The translations under genes were made by a program, and so were the position numbers. Below the pieces are notes generated by a model that was given only the letters and a program-made list of their open reading frames with translations, was not told where the DNA came from and ran no database searches. From Scyliorhinus canicula (lineage: Eukaryota): a stretch of 64,000 nt of DNA. The stretch is taken from NCBI RefSeq assembly GCF_902713615.1, contig NC_052159.1, positions 33,841,709 to 33,905,708 on the forward strand, written 5' to 3'. Within the stretch, counting starts at the first letter, position 1, and each line of letters begins with the position of its first letter. Below are positions 1 to 64,000 of the stretch, piece by piece.

Positions 1-190
1 GGGGGTCCTGATGTGGCCGGGGAGATGAGTGTGCAGAGCGAGGTTTTCCAGCTCGGTGGATGACACTCTGAGAGAAGGCGGGACACATAAGGGTGGAGAG
101 ACTTGGGGGATTTGAGGTTCCCGGGGTGGAAGCCCTTACTGATTGTCGGTCTCTCTCCTTCTCCAATACCTTATAAATACCTCAAAGGAT

Positions 191-1303
191 GGTAATGTCG
201 GTCCCACAGAGGATGCCCTCGTTGTGCTAGTGGCAGCCCAGGCAGCCAGATGCTGGAGAGGGAAGCATCATCAACGCAGGCCCATATGGAGGGGCAACCA
301 CACACCCTGAAGACCCGGCCACCCATCAGGCCGAGGAAGAACCCAGAGAGGAAGGCCAGTGATGGCCCAAGGTGTACAGTCGTTGTTGGTCTTTCGATGA
401 AATGATGGACAGCATGTGCTACAGGAGACTCCGTCTCAACAAAGAGACAGTGAGCACCTGTACCACATCCTCATGTGGCACCCCGTGGAGGAGGAGGACG
501 CCCACTTCTGGTGGCCATAAAGGTCACTGAAGCCCTAAACCTTTATGCAACCGGTTCATTCCAGGGCTCGAGCGGGGAATTGTGCGACATTTCCTAAGCT
601 ACAGCCCATATACACTGTATGCCCGGGCAGCTGACTATATCAACATTGAGCTGGATCAAACCCACCAAGATGCCCGATCTGCAGGGTTCTCCGCCATTGT
701 GGGATGCCCCAGGCCCAGAGGGTAATTGATAGCACGCATGTTGCCTTGCGGGCATCGGAGGGACTGCCCTTCAAAGCAGGAAGGGGTTCCATTCCCTGAA
801 TGTTCAGCTCATAGATACATAGATACATAGAATTTACAGTGCGGAAGGAGGCCATTCAGCCCATCGAGCCTGCACCGGCTCTTGGAAAGAGCATCCTACC
901 CAAGGTCAACACCTCCACCCCATCCCCACAACCCCACTCAACACTAAGGGCAATTTTGGACACTAAGGGCAATGTAGCATGGCCAATCCACCTAACCTCA
1001 CACCTTTGGACTTGTGTGACTACCACCTCCAATCAGGCAAGTGTATGCACACTTCCCAGGGAATGTGCATGACAGCTACATCCTGGGATACTCGGAGATC
1101 CGCAGCATCTTCAAGGCCCACCTCAGGATGATGAGTTGGCTCTTGGGGGATAAGGGGTACCCGCTGATGTCCTGGCTGATGATGCCAGTGCCGTGGCCAG
1201 AGAGCGATACGTGGGCACGATATAATGAGACCCATGTTGCCACCCGTGCTGCCTTTGATCGGTGCATTGGACTGCTCAAAATGCGGTTCCAATGCCTGGA
1301 CCA
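191..1303 (+). pseudogene. Harbinger (HARBI1-like, DDE_Tnp_4) transposase, N-terminal and catalytic part; stops and frameshifts; SINE at 811-1011
   Basis: Manual translation gives CYRRLRLNKETV, KVTEALNLYATGSFQ, VIDSTHVAL, RKGFHSLNVQL, FPGNVHDSY, LLGDKGYPL and YNETHVATR..GLLKMRFQCLDH. Start is approximate. Confidence 0.9.
811..1011 (-). mobile_element. 5'-truncated HE1-type V-SINE
   Basis: Reverse complement of the V-SINE 3' half with CR1-like tail (ATAGATAC repeats, GAAGGAGGCCATTCAGCCCATCGAG). It splits the transposase between NVQL and CD. Confidence 0.85.
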
Positions 1304-3787
1304 TGCTTTTTTTTTAATAAATATTTTATTGAGGTATTTTTTGGTATTATAACAACAACACAATAAACAATGTACATGAAACTATAAACATAGTCCAAAA
1401 GCCGTCTCCCTCCCTCACAGGTCCCACCTTTATTAACCCTCTACTCTAAGATAAACTAACCCCTCACCTACTTCTGCTAACGATTAATTTTCTGCGAAGA
1501 AGTCGACGAACGGTTGCCGCCTCCGGGTGAACCCTAACAGTGACCCTCTCAAGGCGAACTTGATTTTCTCCAGAGAATGCTAGCCATGGCCGATAACCAG
1601 GTCTCTGACTTCGGGGGCTTTGAGTCCCTCCAAGCTAATAGCATCCATCTCCGGGCTACCAGGGAAACAAAGGCCAGAACGTCTGCCTCTTTCTCGTCCT
1701 GGATTCCCGGGTCTTCCGACACTCCAAACATTGCCACCTCTGGACTCAGCGCCACCCTTGTTTTTAACACCGTGGTCATGACACCTGCAAACCCCTGCCA
1801 GAATCCCCTAAGCTTCGGACATGCCCAGAACATATGGACATGGTTCGCTGGTCCTCATGCACATTTGTACACCTGTCTTCCACCCCAAAGAATCTGCTCA
1901 TCCGGGCCACTGTCATGTGAGCCCGATGAACGACCTTAAATTGTATCAGGCTGAGCCTGGCACATGTTGCGGACGCGTTGACTCTACTCAACGCGTCCAC
2001 CCATAGACCATTCTCTATCTCTCCTCCCAGCTCCTCGACCCACTTGCGCTTCAGCTCCTCGGTCTGCGTCTCCTCTGACCCCATAAGTTCCTTGTAAATG
2101 TCAGAGACGCTCCCTTCTCCTACCCACCCTCTGGAAACTACCCTGTCCTAAATCCCCCTTAGCGGTAGGAGCGGGAAGGTTGACACCTGTTTACGTAGGA
2201 AGTCCCGCACCTGCAGATACCTGAATTTGTTTCCCCTCGCCAACCCAAACTTCTCCTCCAGCGCCCTCGTACACGGAAAGCTCCCTTCTATAAACATATC
2301 CCCCATCCTCTCAATCCCTGCTCTCTGCCATATCCGGAATCCCCCCATCCATACTTCCCGGGGCAAACCGGTGATTATTACAGATTGGGGACCAAACCGA
2401 TGCTCCATCTGCTCCCACATGTCTCCTCCATTGCCCCCAGACTCTCCGGGCCGCCGCCACCACAGGGCTGGTGGAGTACCGTGCCGGCGGGAATGGCAGA
2501 GGCGCAGTTACCAACGCCCCAAACTGGTGCCCTAGCATGAAGCCGCCTCCATACGCTCCCATGCCGACCCCTCCCCCACCATCCCGATCATGGCTATATT
2601 CGCTGTCCAATAATAGTTACTCAAATTTGGCAGCATCAGCATCTCCCCGACTCCGCTCAAGCATTACCTTCCTTACCCGCGGGGTCTTGCCCGCCCAAAC
2701 AAAGCCAGAGATCACTTTGTTGACCTGTTTAAAAAAGGACCGCGGAATGAAGATGGGGAGACATTAAAACACGAACAGGAATCTCGGGAGGACCGTCATC
2801 TTCACCGTCTGCACCCTCACAGCTAATGACAACGGGAGCACGATCCATCTCAGAAAATGGTCCTTCATTTGGTCTACTAGTCAGGCCAGATTTAATTTAT
2901 GCAGCCGGTCCCATTCCCGCACCACTTGAATGCCTAGGTACCTAAAGCTTCCCTCTACTAATCTAAACGGCAGCTCCCCAATCAACTGTCCTGTCCCCTC
3001 GCCAGGACCGCAAACATCTCACTTTTCCCCATATTTAGCTTATACCCTGAAAACCGGCCAAATTCCCTGAGAATCCTCATGATTTCTTCCATCCTGTCTA
3101 ATGGTTCCGATACATACAGAAGCAGGTCATCTGCATAGAGCGTGACTCTGTGCTCCACCCCACCCCCCGGACCAGCCCCTTGAGGCTCTCAGAGCAATTG
3201 CCAACACCTCTATAACTAGCGCGAACAACAGTGGGGAGAGGGGGCACCCCTGTCTCGTCCTCCGGTGCAGTCTAAAATAGTCCAATGTTGTCCTATTCGT
3301 CCGTACACTTGCCACAGGAGCCTGATACAGCACCTTGACCCAGTCAATAATGCCCCACCCGAATCCGAACAATCCCAATACCTCCCACAGATAATCTCAT
3401 TCTACCCGATCGAAAGCCTTTTCTTCATCCATTGCGACCACTACCTCCACCTCCCTACCTTCCGGAGGTATCATGATCACATTTAACAACCTTCTTACAT
3501 TGGACACCAACTGCCTACCCTTAACAAACCCCGTCTGGTCCACCCCAGTAACGTCCGGAACACAATGCTCTATCCTGGAGGACAAAGTCTCGGCCAGCAG
3601 TTTGGCGTCCACATTCAACAGGGATATCGGCATGCAGGACCCACACAACTCCAGGTTCTTGTCCCGCTTCAGAATCAGCGAAATCGTGGCCTGTGGCATC
3701 GTCGGAGGCAGCACCCCTCTGTCCCTTGCCTCATTGAACATCCTCATTAACACCGGCCCCAATATCCCAGAGAACGTTTAATAAAAC

Positions 3788-4140
3788 GGGGCAGCACGGT
3801 AGCATGGTGGTTAGCATAAATGCTTCACAGCTCCAGGGTCCCAGGTTCGATTCGCGGCTGGGTCACTGTCTGTGTGGAGTCTGCACGTCCTCCCCGTGTG
3901 TGCGTGGGTTTCCTCCGGGTGCTCCGGTTTCCTCCCACAGTCCAAAGATGTGCGGGTTAGGTGGATTGGCCATGCTAAATTGCCCGTAGTGTCCTAAAAA
4001 GTAAGGTTAAGGCGGGGGGGGGTTGTTGGGTTACGGGTATAGGGTGGATATGTGGGTTTGAGTAGGGCGATCATTGCTCGGCACAACATCGAGGGCCGAA
4101 GGGCCTGTTCTGTGCTGTACTGTTCTATGTTCTATGTTCT
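3788..4140 (+). mobile_element. Full-length HE1-type V-SINE with CR1-like tail
   Basis: tRNA-like head (GGTTCGATTC B-box), V-core GGGTTTCCTCCGGGTGCTCCGGTTTCCTCCCACAGTCCAAAGA, (TTCTATG)n tail, and TAAAAC on both sides (3782-3787, 4140-4145). Confidence 0.95.
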
Positions 4141-5390
4141 AAAACTCCAGTGGACCCGTCTGGCCCCGGGGCTTTACCCGCCTGCTTGGCCTTCAGACCC
4201 TCCACTATCTCTTCCAGCCCGATTGGGCCCCCAGCCCTTCTACCCGCTCCCCGTCCACCTTTAGGAAATTCAGCCTCTCCAAGAAGTGCCTCATCCCCAC
4301 CGGCCCCGAAGGCGGTTCCGACCCGTACAGCCTACTGTAGAAATCCCTAAACGCCTTATTCACCCCTGCTGAATCTCCAACCAGGATCGCATCTCCGTCA
4401 TTTTACTTTCCCTAGCTCCCTGGTCGCCTCCCTCTTTCTAAGCTGCTGTGCAAGCATTCTGCTGGCCTTCTCTCCATACTCATAGATCATCCCCCTTGCC
4501 TTTCTCAGCTGCTCCACCGCCCTCCCTGTGGTTAACAAGCCGAACTCCGCCTGTAGCCTCCGCCGTTCCCTTATAAGCCCTGCCTCTGGGGTCTCCGCAT
4601 ACCTACTATCGATCTGTAGTATCTCCTCAACCAGTCAGAGCGCCTCTGCCCTGTCTACCTTCTCCCTATGGGCCTGTTTTGAGATCAGCTCCCCTCTGAC
4701 CGCCGCCTTCAGTGCTTCCCAGACCATCGCTGCTGAAATGTCCCCTGTGTCGTTGACCTGCAGGTGTTTCTGAATACATTTCCTCAGCCGCTCACACCCC
4801 CTTCGTCAGCCAAAAGCCCCACATCTAACCTCCAGTGCGGGTGCTGATTACTATGTTTACTAACCTGCAGGTCAACCCAGTGCGGAGCTTGGTCTGAGAT
4901 TGTGATCGCCGAATACCCCGTGTCCACCACCCCTGCCAGTAAGGCCCTGCTGAAAATGAAGAAATTGATCTAGGAGTACACTTTATGCTCATGTGAGTAG
5001 AAGTAGAATCTCTTCACCCTCGGCTGCCCAAATCTCCATGGATCCACCCCCTCCATCTGCTCCATGAACCCTTTTAGTTCCTTTGCCATTGCTGGCACCC
5101 TGCCCGTTTTCGAGCTTGACCGGTCTAAACCAGGGTCAATAACTGTATTGAAGTCCCTTCCCATGACCAGCTTATGTGAATCCAGGTCCGGTATCTTCCC
5201 CAGCATCCTCTTTATAAACTCCACATCATCCCAATTTGGCACATACATATTTACTAATACCACTTGCACCCCCTCCAGTTTTCCACTGACCATAATGTAC
5301 CGACCTCCCACATCCAAAACTATCTACCCGCCTCAAACACTACCCGCTTATTGATCAGGTTCGCGACCCCTCTCATCTTTGAATCCAGTC

Positions 5391-5618
5391 AGGGCAGCAC
5401 GGTGGCCTAGTGGTTAGCACAACCGCTTCACGGCGCTGAGGTCCCAGGTTCGATCCCGGCTCTGGGTCACTGTCCGTGTGGAGTTTGCACATTCTCCCCG
5501 TGTCTGCGTGGGTTTCGCCCCCACAACCCAAAAATGTGCAGAGTAGGTGGATTGGCGACGCTAAATTGCCCCTTAATTGGAAAAAATAATTGGGTAATCT
5601 AAATTTAAAAAAAAAAAA
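5391..5618 (+). mobile_element. Short V-SINE variant ending in poly(A)
   Basis: tRNA-like head plus shortened V-core, A-tail, and a 14-bp TSD CTTTGAATCCAGTC (5377-5390, 5619-5632). Confidence 0.93.
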
Positions 5619-6398
5619 CTTTGAATCCAGTCCCGAGTGAAAGACCTGACTAAACCAGCCTTTCCGTAATCTAATTTGGTCAGTTACTCTAAGGTGCGTC
5701 TCCTGCAACATTACCACGTCCGCCTTCAGTCCCCTAAGATGCGCGAACACACGTGCCCTCTTGACCTGCCCATTTAACCCTCGTACATTCCAGGTGATCA
5801 GCCTAGTTGGGGGGGGCTCATTGCCTCCCACCCTTCACCGATCAGCCGTCCTGTTTTTTGGACCCACCTCCAGCCCATGCTCTGCACCTCCACCGGCCCA
5901 CCCCCAGGCAGCCTCTGCCGCCAACCTCCTCTGTGTCCCTTGGCCCAAGTCCCTCCCTTGTCAGCAGAACATTTTCCCCACCCTTTGCCCCCAAGTAACG
6001 ACACTCTGTAACCCAACCCCTTTGATAAACCAAACATATGCACACCCCCCACTGCGCTTCCATGAGTTAGCCCGCCTTGGTGACCCCCAGCCCTGTCGCC
6101 GGATAGTCTCCCACCTATTGTTCCCTCCACCCCCCCCCCCCAACGCTCATACAAACAAACTCCAACATCAAACAACCCCCACACAATTGCCCGACAGAAA
6201 AACACCAAAATCTAAACAAGCACATCTCCATCCCCCAACAGTGCAAATGAAAACCTTAACTCACTCAGCTCTGCCATTGGTCCCAAATCAATACAGAAGG
6301 CGTTACAAACAGCTTCCACAAAGCAAAAAAGGGAAACTTTTTTTTTAAAGAACAGAGAAATTTTAAAAAATGAACGTTGCAGCAAAGTTCAAAAGTTC

Positions 6399-7250
6399 TC
6401 AGTCCACCTCCAGTCCTTTCTTTTTCACGACGTCCAGCGCGTCCTCAGGCGACTCAAAATAAAAGTGCTGTTCCTCGTGCGTGACCCAGAGAAGGGCCAG
6501 ATACAACAGTCCGAACTTCACCTTTTTCTAAAAAAGGATCGACCTAATCTGGTTGAAGCCTGCTCTTCTCCTGGCCACCTCCACACTCAGGCCTTGGTAA
6601 AACCCTCAGGATACTGTTGTCCTACTTACAGCTCCGTGTCTGCTTGACCCACTGTAGAAAGTGCTCCTTGTCCAAGGACCTCTGGAATCTCACCACCATT
6701 GCCCCCGTGGGGGGTTCTAACATTCGCAGCTTCCTCGCGAGTGCTCTATGAGACACGTCCACCTCCAAGGTTCGGGAGAATGCCTTATCCCCCAGCAGCT
6801 TCCCAAACATGTCTGCGATGTGTGCCCCAGCGTCCGCTCTGTCGGACCCCTCTGGGAACCCAACGATTCTCAAGTTCAGCCGGCGGGACCTATTCTCTAG
6901 GTCCTCCAACTTCTTCAGGAGATTCTTCTGCTGGTCTCTCAGCATCCCCACCTCCAACTCCACATTTGATGTTCCTCCTGCTCAGCCAACGCCTTCTCCA
7001 CCTTCTGGATCGCCCAATCTTAGGCGTCCAATCTAAGCTCCAGCTGCTCAACCGACTCTTTTATCGGGTCCAAGCAGTCCCGTTTCTGCTTAGCAAAGCC
7101 TTCCTGAATAACTTGCATCAGCTGCTTCGTTGACCGCTGGGTCGATAAACCAGAGGCCTGGTCCTCCGCCATGCTGTCTCCCACTGCAACTTCAGCCAAG
7201 CCTTCTCTGTCTTTCAGTTTCTGTCTTTACAAGCACCTCTAGTCCTTCTC
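6399..7250 (-). pseudogene. L1 ORF1p (coiled coil + RRM), disrupted
   Basis: LEDLENRSRRLNLRIVGFPEG and downstream HRAL/VVRF motifs. Boundaries are approximate. Confidence 0.88.
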
Positions 7251-7399
7251 TCCAGGCACCGATGTGGGAATTCAGTACACAATTGTCAGTTTTACAGTTC
7301 AAGTCCAGTAGAAAATTGGGGGAAAAGGTCCAAAAGTCTGACCCGAGCGGGAGCCACCAAATGTGCGGTTTACTCCTTCATTGCCGCCACCGGAAGTCC

Positions 7400-7670
7400 A
7401 TGCCTGGACCACTCTGGTAGTGCACTGCAGTACACACCCCAGATGGTCGCCCATTTTGTGGTGGTCTGTTGTTCCCTCTACAACCTGGCACTGCAACGGG
7501 TGACCTGTTGAAAGAGGAGGAACATGCAGCCTTGTCTGAGGAGGAGGTGCCAGAACAGGAGGGTTTGGCAGCCGAGTCCTAGGAGGACCCGCAGGAGGAG
7601 ACGGAAGGTAAAGGACTGGCGGTGGCAAGGGTCCGGCATGCCCAAAGGACCAGGGAGGCCCAGAGTGTGC
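7400..7670 (+). pseudogene. C-terminal remainder of the Harbinger transposase
   Basis: Resumes after the L1 TSD with CLDHSGSALQYTPQMVAHFVVVCCSLYNLALQR, followed by an acidic tail. Confidence 0.88.
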
Positions 7671-8039
7671 GTAACAACACCCCAGGGTGATGGGCCTGTG
7701 TTGGCACTGTCAACGGGGCAATAAGACAGGAGAGTGATGGTCACTCGCTGTGAGGAAAGCTCTGGTCCTCCTCAGTTTCTACTACAGTCTGACTCCTGAC
7801 TTTCTGCTGACAACGTGCTCATACCCATCTTCTGAATGGGGTTTGATCTTGGACCACTTTGCCTGGGGGGCGGGGTGTGAGGGGCACGGAGGGCAACACG
7901 AGTGGGGGTGCAGGCAGGCCCACTGTGAAGATTAACGTGACAGAGACTTCACAAGTATCAGGTGTAAAATGTTTTAATAATGAATGTTGAATATTTCCAT
8001 TCCCCTATCTACAGATTGTGAACCCCTCCCCCATGCCCA

Positions 8040-8993
8040 CTCACTGATCATCAATCTTCTTGATCTTACTGGTCTACTGCTAGGTGAACCCAGAATGCAC
8101 ATCAGAGATGGAGACAGACTGCTGCTTTTCACCCTCTGTGGCCTTTTGAAGTCCTCAGGTGGCCGTCCTCTGGAGGGTTGGAGCAGGAGTGCCTCGGCCG
8201 ACTTACCAATGTCACTGGCATCGCCGTGCCACCCTGGCCCAGCCCCATCAGATGGTGATCCCGTGAGAGAGTGGACATGTGGTCAGTGAGAGGGAAGGAT
8301 CATTTTTTCTGACATGAAGAACACACTTGAGACAGGTCAGCAGCGGCACAGGCCAACCTCGCTGTCAGTGGCTGCTCTCTTCTCAGCTAAACCACGGTCT
8401 CCAGGGCCCGTTCCTCATAGGGGATGCGGACTCGATTCTCTGGTAATCCGCCCCACGTCTTGGCCCTTTCCCGCTAATTATGGACTATCTTCTCCTGCGT
8501 GGACAAAGAGAGGGCTTTGTGAGCTTGTTGGATCAGGGGGGGTCTATGGCTGGTGGCATGTGTGGGAACCGCATCTGGACATGAAGGGGCTGTGCTGGTG
8601 GGTGCCAAGGGGCTCTGAGGAGCAAGTACGAAGAACAGATGTGGGGAGAGTACAAGATGTCAGCCAGTGATTTGTCGGGGGGGGGGGGGGGGGGGGTTAA
8701 GGTTGGTAATTTAAGAGGTGGCAGGCAGAACTGATGACAGGAGAGAGGTTGTAACTTATCCTTACAGCTTGGTGAAGGTCGTTGGTCTTCTTTCGACATT
8801 GGACGTCGGTCCTCCTGGTCATCTTGCCCGCACTGTCAGCTGCTGCCACTGCCTCCCAGGCAGTATTGATGACCTTGCTGCTGGTCCTCTGACACCCTCG
8901 GGAGAACAGGGTGACCCATCTCGCATCGTCAGCATCGAGAAATCTGGCCAGGCCGACATCCCCAAATTGAGGAGCAGGTCTGCGGATTGCCAT
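8040..8993 (-). pseudogene. Harbinger Myb/SANT-like DNA-binding protein gene (spliced, decayed)
   Basis: Exon 1 reads MAIRRPAPQF..AWEAVAAA..RRTDVQCRKKTNDL. Exon 2 follows a CAG near 8495 and reads EKIVHN*RERAKTWGG..EERAL. An upstream TTTAAA box lies near 9030. Confidence 0.85.
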
Positions 8994-9373
8994 GCTTGTG
9001 TGTTGACTAGAGTGAGTGGTGAGGGAGCATTTAAAAGCAGCTCCCCCTTGTTAGCAGCGTGACACTGAGGTGCGGGTCGGGCAAATCAGATGCGAGACAG
9101 CCAGTAATGGCGAGAGGCTAGTGGAAACTCATTTCCGGCACTAAATGCTGTTAAATATGGGCCGCAATCTCGTCAACGAGGCTGTTGAAACGCACTCCGC
9201 CAATCATGCCCAAAATGACACTTAGAAATGTTCCCGTTAAATCGCGCCCTTTATTTGTAAGTTTTTAAGAGCTTACACGCTAACAATTCTTCTCACTGAT
9301 CAACAGTTGTAGTGAACCTCTGCAAATGTTCCTAGTAGTATCTTGAACAGTTAAGGTTCTAGATCTGAGAAAT

Positions 9374-10890
9374 CATAGAAAATTTACAACACAGATGGAG
9401 ACCTTTTGGCCCATTGTGTTCATGCTGGTTGATGGAGAGCTGCCCAGCCTAATCTCACCTTCCAGCGGTAGATCAGACAGCGAGTGCAAAATTCCTACCA
9501 CCATCTGAGTGAAAAAATGTTTCCCCATGTCCTCTCTAATCCTTTCACCAATTACTTTAAATCTATGACTCCTGTGTTTTGATCTCTGCGAAGGTAAGTC
9601 ACCCTAATTAATCTACCTAGGCCCCTGATAATTTTATACACCTCAATTGAATGACCCCTCAGCCTCTTCTGTTCCAAGTTACACAACCTCAGCCTATCCA
9701 ATATGTCCCCAGACCTAAAAGTTTCCACTCTTTGATCCAAAGGGCTTTACGTTTTTGACCAGCCTGCCATTGGCCATGTGGTCAAAAGCCTTCCTAAAAT
9801 TCATGCAAATCACATACACCACGCTACCCTCATCAACCCTCCATGTTACCTCCACAAAAATCAATCAAGTTCGTCAGATGAGACCTTCTCTTAACAAAGT
9901 TATCCCCTTCAATGGGCACGGTCTAATGGCCGTGCTGTGCCCAACTGGGGTTGCTATGCAACCGGCAAATCTCGTGGGAGGCCACCCGCCAGATTTACCC
10001 GCTCGCTACTCCTCGCGAGATCTAACAGGATCTCGGGAGGCATCGTGAACTGGATATTCCAGATTTGGATATTCAAGTGTGCAGTCAGGCTCACTTGAAT
10101 ATACACTTGCCGGAGTTGACAAGGCGCTGGATCTAACCCCCGTGCCTCGGAGGCCCCGAGCGAGCGCTGTTTAGCACTGGTCTCCATGTGTACCGGCACT
10201 TGGGGGGTCTCCCAGGTGATTGGGGGCTCCTCGGTGGTCAGGCTCTTGGAAGGGTGGTACCCTGGTACCCCTGATGCCACCAGTGCACCATGGCACTACC
10301 AGTTGGCACACTGGCACTGCCAGCATGGTAGGGACACTGCCAGTGACCAGGTAGCATTTTGCCCTTGCCAGGGATCGAGCCTTGGGGTGTCTTTCCCTTA
10401 TTAGGTGGGGTGCAGGGAGCTTGATGACCCCTTTATTCGGTGAGTTGGGGCATTGGGAGGGTCTGGAGGCGGCGATGGGGGGGTCCTAGAGATCGGGGCG
10501 CTATGTAAAAATGGTGCCCCGATCTCTCCCTGTACTGGCGAACGGAGCTCATTAGTGAAGCAAATGGGAACTAAGTGTCGTCTCGGAGCGGTGTTCCTCG
10601 CCAAGGCACCCAAACACAGCAGATTCCTATTTAATAACGGGGTCTTTCTTGGCACTGCCAGCACCGGAAACTCCCGACTAAACGTGCTCGACACAGGACT
10701 CTGTGAAATTATGCCCGACATTTCACATTCTTCCTCCTCAACTTTACCAATCATTGACACCTTTTGTGAAGACACCGGCACTGTATTCTTTAACAACCTT
10801 ACCCAGACCCTTCACCTCCAGACAGGGTTTACCTTTTTGGTCCCTAATAGGCCGAGCTCTTTCCTTAGTGATCCTTTTTATTCTTGAGTG
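9374..10890 (-). mobile_element. CR1 LINE fragments (RT and 3' end), split by a MITE
   Basis: LEQKRLRGHSIEVYKII, FVKRRSHLTNLIDF and NFRKAFD, plus a CR1-type 3' UTR. Confidence 0.8.
9913..10717. mobile_element. Non-autonomous Harbinger-type MITE
   Basis: Imperfect TIRs GGGCACGGTCTAA / GAAATTATGCCC. Internal TGGCAC/TGCCA-rich repeats are shared in inverted orientation with 20985-22001. Confidence 0.7.
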
Positions 10891-11414
10891 TTAAGTGGCA
10901 ACATTTAAAACGTTAATGATCTCCAGTACATGACTGTTGTGGTACTAAGGTTTTGTGCTGTAATAAGGTTTTTTGCAGTAATAAGGTTTTGTGTTGCTTC
11001 TATTCTTAGAGCTGACCTCTGCTGCCTGCCCTTTCCTACCGAATATAATCAAATGGAGAAAGAGGCATCTTCAGTTCTATGTGAGGTACTGATCTTGAAT
11101 CTTACTGCAAGTCAAACATTCTGAAACTTTGTTCCTACGTGAGAAAGTAATGACATTGCAACTTCAACTTTATTGAATTGTTGTGAATATGAAACAAGAG
11201 AGAATTCTGGTTCCATGCCTCAGTGCATGATTGTCACAAATTAGGCCACTTTGCAACTTGACCTGGTGCCAACCCCTGCTGGCTGGTACACAGAGGAGCA
11301 CTGCCCTCAATGACCACACATGTGAATTAGAGGCTGACAATCGCACTGCCCAGAAAATGATAGAGGAGAGAGTCATAGGATTAAAAATAGCTACATTTGG
11401 AAAAACTTAACTAA

Positions 11415-11785
11415 TGTGGTGCTACTGTCATAATCAACACAAACTGCATATGCAAAGACGTGGGGGAGGTCCAGAGTGATGCTCTGGGAACCCAGGTTCA
11501 GATCCCGTCTCTGCAAATGTTGAAGTTTGAATTCAATAAAAATCTGGAATTGAAAGTCGAGTGATGACCATGAAACCATTGTCGATTGTCGTAAAAACCT
11601 ATCTGGTTCACTCATGTCCTTTAGGGAAGGAAATCTGCCGTCCTTACCCAGTTTGGTCGACATGTGACTCCAGATCCACAGCAACGTGGTTGATTCTTAA
11701 CTGCCCCCTCAAAGGCAATTAGAGATGGGCAATAAATGCTGGCCCAGCCTGCGATGCCCACATCCCATGAATGAATCAAAAAAAG
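11415..11785 (+). mobile_element. tRNA-derived SINE with Meta-SINE-like core
   Basis: Core CTGGTTCACTCATGTCCTTTAGGGAAGGAAATCTGCCGTCCTTACC and tail ..CCCACATCCCATGAATGAATCAAAAAA. Pieces recur near 20186-20318, 38970-39130, 39610-39790 and 58340-58421. The superfamily name is from memory. Confidence 0.7.
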
Positions 11786-12907
11786 GCCCTCCTCTTAGTA
11801 CATGATAATGGATCTGTAAGAATCAATTTACCATAAAACAGAATGCGTATTTTGGAGCAGGATATTTGTGCTGTGATTATGTATTCTACAGCTTTGGTAC
11901 AGCACTTCATTGCAATGGTGCAAATTCCAACTCATTTAAAACAAATTGTCCTCAGCATTACGGTGACACTGACAAGTTCACATTTATGGCCCATCTCTAG
12001 TTGCAGTGGTCCTTCTCCTTGAACCTCTGCAGTTCTTGTGGCGATTGTATTCTCACAATCCAATTGCACTTTTAAGATTCATTCTAGATTTTTGCGTGCG
12101 TATTTGGACTCCGATTTGTTATACCTCTCAACTTAAGGAAACCAAATATCATAATGCCCCACGGAATGAATTTTCAATCTTAGCTATCTCATTGCAGGAA
12201 GACCTCAGGGAAGTAGGAAGATCTGGATGGAAAGTCACCTTGGGATTGCCCCCATGCTACAACTTCAAAAGGTAAAAGCCCAGATAAAAGGCCAATGTTC
12301 AACATTCCAGAATCAGCAAGCTTAAAAACAACATCTAAAAAAGGGTGAAATAAAGTGAGAAGCAAAAATTACATTTTGAAAGCGTGTGTATTAGAATCGT
12401 TGCGAGAAACCTGTTAGTAAGTGACCTGTCCTTTTGCCTTCGCATACTGCATGTAGTAACGTGGTCTAATAAGGAAATTAATTCATTCTATTGCAGAATA
12501 AGTATCAAAAGCTGCATCAATAAATGTATGACTTTTTGTGGGCTAGTTGTATTCAATACTGAATAGTGTTTGTGACATCTCAGGCAGTGGACCACTGGGC
12601 TCCCTGTAATAGATTTTGGAGCTAGAGATGGTCCTTGTGTTTTTCTGCTTTAACTTTAGCAGGAAGGGCTGGAGTCTAGGCTGGGGCCAGGACCCAGAAA
12701 CAACAGATACTGATCTTGCATAGAAGTTCCCATTTGGTGTTGTTGAGGGGTGGGGGTGGGGGGGAATGGGGTGAGGGAGGCCGGGAGTGGGGGGGGGGGG
12801 GGGGGGGGGGGGGCAGCCACTGACCACTCCAAAAAAGAGCTAAGAAGTGAGGGTGGGACTGCCTCGGACTGAGGTTCTTGCATCTCCAACCGTTAGGGAG
12901 ACCCCAG

Positions 12908-13071
12908 GGGCGCGATTCTCCGCTCCCCACGCCGGGTGGGAGAATCGCGGGAGGGCCGGGCGACTCACGACACGCCCCCCTGGCGACGCCCGCAATTCTC
13001 CCACCCCCCGCTCGGAAGAATCGCCACTCGCCGGCCTTCCTGATTTTTCGCGGGAGCGGAGAATTCCACCC
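12908..13071. mobile_element. GC-rich Harbinger-type MITE (164 bp)
   Basis: TIRs GGGCGCGATTCTCCGCTCCC / GGGAGCGGAGAATTCCACCC, flanked by CAG and CTG (CWG). Confidence 0.8.
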
Positions 13072-13292
13072 CTGGTGTATGGTTGAGCTTTGAACTCCAA
13101 AAAAATGGTACAAATGGGAAAAACCAAACGGTCCATGATCCCATGCTAGGGACCATTGGCGGCTCATGTCAAACCTCTTTCCAATGGAATAACGAAACTG
13201 ATCAAGAAATCAACGTGTTATTTGTAGCTTGTATGGCAAGGTTAATTTATTTTTAACGGCAGTACAATTTATATTAAAAGACTTAACCCCAT

Positions 13293-13474
13293 GGGGGCTG
13301 GTTTAGCTCTCTCAGCTAAATTGCTGGCTTATAAAGTAGACCAAGCAGGCCAGCAGCACGGTTCGATTCCCGTACCAGCCTCCCCGGACAGGCGCCGGAA
13401 TGTGGCGACTAGGGGCTTTTCACAGTAACTTCATTGAAGCCTACTCGTGACAATAAGCGATTTTCATTTCACTT
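13293..13474 (+). mobile_element. Short tRNA-derived SINE (second family)
   Basis: GGGGCTGGTTTAGCTC head, GGTTCGATTCC B-box, tail TGACAATAAGCGATTTTCATTTCA. Related copies lie at 44893-45072 and 54727-54818. Confidence 0.85.
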
Positions 13475-14473
13475 TGCCAGCATCAACAGAGATTCCAGCT
13501 GTGTGCATAGGAACACATATGCCAGATTGCACTCCTCAGCTACATTGGGGATTTCTGGTTGATTCCTTTGAACTTTAACCCAATGTTGATTCACATTGGA
13601 TATTTCCTTGTTTCACAAAATGTATTTCCCTTCGGGCCATTTATTCTGGCTTGGAATTTTCATCTACACCAATGCCGGAAAAAACTAAATACTGCATCAT
13701 GAGAATTTTTAGCAGAAACGTTCATGGAAAAACAGGCACAAGAGACTAACATTCAGTTTCCCTGACCTTTTGTGCCAATTCAGCAAACCTCCCTACCTCA
13801 TGAATATAGCTTTGTTCCTCTCATGAGAAAGAGCAAAGTGTGCAAGTTTCCTGCCAACAAGTTAGACCCTTTGAATATGCAAAGGACCTGTTTCAGGCCT
13901 GAGACCTGGAGCCATGTTTTTGGCCTGACCAATATGGTAGGTGGCACACATCTGGTTCATTGAGAGTCCCTGCTTCCTGCTTCCCATATTGCTGGCTTAG
14001 GCGCCTGTCGAACAGGTGCGGCATCATCTAAATTCTTAGCTGTTTTGTTTAACGTATATAAGTAATGGTTTGATGGCCTTGAATGTTCAGTTTCATTTAT
14101 AAAAATAGACTTGAAGATGCAATGTGGCAGAAGTTCAACACCTTGTTTGTGCTGGTTTTCACTTGTTTCGCACTGGTTTAATATTTCCAGCATATGCTGA
14201 CGAGATCTTCAGGCAGTTTTGACATGGATTGCTGTCTACATCTGTGCACGCTGCATTATAACTTACTAGTCATGTTGTTTCGGGCCAACAGGCAGTATGC
14301 ACTGAATCAGATGTGTAAGATCAATGGTTTGTTTCTTTTGAATCTGCATCCAGTACCAAAGTGGCTTAACGCTACAATCCAACCCTCGGGAAACTTGAAA
14401 ATGCTATGACAATATTATCAAATAATTTGAACATTGGGATTAGATTTAATCTTGAAACAGGTGAAAATGTATA

Positions 14474-14779
14474 CATAGAATCCTTACAGTGCAGAAAGTA
14501 GACTTTCAGCCCATCGAGTCTGCACCAACCCTTCAAAAGCCCACCCTACTTAAACCCAATCCCCCTCCCTGTAACCCCAGCCTGAGGGGCAATTTATCAT
14601 GGCTAATCCGCCTAACCTGTGCATATTTGGACTGTGGGAAGTAACCGGAGCACCCAAAGGAAACCCACGCAGACACGGCGCGAATGTGCAAACTCTATAC
14701 AGCCATCCAAAGGCCGGAATCAAACCCGGGTCCCTGCCGTTGTGAGGCGGCAGTGCTAACCTCTGTACCACCATGCCGC
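14474..14779 (-). mobile_element. HE1-type V-SINE
   Basis: Head, V-core and CR1-like tail on the minus strand. Confidence 0.88.
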
Positions 14780-15252
14780 ATCTGTGTTGCCCATAGAGTC
14801 CACTGCTGAAATGGTATTTTATCACTGGTAGCATGCAACAGTTGCAGCAGTTATCATTATTCGCATTATCACTGCATACCTTTCACAGGTTTTCAAGGAA
14901 TACCACACATCAGCTAAAGCACCAATCAAGGCATTAGCTGAAGGTGGATCTGACAAAAATGAGTAAGAAAGGGACTATCCCATTCAAATAACCTTTAAGT
15001 TAAGTGTGTTGCTCAGTCATAGTTGAAGTAAGCTTAGTTCTGATACCCCAATTCTCAATGTCCTTGCTACATTTTTAACTTCTCAAATGACTCATGTGAG
15101 TGAACTTTTGCTTTGATTGCTAAAGCTTTAATTCATAAATGACAAGAGAATTGAGACTGAGAATATGGAGGAAGAGGGGAAAGAATTCTGCTGAGAAGTT
15201 CTTCTTGGTCTTAACCTAGCAGCAGTGTGCCTGCAGTAGTGTATCTCTATGC

Positions 15253-16072
15253 TGTTGCTCTTTCGGCACCGGAGTAATGTCGCCAATTAATAATGATACT
15301 CTTTATAGTCGCCGGGTATCAAATGATACCAGCACAAGGCTTTACCAGATATCGATCAAAGGACCACACAACAGTTAGTCAGTTCAAGTTCAAAGATAGT
15401 TTATTTTCACACAAGGATTACTTCGACATGCAACACAAAACACTACAAGTTAAATTGCACCTAACAACTACAATAACCTATACTTAACTTCAGGGCAACT
15501 GGCTCCATGCAGATGGACAAGGCCTTTATCCGGATCTTGCGTGGCTGGGTAGAAGAAGTGGCTCTGTTTCTGCTGGGCTCATCCGTCTGGTAGCGATTGT
15601 TGGTCTTGAATTTGCCTGTCTGGTCGTTATGCTGCACTTGGGTTGGCATAGGCCAGATCCAAGAGAGACCGAGCACATCGTTGTGTCTCTTCTTATCCCT
15701 CTGGGATTTTACGCTCTTTGGGGCAGTCCTTGGACCCAATAATTCGACAGGCTTCGATCACTGCCTTCAATTTTGGCTAATAAAGGGGCTGGTGCCTTGA
15801 TGGCTGGGCGTGTCCTTAGCGGTCATTGACCTTGGCTGTTTAGGCTCCCTGAGTAAAGGGAGTGGCACCGATTAGTCTGTATCTGTATCAGTTATCTGAG
15901 TACAGTTCTTTTGTTCAGGGGAAATGGGCCATTAGAATTCAAACGAGTGGTGGTTTCAATCGTGTCTCGCTATCTGGGTTGCAAATACACACACAAGCTC
16001 TGAGTTTGTCCAAGTCCTGGGTTGGCCATAATTCCCATGGTCCTTTGCAGGTGGCCATCTGAGATGGCTACA
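15253..16072 (-). mobile_element. Solo LTR (820 bp) related to the LTR at 58422
   Basis: Minus strand begins TGTAGCCATCTCAGATGG and ends GAGCAACA, versus TGTAGCCACCTAAGATGG...GTGCAACA for the provirus. AATAAA is followed by a similar U5. Flanks are ATGC/ATAC. Confidence 0.82.
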
Positions 16073-16470
16073 ATACCTGCCCCCTATCCAGCCACAACAT
16101 GCTGAATGATTGGCTTAAATGTTTATCTTTCACGACTACAACTCAACTGGTAACAGACTAAGTGAATTATTTGCTCAATTAGTAAGCCATAGTCTCCTTC
16201 CAATTGCCTAAAGGAGATTTCCATCATTGCCAGATTGATTATTTCAACAATTATTCAAAAGGGTGTAAATATACTTTTACCAAGTAAAGAGATGGGTCCT
16301 TCTCTGGCGGGCGAACTGTAACTAGCGGGGTGCTGCAGGGGTCAGTCCTTGAACCTCAACTGTTTACAATCTATATACATGACCTGCAAGTCGGGACAGA
16401 GTGGAACATAGCAAAATTTGCCGATGATACTAAAATAGGTCGGGAAAGCAGGCAGTGAGGAGAAGATAAG

Positions 16471-17191
16471 GGCCGGGTCGGAGAATTGCCGGGGGGGCGG
16501 CGTGAATCCCGCCGCTGCCCGCCGAATTCTCCGGCACTGGAGATTCGGTGGGGGCAGGAATCGTGCCGCGCCAGTCGGCTGCCGCTTGCAGCGGCCCCCC
16601 CCCCCGATTCTCCGACCCGCGATGGGCCAAAGTCCCGCTGGTTCTTTGCCAGTCCCGCTGGCGTAGATTAGACTAGGCCCCTTACTGGTGGGACCTGGTG
16701 GCCTGTGGGGGCTCCGGGGTCCTGGGGGGGGGGGGGGGGGGGAGGCGCAGGACGATCTGGCCCCGGGGGGGGGGGGGGGGGGGGGGGGGTGCCTCCACAG
16801 TAGCCTGGCCCGTGATCGGGACCCACTGATCTGCGGGCGAGCCTGTGCCGTGGGGGGAACTCTTTTCCTATGCGTTGGCCGTGTCAGCCTCCACGATGGC
16901 CGACGCGTAGGTGAACACTCCCTGCGCATGTACGGGGATGACGTCAGCAGTCGCTGATGCTCCCGCGCATGCGTGAACCTACGCTAGCCGGCGGAGTTCC
17001 TTCGGCCCCGGCTGGCGTGGCGCCAAAGGCCTTCCACGCCAGCCGGCGGGGCGCAAACCACTCCAGCGCCGCCCTAGCCCCTGAACGTGCGGAGGATTCC
17101 ACACCTTTGGGACGGGCCGATGCTGGAGTGGTTCACACCACTCCGTCCCGCTGGGACCCCCCACCCCGCCGGGTACGAGAGAATCCCGCCC
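16471..17191. mobile_element. GC-rich Harbinger-type MITE with poly-G tracts (left end truncated)
   Basis: Right terminus GAGAATCCCGCCC, internal GGAGAAT/ATTCTCC repeats, CpG-rich. Confidence 0.78.
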
Positions 17192-17403
17192 AAAGAACGT
17201 ACAGATGGATATAGATAGGCTAGGAGAATGGGCCAAAGTTTGGCAAATGGAGTTTAATGTGGATAAATGTGAGGTTAGAAAGGCAAATTATTATCTAAAT
17301 GGAAAGCAGATTCAAAATGCTTCTGGATAGAGGGATCTGGGTGTCTTCGTTCATGAATCGCAGAAAGCCAGTATGCAGGTGCAGCATGTAATAAAAAAGG
17401 CAG

Positions 17404-17590
17404 GCTGGCATGGTGGTGCAGTGGTTAGCACTGCTGCCTCACGGCACCAAGGACCCGGGTTTGTTCTCGGTCCCGGCTCTCTGTCCCTGTGGAGTTTGCA
17501 CATTCTCCCCATGTCTGCATGGGTCTCACCCCCACAACCCAAAGATGTACGGGGTAGGTGGAATGGCCACGCTAAATTGCCCCTTAATTG
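17404..17590 (+). mobile_element. Short V-SINE variant (same subfamily as 5391-5618), tail deleted
   Basis: Shortened core GGGTCTCACCCCCACAACCCAAAGA and ending GCCCCTTAATTG. Confidence 0.82.
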
Positions 17591-18546
17591 AGGTGTATAA
17601 AATACTAAGAGTGATTGATAAAGTAAACGTGGACCAAAGGTTCCCCCTTGTGGGGCAATCTAGAACGAGAGGTCACAGATATAGGTTGAGAGCAGGTAGA
17701 TTTAAAATTGAGATAAGGAGGAACTACTTCTCGCAGAGGGTGGTGAATTTGTGGAACTCGCTGCTCCATAGTGTAGTGGAGTCTGAATCATTAAATGGTT
17801 TCAAGAAGGAGATAAAAACGGGTTAAAGAGCTTTGGGGGACAGGCATGCAGGTGGATTTGAGACCAGGAAGAGATCAGCCATGATTTGACTGAATGGCGT
17901 AGCAGGCTCAAAAGGCTGAAGGTTGGAGTGGGTGGGGATTTAGATGGGCCCGCTGACCCAGGAAGCAGATATTAGGCAGCCATGGCGGTGAGCAATAACA
18001 ATGTTAGAAATGCAGGATTCTTTAAGAGTAAACCAGGACTTGTTTCAGAGTGAATTGAGAGCAGGTGGTGCTCAATGAAACTTCTACTTAAGAGCTGGGT
18101 TTTGTAGGTCCAAAAGGAAAGAGTGGAGACTAGTGTTTGTACAGAACCATTGTATCACAATAAAACAGTTGTGAATCATCAGACTGTCTTCCATTGCCTA
18201 TTTTGTTATTTGGATATTCACCTATAAAACAAGCAACTGCCGTGACAGTCTAGTTAGAAAGGCAGCTTTGGTTTCCTCAGACTTTCCCAGTTGTTTTAGA
18301 AACCGTTGGGCCCGCCAGCCCTTACTCCTCACACTTTCTCACACCCCACTACCTCTCATGCCCCTCCCATGCCACCTCCAAAGCCATGTACTGAGTATCC
18401 ACTATGGGCATGCTTCAGGATGAATGTGGAGATTAAAAAATAACTGATTTCTAACAATCTAATACAGCTTTCACTGATATTTTGAAATCTCCTCACATGG
18501 TTAATCTGTTAGAAAAACAAATACTCCTGTCCATTTACTTTTAAGA

Positions 18547-18887
18547 TGGCGGCACGGTGGCACAGTGGTTAACACTGCTGCCTCACAGCTCCAGGGTCCC
18601 GGGTTCAATTCCGCCCTCGGGTAACTGTTTGTATGGAGTTTGCACTTTCTCCCCCTGTCTGCATGGGTTTCCTCCGGGTGCTCTGGTTTCCTCCCACAGT
18701 CCAAAGATATGCAGGTTAGATGGATTGGCCAGGTTAAATGACCCCTTAGTGTCCAAATAGGTTAGGTGGGGTTTCTGGGTTTCGGGGATAGGGTGGAGGT
18801 ATGGGCGTAAGTAGGATGCTCTTTCCAAGGGCTGGTGCAGATTCGATCGGCCAAATGGCCTCCTTCTGCACTGTAAATTCTATGATT
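18547..18887 (+). mobile_element. HE1-type V-SINE
   Basis: Head, V-core and tail CTTCTGCACTGTAAATTCTATGAT. Confidence 0.9.
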
Positions 18888-20699
18888 ATATGAAAGAGAA
18901 CTAGGATCAAGAATAGTTAATCAGCATTTCTACCTGTTTCAGAGGCCATATTGAGATTGGGTTACAGGCTTCCCTGGAAATCACTGAGTATCACAGACAG
19001 ACAGCAGTCTGTCCTGTGTGGTCAGCAGAAAGAGATGGCTGCTTGACTTTGCATGTTATCTTGGCTGGATGGGGGAGGGAGACAGTCCCTAGCTGAAGAG
19101 ATGCATTCTGCAGCTTCGAAGGATTTCAGGAGATTTGCCCTGACACGAGGCACGAAGAACCATCAAAAAAGGCTAGTAGTGGATTGAAGAACAGCTGTGA
19201 AAACTGAGGAAAGCATCTGGAAACGGTTGTTTGAAGTTACAAGTTGACAAATCAGGGATGCGATCAGGGATAATGAAGGATCTCAGGATCTCCTTTTTTG
19301 GGAGTTGCGAGACATCCTGGGTGGGTGTAGCTAAATGATGAATGTTGCTGCATTTGCACTCTGGATGTGGCTGCAGATCAGCAAAGAAAATCTGCTGGCA
19401 TTGGAAAGAATGTCAAGGTAAGTGTGCTCAGTCCTTTGACCATCTTTACTAGGCTGCCTTAGGCTGCATCATGTTAATACTTCACTATAAGCTTGATGGA
19501 GCATCACAGAGAGAGAATACACAACTGTCTTCTATCTGTTCAAGCACTTTCCAAATGTAAAGGTATCTTTCAGTAAGGCACTTTGGAATTGCCGCTTGAC
19601 AACGTGTTTAACTTGTTCTCCATCATATGTGGCAAGTAATAGCTGCCAAGCACAATGCCGACCCAAACTACCAACCACATTGCTGCATGTTCAAGATTGA
19701 AATGTACAGAGTTTTGCTCGGGAAGGATTTTCAGAGATAGGGATCAAAGGATTTTGTCATATGCACAATCCTTCTCATCTTTCCCAGCCACTCTGCAGCT
19801 TTTGGTACATTCAACCTCAACATCCTCCCGAAATAATGTTCTTCCATTGCCCTCCCAAAGGGGATTGCCACCAGTTGGCTCCACTCGTGCATCGCCAAGC
19901 ACACCCAAAGCATCAAGCGATCGCTTCTTTGTAGAAGCTGAGCAGGTGGGCACCGATCACGGGCCTATGCCCCCCTTGGCACGGCCGTGGTACTGCCGTG
20001 CCAATCGGGCCCCCAGTTGCCCCAAATGGGCATCTGCTGCCAGTTTCACGACAGCAGCGAGCAGGTGTGTTTGCTGCCGTGTTGAAACGGGCGTGAAGGC
20101 CCGGCCACTCGGCCCATCGGCCTCGGAAAATTCTTACAGCGAGCGGCGATTCGTGGCGTGGGTCGGTCGTGAAAAAATCCGTCGTCCTTACCTGATCTGG
20201 CCTACACGTGTCTCCAGGCCTACAGCAATGTGGTTAACTCTTAAATGTCCTCAGGTATGGGCAATAAGTGATGGCCCAACCAGACACACCCTTATCCCAT
20301 GAACGAATTTTTAAAAAATGATTTGGGCGCAGGTTCTTTGCTCAAAACTGGTTAAAGATGTGCTTAAAAATTTACCCTGCAATCTAGAAAATAATCTTCA
20401 ACATGGAATTGAAGTATTCATTTAGATTCTTGTTGCTAAGAATAGTCTGGCAGCTTCCACCAGTGATGTTTGCACCCAACCTGAAGTCAGGAATAGTGAA
20501 GAGAAATCAGGCAGAGATTTCCGCTAGAAATGGATATGTCTGGTTTATCAAAGGGTGCCACAGCATAAAGAGTTTCCTGTTTTTATTACTTAATGCTCTT
20601 TGAAGTGTGGTTTGTATGTTTTGGCTTGTTATGCTTACTGATAGTTAATGATCCTGCCAGACAACCATTTTCCAAGACAGGTTGTTTTTAATAGGTTGA

Positions 20700-20984
20700 T
20701 CAGCAGTTTGATCATTTTGACTCAGATGGAACAGTCTTGTCTCTGCATCAATAGGGTTGTAGATTCTGCCCCACTCCAGGTGGACTGAGCACCTTATCTA
20801 GGTTACATGGCAGTGTACTACATTCATCACACAACCATAAAATATCTCTCTGGTCATTTATATGTGGGCCATTTCTGGGGCTTAGTTTTTGCTCATTTTG
20901 GCTGCTGCGTATTGCTATCTATGATTCATTGGCTGTGAACCACTTTGGACATCCTGAAGATGCAAAAGATGCTATATAAATACC
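20700..20984 (+). mobile_element. Old Deu-domain SINE (SacSINE1/AmnSINE-like) remnant
   Basis: TTGGCTGCTGCG..TTCATTGGCTGTGAACCACTTTGGACATCCTGAAG..GCTATATAAAT, similar to 41390-41716 and 52350-52512. Confidence 0.6.
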
Positions 20985-22001
20985 GGGCACAATCTAACGG
21001 GAAGGTTTCTAAGTGTCATTTCTGGTGGGTTTTGTTGGGAGTTTCACCCTGGTTCTGTCGACTAGTTCCCCATTTGGGCCCTGGGGAGTTTCTCCCTGGT
21101 CAAGACGGTACTTAGAATTATTTTCATCATTGGGGAGCTGAACTCACTGGCTGGACCAACTACAGAGCGATCAGGACATCATTTGAAAAGGGTTCCCGAA
21201 TCTCTAAGTGGACTTGTGGGTCCCCCCCCCCCCCCCAACATGGACAAAGTCACCCCCCACATTCATGGGCATTATCCCACAGCCCCCCCATGATGACACT
21301 CTTCTCTGGGGTTGCTGAGGGCCCCCTTTTCCAGGCTTTCCAACATCCCCTTCAGCCCCCACCCCCCACCCCCCCAAACTTTCTGGAGGCCCCTTCATAT
21401 CTACCCTGCAACTCCCCACCTGTCATCATCCCCCCACCCTCTTTTCATGGGCATGGCACCCCTCAGGTCCTGGCCCTTGTTAGTGCCACCCAGTCACACA
21501 GGACCCTGGCACTGCCAATCTGGTACCATGGCAATTCTCCAGTCAGCTTTGCAATGCCACCTGGGTAAATTGGCAAAGCAAGGATGACACTGTCAAGGTG
21601 CTAGCCTGGCAGTACCAATGTGCTCACGTTCAAGGGGAGAGCCAAAGGGCCACCCTGCCCTGTCCCTGACCACCCAGAGCCTCCAATGGCCCGGGAGGCC
21701 TCCCAGGTGCCGTTCACCTGGTCCACATTTGAACGGTGCCCGGCTGCAGCCTCACTGGGGAAGTTGGTAGATGCCTTGAGCCTGATAGATCCAGGGTCAG
21801 CATGCCTAAAGAGGTTTTAAAACTGCTTAGGCATGCAACACTTGGGGTGGGATCCTGATCATGACGCTTTGCGGGATCTGGGTAGACCGTAGACATTCTG
21901 AGGCATACTGGCCGTCGGGAAGCCTATGGCAGGCCTCTCCCAGCATCTACCGACCCCATTGCACTCTCATTCAGACGCAACACGGCTGGTCAATTGCGCC
22001 C
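20985..22001. mobile_element. Non-autonomous Harbinger derivative (~1 kb)
   Basis: The left 36 bp match the reverse complement of 9214-9249 at 31/36 positions. Right terminus is CAATTGCGCCC. Confidence 0.8.
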
Positions 22002-22214
22002 ACCATTTTATTCGAGATAACAGCCATCTTACTCCACAGATACTTTTGGTGCTGTAAATTACTCTACACTTCTAATTAAAAAATGATATGCTACTAAATC
22101 CAATTGATGCAGGCATAATCATCCACGGGGCTTTTCTTTACATTGTTTCCAATCTCAATTCTCTGGTGATGGACTGGGAGGTAGGAGTGTTTATAAAATG
22201 CAGGAGGATGGGGA

Positions 22215-22790
22215 GGGGGAGGATATTCTCAGAAGTGGGAATGGCAGCAATGTGGCTGCCCATCTCTAATTAATTCAGTCTGGTGGTCAATTAACAACCA
22301 CTCTCTGGCCTGTGGTCACTTTATTAGAAACCGTATCAGATATATTGGCGCGGCCTCCCAGTGGTTTCCCGGTGTGTGGTGGGGAGAGTTGTGGGAGAAT
22401 GGGGACTGTGGGACGGGGAGTGGGGGGGGAGGGGGGGAACCTTCCTTTTTGACTGTTCCAAAAACCACAGAGGTGCCTCCGGCGGCAGTGGCTGCACCTG
22501 CGACTCTGATGCCACCACTGGAGTGTTCACCTCCCTGAGGATATCTGCCTGCTTGTCTGGCCCTAGCATGGAGGTGCCCGCTCCTTCTCACTACAGCCTT
22601 GGCAGTGACCATATTGATCAGTGGCCTTGCCAAGGTTGCCGGCTGCCAGATTTCTGTTTGGGCCAGCAGCTCTCAGTGACGGTCCTAGCGTGGGGTCGGA
22701 ATGCATGTTTTGGTCCCAGCAGCGGGACTTCCCGGACTCAGATTCCAGCCATCAGTCAGTGGCAAGAGTAATTTCCACCAGCCTGCTACA
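22215..22790. mobile_element. Older Harbinger-type MITE
   Basis: GGGGAGGATATTCTC start and AATTTCCACC end, GC-rich body similar to other MITEs. Confidence 0.5.
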
Positions 22791-23289
22791 AATCTCCTTT
22801 GAAGCCCTGCCTTAGAGCTTGAGGTAGGAATTTTAGTTTGAGACTGAAGCCTTGTTAACTGCACTCACATGGTTTCAGTCAACACATGGGTATTTCTCTT
22901 CACCACTGGGAGCTGCTTCCCTTTAACACAAACAATAAGCGCCAGTTCTCCAATTGAGTTTCATTCAGATCGTGAACAATAGTTCTTTGTTGTAATGTTC
23001 TTCCTTGTTCTCCTGCCTTCGTGCTGAGATCACTGGTGACTGTTAATTAGTCTTAGAAAGGGCATTCAGCGTTTTCAGTCTGTTGAATCTTTATGCATAG
23101 CAGAGTGAGAGATGTCAGTGTTGGGGAACAGGATATTGGTGCCCCAGGCATGCCTGCTCAGGTGCAGATTTGACTTTCTTCTACTTCACCCTAATTGTGC
23201 ACCAAGGTCTCAACCCAGGATAGAACTTCATGGGAACAGAAACCTGACAACAGCCATCCTTATGCTTTCCCTGTGTGAGATTGGCAATT

Positions 23290-23475
23290 TACAGCGTGCC
23301 CGGGGCCGAATTGTGGGCACATTGGTTCTGTAAAGGAAAGGAGGCAGCAGAGGCAGCTGAACTGATGGTCTCAGTCTTAGTGACAAAGAAGTTTATGAGC
23401 TCTTCATTTTTGTTGGAGGTGAGGGTGGAGAGGGAATGGTGAGCGGGCAGGTGGTTGGTAGTGGAGAGACGGACC
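23290..23475 (-). mobile_element. L2/CR1-clade LINE ORF2 fragment
   Basis: STLTSNKNEELINFFVTKTETISSA. Confidence 0.6.
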
Positions 23476-23822
23476 AAACTTGTTTTATGTAGAATCTTTC
23501 TAATCAGTCAAGGGAGCTTTCCGTTACGTATTTCAATCCAAACCCCACGGTGTTAATCCACTGCACGAGAAGAAACAGTGACTTTGTGACACTCTGAAAT
23601 CCTTTTGCTGTCAAATCCATCCTGTTTACATTAGTTGACAGTTATGATTTGTAGCCTTATTTTCTGGCCCATGGCCCACGGCTTGAGGCTCTGAACTCTA
23701 CTCGCTCGCAAAATAAATAGTAGCTGGTGTCACTGAAGACAGCATTTAAAGTTCTCTTTGTGGAACTTCTGACCCCAGAATGCCAGGAGGATTTTAGTAC
23801 TTTTCATTTTTCTTAGTGTCAG

Positions 23823-24099
23823 TGTGGTGAATGTAATATAGATGTATATATGTTAATTTACACTGTCTTTGTAAGCGCAGTAGCGCTATCCTACCACTAG
23901 GGGGAGTAGCGCTGGGAGCACTCAGGAACTTGTGCTGGGCTGCACCCTTGGCTCCGCCCACGACTCCTCCCCCTAGTGCAGCTGTATAAATACCCGTGTC
24001 CAGAGTTCATCGACAGGTAACAGGCTGGCTCTGAAGTAAGTCGATTAAAGCCTAGAATCACATCGGAAACATGTGGCTGGTGAATTGATGGTTCCATCA
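23823..24099 (+). mobile_element. Solo LTR (277 bp, gypsy-type)
   Basis: TG...CA ends, TATAAA at ~23985, ATTAAA, and a perfect 5-bp TSD GTCAG (23818-23822, 24100-24104). Confidence 0.88.
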
Positions 24100-24165
24100 G
24101 TCAGCATCTGTGGAGAGAAAAGGGAGCTCATGTTTCGAGTCTGGATGACTCTTTGTCAAAGCTGC
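24100..24165 (-). mobile_element. Penelope-like terminal fragment with degenerate hammerhead motif
   Basis: Minus strand reads TTTGACAAAGAGTC-ATCCA-GACTCGAAACATGAG..CTCTCCACAGATGCTG. Confidence 0.6.
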
Positions 24166-24269
24166 ATAACACAGGTGAGCGATTGCTTCTTAAAGTTGAC
24201 AATTATATTGGCTGTTCCTGCAATGATGTCAGTCAGAGTGGGCAGGGGTTCAGGTTTGCAATTTTGACT

Positions 24270-27260
24270 TTGGTTTATTGTTCATGGCATCATTGACTCC
24301 ACACACGTGGCAGTTAAGACACCCATAGATCGCCCAAGATTATTGATCAACTGTAAGGGCTTCCACTCCATCAATAATGTGTAGTTGGTGTGCAACCCAA
24401 AGACATCTTTGTACAGATGTGTGCAAGATTCCCAATCAGCTGCCATGATTCTTTCAACCTGGAGCAGCCCACCTATGCTGATATCTTTCCACTTTGACGT
24501 AGGGTTACTGGATGGCTGTTCAGAGAGAAAGGATAACCTCTTAAAACAAGATTGATGGCACCTCTCGGATACCTGAGGAATCAACGATACAACAAAAGAT
24601 ATGTGATTACAAACTGTATCATTGAACAGGCTGTTGGCATGCTGAAGAGGCACTTAGGTGCCTGGTCAGATGGTGAGATGCCCTTTATTGTGGACCAGCC
24701 AGGGTCTCCAGAATGGTCAAGGTTTTCCCGACTCTGGCTAGAATCTTCTTCTCCCTGCTTGGCAGCGGGGTATCTTCATTTGGTAGGAAGCCACAAATCA
24801 GTTTCCCGATGGCGAGATAAACTTTTGCAATTCTGTTTTCAGCACAAGAGGGGAAGGGTGCTGCGGAAGCTGGGCAGGGAGTGAGGTCCCATGGGGAAGT
24901 GTGCTGCAGAAGCTGGACAGGGAAGGGAGATCCTGGGTGAGGGTCTTGTGGAGGCTGGACAGGGGAGCGATGCCTGGGGGGGGAGGGGCGGTTGGGGTGG
25001 GGGGGGGGCAGTGTTGTGGAGACTGGACAGGGGAGGGAGGTCCCTGGGGGAGGGTGCTGAGGTGGCTGGGCAGGAGAGTTGGGGGGGAGGAACAGTCACA
25101 GTGAGAGGTGGGAATGGAATGCAGTTGGATGACAGATTCATGGTTGAGTAGCAAATGGTCTCATGGGAAATGGGGTCACAGGACTGGACAAAACTGATGA
25201 TGCAGATAACGGGGGGGGGGGGGGTGCTCAGGATGAGCAAAGGATCGATAACTGGTATAATCTCAGAGGCGAGAGAAGGCATGTGGACAGTAATGTTTAT
25301 AGGGTTAAGGGTAAAAGGGAGCAGAGGAATGTTATATTGAGTGGGTCAAGGATTATGGCGGGGAAATTGGTGGATGGGTGACAGGGAGAGGGTAGAATAT
25401 GGTGGAATGGATCTGAAATGTGGTGCACGCCATTTTTTAAATGTGTTTGTTGAAATACAGTCATTCTGAAATTGTGGTCATTCAAAGTGGTGGGAGGTTC
25501 ATTTTGGGTGGGTGGAGTTCAAGTTGAGTACCATTGGCCGACTGAAGGAACACTCTAATAGTCATGAGTCACCTGGATGTGAAACATGCTCAGGTTCTCT
25601 TCTCTACAGCGAAGCCCACTTGGCAGCAGGTTTACTCCCTGACTTAGAATGGTCTTGCAACATTGAGATCCCAGCAAGGGGTTGGGAGCTGCAGTAAATG
25701 CTGGGCTAAAGAGCCAACTCAAGTTGATCAAGATAATGAGGGGGTGGGGGGAAGGGAATGGAGGGAGGAAACAGTGGTTAACTCTACAGGGCCCAGTGAC
25801 AGAGAACACAACAAAATGCACTGGTTTATAATTACAGAGCCTCCACTCCCCTACTTCCAAACACTCATCACAATCTGAGTGTTGAAATTCCTGCACATCT
25901 CAGAAGGGGTCCTGCTGCGATTCCTGGGAAGTAACACTTCCCGCCTTTCCTGGACAACCTTGAGGAGAATCTGCAGTGAGGCTTCACCAAACCTTGAAGG
26001 CCACACGTTGTCCTCTCAGTGACATGTTGTCTGTGATGTGCAGAAGGTGAAGCCCTTGGCTTGCAGTGAGTGAATGGCTGTCTGGGTTTCCTTTAAATAA
26101 GGCACCTGAACCTTCGCACCCATAAGGTAATGGCCAGGTAAACGACTTCCTACCCACCCTGCCGTGAGATTCGGCCTGCTACTTGTGGATGCTTATGTGA
26201 TGAGATGAACAGTGCATTGCCAGCCGTTCCGCCACCCAGTGGAAATCCCCGATCCTCTATTCCAACAAATGTTAGTCTCCAGAATGGAAGATCCTGCTCT
26301 TTGCTCAACATTGCACAGCAGCCAGGTGTGGGTCTCCAAAGGACCAAGACTCTGAGCACAGAGCCTCTGCACACAATTCCGAGGAAGTGGGGGAAGGAAA
26401 GGAGCAGGAGGAGGAAGGCAGTGCTGCCTGCAATTGTCTCATTATTGAAAGGCTCACTGAAGTTTCACCAGTGCACCCGTTGACCACCACATTCAAAAAT
26501 TACTTTTGCACATAACCCACAAGTGTCCCTCACACTAAGCTGTCCTGTAAACAACAAGCCTCCCTTGCACGCCGACCACCCCCCCACCCCATTGCTTTTT
26601 GTTAATTCACATCACTTACCTACCAGGCAGCAACCCAGACCTTACAAGACAGGAAAGTGGCCCAAAAGAACAATATTCATGGGGCTCAAATATGAAATAG
26701 AAGCTCATCAATCCAACAGTGTGCTGTACAGACCCTTGTGTAAACAGAAATCTTTACTTTTTCCCTTCTACATGGTGGAATTCCTGTGGCTTTAACAGGG
26801 ATAGTGGCATGCTGTTCAGATCCATACTATGACTGCTTGGTCAATGTCATATAGATTTTGGAGCCTAGAGGACCCTGGTAAAGACTGTTCCCCCTGCACC
26901 TGTACAGGAACAACTCGGCCACTGAGAAATCCGGCACCATGCGGAGTTCTGACTGCAGAATGAGAGGTGGGAGGCGCAACAGTTGAGAAGTGGAATTATT
27001 TTGGATGGTGTCCCCATGTATAGATCCCCTTTCATCATCATACCTCAGAGTTCCCTACTAGCAATGAGCTGATAAATAATTTTCTGCAGATCAGCAGAGC
27101 TTTGAACAGCCAAAGTTAGAATGTTAAATTGTGTTCATTGATGACCTGTAGGGTATAGCATCTGTGTCCAGCTGTGCAGAGTTTGGAACATACTGAGCCC
27201 TCTGATGGGACTCTCCACTGCCGTTCCTGTCGATAATGATTTTGATCTGTGAGTCTCTGG
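24270..27260. mobile_element. Rearranged, decayed Harbinger relic(s)
   Basis: Transposase pieces on + (GIIDSTHVAV, KGFHSIN, IIEQAVGMLK at 24283-24720; CSLLNIAQQ at ~26293). Myb N-terminus on - near 25900-26025 (SRFGEASLQILLKVVQERREVLLP). Confidence 0.7.
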
Positions 27261-27279
27261 TGCAAACCCATCTATTCAC

Positions 27280-27659
27280 TGTGGTATTAACATAAATATA
27301 AAAACTGCAAGGGTTAATGAAATGTCTAGATTAGCCACGAGAGGGATCTAGAGTTACAATTATATAAGACATTGATGCTAAGCCTTGGGAGGAGAGAAGT
27401 GAAGGAGGTAGCTAGAGTACAGACTGAAGGAAAGATAGTGTGAGTGAGAGCAGATCATAGTTTATAATAATGTAGAGATTAGTTGTAGATGAGTGCAGAT
27501 TATATGTTAAATTATCAACTGTGCATTATTCAGGAGTACATGTTGAATTCAAATTAGTAGTGTTAATAAATTTATAGCTTTGTTTAAGTTCAAGCTATTT
27601 TGTGGTATTTGTGAACACTATGCCAACCATCTTGAAAAAGCAACACAAAAAACACCACA
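27280..27659 (+). mobile_element. Solo LTR (380 bp, gypsy-type)
   Basis: TGTGGT...ACCACA inverted termini, TATATAA, AATAAA, and a perfect 5-bp TSD TTCAC (27275-27279, 27660-27664). Confidence 0.9.
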
Positions 27660-29529
27660 TTCACCTTACTGACCTCACTGAAATGTGAGGACCTGTGTTG
27701 ATGCATGGTCTGATAGCCCGTAAGCATGCCCATCTAGCGGAGAACTTCTTCCCCGACACTCTCTGCTCCACTTTTCCGCTGAATCTACCCAGAGTATGGG
27801 TGGAAAGGCCCAAAACCAACACCTTCAAGCAGGAGCCACCCTGTGTGCAACCACTCACTGCATGGTCGCCACTGGAAATCCCCGGATCTTCTCTTTTTAA
27901 ATCTCCTCTCAACCTCCACTTGGTGATAACTACAGCTTCTCATTTCTAGCTTCATCCTGATTAATCAACAATATATGTTACCTGCTCCATGACAACTGGA
28001 GATTGGTACCTTGGTAACACGACCATGATTTTCGTGTGCTGAAGCAATGCTCTTTAACATACCTGCTAGTCGCCATATATATGCTATCAACTCATCAGTC
28101 GTTCCCACATCTTATTATACTTATCTGTATACCAAGTAAATGTAACTGTTAATTGTCTCGCAACCTTTTATGTGTGTATGTAAATACACACCAGATAATA
28201 CCGGCGCCACTAATGATCCAATTTAGACTGGAATTTTAATGACCTTCACCTCTTATAGCAACTTACTTAATTCTAGCTCACTGGCCAATTAACTCAGTCA
28301 CCTTTAATAATTCAGTGCAGAGCAAGTTCAGAATAACTTCTCCCTTATGGCGCTCAATTCATTTAATTAAAATTTATAGTTCAATTAACTCATCTCGGCT
28401 GAAACATTGGGTCAGCGTTGTCTTCTCTTTGTTACTTTCGTAAGCTCCCCATAGGGTTGTGACTTTGCACTGGCTACGGTTGGATTCTGTGCTTTCCATA
28501 GCTTATCAGTTTACTGTTATTTTTACGCATATAAAGGTATAATAATAGCCCACTACATTGCACTAGGACCTTATGTTTAGTTTTTGGCTTTTGAGATCTA
28601 ATTATGGAAGTAACGCATTTGTGACGTTATGGAGTCTCATTTTGATAATTAAAGACAATCCTATATTGAGCCTTTGAATCAAAGAGGCAGGTGGGCCTGG
28701 CCCATCCAAATAGTCCATATTTATATTCCACACTAATTACATTGTGGATTAAACAATGTTTCTGATGTTATGATGCTTGTTTGTGTTCTCAGGTCATGGC
28801 TTCCACGAGTTTGTTATTTATAGTTGGAGACAGATCTCCTCACAGCCATCAAATGATCCGAGTGTGTTTGCAAACACACTGGGCACTGAGGTCTTGGGGG
28901 TAAAAAGAAAATCAGCTTTAACCAAGTTCCAGCACCACACAAAATCCGCCAGATGTGCACATTTACACTCTACTTATGATCATGCGTGGAAAATGGCTTC
29001 ACGGTAATTATGGAAAAATTGATAAGCTATTTTGTTTCTTTAAAATTGTTTACTCCTGATGTGGCATGTTGTCACGGATTCTGGGGAATTTGGGATGACA
29101 GTGATATTTCTTCATGTAATTTATATTTAGTCATTGCCCTGAGCTAACATCTTTCATGTGACAGTGGAATAATTGCCTATGATGTGCAGTTTTTTTCATG
29201 TGATCTATTCAGTAACAACAATGCAAGTTTGCGATTGAATTTTGGAAAATTCCTGTCCATTTCCAGTCAGAGTAACAGAAGGAGAGAGCGAATGATGGCT
29301 GGTGGTTCTCTGGTGAATCACCATGGGCCCTATTTCTGGCTGTTAGTAATTCTACTGTTTCTGGAGAGGAGAAAATTACACTTTGGCACACAGGATATTT
29401 TTAGTGGTATTGCAACCACAGCGCATTTTCAAATATGGATTGAGCACAATGGTAAATGCTTACTACTCGTGAGCTAAAATCACTAGTTTGGTTATTTATG
29501 AAGGCAGGAGGTGAGGGAGTGGTGGTGGT

Positions 29530-30917
29530 TGTTGTAATATAGGTTCTTCAGCTGTCTCAACATGAGATCTTGAAATTTGTATATTTAAACATGGACCCTT
29601 TATTGTTAGTGTTTAACTATTTATAATCCCATGTTGCTGTCATGCATGGAGCTGCTTCTCTCTGAGCCATTACCATATGGCTCTGTACATCCAACTAAGG
29701 TGCTATTCTCTGGCCCCACATTAACCTTTGCTCTGCTGAGCACCATTACATTAGAATGGCATGTGCACAATATCACAACATCCCCCTTTCTTCTCTAAAA
29801 AATCTTTCCTCCCTTCCAGCGGAGTATTACAATGCAACCTTTACTTGCTATCCTTTCTCCCCCATCTCAAGTTTCTGACTTTACAAATTCAGATGGTCTT
29901 GAGTCCTGACAGTCCTCCCACAGCTCGGTCTGACACTTGTGGAAGAATGGTAGTCATACTCAGTGTTTCTGGTGCCTGTTTATCTTTATTTGATTTGCTT
30001 TTAGCGCTCCTTCGAGTTGCCTTTCTCTTCTTTAACAACCCGTCTGCTTTTTCCGGACACTGGGTGGTTGTGCCATTCCTTCCAAAAAGGAATGTGCCCT
30101 CCGTTCATTTCTAGAGTGGACTCGAGATTCCTTTCCCATGGTATCCGCCATGTTCTTGCTGGATGCATGTTTCACAAATGAAATCTTCACTCCCATGTGT
30201 TTCACAGTGTCAGCCAAACACTTATTTCCTGTTTTATTTTCAAATTGCTTTGCAACCTTATGATCTTTTCACTCAACTCAATGGTCTTCAGCCCAGCTGA
30301 GCCATCCAGTGCCTCTTCTTCTACTTCAGGGTCGAATTTATATTCTCCGATCTTATTTCCGTCTTTTCTTTCTCTGCCTGCAGCTTGGAAAGCTCGACGG
30401 CTTTTCCTTCAGATGCCTCCTCTTTGCCATGCAACTGCTTCTTCAGCCTGCTTCTTGTAGCTTTTGGCTTGCTCCTGGGATATGGAACGTAGCTGAGCCT
30501 TATCTGCCAACTGGCAGTTTGTTCAGAGTGACGTTAAATTAATTTTGCTTCTCTTCAAAATTCTTCCAAGGAACAAACTTTGATCTGAGGGATTCTTTTA
30601 ACGTGCGAAGGTCTGTCGACAGGTGTTTCATTTCTCTGCGATGCTCGGCTCCTTCATCTTGAATTTTTCTGTTGGGCTTCCTTGAGTTCCTTCTGCTATG
30701 CTTCCATTCTGGGGTTTAAGAGAGCCTTCATCATGTTGCTGAACAGTCACGCATTCCGTTTGCATGTGATTTTGAAGGGCAATCAACTCTTCTTTCAACT
30801 GTTTATTTTCTTTATTGATGTCTTGCCAAGCCACTCAGGGCTTCAGTCCATTGTCTCGTTACCTCAGCTTGAATCTTGTGCTTCAACTTTTCCAGTTCAG
30901 CTCTGTTTTAGAGAATT
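29530..30917 (-). mobile_element. 3' portion of a non-autonomous LTR retrotransposon: 3' LTR 29530-29780, PPT 29781-29796, internal coiled-coil sequence
   Basis: Minus strand shows PPT AGAGAAGAAAGGGGGA, then TGTTGTGATA...TATTACAACA containing TATAAA and AATAAA. Upstream is RPSCGRTVRTQDHLNL*, resembling a gypsy integrase tail. Confidence 0.8.
30250..30917 (-). pseudogene. Decayed coiled-coil coding fragment, UACA/RAI14/ANKRD24-like
   Basis: DINKENKQLKEELIALQNHMQTECVTVQQHDE and TDLRTLKESLRSKFVPWKNFEEKQN*FNVTLNKL, with stops and frameshifts. Confidence 0.55.
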
Positions 30918-30921
30918 GGGT

Positions 30922-31670
30922 AGGGGGGGAAGGAGATTCCAGTTGAGCCTTCATTTGCATCCCATTAGTGGGACGCAATCAGTTTCCTGCCAACCTCCAA
31001 TGGGTTTCCCGATTCTCCATGGCAGGCATCAGCAGAAGATCCCGTGGGGAAATTCACGTTGTCGTAAAATCAATTTTTGGGCCTCCTTCCAAATTTACCC
31101 CACCCATCAGTGATCCGTCGACGGGGGCATGGCAGAATTCTACCCTCTGATCAGAATTCTTAGAATGGTGGTGGCTTGGCCTCCGCCATCTAGAGAGTTG
31201 ATGGGGGGGCACATCCCCACTGGCACCAGCAGCTCCAGTGCTTTTTACGCGCTAACGAGCAATGATTGGAAGTAGGCAGGCTACCTCGGGAAGAAGTCTC
31301 ACCTTGGAGAATTGCCAGCCAGCTCCTCCAGAAACAGTGCTGCAGTGTCCAGAAGAGGCACTGCAGAATGTTTCCTGATCCTAAGTCCAGGGAACCAGAG
31401 GAAACGGTAAGTGTCAGGGTCTGGTTGGGGACGGTAGCAAAAGCCTGAGGGGTTGCAAAGGGGGGGGTGGATTTGGGGTCTCAGGGGATAGGCTTAGGGA
31501 AGAGGACGGTCAGTAGGTCACTGGGCCTGTAGGGGAGGGATCCCCCAGTCAGTCGGGGCTTCTGATGGAGGCGCCCCCTACCCCCCTCCCACCCCCCCTT
31601 CCCACCAGGATCTAACTCACTTGATTTCTGGCCTTACTACCGTGAACTGTCAGCCACCCACCAGCCATCA
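30922..31670. mobile_element. Decayed Harbinger-type MITE(s)
   Basis: GC-rich, with a terminus-like GCAGAATTCTACCC at ~31146. Confidence 0.45.
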
Positions 31671-31679
31671 AAAATTCAA

Positions 31680-32310
31680 TTAGCTTACATAAACACGATC
31701 TGCTTTCGCAAATCTGTGCTGGCTCTCTTTAATTAATTCAAATTTATCCAAGGGCCTCTTAACATTTTTCCCTGATTTATTATTTCCATGACCTGATCCA
31801 CCACTGATGTAAAATTGATTGGCCTATAGTTACTAGGAATGTCCTTGAAGCCTTTCTTGAATTAGGGTGTCACGTTAGCCACTCTCAAAACCTCTGGCAC
31901 AACCCCTGGATTGAGGGAAGATTGGAGGATTATGCAAGCTTTCCCATTATTTCTGCTTCCTCTTCCCTTAGCAACCTGGGATGCAAGCCAGGTGACTTAT
32001 CCTGTCTGAGCATAACCAGCCCTTTCCGACATTTTCTCCCTATCCATTACATCTACCATCTCTGCTTATTCTGATATTCTGCGTCTTCTTTAGGAAACAC
32101 CAATACAAAGTGTTCATTAAGTATTCTAGCTTTATCCTGTATCTCTAAGCATATATCATTCTTGCCCCTAATAGACCCATCTCTTACTACCCAATTACTA
32201 TTTACCTGCTGGTAGAAGATATTTGGCTTCTGTTTTATGCTTACTGCAATTCTATTCTCGTATTCATTCTTCGCTAGACTTATTTTCCTTTTCATACCTC
32301 TCCCAACTAT
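31680..32310 (-). mobile_element. CR1 LINE ORF2 fragment
   Basis: AKNEYENRIA..KPNIFYQ, ARILNEHFVLVF, VANVTP and NYRPINFTSVV. Confidence 0.8.
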
Positions 32311-32511
32311 GTAGGCACTATCTACTAGTTGCCATTGTAGCCGTCGCTAAAACATTGGTATTACCCAACAAGATGAAAAAATCTATAATTTGTTATTTTC
32401 AGGTTTGTTAGCGTTGACCTTTTTTGAGGTCTAGCATTTACACACTAAAACCAATATGTTGTCAATTCATCTTTTTGATACAGGACAGAAGTTGTAATGT
32501 AAACAAGTGAT

Positions 32512-32855
32512 TAGAACATAGAACATAGAACAGTACAGCACAGAACAGGCCCTTCGGCCCTTGATGTTGTGCCGAGCAATGATCACCCTACTCAAACCCA
32601 CATATCCACCCTATACCCGTAACCCAACAACACCCCCCCCCCCCCCAACCTTACAGGACACTACGGGCAATTTAGCATGGCCAATCCACCTAACCCGCAC
32701 ATCTTTGGACTGTGGGAGGAAACCGGAGCACCCGGAGGAAACCCACGCACACACGGGGAGGACGTGCAGACTCCGCACAAACAGTGACCCAGCCGGGAAT
32801 CGAACCTGGGACCCTGGAGCTGTGAAGCATTTATGCTAACCACCATGCTACCGTG
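32512..32855 (-). mobile_element. HE1-type V-SINE (young; nearly identical to 3788-4140)
   Basis: Head and core give the same spurious 61-aa ORF as 3804-3989. (CATAGAA)n tail. Confidence 0.93.
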
Positions 32856-33829
32856 ATTGAACCATATGAATGCATGTGGATTAGTTTTCTATGCTGTCAG
32901 TGGGTAGCAGTGCATGAAGGGGATGAAGTGCTTGTATGGTTTTGTTTGAAATTGGTGTGAAATCATAGGCTGTATAATTGTTCTGCGACGTTCTTCCCTG
33001 TGGGTCCCTGCCCCCACTGGGAGAGCGGAAAAATGAGAACGGTCCTTATAAGGTTTCAGAACGTAGATATGTCATATTGCTAATCTATTCAGAATGGACA
33101 ATTAGAACATTTGACATTTTTTTCTGGCGGTAATAAATTCCAGGGGCTGGATTTTCCCATTTTGATGCGGGGCCAAATAGGGTCTGGCAGGCTGTAAAAA
33201 CGGATGCCCGCTTCCATTCCTGGACCCGCCGTTATCAGCAGCATCGGATAAGGGGATACGTTGCAGGCCCCCTGCTGTCCAGAATTTTCCAGTTCCAAAG
33301 CAGAGTGGCCATTTCAAACCTCCCGTAATTCTCAGATTCGGCCTAGTTTCGGAAGCCAACATGATTCACACCAACACAGATGTGTCTTGAACCATGGTTT
33401 GGGGTTGGGAACCATTTGAAATGTAAATTCAAATGGTGTTGCCAATTTAACATGTCATACTGTAGCATGGGTACCTGAAGGTATTTATGTTTTTAATACT
33501 GTGAGCGATGGTAGGACTTTGTTTTGAAAAGATAATTAAATTAACCATTAAAGTCACCATCACTTCTGTCATCTGGCAAGCTGTCAAGACAGAACAACAT
33601 TTTAAATCATTCTTTCACACGACGTGGATGTCGCTGGCTAGGCCAGTATTCTTATTGCTCTTAAGAAGGTGGTGAGCCACCTTCTTTAACCGCTGCTGTC
33701 TTTGTGGTGTAGGTGCACCTACAGTGCTGTTAGGGAGGTAGTTCCAGGGGTTTGATCGAGCAACAGTGGAGGAATGGCAATGTGATTCGAAGTCAGGATG
33801 GCGAGTGGCTTGGAGGGGAACCAGGTAGG

Positions 33830-34357
33830 TCCATGCGCAGTAGGTTCTTTCTCCACACCGGCCCCGATGCAACATGGCTTGGGCTACAGGGGCCAGAGCG
33901 GAACAAAAGAGGCCCCCAGCCCGAGAGGCCGGCCCGCCGATCGGGAGGCCCCGATCATGGGCCAGGCACAGCAGAGGCCCCCCTGGGGTCAGACTCCACC
34001 CCCCCCCCCCCTCCCCAACCAGGCTGCCCCTGGATGCATGCACGCCGAGGTCCCGTCGGGTAAGGGCAGGTGTGAGCGGCGCTGGTGAGACTCTGATTAT
34101 TTGCGTGGCTGCTCGGCCCATTCCGGGCGGAGAATCGCCGGGGGGGGGGGGGGGGGGGGGGGGGCTGTATAGTGGCCCCAGACCGGTGCCGATTCTATGG
34201 TCTCCGGAGAATCGGTGGACCGGCGTGGTGGTGGCGTCAAGCGATTTGCGCTCATCCCAGCGATTCTCCGGCTCAGCCTGAGCTGAGAGAATCCCGCCCC
34301 ATGTGTTGATGGTGGAAGGAGTGAATGTTGGAAGTGGAGGTCGGAGAATCCCGCCCC
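33830..34357. mobile_element. GC-rich Harbinger-type MITE with duplicated right terminus
   Basis: GAGAATCCCGCCCC at ~34287-34300 and again at ~34345-34358. Poly-C and poly-G tracts. Confidence 0.72.
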
Positions 34358-35251
34358 AGATATCTGGCAGTAGGTCCCTTTTAAAATGGAGCTGAATGAA
34401 TGGTCTTAATGGAGCGGTCAGTGGCAGGTCAGTGCGACTGCTGACAGTGATTAGAGCAGCTCAGAAACCTCATCAACCACCCACCGCACCCCCCACCACC
34501 CCTCTGCTCCCTGGCATTTATTGCCACTCCACTTTCAATACGTCCTCCTCACTCTTATCCATTTTTACTGTCTCCTGAGATTATAATGTTGGTGTGAATT
34601 TGAAACAACTATTTGTGGATAAACGAGGCAGTGCTCTGATTAAAAGACTGAACTGTCCAAAGACTGCCAGCTTTCTTACAATGAGACTTTTCCAGAAGAC
34701 ACAAGGCACAATAGATTATGGACAAGGTATTTTGTGGCAAAGATTTGCTTTCACAATCCATTGTGTTTCCTCTGATTAACCAGTTAACTTTGGCAGTGCA
34801 TGAAGCAACTGGCAAACATTTGAATAAGACAGGCAGCTACCACCGTCACCAGGAAATGCTTTTAGATGTAAAGCACATGCAGCAACTTCCAGAATAATAA
34901 ATATACTTCACCAAGTCCCATCTCAGCCACTTTGAGTTGTTATTACTGGGCATGATGCATGGGTTGAGAATTCTGCATCAACTTCCAAAATAATGACAGT
35001 TGCCCAACCCAAAAATAACTTTTTCTACCTCTGAGGCTCAGCATAATTACAGTCTGACTGGACCATCGTGATTGTTGGACAATTGGCAAGGGGAAAGGGA
35101 CTATTCTTGAAGATAATTGCATGAATCCAGTAACTACGCATATTAATGAGTGGCTTCTACTGCATTCAGTTGGAAGAATTTTACCCTCATTGCGCCATTT
35201 TTTTCAGGTGCAAAATAAATGTAAAAGGGTTCAGTTTCAGGGCATAATGCT

Positions 35252-35567
35252 GGGGCAGCATGGTGGTTAGCATAAATGCTTCACAGCTCCAGGATCCCAG
35301 GTTCGGTTCCCGGCTGTGTCACTGTCTGTGCGGAGTCTGCACGTCCTCCCCGTGTGTGCGTGGGTTTCCTCCAGGTGCTCCGGTTTCCTCCCACAGTCCA
35401 AAGATGTGTGGGTTAGGTGGAGTGGCCATGCTAAATTGCCCGTAGTGTCCTAAAAAGTAAGGTTGGGGGGGGGTGTGGTGGATATGTGGGTTTGAGTAGG
35501 GTGATCATTGCTCGGCACAACATCGAGGGCCGAAGGGCCTGTTCTGTGCTGTATTGTTCTATGTTCT
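35252..35567 (+). mobile_element. HE1-type V-SINE
   Basis: Same subfamily as 3788-4140. Confidence 0.92.
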
Positions 35568-36339
35568 AATGTTCTGTAATAAATCTGACCTTATTTTTAA
35601 AGGCATCCAGGGCAGCCACCTAAAACAGGTGTTGGACCCCTGCACATGGCAATGTCCTCCTGCTTAAATTGGAATGGGTTTGGGCCATTTTAACCTGTAG
35701 GGCTTATTTCCTTCTCTCCAGTGGATGTCCAAAGAGTCTTTTTGAAGAATAAAGGGTTATAGTGTTTGGGCAGGAAGTGGAGCTGAGTCCACAAAAGATC
35801 AGCCATGATCTCATTGAATGGCAGAGCACGCTCGAGGAGCCATATGGCCTACTCCTGCTCCTAGTTCTTATAATCTTCCGAGCAGGAATCCATACATGGC
35901 TTCTGGGTGGGAGTGCAATTTTGGGCTACCACCTGGATCTCTGGGGAGAAATTGTGGCAGTTAAGGGGAGGAATGTCTGGAGAAATGGGCATCAAGGTTT
36001 CCTTGTCATGTAGCCCTCCTGCTCCTTCTCAAGACAAGGAAAACCGTGAAAAAGGAATTACAATTAACTTCTTCTGATCCCTTCTGGACCTGCTCCTGGC
36101 TCCAGACAGGTTTTTCTGGTGAGTCTGACATGATTGTGGGTTGCAGGACTACACGTTAAATTACTTTGGCCCCGACTTGCATCATGAAGCCCAGAATGTT
36201 GCATTTTATGAGGCGTTCACCTGCTTACCACATGTTCCTCACTGACCTACATTGCCGCAAATTTAGAACTCTCATCTTGTTTATGTTCATCATGGTTTTG
36301 TTACTTTCTATTTCTTTAATCTCTTCCAGCTCTACAATC

Positions 36340-37040
36340 TCCCCTAAACATTCCTTTAAAGTGAGGTTGTCCATTTTGTATCAAGAAAGGATAGAGCAGG
36401 GTACTTTTTAAATGGGAAGAGGTTAAGTACAGTGCATATCCAAAGAGACGTGGGGGTACAGGTGCACAGATCTTTAATGTGCCATGAATAAGTGCAAAAT
36501 ATAATCAAAAAGATTAATGGAATGCTATACTTTACATCTAGAGGATTGCAGTATAAAGACACAGAAGTTATGCTGCAGCTTTACAAAACCCTTACATTTT
36601 TGGCTTTGTCCATATATATGTTTCTGGAGTCTTGCATCTTTGACTTTTTCTGTATATATATATATGTTTCAGGAACCCCCTTCTTCATTCACCTGGGGAA
36701 GGAGCTACGCTCCGAAAGCTAGTGATTCGAAACAAACCTGGATTTTAACCTGGTGTTGTAAGACTTTTTACTGTGCCTACCCCGGTCCAACGCCGGCATC
36801 TCCACATCATCACACAAAGGATGGTAGAGGTTTGGATCTCTCTCCCACAAACAGCAGTTTGAAGCTGGAACAGTTGTTAATTTTAAATCTGATGATGGAT
36901 AGATTTTTGTTAAGCAAAGATATTAGGGATATGGGCCAAAGGCAGATATATGGAGTTAGATCACAGATCAGCCATGATACCATTAAATGGTGGGACTGGC
37001 TCGAGGGGCTGAATGGTCTATTTCTGTTCCTATGTTCCTA
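36340..37040 (+). mobile_element. CR1 LINE 3' fragment interrupted by a Penelope end
   Basis: QRDVGVQVHRSL and RGLQYKDTEVMLQLYKTL, plus a CR1 3' UTR ending CCTATGTTCCTA. Confidence 0.8.
36591..36810 (+). mobile_element. Penelope-like pseudo-LTR with degenerate minimal type-I hammerhead ribozyme (36689-36725)
   Basis: TCAC-CTGGGGA-A-GGAGC(TAC)GCTCC-GAAA-GCTA-GTGA, with a partial tandem duplication upstream. Confidence 0.7.
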
Positions 37041-37363
37041 AATCTGGCCTCTTGTACAACCCCCACCCGTTGCAAAGTAAAACATCGCACCTATCGGGTT
37101 ATATACAAAGATATCTGAGGTTTTGAGATTCATTGCTATTAATCAGAACAATTCCTTGAACCTAAGGTGATTTTCATTCATGGGTGGGCCTGATTTTGCT
37201 AGGGTCTGATTATATTCTCTACTTACTGCAAGGTGGTGGCAAAATATGGGCAAGGATAAGGGGCCAGACTGTCAGTGTTGGTTTCAGCACTCCGCTGATG
37301 ATTCTGATAATGGCGTTCAGTTGCAAATCGACAAGATTTGGACATGGACTTCCTGCCCAAAAT

Positions 37364-37692
37364 CGCACAGTGGTTAGCACTGTTGCTTCACAATGCCAGG
37401 GTCCCAGGCTCAATTCCAGCCTTGTGACTGTGTGGAGCTTGCACATTCTCCCCGTGACTGCGTTGGTTTCCTCCAGGTGCTCCGGCTTCCTCCCATCGTC
37501 CAAAGATGTGCACGTTATGAGGATTGGCCATGCTAAATTGCCCCATTAGTGTCCAGAGACATGTAGGTTAGGTTAATGGGTTATTGGGATAGGGCGGGAA
37601 AGTGGGCTTGGGTGGAGTGCTCTTTCAGAGGGTTTGTGCAGACAAGTGGACTGAATGGACTCCCTCTGCACTGTAGGGGTTCTATTCTATTC
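37364..37692 (+). mobile_element. HE1-type V-SINE
   Basis: Head, V-core and (TTCTA)n tail. Confidence 0.88.
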
Positions 37693-39160
37693 TTTTTCAT
37701 ACCAGAGCCACTCCAATGTAATTTGCAAGTCCTGGTTTAATTTCAGTGACACAGAAAGGAAGTTCTTTGCATGCCACCTTCTCAAATGGCAATGAGACAA
37801 TGATCCCTCAAGTATTTTCACGTCTTCAGCAAGCATTTCTGAATCCAGTCTGTTCAGCCCTGTCAGAATTTTTTACATTTCAATTAGAACGCCTCATTCT
37901 TCTAAATTACAGTGTATGCAGGCCCAGTCCGAGTTAGCAAGACCAACATTACAGGCAGCCACCTGTGCAGGAGTTGTCATCCAAGAGGACCTTGAGCACT
38001 GTTTCAGAGTTATGCATCCGTGAGGCTGAGAGCAATATGGCTAGCATGGTTCTGTACGTGGTCACCCCACATCTTAAGGGTGTGCAGCTAGAGAGAGAAT
38101 AGGTGATCAATAGATAGTCAATGATCACCAAGCAGGTAGAACTGGGAGTCCCCTGAGTGCACCTTGCTCTCGAACCTGTATTTCATTCATGACATCTTGG
38201 CTGGCACAGTTGTACAGCAGGGCAGAAGGAAGAGTAGGAAAGGAATAATGACAGTGGATTCTGTAACGAGGAAACAGACAAGCACTTCTTCAGCTTCTGA
38301 CATGAATCTAGGATAGTATGCTGCCGCTCTAGTGCCATGGTCAGAGATGTCACTGTGGAGAGGTCTGGGGAGAGTGAACAGGCAGAGGTCATGGTCCACA
38401 TAAGTACCAGTTACATTGGTAGAAAGAGAAATCATTGAATCCCTACAGAACAGAAGAAGACCGCGCAGCCCATCGAGTGTGCACTGATCCTTCGAACGAG
38501 CACCCCACTGTCCTGCCCTATCCCCATTACCCCACTGAAACTTTGGAATGACGACCTGGGAAAGAAACCATCAATCAGAACCTCACATTAGTAACCTCCA
38601 TGGTACTCCTGGTGCCATGGATTAGTGGGTATAGAATTAGGAGTAGTTGAATATGTACTAGAGAGATGGCTCAGACGGGAAAACTTTCAATTACAGGGAC
38701 AGGGGGAAGATTCTGGAGCAGATGAGTACTGTACAGGCTAGAAAGGTTGCACCTCAACAGAGCTGGGACCAATGTCCTGATGGAATAACTTGCTAGTTCT
38801 GTCGAAAAGAGTTTAATATAACCTGGCAGGGAATCAGAACAAGTGTACAGCATAAGGAAGAATAAATAAGGTGCACAACATTTTGGGAGATGTTGTGGTT
38901 GTTGGACATTATTCATCTAGGATCCCAGGATGTCATTGTAGGAGTTCCTCAGGATTTAAAAATATTCATTCATGGATATGGATGCCATTGGTGAGGCCAG
39001 CATTTATTATCCATTCCTAATTGATCTTGGATTGCCGCCACAGGTGCCTCTACACCTACATGCTGTTAGGAAGGGAGTTTGTACAATTGAGTGGCTTGTT
39101 CAGCCATTTCAGAGGGTATTTAAGAGTCAACCAAATTCCCCATGAACCTGCAGTCACTTA

Positions 39161-39499
39161 TCATAGAATTTCTACAGTGCAGAAGGAGGCCATTTGGCCC
39201 ATCGGGTCTGCACTGACCCTCTGAAAAAGCACCCTGCCTAGGCCCATTCCCCACCCTATTCCCCCTAATCCCACATGACCTGAACATCTTTGGACACTAA
39301 GGGGCCATTTTAGCATGGCCAATCCACTAATCTGCACATCTTTGGACAGTGGGAGGAAACCAGAGCACCCTGCGGAAACCCACAAAGATATGGGGAGGAC
39401 GTGTAACTCCACGCAGAAGGTCATCCAAAGCCAGAATTGAACCCGGGTCCCTGGCGCTGTGAGGCAGTGGTGTTAACCACTGTGCCACCATGCCGCCCC
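39161..39499 (-). mobile_element. HE1-type V-SINE
   Basis: Full length on the minus strand. A second tail fragment lies at 39505-39607. Confidence 0.9.
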
Positions 39500-41389
39500 G
39501 AGAATAGAATCCTCACAGTGCATTAGGAGACCACTCGGCCTATTGAGTCCACACTGACGCTCACCCCACGTAGGCCCACTCCTCCACCCTATCCCTGTAA
39601 CCCCACTTGTCGGCCTGACCAGGTAAGGAAGGCATTTTATGACAATTGACTATGGTTTTGTGGTCACCATTCGACTACCTTTTAATTCCAGATTTATTAA
39701 TTAAATTTAAATTTCACCAACTGCTGTGATAAGATTTGACCATGTGAGGACTAACCCAGGTCTAGTGATATTACCACTACACTACTGCCTCCCACAGGGT
39801 GGTGTCTAGCCCAGATGGATGCAGCTGCTTCATCAATGATCTGCCCTCTATCATAATGTCAGGTGGGGATATTTGCTGATGATTGAACAGTGTTCATTAC
39901 TATTCATGGCTTCTCAAATACTGAAACAGTGTGTCCATATGCAGCAAGACCTGGGCGACATTCGCGTTCGGCCAGATGAAAATGGTAAGTAATGTTTACA
40001 CCACACAGTACCAAGCAATTACAATTTCCAACAAGAGAGGGTAAGGCCATGTCCTACTGAGTAATGTACAATATACTGCATTATCCTGTTCACCTTATTC
40101 TCAGAGTCAATGTGGCTTCACACTGTTCACTGCCATTAAACTGAATGGCATCATGTGCACTTTATAGCAATGTATCATTACTGTCTAAGTTTTAAAAACC
40201 CTGTAATCAATTCGTCATACAGCCAATTGATGTTCCACTGCCTTGTCTTCAAAAAAGAAATGATACAATAATGGATGCAGGTCACCTGGCTGTTTCTGGG
40301 CATGGAATAGTAAATATATCGGGAGAAGTCAAAGGAATAATCTAGTTGGCATAATTAACAGTTATCAGGGTTTAGATTTGTCCTGTGCTTTTATTAACAT
40401 TCGCTTTTCCTTGCACCTAAACAGTTACTAATATTATAAAATCATTCACTGTTAGCTAATTTTCAGGCAAGTAAAAAAAATTGAATCTCATTGCGTATGC
40501 TTTGATCACTGCAACTGTTAAAACCTTGGGTAGCAGAATGTATCACTGGCATGATTGTAAAAAGATGAATCATTTTAAATTGTTAGATACAAAAATGTGA
40601 TTTAATACAAAGTTAGAAGTCAAATTTATTCCAAAAAATCCATGGACAGTGGAAGAAAAGCTGTGCGATTTATAAATCACACTATCTGGGTGTGATTTAA
40701 TCCGATTAGCAATTCTTCTCATTTTATATATGTAACATAGGCAGGAATGTAACCTTATTAAAGGTCCTTGCAAAATATTTGTAAACAAAACACAGATATT
40801 TTATTTGAAGCTACAGTGATGTTATCTCCTTGACGGAGACAGTTTACAGTGGCTCATTTCCCAGAACAATAAGCTCCATGAACTCTTGCTTTCTGGCTAC
40901 TGCAGCAAGGTCACTCATGAGGAGATGCTGTCAGGGAATTCTTCCTCATTATTTGTAGATAAATCATTCATTTAGTCTTTCCACAAACATATATGATTTA
41001 ACTGTGAATACCATACTGGGGAACTGCTGCTGCTGCTACAGATTGTTACAATAATGCTTCAAAAATATTTATCACTGGCATTCACGTATTGGTGTGTTTA
41101 GTTGCGCTGCTCAGCCAAGTTCAATCCCTGATGCATTCTGAAGTGTGCTCATCTCAGGGAGGTACTTCAGTTGGACATAGTATGGCCGAGAGAGAATAAA
41201 AGGTCAACCAAGGTTCCAGCTTCCGATTGTTATCCAGTGGTTCCGAGCATGAGGTGCGGTTCAGATATGATCTGTCCCCTTCAGCCACAGGCAAAATGCA
41301 ATAAGCTTGAAAAAGAATTGCTAAAAGGACAGCTGAAATTTTTGGAACCGTACCTAAACACTAGTTAGAGGCTTAGCTGTCCCCTGTAG

Positions 41390-41716
41390 CTCTATAGTGC
41401 CACACTCGCCTCTAACAAGTAGGTTACAGACTTCAGCACCTAATCTAGGCTGACACTCCACTGCAGTGCTGCACTGGCAAGTGGTTCTGTCTTTCGAATG
41501 AGCAGTTAAACATGAAGGCCCTTCTGCTTTTTCAGCTGGATGTAAAAGATCCCAAAGCACCATTTAAAGAAAAGCAATGTAGTTCGTGGCCATTATTCTT
41601 CCCTTAATTAATAACATTAAATCAGATTATTTGGTCATTATTACAATGCAGTTTGTGGGAATTTGCTGTGTGCAAATTGGCTCCCACATTTCAACAACCA
41701 TTACACTTCAAAAAGT
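41390..41716 (+). mobile_element. Old Deu-domain SINE (SacSINE1/AmnSINE-like)
   Basis: ATCTAGGCTGACACTCCA..GGATGTAAAAGATCCCA..GTTTGTGGGAATTTGCTGTGTGCAAATTGGCT. Confidence 0.7.
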
Positions 41717-42626
41717 GGCTGGGCCAGATAGCGGGCCTTGAAACACTGTAAGCAGGCCTTTATTTTCTTTTTTCAGGGAAGGAGAAAGGAACATTTGGAA
41801 TATTTATCGTAATTTTATTACAACTAAGGTAAAAATTGCACGCCAGGTTAATCATTTCCCCCCCCCTCCCCCATCCTACCAGATAGATAGAACTTTCTAT
41901 CTGTAAGGGGATGTGTTAAATTGACACTCTATTCGAAAGGTTATTGCTTTTAACTTCAGTACAGACAAATCAGAAAGAGTTTCCCATGGTAAATTGTAGG
42001 AGACAATAATCCTAATTGCACTGGTGATTTAGTCAAGTTTTGCAGGTGACAGGTAATTGGGGAAATTCTAATTATCAGCATATGTGATCACCGCAGTTGG
42101 GAAAGTCAGTAATTATGCTTGTGAATTATTATGCATGTGGCATCTCTGCTTTATCTAGTCAAAATATGTTAGCTTAGACATTCGATTGTGCCACATCTTT
42201 CAGCTTAAAACAGCACCCCACTGAGGTCACGGATTTCAATGCCGACATTGCAGCCCGAATGGAATAGCAAACTGCAGCAGGCAAATCTCAGGCAGATGCC
42301 ATGTTGTCGTGGCTCAGGGGCCGTTGGTTGAAGGAGGCTTGCAGAGTGTCTCTGATCTGTCAACCAGCAGATCACAGGGTTGGCTGTACAGAGTCCGCGG
42401 GACAGTGGTGCGGGAACCATGAAGCAGGAACTGATCTGACCTCTCCAGGAAGCAGCAATGCTGCTCCTTCGCCTGCCTCTGCACCACTGCTCCTCTGTTG
42501 CTTGTCAGCCAGGTGGAGCAGACAGCTGACAAAGTGCCAATGAAGCCCAGAGCCTCTTTGGGGATTCCCAGAGGACATCTGAAGGATTCAGAGAATCTTC
42601 AGATTCTCAGCAACCATCCTCCTTGG

Positions 42627-42862
42627 GACAGCATTGTAGCATAGTGGTTAGTACAGTTGCTTCACAGCTCCAGGGTCCCAAAGATGTGCAGGTTAGGTGG
42701 ATTGGCCATGCTAAATTGCTGTTGGTGTCCAAAAAGGTTGGTGGGGTTACTGGGTTACGGGGATAGGGTGGAGGTGTGGGCTTAGGTGGGGTGCTCTTTC
42801 CAAGGGGCAGTGCAGACTTGATGGGCAGAATGGCCTCCTTCTGCACTGCAAATTCTATGATC
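42627..42862 (+). mobile_element. HE1-type V-SINE with internal deletion
   Basis: Head is joined directly to CCAAAGATGTGC through GTCC microhomology. Confidence 0.85.
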
Positions 42863-43529
42863 TATTGACTGTTACTACCACCAGGGTTTCACTTCAAAGG
42901 TGCACGAGATTGCATGAGGGCTTACCCTTAGATAGCTACCAAGGGTAAGCATAGAGTGAATAGTTTAATATTTGTTGGTTATGTCATGTTTACATTGTTA
43001 ATTTTTGACGTACATAAAGATTGATGGTGGTAATTGGATAGTGATGGAATTCATGGTCTTTTTAATTGTGATAGCTGTGGGGAAGGGGTTGAATAGATTT
43101 AGTATGGATGATGGACTGCCCAACGGATCCTAATTCGTGGAATTTACATCATGTGGCAATAGTGCCCTGGATTCTGATGGTGGAGCATGTGTCTCAAATA
43201 CACTCTTCTAATAGCGACTGGTGAGCATCCCTTCCAGGTGTGGGCTGCCTAACTCAAAGTCTCCGGTGATCCACATCCTCTTCCTTTTTGAGGTTCCTGA
43301 GCTTGACCCTATGGCATCATTGCTGGAAGTAATGACTGACCTCTCGTGATCACCAAATTGCAATACATGCAACAAATCACCACAACTTCCAACCCTGACC
43401 TTTAGGGAACCACCTGGCAAATCAAGGTATCAGGACCCAAATGATCTGCCCAATGATTATCGACGGCTGATAGTGGTTCGATTACATGAGTGCTTATTTT
43501 GGGGGTTTTCAAGGGAGTTGCTATAGAAT

Positions 43530-43772
43530 TATTATGACCACAGAGGAGTCCACACGACAGCCGTTGAGATGCTGGTTATTTCTTTATATTCACAACTATT
43601 CACACAGGTCCCAGACGAGACTGCTCAGCTCCCACTTGGGCCGAGTTTTAATACATTGTGTCCAATGCTCTGCTGATGGGGTCCTCGCCCCTCAGCGGGG
43701 GAGCTTGTACTCGACGAGCCTCATGGAGGGACTAATTGGTCCAACCCTGTAGATCTCGTGCAGGTTATAACA
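43530..43772 (-). mobile_element. Solo LTR (243 bp) inserted in a V-SINE tail
   Basis: Minus strand runs TGTTATAAC...GTCATAATA (terminal CA mutated), with a 5-bp TSD AGAAT (43525-43529, 43773-43777). Confidence 0.75.
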
Positions 43773-44075
43773 AGAATCCCTACAGTCCAGAAGGAGACCA
43801 CTCTGCCCATCAAGTCTGTACCAACCCCCCAAAAGAGCACCCCATCCAGGCCCACCCCCCTGCTCTATCCCCATAACCATATCCAACCTTGAACACCAAG
43901 GGGCAATTCAGCATGGCATTCCACCTAACCTGGACTGCAGGAAAAACCGGAGCACTGGGAGAAAACCCATGCAGAAAACATGCAGACTCCACACAGACGG
44001 TCACGCAAGGCCGGAATTGAACCAGGGTCCCTGGCGCTGTGAGGCACCAGTGCTAACCACTGTGCCACCGTGCCA
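43773..44075 (-). mobile_element. HE1-type V-SINE
   Basis: Head at 44075; tail interrupted by the solo LTR. Confidence 0.82.
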
Positions 44076-44182
44076 CACCATGGCAAGAGTGGGTATCCTT
44101 TGTCACCTAGCTACCAGCAATGCACATTGTGTTAGGGCTCAAAGCTCTGTCGGATGAATGACTGTCTCATTATAAAAGCATT

Positions 44183-44618
44183 GTATCCGGGAGTCCAGGG
44201 GGCAAGAGAGGCTGATGTTTTGGCCTTTGCATCCTTGGCAGCCCGGAGATGGATATTACTAGTGTGGAGGGACTCAGAGCCCCCAAAATTGGGGTATGGG
44301 TTAGCGACGTGGCTGTGTTTCTCAGACTTGCGAAAATTAAGTTCGCCCCGAGAGGATCAACGTTGGGGTTCGTTCGGCGGTGGCAGCCGTTTATCGACTT
44401 CTTCGGAGAAAACTAAACTGTCAGCAGATTCAATAAAGGGAGGGGGTTAGGGAGAAAGGGGAGGTAGGGGGAGTACGGCTATTTTTTGTCTTGATTAGGC
44501 TGGAACAGTGGAAGAGGGAGGGATGTGTTACGTACTGAACTATGTTTACATTTGTATTTGTATCTTTTATTGTTAGAAAACCATAAATGCCTTAATAAAA
44601 TGTTTGTTTAAAAAAAAA
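44183..44618 (+). mobile_element. 5'-truncated L1 (ORF2 C-terminus, 3' UTR, poly(A))
   Basis: EADVLAFASLAARRWILLVWRDSEPPK matches the L1 at 1549-1833. AATAAA and A-tail present. Confidence 0.9.
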
Positions 44619-44892
44619 CATTTTAGCAGCTCTCTGGCTGGCAGCTATTCACCTACATGCCGTACTATCTGGGGTCACACACCAACTGCAAATTGACAAA
44701 ATTGAACCTTTCCTGTTCCTGAACAATGAGTTTAAATGAGGGGTTTGAATGGTCACATGAGGAATTCCGCAATCTTGTCGAATCCTGGAGCTCTTCTCTG
44801 GCAATAGGGAATGGTTTTTAATCTTTCCTAAGATCTTGTAGATCTTATGCAGAAAAGCACAAAGGATTGCTGGATGTGACTAATGTTGCATG

Positions 44893-45072
44893 TGAAATGA
44901 AAATTGCTTATTGTCACAAGTAGGCATCAATGAAGTTACTGTGAAAAGCCCCTAGTCGCCACATTCCGGCGCCTGTTCAGGGAGGCTGGTACAGGAATTG
45001 AACCGTGCTGCTGGCCTGCCTTGGTCTGCTTTAAAAACCAGCTATTTAGCCCAGTGTGCTAAACCAGCCCCT
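44893..45072 (-). mobile_element. Short tRNA-derived SINE (family of 13293-13474)
   Basis: Reverse-complement similarity along the full length. Confidence 0.87.
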
Positions 45073-45439
45073 ATGTGGCTGCCTGGAAGGTTCCAGTAGC
45101 ATAAAGATTGTTAGTCTGACCCTGATTGCCACAGGCAATGCAGTCCTGGCTATGCTGTAACATCAGACTCTTTGTTCCATGAGGCCGCAGATCTCTGCAA
45201 TGAACTCCTTAATAAAGCAGAGCCTCCTCATGCGCTGGTGCTGTCACATGAATGTAAGATTGCTTGTTTCTCCTCCTCGAATTCTTCATGCAGAACAAGG
45301 TGGCGTTTCACCTGGTAACTCCTAAGGTCCAATCCAGCCCCCCCCCCCTTTTAGGGTGAAGTCTTGAGAGAATCTTCAGGAAATATTGATGGAGTATTGA
45401 AGTCTTAACAATGCGTTCCAATGCCATAGTTAGAGTTAT

Positions 45440-45780
45440 AGCGAAGCACAGAAGAAGGCCATTTGTCCCATCAAATTTGTGCTGGTTCTCTGTAGAGTAA
45501 TCTAGTCATATTTCAATCCCATGCTATATCCCCATATCCATATCCATATCCATTATTGAGTGTGTTTATTTCCCTCAAACACCCATCCAATTTCATTTTG
45601 AGATCATGCAACATCTCCGCTTCCACTGCACCCACAGGCAGCAAGTTGCAGGCCAATACTATTTGCTGCTCAAAAATATACTTCCTTGCTTCACCCCCTC
45701 CTCCCCCACCCCGCATCTCTTACACAAAACCTTAAATCTGTGTCCCTCTAGTCCTTGTCCCGTGAACGAATGGGAACAAT
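45440..45780 (-). mobile_element. Old CR1 3'-end fragment
   Basis: RKYIFEQQIVLACNLLPVGAVEAEMLHDLKMKLD, a decayed form of the CR1 FFTQRVV..WN.LP..VVEA..FK..LD motif. Confidence 0.7.
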
Positions 45781-46500
45781 TCAAAAGTTCTCTTCAAATG
45801 CAGTGTATTCAGTCAATTGTAATCAGACAGTGAATATTGAAAGAGGAACATCACTTTAAGTAGGCTCCCATTCCTCAGATAAATTAGTTCCTCCCATTCA
45901 GCTGATCACTGAGGAGAAGGTGGTAAATGAAGCATTATCCACCAAAATATCAATGCAGCCTCTTTAATAAATGTCAGCAGGCAATTTAATTGTTGATCAC
46001 AGCCTTATCAATATTTTGAGTGGCCATTCCTAGAAGCATGCGTCAACTCCTTTATCAAGACAGCATCTTTCACCAAAGCACGACTGAACCAACATTTCTG
46101 TTTCTGACTCCATTTGGCCACCAAAAATATTCACTGAAAAAACACCACCGTGGTTTCGGATTTTAAAAATTTCAGTATCCGCACTGTATACGACAGAAAA
46201 GAAAGTATGAAAATATCATAGGTCATTTCCTTAAGAATGGTTCTTTGTGAAATCTGGCCAGGGTATGGATAATATTGTTGCAATTTTGCATTTTTTATTA
46301 AAAGGGGAATTTATTTTGGATAAATTGTAGATAGATTAGCTGAACCGTGATTTGCTATATGTTTTGTGTAAGAGATGCGGGGTGGGGGAGGAGGGGGTGA
46401 AGTAAGGAAGTATATTTTTGAGCAGCAAATAGTATTGGCCTGCAACTTGCTGCCTGTGGGTGCAGTGGAAGCGGAGATGTTGCATGATCTCAAAATGAAA
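45591..46500. repeat. 140-bp inverted repeat (45591-45730 versus 46361-46500; 630-bp spacer)
   Basis: Checked base by base: 139/140 identical. Confidence 0.95.
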
Positions 46501-46729
46501 GTCTGCACGTCCTCCCCCTGTGTGCGTGGGTTTCCTCCGGGTGCTCCAGTTTCCTCCCACAGTCCAAAGATGTGCGGGTTGGGTGGATTGGCCATGATAA
46601 ATTGCCCGTAGTGTAAGGTTAATGGGGGGATTGTTGGGTTACGGGTTACGTGGGTTTAAATAGGGTGATCATTGCTCGGCACAACATCGAGGGCCGAAGG
46701 GCCTGTTGTGTGCTGTACTGTTCTATTCT
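46501..46729 (+). mobile_element. 5'-truncated HE1-type V-SINE
   Basis: Starts mid-core at GTCTGCACGTCCTCCCC; tail GTACTGTTCTATTCT. Confidence 0.9.
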
Positions 46730-47299
46730 AAAGGAACATACAATTTAATGTTCTGTGAATTTTCACAATAATAGGAGGGTTCTGTATCTTAGCCAAGATG
46801 GTGTCAGAGTCCTGATACAGGAAGTCCTTTGCCAAAGCCTGGCACCCACTAGTTTAGCCAAGGGGATAGGTTGTAGTTGTATATTCACAATACATTGATG
46901 TAGCTGCACATATAAATCTGCCGCTGTCTTCAAAGAGATACAATATTTGTTAGTGGAATGCCCAAAACATGACTCATGAAACATTTGAGCAAAAGGTCTG
47001 AAGATTTGGAGAGGTACCGTGTATTTTAGAAAGGTAAGGTACCCTTTCAAAGAGGTCCAAGTACCTCTTTGGGTCAGGAAAAGTGTCCTTTTTTAAGAGG
47101 CATGGTATCCTTTGGGATTGCTAAAGGTAGACCTGAAAATATGCAAAATGCAGATAAACTCAGTGGAACTGTAAAGCTGTCAAGATATTTAAATCTGCAA
47201 GCTCTTTAAATCGTTAGAAGAAAATAAACCTGCGGTTGAAAGAAATCAGTGCTTTCAATTTCACTAGCTATCTGCAGACGTACACGTGAGGGCTTCCAT

Positions 47300-47622
47300 T
47301 AGATCACAGAATTTACAGTGCAGAAGGAGGCCATTCGGCCCATCGAGTGTGGACCAGCCCTTAAGCCCACACCTCCACCCTATCCCCGGAACCCAGTAAC
47401 CCCACCTAACCTTTTTGGACACTAACGGCAATTTAGCATGACTAATCCACCTAACCTTGGCACATCTTTGGACTGTGGGATGAAACCGGAGCACCCAGCA
47501 GAAACCCACGCAGACACAGGGAGACAGTGCAAACTCCACACACAGTTACGCAAGCCGGGAATCGAACCTGGGACCCTGGAGCTGTGAAGCAACTGTGCTA
47601 ACCACTGTGCTACCATGTCGCC
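47300..47622 (-). mobile_element. HE1-type V-SINE
   Basis: Full length on the minus strand. Confidence 0.9.
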
Positions 47623-50600
47623 TATTACTGGATTAGTGCTGCTTGACTGATACTATAACTTTTCATTATCGCCTGGGGGAGGGTGGGGTGCACTGGAAGT
47701 GCGCAGTTCTATTGCCAGCTCAAAGTGTTTAAGTCTTTAATGTGGAGCGATGAATACAATTGTTTGCTTTCATACAACATTAAGTCCTTGAAGGAATATT
47801 TGTTTTTATGAGGGATTAAGTACTTGCATGAATCTAAATGTATTGAATAGGTTTTTATGAACTTGAGTTGTTTTAATAGTGAAGACATCGATCATCATTT
47901 AGAAATGTATTTTGTTTCATCTCACCATAGCCCCTGAGATCTGCCCATGGTGGCTTCTGGGGAAGTTGACAGTGAGGGTGTAAGTGCAAAAGATGAAGGT
48001 GGGGGCATGGATAGACATGAGTTCACACTAATATTGGCATTGATAGTATAAAGGGTCATGGGCCTGAGTGGAGGAGCATAGGGCATTAAGGATATGAGAG
48101 GCCATTGGTGTAGGTATAGTGGTATAGATTGGCATAGACAGTATAAGAGGGCATGGGAGTGGGTAATAGGGCATACATTGACATGGATGGTATGAAGGAC
48201 TATGAGGGGGGGGGGAGAGGCTTAGATGTGCATGGAGGGTATGAGGGGCCAAGGTTGTAGGGTTGGTTTATGAGGTGGCATTGGTGGGAACGGGGAGTGA
48301 GGGCTAGTGAGCAGTTTTTAGTTTTTTTTTAAAACTAAAGAGGTCCTGAAGCACTAAGGTAGGCATTTCACACGGCCCACCTTTGCACCTGACAGCCCCT
48401 CTCAGGTCCTCTACAATCCAGCCTCTGGCCTTAGGATGCCTACTTGTCATGTGTTGCTGTGGTGAGGTACTGACCGGTGTTCTCGATGGTGCAGAGACTG
48501 TCCACTGGCAAGAAAGACTTGTATACTCTGCTCCCTCTTTGCAGCAAGCTAGCCGGTGGCAGTGAATCATACAACTGCACTTGATGCATAACAGCATCCT
48601 GTGGCAAACCATTGACGCAGAATATTTACAGGCTGTTATATCATGTTCTGCATCATACTCAAGCCTAATCCTGCCTGTCCTGTAAGGATCATTTGTCATC
48701 TATTAGGAGCAGGAACCCTGGCGCAGTTCCCTTCCTCTGAAGGGTACTTATGCCAATTGTAGCATTCTTATTATTGCCTTGGCTAAACTGCTTGCATCAA
48801 CGGGTTATTCAGCAGACAGTTATCACATACAAGTCTGATCATGTTTCTATCATTAACATGTGTGCTTTGCAATAGGAATCACCATACAACAGTTGGGAAT
48901 CCCGTCTGATTTTACCTTTCTTCCAAGATTAGGATTACTGAGGTCTATCTTCATCCCATGGAGTGGCAGGTACCAATCAAATGAACACAGACTACGGATC
49001 AAACCTCATGCACCCTGATCTGCATAATATTGTTTGATGCAGTCATTCCATCATACCTTTGGATTGGGCCCTTGATAACATGTACTAGCTTTTATACATT
49101 AATAACCATTATATAATTAATTTTAGAGCTCTAATTCTTGGCTTCTAACCTTTAATCATCTGCTTATGGGAAAAGCTGTAAAGAATGCATTCCTATCATA
49201 AAATGAAGCTGAGAAATAAGAGTTATGAGCATTAATTGATTTCCAGTCTCTATACTAAATATTGACCATCTCTTATTCTCTACTGCAGGATATATTATCG
49301 TACCACAGCCATTTCTCTCTTGCTGCACGTTAGCTCCATATATATTATAATGAGGTGAAAATGAGTGTTAACAATGGCATTTATACTTGAATGGCTCATG
49401 GTTTCCAGATATTTGATAATTCTAACCCTGTAGAAAAGTGTTTACAATATACCAGGAAACAGACTATAAGGAGCTTTCAAATTCCATTAGTTTATTTTCT
49501 GATTTGACAATCTTCCAAAATTTCCAACCAACTCCAGCAAATAAAGAATTGCTTTGTGTCAATGAGAAAGAAAAGGATTTGACAACATTAATGAATATCT
49601 GACTGTGTGCTGGATTTGAATTTCCTGCGACACAGGCAGGTAGAAGTTCCTTTGTTAGTGCAATAACAAAATTCAAAGCTGCTAACTCCATTAGCTTCAC
49701 AGATGGACGCAGAACTGGACAGAAGTGATTTAGGCAGAAAGGGCTAATTGCCAGGAAGGGTGTTTGACTTGGCTTATGTTATATGAAATGTTGCCAAATT
49801 TGAACAGCGCGGCAAGGGGACAGGGACACTAGGTTCTTATGATCTCGGGACGCATTTAATAAATTGAATGCTCCACTGAAGTTAATTAGGCCAAAGTAGA
49901 GCTTGAGTTTGGTCAATGGGGTAAATGCAAATTTCTTCTCCGCTTTTTGGTGATTTTTTTAGGTTGAAGTATGTTTTCAGGTTGCCTTGTGAAACGCATT
50001 GTCAACTCGAAAACAGGTTTGAATCATTCTAAAATGAACAAATTCAGCATTAAAACTGTTCACCACAAAATGCATTGGAATACATGACCCAATTCTATTT
50101 TCTGCACCTCCCATTTTATAATTGTTATTGCCTTTTAATTGTCATAATTATTTAAACTGCCTAGAAATCTGTGCACAAATGGCACGGACGAGTGGCCTTG
50201 AAAACCTGTGGGGGTTCTACTGAATTTAGTATGATTTATTTGCATAATAATGAGAACTCCATTTCAGGGTGCCAGATGATTACAAATTCCTCTCCAACAC
50301 TTGGACAATAGTCATGATATAGAACGCTTCTGCATTGTTTTCTTTGAGCTGGTGCCGGTCGCTCCACTGAAACAAACTCTTCTAATCCCATCTCTTTAGC
50401 CAAATTTTCAGTTATCCTCCTGAATCTCTCCATCATTCTGCACTGGCTATCCTTATTTATGAAGTGCCTTTGGGCATTTGTTACATCAAGGATACCAAGA
50501 CACATGTGAGTTGCTATTGTTATACTTGATGGCAACTGGGAATCACATGTACCACTTGATGATGATCTCCAGTTTTACACGTTACCTATGTTCACTTAAT

Positions 50601-50748
50601 TCAGTGAAGGCCACGATGGGGAGTATTGGTGCAGACGGTGCTATGTCTTTTCGTCCGACGTCATTTCGTCCAACGACACTTCGTCCACGTCTTTTGGTCC
50701 AACGTCTTTTTGTCCGCTCGTCTTTTGGTCCAACGTCATTTTGTCCGG

Positions 50749-50926
50749 TGATTTTCTTGGTCAAAGAATTTTTGTGACTTTTTACGTGTTTTTGTCGGAT
50801 GATTTTCTTGGTCAAAGAATTTTTGTGACTTTTTACGTGTTTTTGTCGGATGATTTTCTTGGTCAAAGAATTTTTGTGACTTTTTACGTGTTTTTGTCGG
50901 ATGATTTTCTTGGTCAAAGAATTTTT
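50749..50926. repeat. Perfect 51-bp tandem repeat, 3.5 copies
   Basis: Unit TGATTTTCTTGGTCAAAGAATTTTTGTGACTTTTTACGTGTTTTTGTCGGA at 50749, 50800, 50851 and 50902 (partial). Confidence 0.95.
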
Positions 50927-51157
50927 TAGTAGCATAGTAATTTAGCATGGCCAAACTTGCTTAGTAGCACTCCACTCCACTTTAACTTTTGTAAATAGAA
51001 ATCTTCTCAAATGCACATAATATACAATAAAGGATCTTTATTACCAGCCTCTTTCCTTTAACGAGCCTCATTAAAGGATAGTTATTATCTTTCTCTCCCC
51101 TTTAACGAGCCTCGTTAAAGGATAGATATTATCGGTCTCTTTCCTAATCCCGAATTC

Positions 51158-51358
51158 GCCCATCCAGAAATGGCAAAGTTCAGGGAAGGGCTAATAATAG
51201 GCAAAAAGGCTCAAATTCTTCGGGGAGATCAGTCGACGTCATGTACGCGATACAAGAAAATAACTGAACGCCTCAAAAGATTGGTCGTTGAATATGTTCC
51301 TACAGCGAAAATTGATTTCTTAAGTAATTTCGGGAATTCATCCTTAGTAAACTTTTAG
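51158..51358 (+). pseudogene. MULE transposase C-terminal remnant
   Basis: AHPEMAKFREGL..QILRG..RYKKITERLKRLVVEY..DFL resembles the HPxxxKFxxxL...Y...RL..LV..Y...FL tail of animal MULE transposases. Confidence 0.65.
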
Positions 51359-52349
51359 ATCTTTTTAAATGCATTTTTAGATTTTTTAACTTTTTAACTG
51401 CATTTTTCAGCTTGCATTTTACTTGCATTTCATCAATTACTTGCATTTTAGCAATTAAATTCACTTGCTGTATTGTGCCTGCTTTCTATCAATTAAATGC
51501 TTTTATACGGAGTTGATTTGTAATTGGTTAATTGGACGAAGTGACGTTGGACCAAAAGACGGGCGGACAAAAAGACGTTGTACCAAAAGACGTGGACGAA
51601 GTGTCGTTGACGAAATGACGTCGGACGAAAAGACGCGACACGGGTGCAGACTACCTTTAGATTGCTGCTGGGTGTTTCAAGCACTCCCAACCCCCACCCC
51701 CAACAGGTGAAATGCCTAGCAGGATGTTAACTGAGGAGATTAAAATGGTCCAAGCCTCCTGCCAATACATAACATGACATTTGCCACTGCAATCTCTTTA
51801 AAATGAGAAAGAAGTGGTACTGTTATCAGGTAATTGTTTCTGTTTATTTTGTTCCAGAGACATTTCACGTTCTTCAAAATTTGATTTCAATTATTGCAAT
51901 TATGAACAGGAATCAAACGTAGCAAAATAATCCTGAACTAGGATAACTTTCTAAAATAAACCGCTTCGGAAAATATCAATTGTTTATTCCTTTTTTTCAC
52001 GACTCTGCAATTGGCCCTGTCAGAATTCCGGTGGTAGATTTACTGGAAGGTTCTGCTGGACTTTCACTGGAGTTACCGCACTAAGATTCTTTGCAAACAT
52101 TTGGGAGTGAGGTTTCTTTTTGAGAGGCACACAATCTAGGTTTACACTTCATTGCTTGCGGTGGAAGTGTTGTACTGTCCAGTGAGCCACTTTACATCAT
52201 AAAGCTTGCCCTTATCTATATGTAAAATATCCCATGTTACAATTTGCCAAGAGCAAAATTGTAACATGGGATAACCAAGAGTTCTCCCATTGTCCTGGCC
52301 AGCAATCTCCTTCAAACAATACCACCGCCAAAAAAATGGCATGTTCTTT

Positions 52350-52512
52350 CATTCATTTGCTGCTTGTGGGATCTTGCTGTGTGCAAACTGGCAGCAACTT
52401 TTTGCCAAGATAAACACAGTGACAGCACTTCAGAAGTAACCTATTGGCTGTAAAGTGCTTTGGGACATCAGCAGGATGTGATAAGGTGCTAAATAAATAC
52501 AAGATCTTTTTT
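52350..52512 (+). mobile_element. Deu-domain SINE 3' part
   Basis: TGTGGGATCTTGCTGTGTGCAAACTGGC..ATTGGCTGTAAAGTGCTTTGGGAC..AAATACAAG. Confidence 0.72.
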
Positions 52513-54359
52513 ACCCCCCTCATGATTAGATCTGCAGATAATAAAGTTGACCAATACAAATTAGAACCAAATTTTCTCTAATTTGGTGATGTTAATGTAT
52601 CAATTAAAAGAAATAGCAAACAACGGCATGATACTCCCTTCTTTGTCTCAAGGACATCTAGATTGGGTTGCATCATGATAGCCTGCTTTACATAACGCAA
52701 CCAACATGATGTTGACTCAGCAGATACCGAGGTGCACATTTCACTTGCTGTGGGCTTGTACCAGGCAGGAAATTCCTATTCATTAATCCCAAATTATCGT
52801 TGCAAATGCACTTTTATTTATAAATAAAGGAAAAGTTCCTGATTTCCACTTGTGACCTTTTGCAAAGGGTGCTACAAAGCAAGGAACACCACTCGGTATT
52901 TTATCAATTCACAAAGTAGGCACAGATCAGGAAGGTCAATGAGCCCCTTAACTTGTCCATTCAGGTAAAGCCTACAGCCCTGCTAACATGGAATCCAGTC
53001 GTTTCATGAATGTATTCAAAGTTTTTGCCTCCACTGTCCTAGCCTGAAATGTGTTGAGTGTTCTTGAGTGTGAAGAACTTTCTGACATCAGTCCTAAATT
53101 TGCCTTTGCCCCTTTTGAATGAGTCGCAGTGTCACAGTAGTAATTTAATTATTGCGTATTTTTAGAAGAGGCAGGAAGGAAAACTCCCGTAAGTATGGTC
53201 CAGAGATTAAGGGTTGGAAATAAGGCCTATAGATTGTTGCCTACGATGTGTAATAATATATCTACAACAATTACAAATTCTGGATTTGAATGAGTAAATT
53301 CCAAAGGAGCATTTGAACAGTCTACATACATTATAAAGAATGGGAGCCCAAGATAATCTAATACTGGTCAAATTGTGAATCCTTTTATAACACCAATTCA
53401 TTCTCAGTGTTGTTTCTCTTGTCTCTCCTTCCATTTCTCTTCTTTTCTTTCTCTCTACATCTCTGTTTCTTTCCCCTTGTCCTTTAGTCTTGATCGTTTC
53501 CATTTTCGGCCTATTTTCTCTTTGGTGGAAGCTGCTGGATAGTATGGTCAAGAAAGAAACCACCAATAGCTGCATTTGAGGTGGAATTGTGGTGAAAATG
53601 TAGTCACCATCTTCAATTTCTGCATGTCCCCCCCCCCCCCCCCCCTCCCAATCAGTCTGCTTTCCTCTACCCCTTCACTCCCATTGCATCCCTTACCACC
53701 TGCGTACTACTTCCTCCAGTTGCTACCACACTCTGATTCCCACGACTACACCAATGTATTATTCCTTCTTCCTTGCTCACTTGTCACTCACCTAGATCTC
53801 AACCGACCATCCAGAAACCTGTGCTGGCCAATAGAGGGAAAGCTGTTCCCTTGACCTTGTGCATTGAAGGGTGGGGATTTGGGGGGTGGGGATTTGGGGG
53901 GGGGGGGGGGGGGTGTGCAGGATTGAATGGTGATTCAGGTAAAGTCTGGACTAATGAACGTTGGTGAGAGATTTTAGATGGGTAGTAAGGTCCCCAGTCT
54001 CCTCAATGTTTAGAAATGAAACAGATGCCCTGGAGCTGGAATACTAGGTCCACTAGTTGTGGAGAGGTAGGTGTTTGTGACAAAAGTAAGAGTCCAGTGG
54101 ACAGGTGACAGACAGGTGTGTAAAGTACCAAAAATGTAGGTTTGTACAACTGAAGTTATAAACTTGCCAAGGTGCCAAGCGGCGATCGGTCTGGGAGTGC
54201 CCTGCACGGGTGTTGGGGGAGGATTCGGGGTGATGGGGGTGGTGTTGCTGTGGGACTTTGTTCCTATTTAGTTAAATCGTGCCCAATGATTCAGCAGGGG
54301 AATAGGAGACCTCAAGGCAAACTCTCAGAAGGGAATGTGTGCAGGTGGGAAGGGAGGTA

Positions 54360-57300
54360 AATTCCTAGAGTCTGACACTGAAGGCCTGACAGCTCTCCAG
54401 GAAGAGGTTCAGCAACCTTGCAAGGATGGTCAAGGTAAGTGAATGCTGAACATCTCCTACCCACCGCAACACCAACCACTTATGAAGCTCAATACACTAC
54501 AACCCCACTGTTTACTCATCAGCAATCTAAAGATGTGGAGTGGCTGTGATAAATTGCCACTTCGTGTCCAAAGGTTAGGTGGGGTTATGAGGATAGGCTG
54601 GGGGATTGAACCTAGGTAGGATGCTCTTTTGGAGGGCCGGTGCAGACACGATGGGCCAAATGGCTTCCTTCTGCACTGCAGGGGATTCTATGGATTCTGT
54701 AGCTGTCAGCACTCAAACCTAACATTTATGAAAATCGCTTATTGTCACAGGTAGGCTTCAATGAAGTTACTGTGAAAAGCCCCTAGTCGCCACATTCCGG
54801 CGCCTGTTCGGGGGAGGCTCCATCTCATATTCACACAACTACCAATGCTACCAACCTCACATCCACCTTTTGTTGCTTCCACATACCTCCACCTATTCAG
54901 CTATGGTAGGCACATTGTTCAAACACATTGCTTCACATTCACAGATATTCTGTCTTCCCTCTTGCAGGGTAAAGGTGATCTATAACAGAAGAGAGTAGAG
55001 CAGAACCACAGGGGGACAGGCACATCTCCTTCACCTAAGGTGGAATCAATGCTCTGCATCATGGGGGCTCCTGTGACAAGGCCCATTGCATCTGATATCA
55101 CAGAGTATATTTAGTAATGTAAGAATGGTATGTTTTTGCCTTCCACTTCACAATTCTCCTGCTCTCTGGCAGAAAGAGCAAGTTGCAAATTTGTGACCAT
55201 GAACCACTTGCTTTCGATCCTACCTCTCCTTTCCTCAACCCAACCCACCCTCTTCAGCTTTTATGCTTTCAGAATCGCAGGAACTACATCTGACCAGCCA
55301 CTGCAGCCTCATGAGGAAGGGCCAGAGCTGCTACTGACCTCTGAGGAAGGTCACATGATCTGACACTTGCCACCACCAGTTTATATGCCGGCACTGCACA
55401 TACCTTAAGGGGGCAGTATAGAGGCAGGATCTGCACAAGGCGAGAAATGGCTAGATGTGGGTTGCAGACAGGCCAAGGGGAAAGGATAATGCACGTGCCA
55501 GCTCACCGGACCGTGATGTTGCCATTGGGTTCTGCTGCATTGATTGTCATGAACATCGAAATGCTTGGCATATTGGCAAAGGTGCCAAAGAGCCTGCCAT
55601 CACTGTCAAGGTAGCAGGGAGGAGCCTGGCTTCAACACGGCTCAGGCTTCGTATAGAGTTTGGAGCCAAACCTTTCCAGGGTGGAGGTAGGAGCCAGCTG
55701 CATAATAAACATGCTGCAGCTTCCTATGGCCAATGGCTCAGCTTCCACAGCGGGAACTGGAGAAGCCAGCCAACATCTCAGTGGAGGCTCAGACTGGGGT
55801 CTTCAGACCAATGTTTTCTTCCTCTGAGGCTCAGACCCCTGCCATCGTGGTTGCTGGTCTCAGTGCTGAAAGGTGCATTCTAGATCTCAAAGCAGTCCAG
55901 TCATCTGTCCTCCAATAGGGTTGCTTGAAGGAATAGCAGTGGTTCCACATCTGCTGTCCTCTCTCAGGGTGACTGCTTTCACGCTCCCACCACTGCCGCC
56001 CTCCCAGTGCCCTCTCGCCTCTCAGTAAACCAGTCCAGATTGATGCTGTCCAAAGCTGGACCTGCAAGGCCTGGGGTTACTTGAGAGTGCCCTGCAGGAC
56101 CAACTACACTTTCCCCCACTACAAGTCATGGTCGTGACAGCAGTGTATAGGAACACTGTGACAAGCAAAGGTACATGGAAGACTGCCACTTACAGAATCT
56201 ACAAGTGTAATTAGTTCAGGTTTGTACATAATATTGGAGGTGTTGTCGAATGAAAGGATTTTACTTCAGGATTTTGACCAAGTGGCAGCTGTGATGACAC
56301 AACGAATAGATTGAAAAGATGCAAAATGTGGAGGTAATGAGGTCATGTTTCAGGAGAAATGGAGTCTCATTGGTTACTCATGGACAGCTTGTCCAGAACA
56401 AAGGGTTCCTGGATCCTCATCCCTGCTTCCTCTTCCTTCTCCTGAGGTAGCCTCTTGATGCCTCCGGGTGGCAAGGGCTGTGCCCTCAAGATATTTTGAT
56501 GTAATAGAGGATGCAGCAGACCATTACAAACCTGGAAGATCCACTCTGATGCATTCTTGAGTGATCCAGGCAACCAAACAAATACATGAGGGTGCCAATG
56601 TTCCTTGTGACTCCATGGCTCTGCGTATTGTCCTCATGCAGTTGGGTGGCAGAGGAAGTCATGAGTAATGTTCACCCTGGATATCCCTTTTCTGCAAGAA
56701 GCCAGCCTTTGGTTCAGTCGTGTTGGCCCAAATATACTGGAACGAAGGTATTGTGGCTGCTGCTGGGATCGCAGGAATTCATCACTATGCTGCTCAGGGC
56801 ATGGCCGCACACCAACTGCATGTCGATGGAGTAGTACCTCTCACAGTTCCCTTACCTCTTATATGAGGAGTCTGAAGACCCATGTGCATATGTTCAAAGG
56901 AACCCATATTATTGGTAATTGGACAGCTTTGTCTAAGCTACATGTCTACTCCCTGTTTCTCTCTGTAATCCATACTATAACAACTGGTGCATTTATATGA
57001 CACCTTTAACAAGGTCCTTCATGGAGGTGTAGTCAGGGGAAAATCGACAATTCCGAGTATATCCACCTTAACATTTTTCGTCTCACACGCAGGACGATAG
57101 TTTAATTTGTTCAAATCACTGACATAAAACCGAGCCCCCACACAGATGCAAATGCATGAATGTATTGGGCAAAATGTTGCTTTTGTCGTGTCTGAAGGAC
57201 TGTTACATTGAGCAGATCAACTGGCTCTGCTGTCCAGTCAGGCTGATTCAGGTCAGCAGACAGAAGAGATCACCTGAGATAAGTATAAATCCTCCGAGCC

Positions 57301-57900
57301 CTACACAAAAACATACACCTGTAAAACCTTCTTGAAACCCCCTCCCATTCAAAATTGCACGCAAATCCATGAAGTGTACCTCTGGATGGGATAGAGGCAA
57401 CGAAAGACTATAGTGCACATGGCTGATGAATTCCAAATGGATCGGACTAACTCGATGCACTAAATGTCCTTCATTTATTCACACCTCCTTCTTCTTATTT
57501 GCTTTTTAATGCCTTCCTTATTCATAATGTTCACCTGAGGCATGATTAGAAGAAGCGTTCCTTAATATTGGAGCAAAAAAATGACTCCACCATGAGCCTG
57601 AATTGGATATTTCATTTGAAGGTGGAAATATCCTGACTGTCTTTATGCCAGTGATGGCTGCCAGATGCTCTATGTGATTGCTCTGAACTGTGCTTGATCC
57701 AAACCCACTCAATATCATGTCAGGCATTCTCAGAATAGACATGTCTCTGCACTGAGTGGAAATGATGAGGAAAGTAATAGCAACAGTCACAATACGGTTA
57801 GTGGAAGGTTGCAGCTTCAGATCTATCTGCCAAAGGCATGACATCATGTGGTCAATTATTTTGGCACCAAGGAGAATATGGCGTTGGATCAATGGCAGGT
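54360..57900. mobile_element. Third decayed two-gene Harbinger relic (Myb-like gene on +, transposase on -), with nested SINE pieces at 54530-54696 and 54727-54818
   Basis: RKRFSNLARMVK|GTAAG at ~54400-54440, exon after TTGCAG at 54967 (YNRRE*SRTTGG), and minus-strand CLDHS..VCCIL at ~56510-56575. Confidence 0.6.
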
Positions 57901-58421
57901 TGCAGTAATTCAGAGGAAACTCAATACGACTTCAAACTCACTTTGCTCTGTATAGCACAGCCAGACGTTCCACTTGCAAACCCATTAATGGATTAGTCTG
58001 AATGGCTGTGTGGTACATGCAGTGGCAGCTTGACATGACAATTGGCAATCCATTGTGAACCATGTTTGCTGGTATGTGTGCTTCCTGCACATTTGGAATA
58101 ACGCCTTATGGTGAAAACCTGGCCAAGGTTTGTGTAATTATGGCATTTCCAATTACACTTGAGATTTTCCCTTCCCAAAGTCCAATGATATCAAAAGCCT
58201 TATTGCTGAAAATCAAACAAATCTGGATAGTTCAGACCCTTATCCTCACTAGTTTGTGGGGTTTTTTCCCCTTTCTTTAAGCTTCCCTGTATTATTCTCC
58301 TCAGGCCTCTGCACATATTTTTTAATGTATCTTTGCCAGGGATGTGGGCATCACTGGCACCACCAGCATTTATTACCCTTCCCTAATTGCCCTTGAATTG
58401 AGTGGCTTGTTAAGAGGCCAT

Positions 58422-59390
58422 TGTAGCCACCTAAGATGGACACTGGGCTAACAAGATGGAGAACTGCTAAGACTGCAGGGAAAAAGCAGTTTAGCCAAGA
58501 CAAGCAGTCTGCAAAGACTGATTAGCATTTTGCAAGCAGCAAAACTAGTTTCTGTCTGGCCAGGTGGAAGATCTCAAACCAAAGGTGTTAATAGCAAAAC
58601 GCTTTGCATATTAATGAGGCAATCCAGATCTGGGCACACACAATGGCAACATTTGGGTTTGAATAGATACTTTAAGTGGATGTCCAGACAGAGCGGCACC
58701 AGAAGTATCCACCATAGAGACCGCCCCCTCCATCGAGGAGAGACCCTCACATTGGGGGAATTCAAAAGATATCGATTAGGATCTGATCCAATCGATACCT
58801 GAAGGTGAAAGCCCGCCCCAAAAAAGGCACGGACATTGGGGCCCTATAAAGATAGACCCCCACACATGGTCCTGTCTGTTGTTTTCGTGCTCCGGCTTTG
58901 ACTTCGACCCAGAACTTCGACTTGTATCCTGACTCCAGCCGTTGAGCAACAGCCGCCGAACCGTAAGTGACAATACGACGCTCGCTACGCGAACCAGCCC
59001 CACTAGACCCCCAGCGACCAGCACACTCTCTGAAGGTTACACACCAAGATCGAAACGAAGACCTCGCTCCCTGACCTTGCCTGTTCCTGTTTAGTTAAGT
59101 ATTCTGATTGCTTAGTTTAGTTGTAGCTTAGTCCCTTAGCGTGTGCATGCGTATTTATTATATTTGTAATAATAAATACTAATCGTTTGGAACTTACTAA
59201 TCGGTGTGTCGTTTTATTACTTTGAACCTAACCTTGGAATATTTGTGAGGTGTCTAGATACGGCACCTGGCGACTCCCGAGCTGAAAATACATACATAGA
59301 GCCTAGCAGTGTTAAGCACACGGCCTTTAAACGGAGGCGTGTTAATACACTCCAATAAACGCAAATTACACTCAAGTAAAACGTGCAACA
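58422..59390 (+). repeat. 5' LTR (969 bp)
   Basis: TGTAGC...GCAACA inverted termini, TATAAA at ~58844, AATAAA at 59171 and 59354. It interrupts a SINE after CCAT. Confidence 0.88.
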
Positions 59391-59395
59391 TTTAG

Positions 59396-59412
59396 TGGCG
59401 ACTCCGGTGGGA
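59396..59412 (+). promoter_or_regulatory. Primer-binding site, tRNA-Arg(UCU)
   Basis: TGGCGACTCCGGTGGGA is complementary (16/17) to the recalled vertebrate tRNA-Arg-TCT 3' end TCCCACCAGAGTCG-CCA. It starts 5 nt after the LTR's terminal CA. Confidence 0.8.
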
Positions 59413-59702
59413 AGCGGTTATAAGTAGTACCCCCACTCTGTCGAAGACCCTGAAATTTGAATTAGAAATCTGGTAAAGAAAAAGCAAAGAAATCACAAAT
59501 ATTCAAGGTGTTCAAAGGAATAAACGTAATTCGGAAGTGTGTTTAGTGCATGCGTACTAACAGGGTTGTAAGGAAAACCTGAAAGCATTTTTGTTGCGAC
59601 AAACTTTCGGTTGTTTTGTGAACGGAACATAGCGTAAGCCTTACCCGTTTCGTGAGACATAACCTCAACACCCCCTGTTCCAAATTAAAGTGAGTCAGAA
59701 AA

Positions 59703-61448
59703 ATGGCCATGCAGGCAATGGAACGCCTCATGAACCCAGAACGGTTTGTGGTTGCAGCGACCAGCAGTAGCCGAGTAGGTCAGTGTCCCGTGTGGGAGCT
59801 GGAACTCCGCAAGTATCTGCAAGGGAAGGGATGGCCCCTTTGGAAAGAGTTTTGTTTGAATGAGGAGACAGGTCCCGGAAGTATAGGACATACTTGGTGG
59901 GAGAACCTCTCTCAAATTCACAAGAAAAATATGAGTAAAGCACGTAAGCCGATGGCGATTGTGTCCTGTTTGGCACAATTGCGAGGCACAGAGGAGGTCG
60001 TTCAGACGCTCCGGGCAGAATTAGAGGAGAGAAATAGGATGAGTAAAGTGGATGTCAGGGACATCGAGAAAGAGAATACGGATCTTAGAGGGAAGTTGGC
60101 AGAGAAAGGTAGAAAGGTGGATGATGCCAAGAGGGCACATCAGTCTTGTCTAGCCCATCTCAGCAGTTCCCAGACCCAGTACGAAAAGGCCTATCAGGAC
60201 GTGCACCGTGCCGTCCTGATAAGAGAAGAATCAGAGAAGCAGGTGGAGGCTTTGCAGAGGCAATGCTCTGACCTTAAAGCAGCTTTGAGAGCACTCCATG
60301 CTGCCACCACAGAACAAAGACAGAGTACTGTAGACCATGCGAAATGCAGGAAGCAGATTGCGGAGCTGCAATCGCTGCTTTCAGTACAAAATGGGTTTCA
60401 AAGCACATTTGGAACGCAGTTAGATGAGGAGAATGCCCCAGACTGGAAAGAGTTAAGTGAGACAGCGCAGCGTTATGTTCAGGGGACATGTGCGCCAGCA
60501 GCGCAGCAGAAAAGACAAGCACCCCAACCCCCCACAGATCAGATAATTACCGTACCAATGAATCCAGTCACCACCCAACGGAAAGCGACCACAGAAGGCG
60601 CACCCGATATTACTTACACCATCCCCTTAACTGTAACCCAACTAAGGGACGCGTGTGAAAAGATCACTCCGTTTCTCCCCACCGCAGACCCCCACCAGTT
60701 TTTCGCAAAGGTAAAGCAACAGGCAACCATGTACGGCCTGGACGAAAGAGAGCAGGTTAAACTCACAGTTCTGAGTTTGGACCAATCGGTTGTAGCAGCC
60801 CTCCCCGACCCACAGAACGTTGGCGGAGGCACCCTAGAGGAAATGCACACCTCCATTTTAGATGCCATAGGGTATAATCGAGGTGACCCCGTAGAAGGAC
60901 TTAATAAGTGCCGACAGAAGAAAACCGAGCACCCCACAGCATTCGCAGGAAGGCTGTGGATCCATTTTAACGCAGTATTTGGCGATTTAAATAGAGCCCA
61001 TTTGAACCGTGAAAACATGGTTAAATGGACGCGCACCATAATTTCTCATGCAACAGAAGCAGGACAGAGCGCTTGCAACAGCTATGACCCCTCAGAGGAA
61101 GCCCATAATGAGAAGTGGGTCCTGAAAAGATTGTCCCGCGCTTGGGAGCAATCAGTTCAGGGCAGAGGCAAAGTGAAATCCCCAGAAGAAGCTCAGGCTG
61201 CAGCAGACATACAGGCAGTGAGAGAGCACCAAAACCCCGCGTGGGTGAATGAAGGAAAGAGCAGCCCTCCACAGAAGTCGCAGGAATGCTACAACTGTGG
61301 CCAGTTAGGACATTGGGCTAAGGAATGTAATGGACCCCAGAGATCACAGAGAGGCCAGCAGACAGGCACTCTGAACAGGAATAAAACAAAACCAATTCAC
61401 AGTATAGGCGTACAGTCAGGACCCACCAATGTGGACGGAACGAACTGA
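59703..61448 (+). CDS. gag: Gag polyprotein, 581 aa (N-terminal coiled coil, capsid with MHR-like motif, one CCHC knuckle)
   Basis: Intact ORF. Heptad-rich aa ~90-228, LNKCRQKKTEHPTAFAGRL (60900-60957) and CYNCGQLGHWAKEC (61287-61328). Confidence 0.93.
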   Translation: MAMQAMERLMNPERFVVAATSSSRVGQCPVWELELRKYLQGKGWPLWKEFCLNEETGPGSIGHTWWENLSQIHKKNMSKARKPMAIVSCLAQLRGTEEVVQTLRAELEERNRMSKVDVRDIEKENTDLRGKLAEKGRKVDDAKRAHQSCLAHLSSSQTQYEKAYQDVHRAVLIREESEKQVEALQRQCSDLKAALRALHAATTEQRQSTVDHAKCRKQIAELQSLLSVQNGFQSTFGTQLDEENAPDWKELSETAQRYVQGTCAPAAQQKRQAPQPPTDQIITVPMNPVTTQRKATTEGAPDITYTIPLTVTQLRDACEKITPFLPTADPHQFFAKVKQQATMYGLDEREQVKLTVLSLDQSVVAALPDPQNVGGGTLEEMHTSILDAIGYNRGDPVEGLNKCRQKKTEHPTAFAGRLWIHFNAVFGDLNRAHLNRENMVKWTRTIISHATEAGQSACNSYDPSEEAHNEKWVLKRLSRAWEQSVQGRGKVKSPEEAQAAADIQAVREHQNPAWVNEGKSSPPQKSQECYNCGQLGHWAKECNGPQRSQRGQQTGTLNRNKTKPIHSIGVQSGPTNVDGTN

Positions 61449-64000
61449 CGGTGTTCGGGCTCCCCCACTTGGGTCTGTGACACACTATGGGATCCATCCG
61501 GAAGACCGGTAGTCACGGCAAAAGTAAGAGGGAAGCCCATAGAGTTACTTTGGGACACAGGAGGGTCCCGCACCACGATTAACTCCACAACCACGGCACA
61601 GGCAGACACGTGGCCGACCACCTCCACCATCACACTTAGCGGGTTCACAGGACACTCGCAGCAGGGACATATCACAGCACCCGTAGCGATCCAGCTAGGG
61701 AACATTTCCACCAAACACCCAGTAGTATTAGTAAATCTTCCCCGGACAGCAGAACACATCCTAGGGATAGATTTTATGAATGCCCATAGCCTGTCGTTCG
61801 ACCCAGTGAACCAGTGTGTCTGGCGAATGGCAAGATCGGACAGAGCACCCGCTACCCTCACAGTAGGAGACTACGCTAATAGGATTAGCGTAGTAGGAGA
61901 CTACTCATTTGACTTGACTACACTAAACACGGACAGACAAGTTAAGGCAGTATTAAACAAACATAGGACAGCATTTGCCAGTCACCGGCACGACTGTGGC
62001 AGAATGACTGGACAAATTCACGTTACCGGACCTGACCCCAGACCACAGAAACAGTACAGATTTCCCCTAGAAGCAGAGGGAGAAATAGAGAAAGTGATAG
62101 GTAGCTTATTGGAGCAAGGTGTTCTTAGAACAGTAGCCTCGACCAATAATGCCCCTATTTGGCCAGTGAGAAAGCCCGACGGATCATGGCGTCTGACCAT
62201 TGATTATCGGGAACTCAATAAAGTAACCCCAGCAGTAGCCCCCACGGTAGCTACAAGTCCCGAGACCATGCTCAAGCAGGGACTCAACTCCAAATATTTC
62301 ACGGTATTGGACATTAGCAATGGCTTCTGGTCAATACCATTGGCAAAGGCGTGCCAGTACAAATTTGCCTTCACTTTCAAAGCTCAACAGTATACGTGGA
62401 CATGCCTTCCACAAGGATTCCACAATTCCCCCTCCATTTTCCACCGACAGCTGGCGAATGGTTTAGAAAAATTTTCCCGCCCCGAATGTCTGGTACAGTA
62501 TGTAGACGACCTACTACTGCAGACAGACACAAAGGCAGAGCACATTACGCTTCTGGCCGAACTCCTGGAACTTTTAACCTCAATTGGCTGTAAAGTTAAC
62601 CCAAGAAAGGCCCAGATTTTGGAACACAAAGTGATGTATTTGGGAACAGTCATCACACATGGCAAACGCGAGATCGAATTCAAAAGAATTGATTCAATTG
62701 TCAAATTGCCCCTTCCCCAGAATGTTTCAGCCCTCCGGTCGTTCTTAGGACTGGTTGGTTATTGTCGGAACCACATCGACGGATTTGCGACAAAAGCCGC
62801 CCCACTCTCAGACCTCCTTAAGAAAGGAGCCCCCTGGGAATGGCTTCCGCAGCATACAGAGTTAAAGAAAGCCCTTAGCGCAGCACCCGCGCTACAAGTC
62901 CCAGACCAACTTTCCCCATATGCAATAGAGGTAGCGAGCACAGATCTGACCCTCTCGGCCGTGTTACTTCAGGAACGGCACGAGCAGCTAAGACCAGTGG
63001 CTTATGCCTCCCGACTTTTAGACCCAGTGGAACAAGGATTTTCAGCCCGCGAGAGGCACCTCCTTGCAGTCTTCTGGGCAGTACAATACTTTTCTTACAT
63101 TACCGGACTCAACCCCATCACCATTTTGACCGAGCACACCCCCACACAGTTACTCCTAGACGGTCGACTGAAGGACGGTTCAGTTAGCCAGATTAGGGCA
63201 GCTAGGTGGACACTACTCTTACAAGGACGGGATATTACGGTAAAACGGACCCGCACACACACATTTTTAGCCGACAACCTCCAATACCCAGGACAGCCCC
63301 ATGATTGTGAAATTGTAGCCCCCTTACATAACACAGGACCCTTCATAGCAAAGACACCCCCCAGGAAGATAGGGAACCCCAGACAAAGCCCCCAACACAC
63401 AGACACGTGTGGACCACTACGGATATACGTGGACGGTTCATCCACGGTTTTAAATGGTGAGCGTATCACAGGATGCGGCATCTATGTCGAGGACGCGCAG
63501 GGGCGCGCTCTCGAAGAGAGAGCATTAAAATTACCAGGACACTTAGGCACGCAGGCAGCAGAGCTCGCGGCCATAGCATATATAGTGGACCACCCCGATT
63601 CTTTCCCCAGCCCAGCGGACATATATTCGGACAGTCTATATGTCTGCAATAGTTTAACCGATTTTCTGCCCCTGTGGAGGACACGAGGTTTTGTCTCCGC
63701 AGATGGGAAACCTCTTCCATCAGCCCCTTTACTCCAACACATTTTAGAGAAAGCGAAGGACAGGGCCTTCGGCATTATAAAAGTGAGAAGCCACCATAGG
63801 TCATCCCCCCCTGGGAATGTAAAAGCCGACGCACTGGCTAAGGCAGGTTCCAGGCGAGGCCACTTGTGGACACCCCCAGCTAGCGCACCAGCTAGCGCCC
63901 CTGTGAGCGCAGTTCAAGTCTCACAAACAGATATCAGGGATTTAGCTGAAGCACAGAAGCAGGATGAGGATCTCAGGGAGATTTTCAAAGGCAACTTTGT
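61449..64000 (+). CDS. pol: Pol polyprotein (protease, RT, degenerate RNase H tether, RNase H), in frame with gag, partial
   Basis: Manually translated, 850 codons with no stop: LLWDTGGSRTTI, HILGIDF, NAPIWPVRKPDGSWRLTIDYRELNK, LDISNGFWSIPL, LPQGFHNSP, QYVDDLL (YVDD at 62499-62510), LRSFLGLVGYCR, RPVAYASRLL, IYVDGSS, QAAELAA, IYSDSLY and GNVKADALA. Confidence 0.95.

Follow-up and report, generated by a model that had tools for sequence, protein, structure and literature searches.

An in-frame UGA-CGG at the gag/pol junction of a retrovirus-like family of Scyliorhinus canicula as a candidate readthrough signal

In a retrovirus-like element of which more than 900 copies exist in the genome of Scyliorhinus canicula, gag and pol lie in one frame, broken between them by a single TGA, which is a trait of the family and not a private mutation, since it is carried by 845 of 859 young genomic copies with exact flanks and, in three old subfamilies of only 57-76% identity, by 57 of the 70 copies that could be aligned. 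Judged from the sequences, it is very probable that Gag-Pol is made by programmed UGA readthrough, and UGA suppression would be the simplest route to Pol; the initial annotation had proposed as much, and the family-wide occurrence of the stop supports it. The complete model, in which the conserved CGG and a predicted stem-loop eight bases past the stop assist readthrough, is favoured with more modest confidence.

The element and its gag/pol junction

The window, i.e. the whole stretch of DNA that was analysed, comprises 64,000 nt of the forward strand of NC_052159.1:33,841,709-33,905,708 (GCF_902713615.1). The element has the features of the Retroviridae, namely LTRs, a primer-binding site, gag with a CCHC box, the order protease-RT-tether-RNase H-integrase and a target duplication, here of 4 bp (CCAT) (Table 1). 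ARAGORN confirmed no tRNA gene matching the primer-binding site in eight loci. No env-sized frame occurred in the 3' part of any of the four copies read and there was no Pfam env match, and we read the element as having lost env secondarily, as other amplified ERVs have. The 3' part of three of these four copies holds a small signal-peptide/membrane ORF.

Table 1. Features of the element within the window
Feature	Position	Strand	Basis or remark
5' LTR (TG...CA)	58422..59390	+	98.3% identity over 969 nt with the 3' LTR, which lies outside the window
Primer-binding site	59396..59413	+	sequence; tRNA-Arg likely, judged from sequence
gag	59703..61448	+	581 aa; ATG at 59703, ends at TGA 61446-61448
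CCHC zinc knuckle, single	61287..61328	+	Pfam zf-CCHC, E 1.8e-7
TGA-CGG, Beier-Grimm type II readthrough hexanucleotide	61446..61451	+	sequence, copy alignments; definition from a section of PMC13517186
8-nt spacer, stop to predicted stem	61449..61456	+	fold
pro-pol in gag frame: protease, RT (YVDD), tether, RNase H	61449..64000	+	integrase beyond the window
Predicted extended stem-loop, +12 to +93, 82 nt	61457..61538	+	fold, first three pairs G-C; RNAalifold against
Protease active site DTG	61554..61562	+	codons 36-38 after the stop

The junction reads AAC TGA CGG TGT TCG (61443-61457), and from 61449 the Gag frame is open again and reaches the end of the window without a stop, running for 1404 codons in the genome. 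Counted from the stop, the catalytic Asp of the protease is codon 36, at 61554. Between the TGA and the DTG there is no in-frame ATG and a single out-of-frame one (61487), and a strict X XXY YYZ scan of 61296-61556 found no slippery heptamer. The initial annotation had described the lone TGA-CGG, the shared frame, the distance to the DTG and the lack of both ATG and heptamer correctly, but it had placed the stop right after the nucleocapsid knuckle, whereas it lies 39 codons past the last Cys.

It could be argued that the TGA simply ends Gag in the usual way and that Pol comes, as in foamy viruses, from a spliced or internally started mRNA of its own; among solved structures Pol indeed matches foamy virus Pr125Pol best (E 2.4e-67; an MLV-type RT gives 7.4e-63), and the lineage falls outside the gamma/epsilon group. 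Such a route is nevertheless improbable, given the missing in-frame ATG. Moreover, the first AG past the stop is at codon 19 and lacks a pyrimidine tract, and no near-cognate start comes before codon 23, so that splicing or internal initiation would lose the protease N-terminus, whose motif xSPTWxCxxxWDxxGRP is kept in all subfamilies, and the fixed CGG and constant frame would be left unexplained. In foamy viruses Pol is initiated independently, in a frame different from that of Gag, and there is no CCHC box (PMC8278194); neither trait is seen here.

Conservation of the stop codon and its context

The respective old subfamilies have the TGA in 21 of 23, 14 of 22 and 22 of 25 of the copies that could be aligned, while the end of Gag, upstream of the stop, has changed in them. 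When 30 copies were chosen by the protease site alone, it lay exactly 36 codons before the Asp in 29, and at the same place in the 30th once a deletion was allowed for. CGG follows the stop in 845 of 925 copies, eight of the nine exceptions among the first 100 listed being CpG transitions, and is the commonest triplet at +1 in all five other groups. Such retention of the commonest triplet was shared by only 11 of 258 degenerate codons, one of 26 Arg codons (the CGG itself) and one of 32 CpG codons. Among 35 non-overlapping pol windows, synonymous identity is highest in codons +1 to +12; there is no excess in codons +13 to +36 (0.56 and 0.55 against a mean of 0.59), where the 3' arm of the predicted stem lies. 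A search of other copies for TGA-CGG had been recommended in the initial annotation, to which a sense codon in most copies would have meant a private mutation; the stop counts point the other way.

These data bear on the suggestion that the lineage is defective, with the stop as a nonsense mutation, and was propagated in trans by a helper whose Gag-Pol is fused. Another triplet does occur in 14 of 859 young and 13 of 70 old copies, but none is found more than twice in any old group, and the stop is older than subfamilies of 57-100% identity whose pol frames stayed open. Among the best 150 protease matches, 25 have open frames of exactly 1411 codons and none exceeds 1419 codons, so that none is a fused Gag-Pol frame. 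This explanation is largely refuted and its probability is very small. A search among longer proteins for fused relatives gave eight matches, none of them close, which is weak evidence, and a metagenome scan gave 80 loci of at most 36% identity, none with a usable junction. Contigs of seven runs over the region, which cannot show absence, contained no joint within 61340-61640 (four runs) and no difference at 61446-61451 among 40 of 74 rows, and were given no weight as evidence.

Recoding of the UGA as selenocysteine, or its editing by ADAR to a Trp codon, is equally remote. The UGA is followed by a conserved Arg-Cys, making UxC possible, and a long duplex nearby might attract ADAR, but no SECIS or relevant Rfam match was obtained at E 1 for the junction locus and 3' part of this copy (a novel SECIS may escape Rfam), and the target A is in a GAC context, a poor ADAR site, outside the predicted duplex.

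A predicted stem-loop downstream of the stop

The initial annotation had suggested that CTGTGAC (61475-61481) pairs with GTCACGG (61512-61518) around a CCGG-AAGA-CCGG hairpin (61498-61509). All three motifs are present and the outer pairing survives as the middle of a larger predicted stem-loop of 82 nt; the inner hairpin, one pair of which holds in only 10 of 32 sequences, was discarded as a functional part as it is not conserved. The larger fold at 61457-61538 gave a z of -2.54 (1 of 200 shuffles); the 81-nt stretch first proposed gave no advantage over shuffles when folded by itself (z +0.80). Of 59 windows, the one at +11 had the lowest energy and the lowest z. The +12 start was picked after a fold and the literature had been seen, and the fold depends on the window, those from +4 giving z values of -0.05, -1.51 and -0.43. 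A proximal hairpin from +6, the minimum-energy fold from +4, was rejected: 84% of its cells pair, without compensatory change or gain over shuffles, and it would also sit inside the ribosome. A two-stem search (5+5 bp) that matched a gammaretroviral control found no H-type pseudoknot in five of five young and two of two F copies, and weak G-U-containing matches in three E copies and one D copy; the compact H-type pseudoknot from about +12 of the gammaretroviral type III signal appears to be lacking in the family.

When pairing in the long hairpin was compared with 40 synonymous-codon controls per copy (criterion fraction <=0.05), it exceeded them in 24 of 24 young, five of eight E and four of six F copies, while the hairpin was absent from seven of eight D and all four C copies tested, both groups being heavily decayed; the hairpin thus beats the controls in the young copies and the 70-75% subfamilies and not in the two oldest. 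Covariation in the stem, a further check that had been called for, gave a divided answer. Four groups have U-A at pair +33/+70, where 23 of 25 E copies have C-G, and +24/+78 appears as U-A, U-G and C-G across groups, although each compensatory change represents one or two events. On the other hand, +34/+69 is broken in 24 of 25 E copies, +25/+77 in 23 of 25 E and seven of eight F copies, and +30/+73 and +32/+71 in C, and the basal helix shifts register. A shuffle test on the long stem that ignores the relatedness of copies gave 0 of 500, and RNAalifold consensus folding of 32 and 34 copies did not recover the stem-loop or anything else meaningful.

A less likely reading is that readthrough is genuine but depends on the UGA-CGG-UGY context by itself, the hairpin being a by-product of Ser-Pro and Arg-Gly codons or having a role in packaging. 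This would suit the missing consensus fold, the retention of TGA-CGG in the two oldest groups, where the hairpin was not recovered, and the want of synonymous conservation in its 3' arm, but it sits poorly with the synonymous-codon controls, which preserve the protein but, in A, A2, B and most E and F copies, abolish the hairpin. Further, UGACGG alone gives less than 1% readthrough in VEEV and CTFV, according to passages of PMC13517186, and the +12 start of the stem agrees with the tested cases.

Given readthrough, the predicted long stem-loop is reasonably likely to be its stimulator. With the UGA in the A site the stem would lie at the mRNA entry channel and, by extension from VEEV and CTFV, would delay termination, so that a few percent of ribosomes might insert a near-cognate residue and continue into protease, RT, RNase H and integrase, the level of readthrough setting the Gag:Gag-Pol ratio. 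Near-cognate residues inserted at UGA are Trp, Arg or Cys. Part of a report on Tca2 (PMC2194720) indicates that predicted structure at a gag-UGA-pol junction is no guarantee of activity in reporters.

Relatives and placement

The best reference-virus match (33% identity, E 1e-111) is a contig that we take to be snakehead retrovirus (SnRV) because of its length and of the UAGGGC junction that a 2026 review lists for that virus. SnRV likewise has an in-frame stop, 32 codons before the Asp, but this is UAG-GGC, an env is present, and in a quick ML tree of RT, whose root is unsure, SnRV is neither sister to the window's family nor in an exclusive clade with it. The closest full-length Pol relatives are ERVs of frogs and coelacanth annotated as 'protein NYNRIN-like' (40-45% identity overall, 52-57% in RT), which form one clade with the window (SH-aLRT 95). 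A coelacanth model (P0005) has Gln-Gly-Cys where stop-Arg-Cys falls here, 35 residues before the DTG. The RT lies outside the gamma/epsilon group, a 22-row clade of all gammaretroviral contigs plus contig L097 (support 100) excluding it. L097 (UGAAGA) shares the stop-Arg-Cys, with the Asp 35 codons downstream, but groups with gamma/epsilon-like RTs, and its fold from +12 is not significant (z +1.2). As regards the lokiretroviruses, which are marked by an F-protein-like env and an RT in the Loki clade, no env was found here, the tree included no named Loki sequence, and the host lists seen in PMC7947760 name no cartilaginous fishes.

An in-frame UGA at gag/pol has been reported for SSSV (UGAAGA), ZFERV (UGACGA), RMEV (UGAAGU) and XtERV-S (TGA); as listed in the relevant part of the 2026 review, none has the exact UGACGG and no structure is described. 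XtERV-S differs further in lacking a CCHC box and in having YIDD, dUTPase, env and a tRNA-Ser primer-binding site. The contrast drawn in the initial annotation, of UGA here with the UAG typical of gamma/epsilon retroviruses, is weakened by these four fish and frog retroviruses, which make the stop type less surprising.

Significance

UGA-CGG with an extended stem-loop in a retrovirus outside the gamma/epsilon group was not found in the literature searched, which did not extend to supplements, Repbase, Dfam or subscription journals, where the stop in this family may already have been noted. Nothing on a gag/pol junction signal came up under the terms looked up in PMC9040795, PMC7947760, PMC10435555 and PMC9447858. 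The 2026 review, in the part concerned, regards readthrough beyond gammaretroviruses as not verified and the cis elements in fish and frog retroviruses as unknown. The chances are about even that a deep lineage outside gamma/epsilon has used the full alphavirus/coltivirus type II signal (UGA-CGG, 8-nt spacer, stem-loop of about 80 nt) to express Pol throughout its recorded history here, which would make it the first reverse-transcribing element known to do so and would mean that the signal had arisen independently.

If so, retroviruses, alphaviruses, coltiviruses and tobra/furoviruses would share the same recoding solution and, taken with SnRV (UAG), XtERV-S and SSSV (UGA), the finding would argue for stop suppression as the old default in the expression of retroviral pol, with stimulators that can be exchanged. 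The family offers a concrete 90-nt candidate signal with thousands of natural variants, suited to a reporter test. Pipelines that score ERVs as dead by an in-frame stop, or start the protein at the next ATG, misread the clade; annotated models of relatives start three residues ahead of the DTG.

Comparison with known readthrough signals

The UGACGG subtype of Beier-Grimm type II readthrough, known from VEEV nsP3/nsP4 and Colorado tick fever coltivirus segment 9 (parts of PMC13517186 and PMC3159437), has UGA and then CGG between two frames in register, as is the case here. An extended stem-loop after a spacer of 7-12 nt, backed by conservation or covariation, also belongs to it; on this point the fold, the synonymous-codon controls and the compensatory pairs speak for the family, and the RNAalifold results and the synonymous identity of the 3' arm against. 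There UGACGG requires an extended stem-loop from +12 (126 nt in VEEV, 78 nt in CTFV) that opens with consecutive G-C pairs, and the CTFV site is UGA CGG UGU U (same passages of PMC13517186). The first ten bases of the site here are those of CTFV, and the 8-nt spacer and a stem-loop from +12 opening with G-C pairs, here predicted and of 82 nt, are the same as in both viruses; the virus groups are unrelated, which points to convergence, and the structure here is one long interrupted predicted hairpin. The junction resembles that of MoMLV in that the stop lies past the nucleocapsid knuckle and before the protease DTG, in the same frame, with structure, here predicted, from +12, but UGA-CGG stands in place of UAG-GGR. 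The stop-to-Asp distance is 36 codons here and 27 in gammaretroviruses, from whose clade with the epsilonretroviruses the RT is excluded, and where the signal of mouse leukaemia virus consists of UAG and a pseudoknot, that of this family would consist of UGA-CGG and a predicted long hairpin.

Element organisation

The final 5.6 kb of the window hold the 5' portion of an LTR retroelement. Gag carries one CCHC knuckle and the part of Pol within the window comprises protease, RT, tether and RNase H (all by Pfam), with the integrase located past the window end. The last Cys of the knuckle precedes the gag stop codon by 39 codons and the catalytic Asp of the protease is codon 36 after it; between stop and Asp the only ATG is out of frame, at 61487, and the junction has no strict slippery heptamer. 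The copy is young, since its LTRs are 98.3% identical and CCAT is present on both flanks.

Coordinates of the element within the window
Feature	Position
LTR	58422-59390
Primer site (PBS, 18 nt)	59396-59413
gag, 581 aa	ATG 59703 to TGA 61446-61448
pro-pol, in the gag frame	from 61449, continuing past the window end

No env was found in the four copies read. At the env position the sole frame, ~114 aa counted from its Met, has a likely signal peptide and one membrane helix and no Pfam match above cut-off; it is present in three of the four, namely the window's own copy followed beyond the window (L031, 3811-4263) and two further loci (L189, 1094-1519; L190, 1162-1587). In L031 the region between pol and the 3' LTR carries an insertion at ~2600-3860, an LTR of the same family (89-90% identical) in inverted orientation, and an acidic, Ser/Thr/Pro/Asp-rich Pol extension of ~175 aa lies C-terminal to the integrase C-terminal domain (~1240-1772). 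The N-terminal third of Gag (window 59970-60420) contains, by eye, a long predicted coiled-coil-like stretch rich in Glu, Lys and Gln, which is atypical of orthoretroviral matrix. The leader has a second 12-nt block at 59456-59467, 42 bases past the PBS. In rare copies (L191, ~1498-1545; L193, minus strand, ~1498-1545) what lies between PBS and block matches, without a break, the complement of the 3' half of a tRNA, from the T arm to an anticodon loop with TCT (Arg). This suggests that primer and template touch a second time, at the anticodon arm, and that copying occasionally reads on into the primer.

The stop codon across genomic copies

A TGA between gag and pol might be a private mutation of one copy. 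When the exact flanks were required and the middle triplet left free, TGA was found in 845 of 859 genome matches; when TGA was required and the triplet after it left open, CGG followed in 845/925, and among the first 100 matches listed eight of the nine exceptions were CpG transitions. All 30 best DNA matches, window included, had TGA-CGG. A further 30 copies were chosen by the protease active-site pattern alone, to avoid selecting on the stop, and in 29 of them TGA stood 36 codons ahead of the Asp (followed by CGG in 26 and by a CpG-decayed triplet in three), the 30th having TGA-CGG behind a deletion. The open frame was at most 1419 codons in all of the best 150 of 6489 candidate protease matches, and exactly 1411 codons, equivalent to Pol alone, in 25 of those 150. 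In the older subfamilies TGA was present in 22/25 copies of E (72-76% identical to the window), 14/22 alignable copies of D (63-69%; two rows duplicate one sequence) and 21/23 alignable copies of C (57-66%), five of the 75 loci collected for these groups having failed to align; each non-TGA triplet occurred no more than twice per group. The Gag C-terminus varies between groups and the stop and frame are constant. A private mutation is thus ruled out, and the in-frame stop is a real family-wide feature.

Passage beyond the stop

Because the family has amplified repeatedly with an open Pol of 1411 codons behind a fixed in-frame stop, a way past that stop is required. Frameshifting is unneeded, as gag and pol share a frame, and was rejected on this ground and the lack of a slippery site. 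Pol could also be spliced or reinitiated; AG first occurs at codon 19 after the stop and near-cognate starts only from codon 23 on, so that either route would lose the conserved N-terminus of the protease, and both are improbable. Selenocysteine had no Rfam support. It is very probable that Gag-Pol is made by UGA readthrough, as the initial annotation had proposed; the family-wide stop and the disfavoured alternatives support that proposal. The residue inserted at UGA would be Trp, Arg or Cys. Ribosomes would read through the UGA stimulated by a downstream hairpin, as in VEEV and Colorado tick fever virus (CTFV). Given readthrough, the hairpin is a reasonably likely stimulator by analogy with those two viruses, in which UGACGG yields under 1% without a stem-loop, according to the available text of PMC13517186.

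Downstream context and predicted stem-loop

Of the 258 pol codons with four- or six-fold degeneracy, 11 have the window's triplet as the commonest in all five other groups. CGG at codon +1 is one of them, the sole case among 26 Arg codons and among 32 CpG-bearing codons. Codons +1 to +12 had the top synonymous identity of 35 non-overlapping segments (0.72; mean 0.59, sd 0.07) and ranked 6/425 by sliding segments, an excess that comes from groups at least 70% identical; codons +13 to +36 had none.

Folding was begun at +12 (U of UGA as +1), matching the start of tested stimulators, and predicted one interrupted 82-nt hairpin at 61457-61538 that begins with three G-C pairs; its energy is -32.9 kcal/mol (z -2.54, 1/200 shuffles). 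Stretches starting at +4 folded no better than shuffles. Among 59 segments along gag-pol, the one from +11 was lowest in both energy and z, two others also reaching z -3. The CTGTGAC/GTCACGG helix noted in the initial annotation survives as the middle of this hairpin; the stretch proposed there does not stand alone (z +0.80 against shuffles), and the inner hairpin is not conserved across copies.

Pairing was compared with 40 random synonymous recodings per copy, using the first gap-free distinct copies per group (maximum eight). Long-hairpin pairing was exceeded in at most 5% of these controls for 8/8 copies in each of the young groups A, A2 and B, 5/8 in E, 4/6 in F, and only 1/8 in D and 0/4 in C; since it was on the young groups that the statistic had been defined, the independent test comes from E and F. 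At +33/+70 groups A, A2, B and F pair U with A, and 23/25 E copies pair C with G; at +24/+78 most groups pair U with A or G, and 12/20 D copies pair C with G. Against the stem-loop, other pairs are disrupted in entire groups, the basal helix shifts register, and RNAalifold on 32 or 34 copies gave no such consensus. The covariation score was reached in 0/500 shuffles, and pairs changed on both sides numbered 11 versus 8.4 in shuffles (55/500), both statistics ignoring relatedness. A rival hairpin from +6, without any compensatory change, was rejected, and a simple search that finds a compact pseudoknot in a gammaretroviral control found none in young copies. With synonymous controls set against broken pairs and the RNAalifold result, the 82-nt stem-loop stands as a fair prediction rather than as a demonstrated element. 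At junctions of the two oldest subfamilies (L116, L142, L148) some copies, heavily decayed, have a predicted forked fold of two hairpins, closed by a basal helix that starts at +12, which resembles the CTFV element.

Relatives

The nearest full-length Pols are frog and coelacanth 'NYNRIN-like' models (40-45%); in a quick tree these and the window group as one clade, and the window falls outside the gamma/epsilon group. The most identical protein match is a Mustelus annotation (66% over a short part), which makes a cartilaginous fish the probable host. A coelacanth model (P0005) has Gln-Gly-Cys exactly at the window's stop-Arg-Cys position. The best reference virus match is a 10,688-nt contig (L092) with UAG-GGC, which we take from its hexanucleotide and length to be snakehead retrovirus (SnRV); its segment 2202-2290, starting at +12 relative to the UAG, is predicted to fold into a forked stem-loop that begins with G-C pairs (z -1.71, 9/200 shuffles). 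Elephant shark has SnRV-like ERVs, the gag/pol junction not being discussed in the available text (PMC4422223). Stop, Arg or Gly, then Cys recurs in distant retroviruses (window 61446-61454; viral contig L097, with UGAAGA; gammaretroviral contig L093), the Gln-Gly-Cys of P0005 being a further instance.

Comparison with known readthrough systems

Suppression of the gag/pol stop is textbook, and UGA at this position already has precedents. A 2026 review (PMC13517186), in the text available, lists it for SSSV (UGAAGA), ZFERV (UGACGA) and RMEV (UGAAGU), none with verified readthrough and all with unclear cis elements, and XtERV-S also has TGA there (PMC8278194, in part). In that text of the review UGACGG is confined to alphaviruses, coltiviruses and plant viruses, where the structures start at +12 and span 78-126 nt, and the portion available of PMC3159437 agrees. 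The literature searched, supplements, repeat libraries and closed journals aside, gave no account of a retrovirus that combines UGA-CGG and an extended stem-loop. What the junction offers is a type II candidate that is precisely defined and testable, within a deep retroviral lineage. The likeness to MoMLV is one of purpose; that to CTFV and VEEV is one of signal, CTFV having UGA CGG UGU UGG (PMC13517186, in part) where the window has UGA CGG UGU UCG.
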